A stretch of DNA of 30,258 nucleotides. Source: Zygophlyctis sp. KS116 (taxonomy: Eukaryota > Fungi > Chytridiomycota). The position numbers were made by a program, and so were the translations under genes. The notes below the pieces were generated by a model. That model worked only from the letters and a program-made list of their open reading frames with translations, did no database searches and was not told where the DNA came from. The stretch spans positions 1 to 30,258 of the forward strand of contig BAAFSQ010000107.1 in assembly GCA_054661495.1 (NCBI GenBank). The letters are read 5' to 3'. Shown piece after piece: positions 1 through 30,258 of this stretch (the stretch's first letter is position 1; every line of letters begins with the position of its first letter).

Positions 1-120
1 ATTTCTAAGATAGACTTACCATTCCTGGCATTGGAGGTGGAGGAGGACCGCCCTATTATTTAAATATTTCTAAGATAGACTTACCATTCCTGGCATTGGA
101 GGTGGAGGAGTACCGCCCTA
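1..120. repeat. Tandem duplication of an intron+microexon unit (period 65 bp)
   Basis: atttctaagatagacttaccattcctggcattggaggtggaggag(g/t)accgcccta occurs at 1-55 and 66-120 with one mismatch. Confidence 0.95.
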
Positions 121-1343
121 ACAATGTTAATATTAAGATTAAATAAAAATACCATGGCAGGCGCTGGAGGCGGAGCAGGTACTACACCCTATAGTTTGAA
201 TAATAATACGAATCATACTTTTCCGGGCATCTGAGGAGGCGGTGGTGGAGGAACCCCCTAAAATCATTAAAAATAGCAGCAATAATACAGTATCAACTGA
301 TTGTGGTGAATATTGTGAGGGTGCAGGCTTTAGTTAACAAATAATAAACGTACCCTAGAAGTTTGAGGCAATGATGGGGGCTGACTTCTACTTACAGGAG
401 GTGGCGGAGGGGCCTGTTGTCTACTAGCTGGTGGTGGTGGAGGAGGTGGCTGACTCCTGCTTGAAACAGCCTGTGTAGCATTAATAGGAACTGGCGGACC
501 TCTTTTACTATAAATTATTATATTTAAAACAATTACCTCGGAGGAGGAGGCGGTGGTGGCCCTCGTTTTCCTGCCCCTGGGGATTTCCTTTCAGTCTTTG
601 GAGAATCAGCTCGTGACGGTGGCAGAGGAGGAGGGGGTTTTGAAGCTGATAACTCATGCTGCTTCATGAATTTGGCCACAACTTTTGCTGTTCTTTTATC
701 AGATAGCTGATCCTAAAATATTAGAAAAAAACTTTGATACTACCTCTGTAATACCCGCCTTCTGAAAAATAACTTTCCATTCCATGGGTATGTTTGAAGC
801 ACTAAAACCAGTTTTTGGATCAAACCCAACATGACTTAAATGCTGGAAATTTTCTGGGGCAGAAATCATAGACTTGTCTATTTTTGGCTTATCTTTCTGT
901 TTTTTAGATGATTTGAACCATGATTTAGATTCTTCCTTTGTTTCCTTTGTTACCGAGACTGGCGATATTGCAATAGGTGCTTTAGAGATTTTTGAGACGT
1001 AAGAATTCCTATTGAGAACTTGATTCCCAAAATCCTGCGCATCTCTGTCTGAAGCAAACGAAAACCCAATTACTGAACTCTTCCCGATAAAAGAATGGAA
1101 ATGTGGCAAGTCTTGTGCGTATTTCAGATCTCCAATTACATGCTCCCATAGCAATCTTTTGCTATTAAAATCCAAAAGCTTGAATGCAAATCCATCCTTG
1201 ATCTTCACCAGACAAATTGGACCCCAAAGACCATTGTATCTCCATTCGCCGACGCATTCGTAGAGTCTGGCTACAGTCATTATAATAACCTCATCAGATA
1301 TATCCTTGGAAAACTGGGTTGTCTCTGCTTGCGATAATGACAT
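1..1343 (-). CDS. WASP-family actin nucleation-promoting factor (WH1, basic region, CRIB/GBD, polyproline); 3' end runs off the window
   Basis: WH1-like N-terminus (TVARLY..W...G..CLV; FHSF..GFSFAS..DA), basic KSSKKQKDKPK, CRIB ISAPENFQHLSHVGFDP. GT-AG introns at 713-743, 508-536, 328-353, 258-288, 189-218, 118-152, 53-84 and one from 19 running off the window keep the frame through proline-rich exons. Confidence 0.9.
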
Positions 1344-1391
1344 GCGAAATACGTCACCCTAACCGACTCAATCAAAGCGACACAACATAAA

Positions 1392-3652
1392 TCAAAAATT
1401 AGATCTTCCTTTTTTCCATGCTTTAAATAAACTACTACTGCCGCCCTTAGGCCTTGAAGGCTTATTAGAATCTGCTGCTGGTCGTTTTTTACTAGATTGT
1501 ACGATTTCACGGTCTAAATCATCAGCTTTAGTTTCCAAAATTTCTTCATTTCCAACCTCATCACTCTGTTCCTTTATCAATGATAAAAGAGTTTCTTGGT
1601 CATAAGTGGTAGAATAACGGAGAGATGGCATTTGATCCGCAGGTATAAGATCAGAAAGATTTGATACAATCTATATATTTAATGCTGAGGAGACATACCT
1701 TAAATTCATAGCCTTGGTCAACTAAGAAACTTCTACGTTTTGCACTAAAACTGACTTCATCGGTATCTCTACTAACCAATGTATAAAAACGTGACTTAAA
1801 TCCCTCTTCATGCCTTCTCTTTGCACGAAGAATTCTACCCATTCTCTGGGCTTCTTGACGACGAGATCCAAATTGTGATGAGATTTGGATTAGACAAGTT
1901 GCTTCTGGCAAATCAAGCGATGTATCCCCAACTTTTGACAGGAAAATTGTTTTAAAAAGAGGGTGTCCGTCACGGAAAGCTTGAAGAATTCTTTTTCTTT
2001 CTTCATGTGAAGTTTGACCATAAATAAATGGTTTTTTCAAAGTGACCGCATAATGCTAAGATTATCATTAAAAAAAGATACAGAAAGAGCAAATACATTA
2101 TCAGAAAATACCATAATCTTATCCCCTTCAGCTTCTCTCCATCTAATTAACCATTCGGTAGCCATAAACTTTGCCGGATTCATTACACAAAGCAATCTTT
2201 TCTTTCCAGCTTTTGATGCAATATATTCCTTATAGAAGGATCCCGCCATGGGACACCAAATTTCAGTAGCTTCAACCTTTGCAATGTGACCAGAGTTTGC
2301 CAAATCCATCCAATTCGCTTCATATAATTTTGGGCCAATCAAAAAATTCAAATCTTCAATTTTATCATCTTCTCTCACTAATGTAGCAGTAAGACCCAGC
2401 TTTGTATGCGCCGCTACAACAGTCAAAACCCTTCTAAATACAGCAGCAGGAACAACATGAACTTCATCAAGTATTAAAAGTCCCCATTCTTGTGAATTAA
2501 TAAATTCCAACATTTTTTGAGAATCATGAGCTCTTTTTCCAGTATGTGATATCATTGTATACGTTGAAATAACAATTCCTGCATCTCCAGCAAATCTATT
2601 TTTACTATCTGCAGTAAATTTAGCAATAGCTCCAGCAGGTATCGTTGACCAACGCCTTAATTCATTTGCCCACTGTTCAACTGCAATAGCATTTGTACAC
2701 AAGACCAGAGTAGATTTCTTAATTGTACATGCCGCTGTTATACCAACTAATGTTTTACCAGCACCAGTTGGTAATACTATAATTCCAGATCTAGCTCTTC
2801 CTCCACCTCCTCCAAACATTTTACTAAGACTTTTTTCTTGATAATCACGAATAGTAGTTTTTGGAGATAAATCCATATCTAAACTAGCATTAAAAAAATC
2901 ATTTCTAAAATCATATTCCTCCATTAAAGGATAATCTAATTCCGTACAACGCCTTTTAACTTCTTCTACTAATGATTGTTGAATTTCTAAAGATTGTACT
3001 ACATCTACATCCCCTTGATTATCTAAATTTTCATCTTCTTTATCTAAAGTTATAATTGCACCAAATTCATCTTTTGTTTCTATATCATTTTTTAACCCTG
3101 TTGAATCTACTGATTCTGTATTAATGCATCTTGCTTTTTGAATAATTTCATCTTTTAATAGAAATGATAATATTGCAGGATATGAGGTTTCTATAAAATA
3201 TCTAATCTTTCTAAATCTATAAAGTACCTGTTTTCCTTTAAAACCAACTTAACTTTTCCATAAGACAATGTGCAATCATTTATAAAATCTACAACTCTTT
3301 TTGGCAATTCATTTTTACTAAATCTATCCATTACATCCATGATTGTACTAGTCTCCATTCCAACTGATACAGCAGCATAAAGCGAGTAAGCCGTCAATTT
3401 GTATTCATGAATCCGCAATGGTCTTGAAACCGGTTCAGCGATTGTTATTAGAAAGTCTTGAGCATATTTCATGACTGGAGAGAATGCTTCCAACACAATC
3501 CGTCCTTCCGGAGTGACCCAAAAGGGCTTTCTTGCATGATCAACCTTGAGCTTCAACAGAGACATGTCCTGTTCAATATTTAAGTGATCGAGTGACAGAT
3601 TGGCCTTTTTAGGAAGTACAAGTGTCAGTTTCTTGATCGTTTCTGGTTCCAT
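1392..3652 (-). CDS. SSL2: TFIIH helicase/translocase XPB (Ssl2/Rad25/ERCC3)
   Basis: N-terminal [24 protein letters not shown], Walker [26 protein letters not shown] (RED motif), [16 protein letters not shown]. Introns 3202-3227, 2056-2081 and 1671-1698 join the ORF fragments in frame. Confidence 0.97.
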
Positions 3653-3677
3653 CAATTTCCGCAGTCAGTTAAATTTA

Positions 3678-4283
3678 ATGCCAAAGAGAAAACGACTGAC
3701 GAATGAGCCAATTGATTTGACTCTTGATACTCCTCCAAAGACGTCAAATTCCCATTCTACTGCTAATGCCAATGCTAGCGCTAATGCTTCCAGCTCTTCT
3801 GATGCAACAGCAATACAAAACAATACATCGGAAGATGAAATAATCATTACAAAGTTTGTTCCTCCACCGGCAGTTGTCATTACTTCATACACTCCAGCAG
3901 ATAAAAGTACTCAACAAACAGTATTGGGACTTATGGCTGATATCATGGGAAAAGTTTCCTCTCATAACTCTCGTAATGCAGTGCATTCTTCTATTCTAGG
4001 AACTTGTAGTCAAAGAAAACCACTTATATCTCCAAAGAAGCCAAATAATGCTCCTGCTAAAATATCTGCTCAAGAATCTACTGATCCATCTCCTCCAAGT
4101 ACTCTACGATGCGCAATTTGTTTATCAACATTCTCAAAAGATGTACAACTTTCTGCTACAATTTGTGGTCATATATTTTGTCAAGAATGTATTGGAGCTG
4201 CATTAAAACAAGGGAAAAAAATCTGTCCTATTTGTAGAAAAGATTTAAAAGGTAAAACTGCAGTTCACAGATTATATATTTAA
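3678..4283 (+). CDS. RING (C3HC4) E3 ligase with SUMO-interacting-like motifs (RNF4/Slx8/Rfp-like)
   Basis: ATG at 3678 (MPKRKR NLS-like). SIM-like PIDLT, EIIIT and VVIT. C-terminal CAIC...TICGHIFCQECI...CPICRK..HRLYI. Confidence 0.8.
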   Translation: MPKRKRLTNEPIDLTLDTPPKTSNSHSTANANASANASSSSDATAIQNNTSEDEIIITKFVPPPAVVITSYTPADKSTQQTVLGLMADIMGKVSSHNSRNAVHSSILGTCSQRKPLISPKKPNNAPAKISAQESTDPSPPSTLRCAICLSTFSKDVQLSATICGHIFCQECIGAALKQGKKICPICRKDLKGKTAVHRLYI

Positions 4284-5577
4284 GGTTGAAGTGGATCTAC
4301 GTCGCAAATCAAAATCAAAATCATCTTCAGCTGCTCTTGCAATATCTATATAATTAGTTTCAGAGTTTGTGTCTATTATAGTTTCATCATCAGAGAAAAG
4401 TGGCATATTATAAACAATGACTGGAGTTGAAGATTTATATTCTCTAGATATAGTTTTTAGAGAAATTCTGAATTCATGCTTTATAATGGCAGGCTTGGTC
4501 TAAATATTAGCAAACTTTAATATATACAATCAAATCCTCTAGAAATAATTCCCATACACTTGTTAAAGGATCACTATGAGGTATCCAATTTAATCCATTT
4601 GAAATATTTTCAAAATTTGAAGAATACAAGGTTAAAACTTCTTTTTTATCCTTTATTTTGAGTGTTTTTAGAGAGTCTTGGCCATAAGGTCTTGAGGGAT
4701 CTACATTATACTTGAATATTAGATTTTCTTCTTGCATTAATGAAACGTTTAGATTCACAATATCAATTGTAGAATCAATTTTGATTGGAATTAGACTAGA
4801 TGAACTTGAAATACATCCTGGCATAGTTATTTTAATTCCATCAACTGGAATCCAACTGCATGAAATATGTCCGAATACTCCAGAAAGATCGGTAGATGAT
4901 AAATTTACAGGAATCATATTCAAATCTACTGGATCATTATCTAATATTGGATGGTATTGAATTGTAACATCATTATTCTAAGAATTAAATTATAAATATT
5001 ACCAGTATGGCATTTTTCAATTCTGCGCACTGTGACTCTGATACTCGAACTTTTCGGACATTTAGTACTTCTTTGGTCACAAATGGATCTGGACTAAATG
5101 CTGGAATCCATCCAAAACAACAGCTATCCTGATAATATACTACTGCAGCTAAAACATATTCAATAATAACGGTATCATTTTTAACAGAAGGAGGATTGGT
5201 GTTTGGGATCTGAAGTCCGAAAGGGAAAGAAGCTCCTAATTTTAAAAATATTATATAGTACCGTTCAAAAGGTCTTTAGCCTTTGGTAAATCTGAGGTTA
5301 AATGACTAGAATCATTCCACAATAATATCTTTTTGTCAAAAAATCTATCGGTTCCTCTTAGAAATGTTTCTTGATACGAATCTTCAAACTTTGACACTGC
5401 GCCGGCAACAAATCTTAATTCTATTTCCTTTGGAATTAATGAGCCTTCCTGCTTTATAAATTCAACCGTTCCTGAAAGTCGGGTTTCGCCGTTATCAAAA
5501 AGAATTAATTCTGATGCATCTAGTCTTATCCGTAGAGGATCTTTTGGTCCTTTTTTTGGTTCATGCTTGGACTTCAT
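4272..5577 (-). CDS. Alpha-arrestin-like protein
   Basis: Arrestin_N-like segments LSGTVEF, IELRFVAG, SFPFGLQIPNTNPPSV..IEYVLAAVV after splicing intron 5236-5261 and two further short introns (~4978-5003, ~4500-4527). Stop at 4272-4274. Confidence 0.6.
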
Positions 5578-5581
5578 CAAT

Positions 5582-5636
5582 GCGCGAAAATTCTTTCTGG
5601 AACTCTGTGCTTTGCAGTTTTGGGTTACGTCACGTC
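5582..5636. promoter_or_regulatory. Candidate bidirectional promoter with an E2F/SBF-like GCGCGAAA and overlapping CRE-like TTACGTCACGTCA
   Basis: The motifs lie in the 104-bp gap between the divergent arrestin-like and GDA1 ATGs. Confidence 0.45.
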
Positions 5637-5681
5637 AAACCAAGACCTAGCCATCATCTAACCATTTAAACGTCGTACTTA

Positions 5682-6937
5682 ATGATGACATCGCCCAAAG
5701 TCAGACTAAAGAGTAGGAGGAAAATTAGCCCATCGAAAATTCCTACGCTCTGGTTTATTCCAATATCACTCATTTATTTATATCTTTTATTCGGTAATTC
5801 TATCATTGTAAGATTTTAGATAATCCAAAAGTTCAAGTGTTTAGTAAAATGTTCTCGGAAAGTTGTCCGAAAGGACCTCCGCCTGTATACTCGATTGTTT
5901 TGGATGCTGGATCAACCGGCTCAAGAATTCATATTTATAGATTTAATTCCTGTAAAACTGGAATGCCATTGTTGGAAGATGAAGTATTTCATGCTATTAA
6001 ACCTGGGCTCTCTTCGTATGAAAATTCTCCAAAAGAGTCTGTTCAATCTCTTTCACCTCTAATAAGCCTCGCCTTGGAAAATGTACCCGCAGAATTACAG
6101 CCAAAAACAAAGATTGTTTTAAAAGCGACTGCAGGTCTTCGGCTTTTGAAAAAAGGGAGTGGAGAAATTATACTAGGACATGTCCGGGAATATCTAAAGT
6201 CTTTACCATTTCAGTTATCTACTAATGCAGTAGAAATAATGGATGGAAAAGATGAAGGTGTTTTTGCATGGATAACTGTGAATTATCTCTTGGACAATTT
6301 TAACAAGAATACAAAGGTGATTTTATCAAGTTTTATAATGTAGACTGCTGGAATAATGGATCTAGGTGGCGGAAGCACGCAAATTGTGTTTGAACCATCG
6401 ATGATGATTGCGGAAGGAGATCATAAAGTTAATATTGACCTTCATAACAAGACTTATGTCTTATATCAGAGAAGTTATTTAGGATTTGGGCTCGTGGAGG
6501 CAAGAAAGAAAACAAAAGAAAAAGGTGGGTGTTCTCTTGGAATGGAAAGTAATAGTTGCCTCAACCTTATATCTTCTTCATTCAACAAGAAGGAAGTTTG
6601 CTCTCTATCACCTTGCTCATTCAACGGCTTTTACATGCCAAGATTAGAAGATACATTCTACGATGGGGAAATTTATGCATTTTCCTATTTTTATGATATA
6701 TATGCAGAACCGTTTGGTAAAGTTGAGTCTGGATTTAAAGTTGGTCAAATTCATGAAGCAGCTTCAAGCTCATGTAGCCAGAAACCCGAACATGATGATT
6801 GTCTCGATCTGGGATTTATATATTCACTTTTGCGAACTGGATACGATTTGCCAAACTCTAGAACTCTCAAAACCGCAAAGAAAATTAATGGAATCGAGAC
6901 CGGATGGTGTCTTGGAGCGGCTTTGTCAATATTATAG
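5682..6937 (+). CDS. GDA1: GDA1/CD39-family nucleoside diphosphatase (Golgi GDPase-like, N-terminal anchor)
   Basis: Apyrase conserved regions DAGSTGSR, KATAGLRLL, MDGKDEG..AWITVNYL, DLGGGSTQI, GWCLGA. Introns 5794-5819 and 6317-6343. Confidence 0.88.
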
Positions 6938-6986
6938 ATTCAAATTAACATATAATTGTAAACCTTTCTATTTTACTATCTCAAAC

Positions 6987-9900
6987 TTATTTTACTCCCC
7001 TTGTTGACCATCGTGTTGGGTACATCATCAATCCATTGATTTCATCCGAATACTTGATGGGACTTCTATATCGACTTATCAAATTGCGAAGAATTGAGTA
7101 GAGCCATAAGACAATTCCAAAAGCCATGGGGACCAACCAAATCAAAGGTGAAAAATAATTCGTGCCCAACGGCCCATTAAGAGGTGGAACATAAACAATT
7201 ATCATAACGACAACAGCTCCCAATATTACCCCGACAAAAGTTCGCAAATTTTCAAACATGTATTTGCCGAATGGATACCCTAACCTGGCCTTGCAAATAA
7301 AAAGATTGAAACACTGAAGGATGAAGAGAGCAGTATAGTAGGCCGATTGCCCCACAGCTATAGTTTCTTTCGCATCATTGAAATTCTAATATGTTAATTT
7401 CTAATAATTACCAAGGTCTTGCCACTAGCTGTAATAATAGATGAATTTTCTTCCCATTTATTTTTATCAAATAAATTTGCATTCTGTACTAGATCATAAG
7501 GAGTGGTCCCATTGTGGTTGAATATGGCCACCATAAATGAAGTTATACAGCCAATAGTTACAATAGTCCCCGCTTCAGCATAAGACCATGACATAAGGTT
7601 AACATCAACCAAATGTTCTCCTATTGGGGGCTCAAACATCCTCGACCAAAATTCGGATGAAAATATCGAGCCCTTTCCTTTTTTCTGTGCTTTTTCCAGA
7701 TTATCTCTCTTGGTTCGTTCAATAGATTCAGGCGTGACAGGCTTTCGCGGCAATAGTTTCATTAGCCCCGTTTTTGATTCCGGTTCATCCCAAATATAAG
7801 TCAGAGACAATATTAACTCAAATCCAAGATCTGTCAAAAGAATCAAAATGTTTGACATCATAAGAGGCAAGGGGACAGCAACATTAAGAAGATTTGCCCA
7901 TACTTGTGGCATAGTGTGAGTCACAGTATATTGAATGGACTTTTTGATGTTTTGGAAGATCAAGCGACCCTCTTCTATCCCATTCACAGTAGAAGCAAAA
8001 TTATCATCCACAAGAATCATTGAAGCCGCTTCTTTTGAAACATCAGAACCCGAAACATTCATTGCGATACCTAAGTCTGCCTTTTTAAGAGCAGGAGAAT
8101 CATTCACTCCGTCTCCAGTTACGCCCACTAAATGACCAAGGGATTGAGCATGTTTAACGATTGTCAGCTTATGTTTTGGACTAGTCCTAGCAAATATAAT
8201 TTCTTCTTTTGAAAAGATAATGTCCCAGTCTTCATCAGTTAGAGAATCAATTTTCTCTCCGTGTATCACTATCGACTTTACATCATCTTCAGGAACTTTT
8301 GAAATATCACAGCCACGTTTTGCTGCAATCTGATCTTTTGTATCTTGAAGCATAAGATTGATTTTACGACCGATAGCTTCGGCAGTAAGTGGATGATCTC
8401 CCGTTACCATCATAACTTTGATACCAGCCTCACGGAAATGACCAATAGCTTCGCGTACTCCATGTTTGGGTGGATCTTCTAGAGAAACTAGGCCATAGAA
8501 AGTCAGCGTATCGCTTGGATAGTTTGCTGGGGTTTTCTTGAATTCAAAGTCTTCTGGAAAATCTTTTCCCGGCAAAGCAAAAGAAGCAAAAGCCAAAACT
8601 CTATGTCCTTTCGATGCCATAAATTCATACGTATCAGTAAACTTTTTCTTGTGATCATCTGTAAGAGGAATGACATCTTTTCCATCATATATTGTTGTAC
8701 AAAGTTTTAGAACCCTTTCCGGTGCTCCTTTCAAGTATAAAGTCAAATCACCGTCTTTGTGCGGCTTCTTATTTATAGTCATGGCCCATTTGTTATCTGA
8801 ATTGAAAGGAATTTCAAATACTTTTGGAAAGCGGCTGATAGCTGTTTCAAATCCTTCTAATTTCATTGCAGCTGCTCTGTAAAGTCCAGACTCTGTCGCA
8901 TCACCAACAATAACGCGATCTGCAATTGGACCTTCAGCAGACTCAAATCGAGCTCTAGAGCAAAGAGTAGAAATATGAAGTAAAGTATCAATGCCATGCT
9001 CTTTAACATTCATTGGCTCAGCAACTTGAGAGTCTGCATCAGATTGAGTTGAAGCGAAAAATAAGCGAAATCCCGTCCATAGATATGTTACAGTCATTTG
9101 ATTTCTGGTTAGAGTGCCAGTCTTATCAGTAGCAAGTAATGTAATTCCACCTAAAGTTTCAACGGCTTGTAAATCCTTGACAATAACATTTCTAGTAGCC
9201 ATCTTCTTTGCGGCAAAAGAAAGTAGAGTAGTTACAGTAGCCGGCAATCCTTCAGGAACAAAACTAACAAATGTGCCTAAACAGTCAAAAACTTCAACTT
9301 ACCAATCGCAAACTGAAAAGCGTACACCCAATCATTCCCCCTTGCGACCTTTGTCACGATAAAGAAAATAACAGAAACAAAACCTGCCACACTTGCAATC
9401 ACATGAACAAAATGATTAATCTCTGATGAAAGAGGAGAATCTCTTTTTTCTTCATTTGTAGTAAGAGAAGCAATTTGCCCAATTACAGTAGTATCTCCTG
9501 TCCTAATTACAACTCCATATCCTTCTCCTAAATTTTTAAGAATGCTGAATAATAATACCATTGACTGCTAATGTTCCATTAAAAATCAAATTTGTAGCCT
9601 CTAAAGGATTTTCATGTTCATTCAATTGTGATCTATCTTGAGCTTCAGCTTCACCTGTAAGTGAAGAATTATCAACCTTCAACTCTGTAGTCGCGAATAA
9701 AACACAATCAGCTGGAATTTTATCCCCTGATCTAATATATAGCACATCACCAATTGTTAACTCAAAAGATTCAATATGAGACAATGCCCCATCTCTGATT
9801 ACATAACATTTTGGCGGAATCAAATTCTTTAAAGGTTAGTCTGGTCTTTTTCCTTACCAAGAAACTTTCCAAAATAGCTTGACTCTTCTGAACTTGATAA

Positions 9901-10256
9901 AATTCAATAAATGCATTAGCAAATGCCACAAAGACTAATATAGCACCAATATATACCAGACTTCTATTGTCTGCAGGATTTAGACCAAAGATAATCAAAG
10001 ACGCAATACCAGCAACAACAAGCATAAGATTGAATAGTCCCAATACATAGCCTAAATAGACCACAAGTGGATGGAGCTTCTTTGGAGGAGTTAGCCGATT
10101 AAGACCATATTTCTCCAATCTTTCCGCTACTTGTTGTTTGGTTAATCCGCCAGAGGATGCTGGTTTCGTTGGATCTATAGAAACAGAATACATTGCAGAC
10201 ACCTCATCGGCTGTCTTCAAATGCTCAGTGATATCCACTTTTCTATCTTCATCCAT
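6987..10256 (-). CDS. P2C-like (Na+/K+-ATPase-related, fungal ACU/PAT1-type) P-type ATPase; start codon uncertain
   Basis: YGLNRLTPP, DNSSLTGE, FVPEGLPATVT, DKTGTLTRN, KGAPERV, DPPK, MVTGDHP, FARTSP, TGDGVNDSPALKKAD, EEGRLIFQNIKKSI. Introns 9827-9857, 9528-9558, 9277-9302, 7386-7411. Confidence 0.92.
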
Positions 10257-10365
10257 TGTTAATTTTTCGGCGATTGTGGCGTTACGTTCTATTCTCAGCT
10301 CATTCGTCACTCTTGCCGTTGTTAATCTATTTTTAAATATTGGACTATAAATATTTATTATCAAA

Positions 10366-11961
10366 ATGCTAGAACTTGTGGAAGCTCTCTATGATTACAA
10401 TCCAAGCGATGCTTCTCAATTACACTTTCAGGCAGGGAGCCAAATCCTTATTATTCATAAAAACTCTACTGGATGGTGGTATGGATCACTAGGGGGAGAA
10501 AAGGGATGGATTCCTTCCAATTACATCAATCAAAAAGATTCCAAGCAGTTACCTGATTCTCAAAAATCTAATCTTTTGATTGCGAATGAAATGACAATGG
10601 CAGCTGAAGACTTACTCATGGCATTGGATTCAAATGATGAAAAATTGATTATGGAAAAGGCAAGGCATCTCGGGAAATCTATAAGAAGGTTACCGCAACA
10701 TAAGCAAACAAGAAAAGTTGACAAGAAACTTTCGGCTGTTTTTTCTAATCCTCCAGACACTATTCAAAAATTAACAGATGAATTAGAAGAGATTGCATAT
10801 CAATTTCTGGATATGATTGAAAGTGTTGATTTTGCGCAGATTATAAGACCATCGACTAATTATGGAGTCCCGATTGATTTAGATACTTCACGTCCCATGG
10901 TAACACCGATTTCTCCAGATGTTCAAGGGAATAAAATAGTATTTAATAGTTGTGGAAAAGTCAAGTCTGGAAGTAAGAAGTCACTTTTGGAATATTTGAC
11001 AAATCCTGAAAAGTCTGATATAGTGTATCTCCGAATATTTTTAACGACTTATTCACTACACTTTAAATCTACAGAGTTATTGGATCACTTGAAAAATGTA
11101 TTTAACAGTAACACTTCTTTTGATCCGTATTGTAACAGGGTTATAAATATCATGACAATTTGGCTGGAAGACTTTCTGCCTTTGAAGAATGAAGGAAGTT
11201 TATTTTTCAAGAGTTTTTACGAATTTATAACAGATGAAGTTGGATTATACTCTCCAGAGGTCTCAAGTAAATTCTTGGTGCTTCTAAAACGAGTAAAAAA
11301 CATGCAGAAAATTAGGCGAACTTCAGATAAAGTAATGGACGTCTTTATAAGTCGTATTCAATCTATTAATCTTTCTGAATGTAACCCAGCACATGTAGGC
11401 ACAGAACTTCATAATATTTATATACATCTTTTCAATCGCATTCAGTATTCAGATTGGATTAAGAAGAATGCTTTGGAACTGGAATCTATTTCCAGTCTGA
11501 TAAAATTTAGTAAATTTGTTTCAAAATGGGTCCAAGTCCTAATTTTGAAAGAAGAGAATTTAAGTAAGCAAGTTCAGAATATTAAAGTGTTAATCAAAAT
11601 ATGTCGTAGTTTATATGCCTTGAAAAATTTTCAAGGTGTTAAAGATATTATCAACGAAATGCGATCTGAAGCTCTTAGGAACGTAATGCTGGAAATTGGA
11701 CTTGAAGACTTTGAGATGGTCAAAACTTTACTGACCATTGTGCGATGTCAGGATCATAAGTACGCTATGTACCACTCAGAATTGAATTTTATCGAAGGCT
11801 CTTTCTTCCCTCTTCTTATTGCACACTGTAAGTCAATCATGTTGGTACATAGTCAGGTTGGTAATATGACTTCATGCGGATTAATCAATTTCTCAAAAAT
11901 GGCCATTTTGTCCTACAATTTGGAAAAGATGTTGCTAGCACATCGACATTATCTTGTATAA
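10366..11961 (+). CDS. SH3 + REM + CDC25-like RasGEF-domain protein (divergent)
   Basis: SH3 ALYDY..L.F..G..GWW.G..GWIPSNY; REM FLTTYSLH..ELLD..RVINIM..WL; GEF-like LKNF and LINFSKM. Single open frame of 531 aa. Confidence 0.85.
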   Translation: MLELVEALYDYNPSDASQLHFQAGSQILIIHKNSTGWWYGSLGGEKGWIPSNYINQKDSKQLPDSQKSNLLIANEMTMAAEDLLMALDSNDEKLIMEKARHLGKSIRRLPQHKQTRKVDKKLSAVFSNPPDTIQKLTDELEEIAYQFLDMIESVDFAQIIRPSTNYGVPIDLDTSRPMVTPISPDVQGNKIVFNSCGKVKSGSKKSLLEYLTNPEKSDIVYLRIFLTTYSLHFKSTELLDHLKNVFNSNTSFDPYCNRVINIMTIWLEDFLPLKNEGSLFFKSFYEFITDEVGLYSPEVSSKFLVLLKRVKNMQKIRRTSDKVMDVFISRIQSINLSECNPAHVGTELHNIYIHLFNRIQYSDWIKKNALELESISSLIKFSKFVSKWVQVLILKEENLSKQVQNIKVLIKICRSLYALKNFQGVKDIINEMRSEALRNVMLEIGLEDFEMVKTLLTIVRCQDHKYAMYHSELNFIEGSFFPLLIAHCKSIMLVHSQVGNMTSCGLINFSKMAILSYNLEKMLLAHRHYLV

Positions 11962-11962
11962 A

Positions 11963-12724
11963 TCAATTAACAATGTTTATTAACCACTCGACTGTCTTAT
12001 TGAGCAAAAATGTATATGCCTCTAGGTCTGCATTTCCATCAAACATTTGCATATGTGCATCAATCACACTAGCAATTTTAGTATACTTAATTGGCGAAAA
12101 ATAATGATCGTATTCCTTGTTTAAGGTCATAAATGTGCCATCTTTGCAAGACGTGTAGAAACAGTGAAATTGAAACTTGGTATTTTGAAAAATGAATTCA
12201 TTTAATTTAACAAATCTATCATTTGCTTCTCCAGGCTTCCATAATGGACCCAAAAATTCCAATTTTTTAGATACGATCGTTGATACATGAGATGAAAGAG
12301 AACTTTTAGAAGCAACATAAGCTGCTCCTGCAGCGACTGCAATAGAAGCAATCCCAATCCATTTTGAAGAAGATGAAGAAGCGAATATTTTGTTTGCCGC
12401 TTCCACACCAGAATTGATCAAATTAGAATGCTCTAGTCCAAAAAACGGAGAATCAAATGCAAGAACGGCAATCACTTTAATTGAGTATTTTAAGATTGCA
12501 TCCAATACTAATATTCCACCCATAGAATGACAAATAATTACAACCTGATCATTAATTGTGCCTATCCATCGAACAAAATCTTGCACTTGAGTGGCACCAG
12601 ATGTTTCATAATCATAGCCAATGACTTCAAACTTGCGATCAAATATTGTACTTAAATGTTCAGGAAACTTGTTGAATGTAGAGGAGAATGAGCCCTGAAA
12701 GCCATGCACAAATACCAACTTCAT
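11963..12724 (-). CDS. Alpha/beta-hydrolase (DUF676-like putative lipase/esterase)
   Basis: FVHGFQG oxyanion motif, nucleophile elbow CHSMGG, AFDSPFFG, late His (AHMQMF). Confidence 0.8.
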   Translation of the reverse strand: MKLVFVHGFQGSFSSTFNKFPEHLSTIFDRKFEVIGYDYETSGATQVQDFVRWIGTINDQVVIICHSMGGILVLDAILKYSIKVIAVLAFDSPFFGLEHSNLINSGVEAANKIFASSSSSKWIGIASIAVAAGAAYVASKSSLSSHVSTIVSKKLEFLGPLWKPGEANDRFVKLNEFIFQNTKFQFHCFYTSCKDGTFMTLNKEYDHYFSPIKYTKIASVIDAHMQMFDGNADLEAYTFLLNKTVEWLINIVN

Positions 12725-12759
12725 GCGGAAACGGAAAGCTATTGGTTAGGTAGTCACTA

Positions 12760-13699
12760 ATGAATCTAGTATATTGTCTCCGTAATAATGATGCAGTGAC
12801 ATGCATTGAGCTTCGAAATAGTTTCTTATTGACTGGATCAGATCAGATCAGGCTGTGGAATTTAAAGAATGGGAAAATGGTTTCTAAACTTCATGATCGC
12901 TCAAGAATTTTAAAGATTCAATCATTTAAAGATAGGATTGCAATTCATGCAAGAGACGATTGCATTCAGGAATGCTCTTGGCCTTATCTTGAGAAAATCG
13001 ATACTATAAGAGTTAATACTTGTAATTTTTGTGCGTTTGATAGAGATCAAGAGGGAAATCTATATGTTCCTGCAGATAATGACTCAAACAAGATTCAAAT
13101 AATGGATTCTACTCATAAAATGTTAAAGGTTTTATCGGCCCCGCATAATGCAGGAATATTGATGTGCTTATTTACTTTTGTTCATTGCAAAAGTAAACAT
13201 TTGGCTGCAGGTTTTGAAGATGGGAGTATCGGTATTTGGGATCTTGAGTCTGGAATCTGCAAAATTTACAAGAATCATACAGAGCCTGTGTTATCAGTGT
13301 ATGTCATTGAAGGAATTGGGATAGTGTCGGGTGGTGCTGATTGTAAACTAGCAATTAGATATTTTTCAAATGATTTAATTACTTGTGATTTTATAGAATT
13401 GGATCATGTAAAAGGAGTATCATGTTTAACTTTTTCTGCAAGTAAATTATTGATTGCAGCTGGAGGATGGGATGGAAGGTACTGTCAAGTATTTAATGAA
13501 AAGTGTTTATATTATTCCGATTTCACAAATCCAAAATTACAAAGTAATAGAATATCATAGGGGTCGGATCAATGATGTAGTTTTCTTGGATGATCCTAAA
13601 AGGTCTTTTGAATTGGAAGATGCAGAGGATTGGATTTGTCCTAATGATTCATTGATAGTGGGATCTGAAGATGGCCGAGTTTCGATATGGGAAATTTAA
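12760..13699 (+). CDS. WD40-repeat protein, ASA1/GNB1L-like
   Basis: WD repeats (IRLWN, AAGFEDGSIGIWD, HTEPVLS, AAGGWDG, GSEDGRVSIWEI). Intron 13479-13503 joins the two ORFs. Confidence 0.75.
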
Positions 13700-13770
13700 G
13701 AATTTTTTCAAATCATACAGATATATACAGGATATAAAAGAATTTGTGAATCAGTAACTGGCGCGTTCTC

Positions 13771-13787
13771 GACGCGCTTCCGAAGAT
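13771..13787. repeat. Target-site duplication, left copy (gacgcgcttccgaagat)
   Basis: 17/17 identical to 19091-19107 and abuts the T-run. The last T is ambiguous with the tail. Confidence 0.97.
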
Positions 13788-16700
13788 TTTTTTTTTTTTT
13801 TTTTTTTTTTATTATTAGGCAATTACAATATCAAATAATCTACTTTAGCAATTCCATAAATCCTTTGATTGGATCTTATTAGTCCAATGGCAGAGGTTAT
13901 TTTATATGATGAATCCTAGTTTTTCTTCCTAAATCTAGAAAGATTCTAACCTACTCCTCCTTATTACAGAAAGATATTGTATGAAAGAATTTGATTTTTG
14001 ATTCCACTGGTCTTTAAGAGACAGACTTTATAGGATCACTATCAGTGCCGAATTGCCTATCGGTTTTTGAACCTTATTTTCAGACAGAACCCACCGTTTC
14101 ATTGAAACGCGGCCCTTCCCCACCTTCTTCATCCTCCGCCCCTACCATGGAAACCATAGCAGACATTGGATCCTCCCCTCGGTCATTCATGGTTTTATCC
14201 GGTGGGATTTTTAGCTTTATAGATATTTTTTGGGGTGATCCAAGTTTTAGTTTGATTTTTTTAAAATGATCTTGTTCATAGTGACCGGTCTGTTTTCTTC
14301 TACGTTTACTTGTAAGATTATTTGTTAAGGGAGATGAGTCTATATATGTGGTAGTTGTCCTTGGCTTATTCCTTTGGGATGTCACCCTGCTCCTGATCTT
14401 GGGCTTTAACCTAATCTTTTGAGGGTTCCTGGCGTGAGATGTTATCAGCATAATTGGTTTTGGTAATATTTTGGAAGTAGACAAGTTTATTTTCTTGGGA
14501 TGTTCTGCAAGTGAAGTGAATAGGGATATTTTGGAATAGTTTATTAATTTTATTTTCTTAATTGTGTGATGTTCTGAGTTAGATTTTCTTTTATTCTGAT
14601 GATTTTGTTCTTGCGATTGTTTAAGATCTTTACAGCGTTCTGTCCAAATGATTTTATAGACTGTAGTTAGCCAAGAATCAAGTACTAATTGTATCCATAG
14701 TTTTGTGTGATTTTTAGTTCTTTTGGTTTTCTTAAAACGGTCTATTAGAGTTTGATTGATAAGACCATATGCTGAAGGTAAAGTTGTGAATTCTTGGAAA
14801 TTTTGGAAGCCTAACAAGTACATGAGATGTTTTTTGGATGGTTTAAAATGTTGTTCATTGAGATTTTTATATGTTGGATTGGTGTTTAATCTTTCATTAA
14901 TAGACTCAATCGTGGTATTGTATAATTTCGATGAGATTGTTTTATTTTTATCGCAAGTTATTAAATGTTGTAGTGTTTCTTCTTCTTTTTTGCATCGGGG
15001 ACAAATTGAGTTTTCAGTATATGTATTATTGTTATAATTCCATTTTTTGACTAGGGACAGAACAGGTAGTTTTTTGGAGAAAAATCGGATGCGGAAACTC
15101 TGTTCCTTGACATCGGTTGCATCTAACGCATTTTCAAGATTCATTCCTTGATAGCAAACTTTAAGCGTATCTTTCCAATCAATATCTGAGAATTCCCATT
15201 TTTCATTCAAATTGGTTTCGATCAGTCCAAATTGTTTTTCTTGTCTGATTTTTTTCAAAAATTGATTTGGGTATCCATTTACTATGGTATTATTCTTAAA
15301 AAGGTATTCTTTAACCGAACCGATTCCTACTTGGTAGTTTTCAAGTGAGGATTCAGCGCCTAATTTGGCTAGTTCATCTGCTTGATCATTTTTAAGTAAG
15401 TTTGAGTGTCCTGCTACTTTTATGAATGTAGGAATTTTACTAAATTGTAACATGACTGCTTTAATTTGTTCGAGGATATACAAGTTTTTATATTTGAGTT
15501 CTGTTCGAGATGATTCTTTAACTAAGATATTTTTGCATCCATTAATGGCACATTGAGAATCCGTATATATTCTTATTGTCTGATTAGTATGACAAATGTC
15601 TAATGCTGCTAATATGCCAATTAATTCTGCTTTTGTTGATGAGGGATTTTGAGAGTCTACCTTTATTGATTGTTTGTGTATTATATTTTCTTGAGTGTCC
15701 CAGATTAGAAATCCTGCACCCATCTTATTGGATTCTTTTTTCAAACTTCCATCTGTCCATATTTCTAATTCTGTTTTTTCTTCTGGGATTTTATAAATCG
15801 TCTCTTGTTCTTCCTTTATGTAGATTGGAATTCTGTAATTAAATTGCTGGGAGTAATCATCTTGGCAGTTGCTCATTTTTTGCATAATGAATTGGTACCA
15901 ATTTGGAACTTTGTCAAATATTGCTTTTTTCAGTCTTGGCCAGTGGTTTGTGAGATCGTTAAACGATAATAATAATTGTTTGTTTGATGGAAGTTGCAAA
16001 TTACTAAGATTAAGATCAAACATGATTTTTCTTCCTGAGATATAATCCTCTAGAGGCATTTCAAGGAGAATTTGTTCAAATTGTCCGACATGTGTTTGTT
16101 TTATAGATAAGTTTTCCCTATGAAATAAGTTGATCACATACTTGATAAAAGAATTGTTTTGAAGTTTGACCGGTTTGTTTATAAGAGGGAGGGGGAATCT
16201 CATTTTAAGTCGTAGTTTTTCTAAAACAGCTCTAATAACTTTTGAGGTTATATTATCATTTCTTAAAAATACAGTCAAGTCGGTAATGATTGTATTTTTG
16301 TGGATGTTTTTTATTGAGAAGAGTTTGATGCCAAATTCGTTACAGTAGATGTAATCATTTTTAGTAGTTGGCGGTAATTTATTTTTAAGTCTGGTGAGTG
16401 ATCTTAACCTCTTGTCGACTTTTTCTAATTGATTGTCTGAGATTGGGATATATTGTAGACGATATTTAATTGTTGGTATGATCACTGTATTTATCAAATG
16501 AGTCATTATCTTTCCTGGGATGAATTTGTATTGAATTGCAACAATTTGATTGATTAACTCAGTCATTGTCTTTTTAATTGTTGCCTTATAATTACCATCC
16601 ATTGACCAGTATACACCCAAAATCCTTACAAGTTCAGTTTTTGGAACGAGTTGAATAGTTTGTTGATTGATTTTAAACTCATAGTTTGACTGATCATCAT

Positions 16701-19090
16701 TAGTTAGGATTTTAGATTTTGTTGCATTGAGTGACATTTTATGTGATTTTAAAAATAATTCAATATCCGCAAGCATGTCCTGTAAAACTTCTTTTCTATG
16801 CGAAATTGGATGAATATCATCCGCATAAGCGAGCACTGAGATATTTATTGTATGATATAATTTATATCCAATTTTGCTTTGTAAATTTGTTAAGAGTTCA
16901 TCGTAGAATATATTCCATAAAATAGGAGACATGGGATCTCCTTGAGGCAGTCCTCTTTCAGCGGAAAAAATATTCGTTCGTCCGGCTGGTGATTCAATGA
17001 AAACTTTTCTTGTTAGAATTTTTCGAACCTGATTTATAAATTGAGTTGGGACTTTAATTCTCTTGAGCGATTGTTCGATACTTTGGAAAGGAACTGAGTC
17101 ATATGCTTTTTGGACATCGAGCGAGGCCATGTAGAAGTTGTTTTTGGTCAGTTTGGCGTCGTCGATTAAAAGTCTTATGATCATCAGGGGATCTTTTGTA
17201 CTCATATCTTTGGTAAAACCAAAATTATTTCCTTTCAGAATGTCATTACTATTTATTATTTTTGTGATTCTATTGGTAAGCAATTGACTAAACAATTTTT
17301 TAAATGTGTCAATCAGTGTAATTGGTCTGGTTTTAGATAAGTCGCCATCAAATTGATCCGATTTAGGAATTAGAATTATCTTAGCTATGTTGAAAATTTC
17401 TGGGAATTGTTCTTCGGCCAACATTAAATTTAACATTTGTAATATTTTATGTAAATATTCCTGATTTGAGATTAATTTGATGAGATCATTTGAAATTTGT
17501 GATAATCCTGGAGTTTTATTCCTTCCTAGTTGTTGAATAGACTCTTGCATTTCTGCCATTGAAAATTTATCCGAAATATTTGTGTATATATTGTGGTCAA
17601 TATCATGTATAAAGTCCTGTTTCGATGTAATCTTTTGTCCATTTTCATTGTATATTTTTTTAAAATATGATTCAATCTCAGTATTGATTTCTAAATCGTC
17701 CATTATTATTTGATTTTCGGTTTTTTTTAGGTAGAAGGGAGTGGCAAAAGAGCGTTTATGATCAAAGATGTTCATAATGTGTTGTTTTTGAAAATGGATA
17801 AACTGTTTAGCTCTCCTATTCATAGCTTTCTTGATTGCTTTTCTTTTCCGTGAATGAATAAGTCGTTCGAGTTTTTCCTGAATAACAGTAAGATATTGGT
17901 ATATGTTCTCTGGAGAAGCTGAAGTTAATTCAAATGTTTTAATTTCTTCTATTAATTTGAAATTCTTTAATAAAATATAAATCAATTTCCACCTGAGTTC
18001 TAACTCTGTATTGTCGTCTTGAATCTGAAACAGCAGTTTATATGTTCCCTTGTATGCTTTTTTACATTTTGGTCTTTTATCTGGAATTGAATATTTAGGA
18101 TCTGTAAGTGTAACTTGAAATGAATTTTTAGCTGCTTGTAATAGATTTTTGTTTAGCATTTTGAATATGCATTCTATATTATTAGTGTTTGTCAGCTTTT
18201 TAAGAGATCTATTGAAATCATTTATCTCCTTTTTAGTGATGTCTTTCAGATTTATTTTAAATTTTGATTCGCTTTGAGGTGGTGGGTTGAAATTTTTTTG
18301 TGATAGATCAAAATTTAATGTAAGTTTTATAGGATGATGATGCAATCTCTGATCTAATTTACTGAGAATTGATATGTCGTTTGTATCCTTTGCTATATTG
18401 GGACTTACATATGTGAGATCAATTCGGGATTTGCTATCTAATTGTTCGTATGTGTACTCCATTTTATGAGGGTGTAGAAATCTGTAAATATCTATTAATG
18501 TGCAACTTTGTGTTAGAAATGGATTCAAATTTTTCTTTGGTGTGACATATGAACGGTTTCTGTCTAGATCATCGTTCGGACATTCGTTGAGATCTCCTTG
18601 TAAGATTACAGATGTCTCATTGTCTTTATCTTGTATAGATTCAAATATAAATTGTTTTATTTTTTTAATGATATTTTTATAGTCCGAGTTCGATCTGGAG
18701 GGTGAATAGATTGCAATATATATGATCTTATACATATTATTTTTTAAAGTTATTGCTATTCCATGGCCATTTAATTTTCTAATATTTGATATATATTTTT
18801 TCAGTGGTTTTTGAATGAAGAGCATTACACCTTTTGCATGGGTAGAATGGTTTTCATTATTATGATCTGTGAAACATAGATAGTCTTTATTAGTGTAGAA
18901 AACTTTTTTGGGTTTGAACGGGATAGAAGAGTCGTTAACCCGGAATGTAAACAACTTTACACAAAACTCGGTAGTGTTTACATTCCAGGCGGAGACATGC
19001 TCCTTTACTCTTCTATATATACAATAGAATACCTTTTCATAGCTATTTTTAAATTTCTTGTCGACGATCATTTTCAGTTTTTAATTTTTT
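13788..19090 (-). mobile_element. Non-LTR retrotransposon (LINE), ~5.3 kb, single ORF, poly(A) tail, 17-bp TSD
   Basis: Plus-strand T-run 13787-13810 equals a minus-strand poly(A). About 270 nt 3' UTR, intronless 1663-aa ORF, A-rich sense strand, flanking direct repeats. Confidence 0.97.
14080..19071 (-). CDS. LINE polyprotein: APE endonuclease, reverse transcriptase, RNase H, CCHC finger, basic tail
   Basis: APE: KGVMLF, IYSP, QGDLN, SRIDLTYVS. RT: KTPG, RPITL, NNFGF, LDVQKAYDSV, GLPQGDPMSP, YADD, RILG. RNase H: WTDGS, KAEL, YTDSQ, VAGHS..NDQADELAK. Finger: CPRC..ETLQHLITC. Confidence 0.97.
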   Translation of the reverse strand: MIVDKKFKNSYEKVFYCIYRRVKEHVSAWNVNTTEFCVKLFTFRVNDSSIPFKPKKVFYTNKDYLCFTDHNNENHSTHAKGVMLFIQKPLKKYISNIRKLNGHGIAITLKNNMYKIIYIAIYSPSRSNSDYKNIIKKIKQFIFESIQDKDNETSVILQGDLNECPNDDLDRNRSYVTPKKNLNPFLTQSCTLIDIYRFLHPHKMEYTYEQLDSKSRIDLTYVSPNIAKDTNDISILSKLDQRLHHHPIKLTLNFDLSQKNFNPPPQSESKFKINLKDITKKEINDFNRSLKKLTNTNNIECIFKMLNKNLLQAAKNSFQVTLTDPKYSIPDKRPKCKKAYKGTYKLLFQIQDDNTELELRWKLIYILLKNFKLIEEIKTFELTSASPENIYQYLTVIQEKLERLIHSRKRKAIKKAMNRRAKQFIHFQKQHIMNIFDHKRSFATPFYLKKTENQIIMDDLEINTEIESYFKKIYNENGQKITSKQDFIHDIDHNIYTNISDKFSMAEMQESIQQLGRNKTPGLSQISNDLIKLISNQEYLHKILQMLNLMLAEEQFPEIFNIAKIILIPKSDQFDGDLSKTRPITLIDTFKKLFSQLLTNRITKIINSNDILKGNNFGFTKDMSTKDPLMIIRLLIDDAKLTKNNFYMASLDVQKAYDSVPFQSIEQSLKRIKVPTQFINQVRKILTRKVFIESPAGRTNIFSAERGLPQGDPMSPILWNIFYDELLTNLQSKIGYKLYHTINISVLAYADDIHPISHRKEVLQDMLADIELFLKSHKMSLNATKSKILTNDDQSNYEFKINQQTIQLVPKTELVRILGVYWSMDGNYKATIKKTMTELINQIVAIQYKFIPGKIMTHLINTVIIPTIKYRLQYIPISDNQLEKVDKRLRSLTRLKNKLPPTTKNDYIYCNEFGIKLFSIKNIHKNTIITDLTVFLRNDNITSKVIRAVLEKLRLKMRFPLPLINKPVKLQNNSFIKYVINLFHRENLSIKQTHVGQFEQILLEMPLEDYISGRKIMFDLNLSNLQLPSNKQLLLSFNDLTNHWPRLKKAIFDKVPNWYQFIMQKMSNCQDDYSQQFNYRIPIYIKEEQETIYKIPEEKTELEIWTDGSLKKESNKMGAGFLIWDTQENIIHKQSIKVDSQNPSSTKAELIGILAALDICHTNQTIRIYTDSQCAINGCKNILVKESSRTELKYKNLYILEQIKAVMLQFSKIPTFIKVAGHSNLLKNDQADELAKLGAESSLENYQVGIGSVKEYLFKNNTIVNGYPNQFLKKIRQEKQFGLIETNLNEKWEFSDIDWKDTLKVCYQGMNLENALDATDVKEQSFRIRFFSKKLPVLSLVKKWNYNNNTYTENSICPRCKKEEETLQHLITCDKNKTISSKLYNTTIESINERLNTNPTYKNLNEQHFKPSKKHLMYLLGFQNFQEFTTLPSAYGLINQTLIDRFKKTKRTKNHTKLWIQLVLDSWLTTVYKIIWTERCKDLKQSQEQNHQNKRKSNSEHHTIKKIKLINYSKISLFTSLAEHPKKINLSTSKILPKPIMLITSHARNPQKIRLKPKIRSRVTSQRNKPRTTTTYIDSSPLTNNLTSKRRRKQTGHYEQDHFKKIKLKLGSPQKISIKLKIPPDKTMNDRGEDPMSAMVSMVGAEDEEGGEGPRFNETVGSV

Positions 19091-19107
19091 GACGCGCTTC
19101 CGAAGAT
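19091..19107. repeat. Target-site duplication, right copy
   Basis: Identical to 13771-13787 and directly followed by the ATG at 19108. Confidence 0.97.
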
Positions 19108-19751
19108 ATGACTGTACTTGTAATTTTAAATAAGCTATGCTTAACGATCGGATTGATTGCAAATTTATTGGCTGTATCTGGAGGTGGATTGGTCATTCCG
19201 CCATTTAAAAGTCTTTATTGGCTTCAAACACCAAATACATTGGTAGGTGTATATGGTGGATGTCCGAGAACCTCAGCGGAAGGAGTTTTTACGATTGATT
19301 ATGATTGGAGAGATATTCAAAGTAGTTGCTGGCAGTTTTTTAAAGTTGAAGAATCAGCAATTGACGGAACATGTAAAAGCTATTTACTAACCATTTAGTG
19401 GGAAAACTGCAATCCCTTATTTTTTTCATCTTATTCTGCATCACCTTGATCCTTAACTTTTCTTCTTTAATCATGTTTTTATGCCATGATTATCAAATGT
19501 CTGGGGTAGTTTCCATATTTGCTTTTACCATCCATACAGTCTGCTACGGTTTAACAGTCTCTAATTTTCTACAAATAGGCAAAGGATTTTATTCCAGTGG
19601 ATCAGAGTATTTTTGGACTACTTTCTTTGGCCCAGGACTATATTTATCGGCTGCGGCTGGTATTCTTACGTTGATTTCTTCTGTAATGACTCTAGGGATC
19701 TACTACAAAGGACGATCTTCTGATTACAAAGGACTCAGTAATGTTCTTTAA
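19108..19751 (+). CDS. Four-TM claudin/PMP22/SUR7-superfamily-like membrane protein
   Basis: N-terminal TM, loop with W...VGVYGGC...C, three further TMs and FGPGLYL. Intron 19373-19398 joins the two ORFs in frame. Confidence 0.65.
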
Positions 19752-19779
19752 ATATATCTGAAAATAAAACAAAACTTTC

Positions 19780-20948
19780 TTAAGCCAACGCTTTCAAGAT
19801 TGCCTTCTTAATTGAATCCACAGCAGGGAAAGCTGCTTCTTCTAGTGATTTAGCATAAGGAGTTGGAACGTCTGCTCCAGTAACACGCTGCAAAGGTGCA
19901 TCCAAATAATCAAACGCTTCGCCTAAAGCATTAATATAATGTGACTTACTTTCCATTATTTGTGCAGCGATTTCAGATCCAACGCCAAACATTGGCCATC
20001 CCCCTTCAACAGTAACAATATGATTGGTCTTCTTTACAGATTTGATGATTGTTTCAATATCTAATGGGCGAATAGAACGCATATTAATAACCTGATTCAT
20101 TATTACCTAAAATAAACTCACCTCCACCTTCAATCCATTTTGAGCCGCCAATTCCTGAGCAGCGTCCAAAGCCATTCCAACGCATTTGGAATGTGCTACA
20201 ACTGTAATATCCTTTCCTAAAAAATAAATATTAAAGGTCTTTACCTTCCAATTCCACTTTAGCTTTTCCTATAGGTAAAACAAAATCACTGCTTAATGCT
20301 TCTTCTGACATGGGAAATGTCTGACCATACAAGAGCTCATTTTCCAAAAAAACAACAGGATTCGGATCTCTAATTGCAGCTTTTAAAAGACCTTTTGCAT
20401 CTTCTGCAGACCATGGTGATACAACTTTCAAGCCTGGACAAGAGCCATACCATGCAGCAAAGCATTGAGAGTGTTGTGCAGCAACTCCTGCTGCAGCACC
20501 ATTAGGACCCCTAAAGACGATTGGAACTGAAATATCTCCACCAGACATATATCTAGTCTTTGCTGCAGAGTTGATAACATGATCTATAGCTTGCATGGAA
20601 AAATTAAATGTCATAAATTCACATATAGGCTTTAATCCAGCCAATGCGGCACCAACTGCGATCCCAGCAAACCCCATTTCTGTAATCGGAGTATCAATAA
20701 CTCTCTTTTCACCAAATTTATCCAAAAGGCCCTTTGATACTTTGTACGCCCCATTATATTTTGCGACTTCTTCTCCAAGAATAAATACCTTTTCATCAGC
20801 CTTCATTTCTTCTTCCATGGCCATGTTTAACGCTTCTCTAACTGTCATCTGATGTTAGATATAAAAGCCATACACTATTAACAGGTCCGGTCGATAGCGA
20901 TCTTGCCTTTAAAAGGAATCTAAACTGTTGCAAACTCTTGGCTTTCAT
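19780..20948 (-). CDS. PDB1: Pyruvate dehydrogenase E1 beta subunit, mitochondrial
   Basis: [59 protein letters not shown]. Basic presequence exon from 20948 and four short introns (e.g. 20217-20244). Confidence 0.97.
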
Positions 20949-20981
20949 TCTCAATTTTAGGGCTGATGGGAGGAGTTATCA

Positions 20982-21926
20982 ATGATTGAAAACGGTTGGA
21001 CGCTGTTTGGACAATTATCTGCTGTTTACCTTTTATATTGTGTAATTTCAAAGATTGTATCTCGCTATTGGAAAGTAAGCAATGTCGGAATGTATATGGA
21101 TGATAATAACGAGTCTTGGGCGATAATTACAGGAGCGTCTGATGGCATTGGAAAGTCGTTTGCGATTCAATTGGCTGAAATGGGATATTCTGTTGTTTTA
21201 ATTTCTAGATCAAGAGAAGCTTTGGAAAAAGTACAAGATTTAATTCAATCCAAATATTCCGTACAAACAATTGTGTATCCTTTTGATTTTGGGAAATATG
21301 ATGCTGCAAACTTTGAATCTCTCAAAGTTGCTATTAAAGCGATTAATCCTTGTATTCTTGTAAATAACGTTGGGATTTGTACAGAAATTCCAACGTCATT
21401 TTTAGAGACTGAATCTGCTTTTATACGTAAAATGGTACAAGTAAATATTGGTGCTGCATTAGAGATGACTGGTATTGTGTTACCAATTTTTGATCATAAA
21501 AACAAAGGTCTTATTGTTAATGTTGGATCAGGACTGGGAGATTATTCAAGTGGACTTTTGGCTACTTATGGGTAAATACTTTTTTCTAATAAAAGTGCCA
21601 CAAAGGCTTTTCTTAAAAATTGGTCAAAGGCTCTTGATATTGAAACTAAATCTGGTATAAAAGTTCACTATTTAAATACTTTATGGGTTGCCACTAAATT
21701 ATCTAGAATCCGACCATCAATTTGGTTTCCTTCTCCTGAAAAATACGTTAAATCTGTTTTATCAATACTTGGATCTGGTTCGACTTGTATAACTCCATAT
21801 TTTTGGCATTTTATTATAGATTGGATGATCAATTTAATTCCAGAATCTTTTACGCAGAGTCAAATGTATGAAATGTCGGAACAACTTCGCTCTCGGGCGA
21901 TTGCAAAGGCCAAGAGACACGAATAA
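20982..21926 (+). CDS. SDR, very-long-chain 3-ketoacyl-CoA reductase/17beta-HSD12-like
   Basis: WAIITGASDGIGK, LVNNVG, catalytic YGATK restored by intron 21572-21595, VATKLS, TPYFWH. Stop at 21924-21926. Confidence 0.88.
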
Positions 21927-21997
21927 AGTTTATTGAGTATTTCTACAGTGTTTAAAGATGGTCTTGGGTCTATTGAGCCCTAAAGATTTTGATTGAA

Positions 21998-22614
21998 ATG
22001 CATTCTACTCAGAATAGAATAAGCACAATATCTTCAAACTTTATTTCAGTCTTGTTGACTGTAATGGCGGCAATAGCGCTATCAGGAATGGTATATTTGC
22101 ATCTTGCTCCTAGAACTGTTCCGTCATTGTCTGTCGGAAAGGCAGAAACGTAATTATTGTTTAAATTAATTTGAAAGAAAGATTGGACGGTTGGGATATT
22201 ATTATGATTATGGATCAAACACTGAACTTGCAACACTTGTATTTGATTTGGACGCAGGTACTTCCATTTAAAACTGATTCAAGATTTATCATCCTTATTC
22301 AACTGGAATACTAAACTTCTATTTGTGTATCTTACGGCTTCATATTCAAAGCCAGACTTTGTTGTAAATGATGCGGTTGTATGGGATGATATTATTCATA
22401 CTCGGGAAGATGCACTAATTTCGCTCAAGAAGAAGAAATCAAAATATTTTTTTACTGACATTGAAGATAAACTAACGTAAGTATCTTAAGATTAATATAA
22501 AGAGGTTTAGATGGAAATTTAACTCTTCGATGGAATATAGTTCCTTGGGTTGGGATCTTTGAATTTGAAGAGGGGTCATCATCTGCCCCATTCCAATTTA
22601 GTAAAACTAAATAA
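21998..22614 (+). CDS. SPC3: Signal peptidase complex subunit 3 (SPC22/23), not in the ORF track
   Basis: Four exons (introns 22150-22177, 22258-22283, 22477-22502) give MHSTQNR...TM...FDLDADLSSLFNWNTKLLFVYLTASY...VVWDDII...KYFFTD...LRWNIVPWVG. Confidence 0.92.
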
Positions 22615-22842
22615 ATAAGATTAAAATGATCATTCTTTTAATTGACATATAGTTATTATAGTTTTTAATGATTAGTCTCGTAGATCTCGTAGATTTAATG
22701 AGTAATTCGATTCCGGCATCGCCTATTTTTGGATGGCTGGTCAATGATGTCATAAGTAGAATCGGAACTTTAAGTTGTTTAAAAATCTTCCATTCTTAAC
22801 CGTCTACAAATGTATTTTACAAGGTATTAATGATTAGAAATT

Positions 22843-25800
22843 ATGGGAGGAGATTCAGTCGAACGATCGGATGCGTCCGACACGGTAATTAGACGAACAA
22901 AAAAGCAGGAAGCCGTCCAGAGTCCAGGATTATTAATCGCCAAAACAAAGATGACTAGTGTGACTCTGGGTCAGTATGGTGTAACTCCTGAAGATCTATC
23001 AAAGATTTGTGATTTTGATAACAGAACCTCACCAGCGCTTCTAGATGTACTAAGTTCGGAGTATGGTGGCTTGGAAGGCTTGGCGTATCTCCTTCAGACA
23101 GATTTGGAGACTGGTTTGAAACTTTCAAAGGAAAATGGTATTCAGACTGGGACTGCAAAACCAAAGAAAGGCAAGGACGCCAAAGTCACGCCATTCTCTA
23201 TACAGAAAAGGGATATGACTGCCTTTGATATGAAAGAAAGACAAGATACGTTTGGCCAAAACATTATTCCACCCCCAGAATCTGATACTATCTTGGAAAT
23301 TATTTGGGGTACAATTGTCGATGACCCAATTTTGAAGATTTTGATTACCGGTGCGGTTGTCATTTTGATTCTTGGGTCCATAACAGATCCATCAAAAGGC
23401 TGGACTGAAGGGGTTGCAATTATGGTTGCAGTAGTTATCGTACTGGCTGTAACTGCTGGAAATGATTGGTCAAAAGATCGGAAATTTAAAAAACTTCTCT
23501 TATTGCAGACTGACAAAAAAGTTAAAATCCTTAGAGGTGGATATCAAGATCAAATATCTTCATGGGATATCATGGTTGGGGATATTGTCGAAATCAATGT
23601 CGGTGATGAAGTTCCAGCTGATGGAATCTTTGTGAAAGGAAACAGACTTATTATTGACGAGTCACCTCTAACTGGTGAGTCGGTACCAGTTAAGAAAACT
23701 CCTTCTTCTCCATATATGTTTTCTGGATGTCAAGCTAGTGAAGGATCTGGACTAATGCTCGTTACTGCTGTTGGTCCTAGATCTAGCGGTGGAAAAATTC
23801 AAGAGCTTTTGAATGAAGCGCAAAATGAAGAGACAGTACTCCAAGAAAAACTCAAAATCGTTGCGGTATTAATTGGAAAAATTGGTTTCGCTGCTGGAAT
23901 ATGCACTTTTCTGGCGCTAACAATCCGTGTTGCTATGACATGCAGTAATGCTCTAAATTGTGGGGATAATTCTGTTATTAAGCATTTTGTGGAAAACTTC
24001 GTCATAGGAATAACAGTCGTAGTGGTAGCTGTGCCTGAAGGTTTACCTTTGGCTGTCACTATTTCATTAGCGTTTTCAATGTTTAAAATGATTCAGGATA
24101 AGTGCTTTGTACGTCATCTGGACGCATCTGAAACGATGGGTGAAGCAACGTGTATTTGTACCGATAAAACAGGAACTCTTACTGAAAATCGAATGACAGT
24201 CGTTAAAGTCTTGCTTGGAGAGAAGGTTTATTATGGTGAAGGTTCTGGTGAATCTACAGCAAAGCCTTTCACACTCAACACATTTGATGCAAAGGCTCGA
24301 GATATTTTGACTGAAGGAATTTGTGTTAATTCTACATGTTTTCTAAAAGCTAATGATGCTGGTAAATACTATAGACTTTAATCAGCAGGTAAAGCGCCTA
24401 TTTTTGTGGGATCAGCTTCAGAAGGTGCCCTTCTGGTATTTTGTGAAAAATTGAATACTCGCTACGACACCGTCCGTGAAAAAGTTAAGATTGTTGAAAA
24501 TGGGGTCTGGCTATTTTCTTCAGAAAGAAAAAGAATGTCAACCCTCGCTATTCCTATTGCCAAATCTCCTACTCCAAACGGTGATCTACCCAGATTTCGT
24601 TTGTATACTAAAGGTGGCTCTGAAATCGTTCTGGAGCTTTGTAAATATATGCTTAGCTCCAATGGCCAATCTGTAACTCCTCTTACACCCAATGATCTCG
24701 CTTTTATTCAGCGAAACATAAAGCGATGGGCTTCTCAAGGCCTTCGAACCATGATTTTAGCATATCGTGACACTAATCAGCAACTTATGACTATTGAGGA
24801 TAATAGTAAAGATGATCCAGAACATGACTTAACATTCGTTGGTCTTGTAGGAATTAAAGATCCTCTTCGTAAGGAGGTTCCAGGAGCTGTTGCAATTTGT
24901 CAGAAGGCGGGTATCATTGTACGTATGGTTACAGGTGATAATATTCTTACTGCTTCTAAAATCGCTCGAGAATGTGGAATCATGTACGGGAGTGGAATTG
25001 CATTGGAGGGCCCCATTTTTAGAAATATGTCAAGAGAAGAAAAAGAGGCCATAGTTCCAAAACTTCAAGTCCTAGCCAGATCCTCTCCGACGGACAAGCA
25101 TGTTCTAGTCTCACTGCTTAAAGAAATGGGAGAAGTTGTGGCTGTAACGGGTGATGGTACAAACGATGCACCTGCTCTAAAGGAAGCCGATGTTGGATTC
25201 GCAATGGGAATATCTGGGACGCAAATAGCAATGAATGCATCTGATATTGTTCTCCTAGATGATAACTTTGTTTCTATCGTTCAATCCATTAAATGGGGGC
25301 GCAACGTCCTTAATTCGGTCCGGAAATTTCTTCAATTTCAGTTAAGTGTCAATCTAGTAGCTATATGTGTAACTTTCGCTGGCTCTGCAGCTGAAGGAGA
25401 ATCCCCTCTAAATACTATTCAGCTTCTGTGGGTTAATCTTATCATGGATTCTCTTGGTGCATTAGGTTTAGCAACTGATGAACCCTCGTCTGATATTTTG
25501 CAACATCCTCCTCATTCTAGGCGGGCAAATCTTCTTTCGACTCCGATGTGGGAACACATTGTGACTCAAATGATATATCAAATCTCTGCACTTTTTGCAA
25601 TTTATTTTGGTATCGAGAAGTTTATGCCTAAAGATTACCATGGTCTTCAAGGCACAGAACTTTATCACGCCAAACTCATGAGGATAAATACACTACTATT
25701 TGGTACTTTTGTTTTCCTGCAAGTCTTCAATCTAGTCTCATCAAGACAACTGAATGGTGAATTGACTATTTTCAAGGATATACTCAGAAACAAAATCTTC

Positions 25801-26445
25801 TTGATCGTATGGATAATTATTGTCGTTGTTCAAACATTAGTGCTACTCTTTGGTACGGGATTTATGAGCACTACTACTATTTATCCAAACGAATGGTTGG
25901 TTATCATTCTAGTATCAGCTGGCAGTATTCCTTTCAGTTTTGTCCAGCGAGCAATATTCAAAATTTATCATAATTATTATCCACTCAGCTCTTCTACTCA
26001 TCGAGTGGATCCTCTTTTAGAAGAACCATCTGATACAAAAAAAGAGGACTCTGTGGTGGTCATGACCAAAGTTAAGAAAACTCATGCTACAAATAACACT
26101 GAAGAAACAGAGAAATTAATACACAAAAGTAACGAAAAAATCAGCAAAGTCGTCCCTAAAGCCAAGTCTAATGATGAAGAGGAAGCAGCACGGCAAGTTA
26201 TTGAGGAAAATGAAGCTCGAATCTCTGAGATATTATCAAATGTCAAAAAATCAGCGCCAGATGATGAATCATATAGTATGGAGCCCGAAGAGGATACTAA
26301 TCCAAATCGTATTGGTAGCACTTCGCGCTCAGCCTCGCTAGTGGAGCTTATTCATCCTTTCAGAAAAGATTCTCGTACTATACCACTTAAATCAGGTGCA
26401 AGTAAATCTACTCTCAGTTTAAGAGGATCAAAAGATGCGTTGTAA
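22843..26445 (+). CDS. PMC1: P2B Ca2+-ATPase (PMCA/Pmc1-type)
   Basis: DESPLTGES, VVAVPEGLPLAVTISLA, ICTDKTGTLTEN, FSSERKRMS, VRMVTGDN, TGDGTNDAPAL, RKFLQFQL, QLLWVNLIMDS. Intron 24362-24388. Confidence 0.95.
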
Positions 26446-26473
26446 TCTTAAGTATAAAAATAAATCGAATCAT

Positions 26474-27466
26474 TTAACATTTGATATTACCCATAATTTG
26501 CTCAAATACAGCCATAATAGTGTATTTTCTATTTTCAGCCTCTGTCCAAACAAGCGATCTCTTAGAATCATAAAAGACCTAATATTATAAATCATCTAAT
26601 ATACTTCATCATCAACTTCCTCCTTTTTTCTAGGTAAACAATGCATAAACTTCCATGTATCTTTCGCCCCGCCATTTTTTATTAAACTATTCGTAACCTT
26701 TAATTATCTAAAATACAATTTACCTGCCAACCATCAAAATCTCTTAATCTCTGTTCTTTACTTTGATCCATTCCCATAGATACCCAAGTATCTGTCACGA
26801 TAACATCTGCCTCTTTGAGAGCATCTTGAGGTCTAGTAAACCATTTCACAGAATTATGATTGAAAGAATTTGCATATTCTTTAATATCCTTTGGCGGATC
26901 ATAACTTGAAGTTTAGCATATTGTTAATACCCTTTAGGAGTAGCAACACTCATTTTCAGACCCAATCTTGGACCTGTTACAAGCCATGAATTTAGCACGT
27001 TATTTGAATCTCCAATCCAAGCAACCGAAATACCATCCAAAGTATTAAACGTTTCCTGTATTGTGACTAAATCCGCCAACATTTGCAATGGATGATATAG
27101 ATCAGATAATGCATTAATCACTGGAACTTTTGAGTATTTTGCAATTTCTTCTATTTCCAAATGTTTGCCACATCGGACCAAAATTGCATTTGCCATTGAA
27201 GATATGACCATTGATGTATCTCTTAAAGGCTCCGTTCCCCATTGACCATCATTTTTACCTAAAAATAAACATGATCCACCATAAGAATTCCATGCAGTTT
27301 CAGCAGATACTCTGGTTCGAGTGGATGGTTTGGAGAAAAGCATCGCAAGAGTTTTTCCACGTAGAGACTGAGATGAATGCCCGTTTTTCTTCAGATCTAT
27401 TGATCTTTGTAATAGACTTAATATTTCTGACTTGGAAAAGTCCCTTAGAGTTAGCAAATGCCTCAT
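26474..27466 (-). CDS. ARG3: Ornithine carbamoyltransferase
   Basis: [23 protein letters not shown], and after three short introns [15 protein letters not shown] and EAENRK. Stop at 26474-26476. Confidence 0.95.
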
Positions 27467-27509
27467 AATAAGACGAGTTTAAATGAGCGAAAACCCTTCC
27501 ATTTTCCCG

Positions 27510-28087
27510 ATGAACTCAACAATTGTCACACTTGGAGGTGATGCATGTCCATACTTTGCTACATGGTTTGGCCTTGCTGGAGCCTCAGCTTCAATGATAT
27601 TCTCAGCCATGTAAAATCCGAAGACTTAATACTAGAGGTGCTGCCTATGGAACTGCAAAAGCAGGAATCGGAATAGCAGGCGTTGGGCAATTTAGACCTG
27701 AATTGTAAGTTTCTATAGCTAAATCTAGAATGATGAGATCTTTGATTCCGGTCGTCATGGCTGGTAGAATTTTATAGCTAATTTATAGGTATTGTTGCCG
27801 TCTATGGATTAGTCGTGTCAGTGTTAATCGCAAATGATATGAATTATGCCTCTTATTCTGCATATACAGGTTTTGTGCATTTGGCTTCAGGGCTTTCTAC
27901 TGGATTTTCTGGTATGGCTGCTGGTTATGCAATTGGAATAGTAGGTGATTCATGTGTTAGAGGTTATCTTTATCAACCAAAACTTTTTGTCGGAATGGTA
28001 TTAATGCTGATTTTTGCAGAAGTTTTGGGTCTATATGGTCTCATTGTTTCACTCATTCTAAACACAAAATCTGCAGCAAGTTGTTAA
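27510..28087 (+). CDS. VMA11: V-ATPase V0 proteolipid subunit c' (Vma11-like)
   Basis: [41 protein letters not shown]. Introns 27611-27635, 27705-27728, 27764-27788. Confidence 0.85.
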
Positions 28088-29450
28088 TGAAATACAAATA
28101 TCTTTGCCAAAGTAATTAGTCTAGATGCATTGTTTCCCGCAATTTTGCGAGAAACATTTATGGAATTTGCTACCTTGTCTACTGCTGTATCCCATGATGA
28201 ATCTACCTTTTCCAGGATTTTCCCTGCACTTTCCAATGTAGGAGATATTATTGATACAATCTCAGGATTTGGGGCAGTAGATAATTTAGAGAGATGTGAT
28301 TTTTCATTTCCCTGAGATACACTTGTCCCATTGATTGTGAAACTTTGATAACTAGGAGAAATTTCTAGATCGACTTGTTTAAGAGCCTTAGAGGTTACAA
28401 CAACCAGATATTCGGTCGCTGATGAAATCCATTTAGAATAGCTGGGATTATTTTTTACTACTTTACAAGAATCATGACCAGATATATGAATTTTAGCTCC
28501 CTTGAATCTTTTTGATGGTAAAGCTATTAAAAAAGAATTTGAATTTGATTCTTGATTTTTGATTACCAAACTATATGATTGATTAGAATCAAATTCTTCC
28601 TTGATTATTTGAAATTCTTGATTTTCGTCAGCAGTCTTTTGAATAACAAATGGTAATGGTCCTTTTTCATCTAGATATTTTATAACTGCTGCTACACATA
28701 GAGGACTTTGAGTTTGGACAGACTTTAGTAGAGCTAACTTTTATATAATTTTGTTTCTTACCATGCGGAATAGATCCTCCTACATCTACTTGAACTATAT
28801 AAGAAATTTGTAAGTTGTTAGAATCTTTGCTTATATCCCAGCCTCCTAAATATAAATGTCCTCTAACTTTTGCTTGATCATACTCAATACTTGGATGTAC
28901 TATAGAAGTCGATACTAGGCGTGCATGATTATCTTGCAAATCAACCTTTCCTATAGTTGAAAACTCTCTCGCAGCAAAAGGAAAAGTCCCTTTCTGAGTA
29001 GAATGAGTCAGAAATGAATTTCCATTAGTTTCCAAGATTGTTCCTTGAGCGTATCTTCCATCCCATTCTTTTCTTGCAAATGGGCTTTTAATAACACTTA
29101 TAAGTTCTTGAAGTGAGTATTCCTTTTTAAATCTCCCATCACCTCTAAAAGTATTAATCTTGTCCGATCCTGGCTTTATAAATACTTTTACTCCTGATCT
29201 TTCCATTTCAAAATCCCATTTTTCCAAAAGCAATTGAGTCATCAAGTTTGAAGCCAATGAGATCTCTTTTGCATAATCCTCCTTTGTAGGCACTCGAGTA
29301 TCCTTGATCTTTGGCTTTGACTTGTAAAGACGTATTGTCTGGTAATTTAGTCAATTTAATCCTTACGGCAATATAATGCAATATTCTATCCGATCCTTTA
29401 AAGAGTAGAACAATTAGAACTATCAATGCTAGCTTTAATCTACTCTCCAT
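28084..29450 (-). CDS. START-domain lipid-binding protein with N-terminal hydrophobic anchor
   Basis: W...[42 protein letters not shown]. Two short introns connect the three ORFs. Confidence 0.8.
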
Positions 29451-29504
29451 TTTTCAAATAAACAGAATACAATGGCTCTGACGCAGTGTTCATTGTCTAG
29501 CTCT

Positions 29505-29524
29505 ACGCGAACTTGTGACGTCAC
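29505..29524. promoter_or_regulatory. ACGCGA plus perfect CRE palindrome GTGACGTCAC
   Basis: Located between the divergent START (29450) and formin-like (29576) start codons. Confidence 0.5.
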
Positions 29525-29575
29525 CGATCCATCTCAGAGCGTCTGATCCACTTTTAACATTTATAAACATTTAAG

Positions 29576-30137
29576 ATGATTAGAGATGATTATCATTCAC
29601 CGATCAAATTGACAAGAAAAGACAGGTAAGATATGGACGTGTAAAACATAGCATCTCATCGACAACAAGCTTTGCCACCATTAATACATCTGTCCAGACT
29701 CTAGCCGGCTTGAATGGAAAGGATTCAGAGCTAAAACATGTGCTGACACGTTTGAGGAATGTCGTACAATCGGGAAAGTTTCTGCAATTGGAAGGCGGTG
29801 AAGTGGAAAATATATTTAATCTTATCCTACAAGATGAATATCACCATTTGGACGAGGCTCATTTGGCTAAATTAAAGGAACTACCATCATCAAAAAAGCT
29901 AGAAATGATTCATCATATGATTTCATTTGACTCTAGTACGGCAGACCGAGCAAGACAAGGATCTGAAAAATCTCCAAGTTATTATGTCAATTTCCTAAAA
30001 GATTGGGCGCAAGCAAAGAGTAGGAATCATTCAGTCTTGGAATTTGTATCAAAAAAAGTAAAGGAAGCAATGAATCCTACAGCGCAACTTGATTTACTCG
30101 TGGATTTAAGAGTACAATGCTCTTGCGGGACTGTAAA
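29576..30137 (+). CDS. 5' part of a formin/Diaphanous GTPase-binding-domain-like protein (continues beyond the donor at 30138)
   Basis: ATG 29576, intron 29626-29651, LKELPSSKKLEMI, SPSYYVNFL, LLVDLRV; then a GTAAGT donor at 30138. Confidence 0.55.
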
Positions 30138-30216
30138 GTAAGTATTTGGTCAGAACAAGTTTAAGCAAAGCTGAATTGGCTAAAAAGCTCGATAATTTTG
30201 CCAAAAGATATTTCAA

Positions 30217-30258
30217 TGCATCGACGGGGAATCGAACCCCGGCCACTTGCTTGGAAGG
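30217..30258 (-). tRNA. tRNA-Gly(TCC), 3' part (truncated by the window edge)
   Basis: Minus strand reads CCTTCCAAGCAAGTGGCCGGGGTTCGATTCCCCGTCGATGCA: anticodon loop with TCC, T-arm CGGGG-TTCGATT-CCCCG (B box), acceptor 3' strand, with T-runs downstream. Confidence 0.92.

Follow-up and report, generated by a model that had tools for sequence, protein, structure and literature searches.

The C-terminal tail of MLV integrase binds the ET domain of BRD2/3/4 and has been proposed to tether integration near transcription starts (PMC4027182). Ligands of BET ET domains share the consensus K-phi-K-phi (PMC11939847), those of the Taf14 ET domain the consensus phi-x-phi-+-phi-+-phi, and a Tfg1 fragment with two motifs binds the Taf14 ET domain more tightly than either motif alone (PMC7442819). 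Chromoviruses, which are Ty3/gypsy elements, carry a chromodomain at the C-terminus of their integrase (PMC2864245; Gao et al. 2008, cited in PMC5348765). Among the non-LTR elements, the TRE elements of Dictyostelium, whose genome is compact, direct their insertion to tRNA genes (PMC5006619). Tethering by proteins has been amply documented in retroviruses and LTR elements, yet seldom in non-LTR elements, and the insertion-site choice of LINEs beyond the sequence preference of their endonuclease is a largely open question. No paper that we found describes an ET-binding or chromodomain tail in a LINE.

The LINE described here lies in a 30,258-nt stretch of DNA from the freshwater chytrid Zygophlyctis sp. 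KS116 (contig BAAFSQ010000107.1; hereafter the window) and is a young element, which lake populations hold as well. Like the Dictyostelium TREs it resides in a gene-dense genome, and for both a role of host chromatin or transcription proteins in steering insertion, beyond that of the target sequence, is proposed; in Dictyostelium, however, the host factor is the Pol III machinery, the element protein is a different one, and no K-phi-K-phi tail has been described. The C-terminal tail of the LINE protein shows the same basic/hydrophobic alternation as the Taf14 and BET ET ligands, with one exact Taf14-type match, and Tfg1 offers a precedent for its multivalency. While those ligands are chromatin proteins of the host, the tail belongs to the protein of a mobile element.

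The LINE copy and its C-terminal tail

Reverse transcriptase, RNase H, CCHC knuckle, poly(A) and target-site duplication, the marks of an APE-type non-LTR retrotransposon, are all present in the window element (Table 1), and its ORF matches Pfam RVT_1 at 7e-35 and RNase_H at 6e-17. The N-terminus of this ORF has no Pfam match to an apurinic-type endonuclease at E <= 0.01; Exo_endo_phos is matched in the relatives P0026, P0031 and P0119. The copy has a 5' UTR of 19 nt and lacks an ORF1. Pfam returned no match for the neighbouring host ORF, nor did Rfam for the window, and no empty-site joint for the insertion was seen among the contigs searched, which says nothing on polymorphism. When the C-terminal 313 aa were used in a search for homologous proteins, the sole match was a copy of this element with 99% identity. 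In a scan of metagenomes, a 17-nt word taken at the end of the 3' UTR hit 109 loci, none of them with extended similarity to the element; we rejected these loci as element copies and regard them as chance matches.

Table 1. Features of the LINE insertion in window coordinates
Feature	Position	Strand	Remarks
Full-length single-ORF LINE insertion, 5304 bp	13787..19090	-	Identical 17-nt target-site duplications and 24-nt poly(A); Pfam RVT_1, RNase_H
Target-site duplication, 3' copy; first A common to poly(A)	13771..13787	-	Identical to 19091-19107
Poly(A) tail, 24 nt	13787..13810	-	
3' UTR	13811..14079	-	DNA-level conservation with other LINE lineages
ORF, 1663 aa	14080..19071	-	Endonuclease-like N-terminus, RT, RNase H, CCHC knuckle, helical domain, disordered tail (predicted)
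C-terminal tail, 164 aa, predicted disordered	14083..14574	-	AF2 without secondary structure, pLDDT 50-60
Acidic, Gly-rich C-terminal end	14083..14193	-	Similar ends in lineages B, C, D
P-P-D-K motif	14194..14205	-	Similar [KR]-x-P-P-D-[KR] in relatives
Motif block H3 (K-K-I-K-L-K-L, G-S-P-Q, K-I-S-I-K-L-K-I)	14206..14265	-	One full Taf14-type match
Motif block H2 (hydrophobic strand I-M-L-I-T-S, turn with N-P, then K-I-R-L-K-P-K-I-R)	14392..14457	-	
Motif M2 (P-K-K-I-N-L-S)	14479..14499	-	Clade consensus K-[KR]-I-[KR]-L-x-L
Motif block H1 (I-K-K-I-K-L-I-N, two residues, K-I-S-L-F-T)	14515..14562	-	Position M1 of the clade alignment
Conserved helical C-terminal domain	14575..14850	-	Ends in W-L-x-x-V-Y-K-x-I-W-x-x-R-C block; AF2 helices, pLDDT 75-90
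CCHC zinc knuckle (C-x2-C-x9-H-x3-C), residues 1357-1373	14953..15003	-	
Target-site duplication, 5' copy	19091..19107	-	Abuts ATG (19108, + strand) of host ORF

Over 13993-14272 and 13796-13892 the element shares 65-78% DNA identity with diverged LINE lineages, and because its DNA is conserved between lineages we read the 3' UTR as probably the RNA 3' end recognised by the reverse transcriptase. Synonymous divergence is reduced in the last 34 codons of the ORF, which adjoin the 3' UTR, and the acidic, Gly-rich end (dS only 0.55, dN/dS 0.66) probably overlaps this RNA-level constraint.

The original prediction placed the tail directly after the CCHC finger. The tail does lie C-terminal of the knuckle, but a helical domain of about 125 aa separates the two, and the disordered tail is predicted to begin near residue 1500. 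The AF2 model of the tail, for which an 18-sequence alignment served as input, is a prediction only. Basic residues (K+R) account for 24% of the tail over 14194-14574, I/L/V for 22% and S/T/N/Q/P for 36%. Many relatives (e.g. P0013, P0048, P0072, P0081, P0088, P0093) carry [KR]-x-P-P-D-[KR] near the C-terminus. A small folded beta domain made of the alternating strands was considered and rejected, as AF2 gave no structure and the motifs differ between lineages in number and spacing.

The motif array and its conservation

The motif strings span residues ~1504-1622 (window 14206-14562), and all five strings quoted in the original prediction of a motif array in a basic tail occur in the ORF translation. 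Five matches to [KR][ILV][KR][ILV] fall into the last 184 aa, compared with two in the other 1480 aa. Among 20,000 residue shuffles of the tail, which averaged 0.25 motifs, none reached five; since such shuffles keep the amino-acid and hence the codon composition, A-rich codon bias, which had been named as a possible source of the motif frequency, fails to account for this number. Independent enrichment in motifs is also seen in lineages C, D and E of this genome (P <= 0.0025). All five tail motifs fit the K-phi-K-phi consensus of BET ET ligands. The Taf14-type consensus has one match in the tail, I-S-I-K-L-K-I, with L-S-L-K-I-K-I in lineage B; per 1000 aa, this consensus is matched 0.77 times in tails vs 0.14 times in the remainder of the proteins. 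K-phi-K-phi is a short and degenerate pattern, and roughly every second motif instance conforms to the classical NLS pattern K-[KR]-x-[KR] as well; both observations count against an ET tether.

Within this genome the motifs recur in no fewer than seven diverged LINE lineages. H1 is kept in lineages A, B, C, G and H and is aligned in the relatives as well, and lineage B conserves both H2 and H3, the latter with a dN/dS of 0.22. Motifs had been expected to stay conserved while the spacers diverge, and this is what we observe: between lineages A and B, identity reaches 80% in motif columns and 35% elsewhere (Fisher P = 6e-6), the motif blocks show dN/dS values of 0.16 and 0.22, their synonymous sites being nearly saturated, and the spacer is near neutral (pN 0.55). 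From these sequence comparisons we conclude that the motifs are under purifying selection at the protein level and are no by-product of composition. The tails of 61 metagenomic relatives together hold 38 motifs, where 7.1 +/- 2.8 would be expected, and 22 of these tails have at least one motif (6.2 expected). In the M2 alignment, whose 18 sequences were picked for carrying motifs and in which aligners slide such motifs together, Ile is found in 17 of 18 sequences, a hydrophobic residue at +2 in 16 and at +4 in 15. That the best-conserved motif residues are hydrophobic fits a ligand lying in a hydrophobic groove; importin binding does not call for such residues.

Relatives, host ET domains and insertion sites

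We retrieved 118 relatives with the helical C-terminal domain. Pfam Chromo domains occupy the tail position in P0011 (full length), P0012 and P0019, that is, in three of 57 relatives' tails, and none of the three carries a K-phi-K-phi motif. The presence of chromodomains at this same position suggests that the tail is a swappable chromatin-targeting module. Pfam finds no Chromo domain in the window ORF, and the chromodomain tail of P0011, used as a query, has no match in this genome. The motif array is not universal: of 45 broader relatives whose tail type was scored on a tree of the C-terminal domain, 25 lack the strict motif. This tree is star-like and does not resolve an ancestral from a repeated origin of the array.

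Bdf1- or Taf14-like readers had been proposed as docking partners in the host. ET domains are indeed encoded at two loci with PF17035 matches, C16 (bromodomain plus ET) and C750, but a Taf14-like protein combining YEATS and ET was not found in the assembly, which is possibly incomplete; the ORF at the sole YEATS locus found, C407, ends in a coiled-coil-looking stretch without an ET match. The C16 ET domain adjoins the bromodomain, matches PF17035 at 47 bits and bears an acidic/hydrophobic strand, E-V-E-I-D-M-D. It is divergent; phmmer against PDB sequences matched no chain and gave only spurious polyubiquitin sums. One co-fold of this domain (L034:1477-1713, minus strand) with block H3 (14182-14289, minus strand) gave a score of 0.09 (mark 0.34) and counts neither way. 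In the host Snf2 homologue the bromodomain is followed by a C-terminal L-K-V-R-L-N-F, which suggests that the host possesses motifs of its own akin to those of the LINE.

The landing site of this copy had been taken to fit docking at a promoter. Its duplicated target is the 17 nt directly upstream of a host start codon, and another copy (C44) ends 1 nt before the ATG of a DUF2306 gene; the fit is weak, however, as the intergenic spacer before the insertion measured only ~100 bp. Among 13 3' junctions, all of them in very short intergenic spacers and too few for statistical power, five lie roughly 0-210 nt from the 3' end of a gene that they face, and five or six lie 0-300 nt from a 5' end. Start codons are abutted by two of the 13, and this small survey shows no preference for start codons. 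With spacers this short, any tolerated insertion comes to lie near a gene end. Most LINE copies are on contigs of 1-3 kb, and both flanks are known for the window copy alone. The nick site of the window copy is not T-rich.

A candidate chromatin tether and its alternatives

The best single explanation of the tail, and one that we put forward tentatively, is that its motifs are candidate ET-domain ligands that tether the LINE protein to chromatin. The tail would act as an intrinsically disordered array of K-phi-K-phi short linear motifs, each of which could dock as a strand on a host protein by beta-strand addition, the likeliest receptor being the ET domain of chytrid BET/Bdf1-like bromodomain proteins. 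The RT/endonuclease protein with its bound RNA would thereby be held on acetylated chromatin near promoters as target-primed reverse transcription starts; several motifs would provide higher avidity, and a T-rich target would not be required. The multivalent ET-binding tail that had been predicted is consistent with the consensus match, the predicted disorder, the conservation, the host ET domains and the chromodomains of relatives. Both the ET domain as partner and the steering of insertion by docking are what we infer, and the motifs may guide insertion. An ET tether would explain how the LINE survives in a genome with intergenic spacers of ~100 bp. The ET-ligand-like array and the relatives' chromodomains together make a concrete hypothesis that is testable with peptides.

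The same motifs might instead dock on some non-ET partner in the host, such as another beta-strand-accepting fold, an AHD of the AF9/ENL type, a histone chaperone or a replication factor, and serve targeting or another step of retrotransposition. A conserved hydrophobic/basic motif in a disordered tail does indicate docking without naming the receptor, and the divergence of the host ET domain and a co-fold without verdict leave room for such a partner. We nevertheless regard it as unlikely since, to our knowledge, the exact basic/hydrophobic alternation found here has no well-described readers apart from ET-type domains, which the host has. It seems quite unlikely that the tail serves mainly as a nuclear (or nucleolar) localisation signal in several copies, although its high content of K+R would suit one: K-K-I-K occurs twice (two of the five motifs) and K-R-R-R-K once, both fitting K-[KR]-x-[KR], the same pattern is fitted by eight of 16 aligned M2 instances, and K-R-I-K-L resembles the c-Myc NLS core. 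Yet Ile and Leu, and not the basic positions, are best conserved, the double-basic start is missing in many instances (I-K-I-K-L-K-L, I-R-I-R-L-T-L, L-K-I-T-L-T-L), and the alternation extends over 6-8 residues, more than an NLS requires. Separate basic clusters (N-K-R-K-S, K-R-R-R-K) could already give import, and the chromodomains at the tail position in relatives would be left unexplained.

The lack of an ORF1, together with the very short 5' UTR, could also point to a basic nucleic-acid-binding or chaperone region that replaces the missing ORF1 protein and aids RNP assembly or priming. Such a role would agree with a strongly basic, disordered tail and with an ORF end that overlaps a region of RNA-level constraint, but non-specific binding does not need strictly alternating, conserved Ile/Leu; moreover, the motifs are set off by Pro-rich turns, and the equally basic spacer is almost neutral, which makes this role improbable. 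Finally, the LINE sense strand is A-rich and codons for K, I, L and N are A/T-rich, so that the array could be imagined as a functionless composition or slippage artefact of a low-complexity 3' coding end. The outcome of the composition-keeping shuffles, the purifying selection on the motif blocks and the conservation of the motifs across lineages and metagenomic relatives make this extremely improbable.

As in the chromoviruses, the integrating protein of the relatives P0011, P0012 and P0019 carries a C-terminal chromatin-reader module, whereas the tail of the window LINE has no chromodomain, and chromoviruses are LTR elements. It is conceivable, though in our view doubtful, that this chytrid LINE clade picks its insertion niche by exchangeable C-terminal modules: either a multivalent array of ET ligands that would hijack BET proteins at active promoters, or a chromodomain pair that would read histone methylation. 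These would be the same two solutions as those of gammaretrovirus and chromovirus integrases, neither of which would have had a precedent among non-LTR elements.

With MLV integrase the LINE protein shares a C-terminal tail, disordered by prediction, on the integrating enzyme. The stretch closest to the MLV tail is H2, where a K-I-R-L core follows N-P and has a hydrophobic strand upstream. The parallel that had been drawn between RNPQKIRL and MLV integrase thus holds for the N-P and the P-Q-K-I-R core, but not for the full MLV consensus W-x7-P-L-K-I/L-R: the LINE has L-x7-P-Q-K-I-R, with four of the five core letters and Leu for Trp at -8. Unlike MLV, the LINE is a non-LTR element that uses target-primed reverse transcription without an integrase, and its tail has several motifs, with putative binding and targeting, where that of MLV has one. 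If the ET-tether model is true, these motifs would form a natural set for steering retrotransposon-based insertion tools, and the tail would represent a clear convergence with MLV integrase.

Structure of the element and of its C-terminal tail

The window copy, carried by contig C107 of the 12.7-Mb assembly, is a full-length LINE of 5304 bp with a single ORF, and a young one, because it is flanked by identical 17-nt duplications, terminates in a 24-nt poly(A), has a 5' UTR of only 19 nt (window 19072-19090) and lacks an ORF1. The stretch is present in many freshwater, lake and estuary metagenomes. Among contigs from public runs, the 5' junction of the LINE recurs in another freshwater metagenome and a second full-length 5' end appears with a different flank; a 3' UTR fragment of 270 nt was recovered from a lake metatranscriptome. 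All of these are consistent with a family of recent activity, although we do not take them as proof of transcription. Two further copies look rearranged or fragmented: one on contig C649 (locus L002, 241-994) is ~88-91% identical, with a frameshifted tail and similarity that ends at window 14195, and a separate copy of window 13900-14171 on contig C189 is 96% identical.

Features of the LINE in the window
Feature	Position	Strand	Basis
LINE ORF, uninterrupted, 1663 aa	14080-19071	minus	translation
RVT_1	residues 568-819 of LINE ORF	minus	Pfam match
RNase_H	residues 1101-1239 of LINE ORF	minus	Pfam match
CCHC knuckle	residues 1357-1373 of LINE ORF	minus	
Motif block H1	14515-14562	minus	
Motif block M2	14479-14499	minus	
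Motif block H2	14392-14457	minus	
Motif block H3	14206-14265	minus	
P-P-D-K motif, then acidic Gly-rich end	P-P-D-K at 14194-14205	minus	
Target-site duplications, 17 nt, identical	13771-13787 and 19091-19107		

All motif strings quoted in the original prediction are found in the ORF translation. The tail does lie C-terminal of the CCHC knuckle, as had been proposed, but it does not follow it directly, since a conserved helical domain of ~125 aa intervenes (pLDDT 75-90; AlphaFold2, 18-sequence alignment). In the same model the region from about residue 1500 to the C-terminus is without predicted secondary structure (pLDDT 50-60), and the tail, composed of 24% K+R, 22% I/L/V and 36% S/T/N/Q/P, is thus best seen as a disordered region bearing short linear motifs. 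Near the extreme C-terminus, [KR]-x-P-P-D-[KR] recurs in many of the clade's tails, which otherwise do not align (relatives P0013, P0048, P0072, P0081, P0088, P0093 and others).

Between LINE lineages, the ORF end and 3' UTR (window 13796-14272) are 65-78% identical at the DNA level, with a GC of 0.42 compared to about 0.30 in the remaining element. When the window copy (lineage A) is compared with lineage B, dS across the last 34 codons is unusually low, at 0.55, suggesting that an RNA-level constraint overlaps the coding sequence at this 3' end. This segment is probably the RNA 3' end that the reverse transcriptase recognises.

Selection on the tail motifs

The motif array is real, conserved and selected. 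Five copies of the strict motif [KR][ILV][KR][ILV] fall within the final 184 aa of the ORF, against two in the remaining 1480 aa; when the tail residues were shuffled 20,000 times, the mean count was 0.25 and no shuffle reached five. A-rich codon bias, which the original prediction had itself named as a possible refutation, therefore does not account for the count. Lineages C, D and E are each independently enriched (P <= 0.0025), and this clade has at least seven diverged lineages in the genome, which share 30-90% identity in the preceding domain; motifs of this type occur in every one that retains the tail. The first check originally proposed, that motifs be kept while spacers diverge, came out in favour: between lineages A and B, motif columns are 80% identical compared to 35% elsewhere (Fisher P = 6e-6), and, with synonymous sites close to saturation, dN/dS is 0.16 in the H1-H2 block and 0.22 in H3 plus P-P-D-K, whereas the ~45-aa spacer between H2 and H3 is essentially unalignable (pN 0.55). 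As read from these substitution patterns, the constraint on the motif blocks is protein-level.

Among alternatives to an ET-binding role, a nuclear localization signal is a serious one: K-K-I-K and K-R-I-K-L both conform to K-[KR]-x-[KR] and resemble the core of the c-Myc localization signal; yet the hydrophobic positions are the best conserved, many motif instances lack the double-basic start, the alternation extends over 6-8 residues, and import could be supplied by plain basic clusters at other places in the tail. It is also possible that the tail binds nucleic acid and replaces the missing ORF1 protein, but this leaves the conserved Ile/Leu unexplained beside a nearly neutral, equally basic spacer. 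The motifs may, moreover, dock on a partner other than ET. A pure composition artefact is contradicted by the shuffles, the A-versus-B conservation, the dN/dS values and the motif excess in relatives' tails.

Tails of related elements

With the helical domain as query, an exhaustive search that used no profile retrieved 118 relatives, mostly metagenomic. The tails of 61 contain 38 strict motifs (7.1 +/- 2.8 expected from shuffles), at least one being present in 22 tails compared to 6.2 expected, and the tails have 5.95 motifs per 1000 aa, compared to 1.17 for the remainder of these proteins. An alignment of 18 members, which were selected for carrying motifs and which aligners tend to slide together at such motifs, gives the second-motif consensus K-[KR]-I-[KR]-L-x-L, with Ile in 17/18 and a hydrophobic residue at +2 in 16/18 and at +4 in 15/18. 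The array is not universal, the strict motif being absent from 25 of 45 relatives scored on the domain tree, whose star-like topology fits one origin as well as several.

Three relatives (P0011, P0012 and P0019) carry one or two Pfam chromodomains each at the equivalent tail position and lack the K-phi-K-phi motif; Chromo was the sole family matched in a Pfam scan of 57 tails. Finding a chromatin reader at this position argues pointedly, if circumstantially, for a chromatin-targeting role of the tail in this clade. Our literature search found no description of a chromodomain in a non-LTR element. P0011 is a full-length ORF of 1693 aa on an ENA metagenome contig (L038:2190-7271), where, unlike in the window LINE, two called genes (440 and 75 aa) lie upstream. 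Following a lone motif of the R-I-R-L-T-L type, the tails of P0054 and P0061 have in common a conserved ~40-aa segment without repeats (G-N-x-W-Y ... I-R-D-I-N-R-V-H-R); this segment may be another small tail module.

Insertion sites and likeness to ET ligands

The window copy duplicated the 17 nt immediately 5' of a start codon (ATG, 19108) that belongs to a host ORF without Pfam match, at a nick site that is not T-rich; the pre-insertion spacer was ~100 bp, comprising 86 nt to the stop of an upstream WD40-like gene plus the duplication. Our survey covered 13 3' junctions, with both flanks known for the window copy alone and intergenic spacers generally very short. On C44, a single base separates the poly(A) from the start codon of a DUF2306 gene (L007:1500-1510). 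The window and C44 insertions are independent, belong to different lineages and both lie 0-17 nt from a host start codon. Copies on C422, C144 and C292 are situated upstream of kinase, STE-type factor and GDI genes, at distances of 120 to about 300 nt, the junctions on C107, C773, C539, C442 and C55 face gene 3' ends, and the remainder are within other repeats or uninformative. A search for extra junctions in metagenomes returned chance matches only.

The host has two ET loci, one on C16 that adjoins a bromodomain and has an E-V-E-I-D-M-D strand, and an intron-split one on C750. Docking on Bdf1- or Taf14-like readers had originally been proposed; the single YEATS gene detected lacks any ET match and finishes in a coiled-coil-looking segment, and therefore looks Yaf9-like rather than Taf14-like. 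Downstream of its bromodomain, the host Snf2/Sth1 homologue (contig C12, minus strand, L043:625-1029) terminates in L-K-V-R-L-N-F, a motif of the ET-ligand type whose position resembles that of the BRG1 motif, which suggests that an ET-ligand system exists in this fungus.

BET ET domains recognise K-phi-K-phi, with the ligand contributing an extra strand at the alpha2-alpha3 loop of the domain (PMC11939847), and the window tail holds five such matches. It also holds one exact match to the Taf14-type consensus, phi-x-phi-+-phi-+-phi, within H3 and retained in lineage B; a Tfg1 fragment with two motifs binds Taf14 ET more tightly than either motif alone (PMC7442819). We tentatively regard an ET-binding tether as the best single explanation of the LINE tail, unproven and held at somewhat less than even confidence. 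Our literature search found nothing on ET-ligand tails in LINEs. The proposed parallel with MLV integrase, whose ET-binding motif is W-x7-P-L-K-I/L-R (PMC4027182), holds in part at the level of sequence likeness: H2 offers the partial match P-Q-K-I-R, but has Leu at -8 in place of the Trp.
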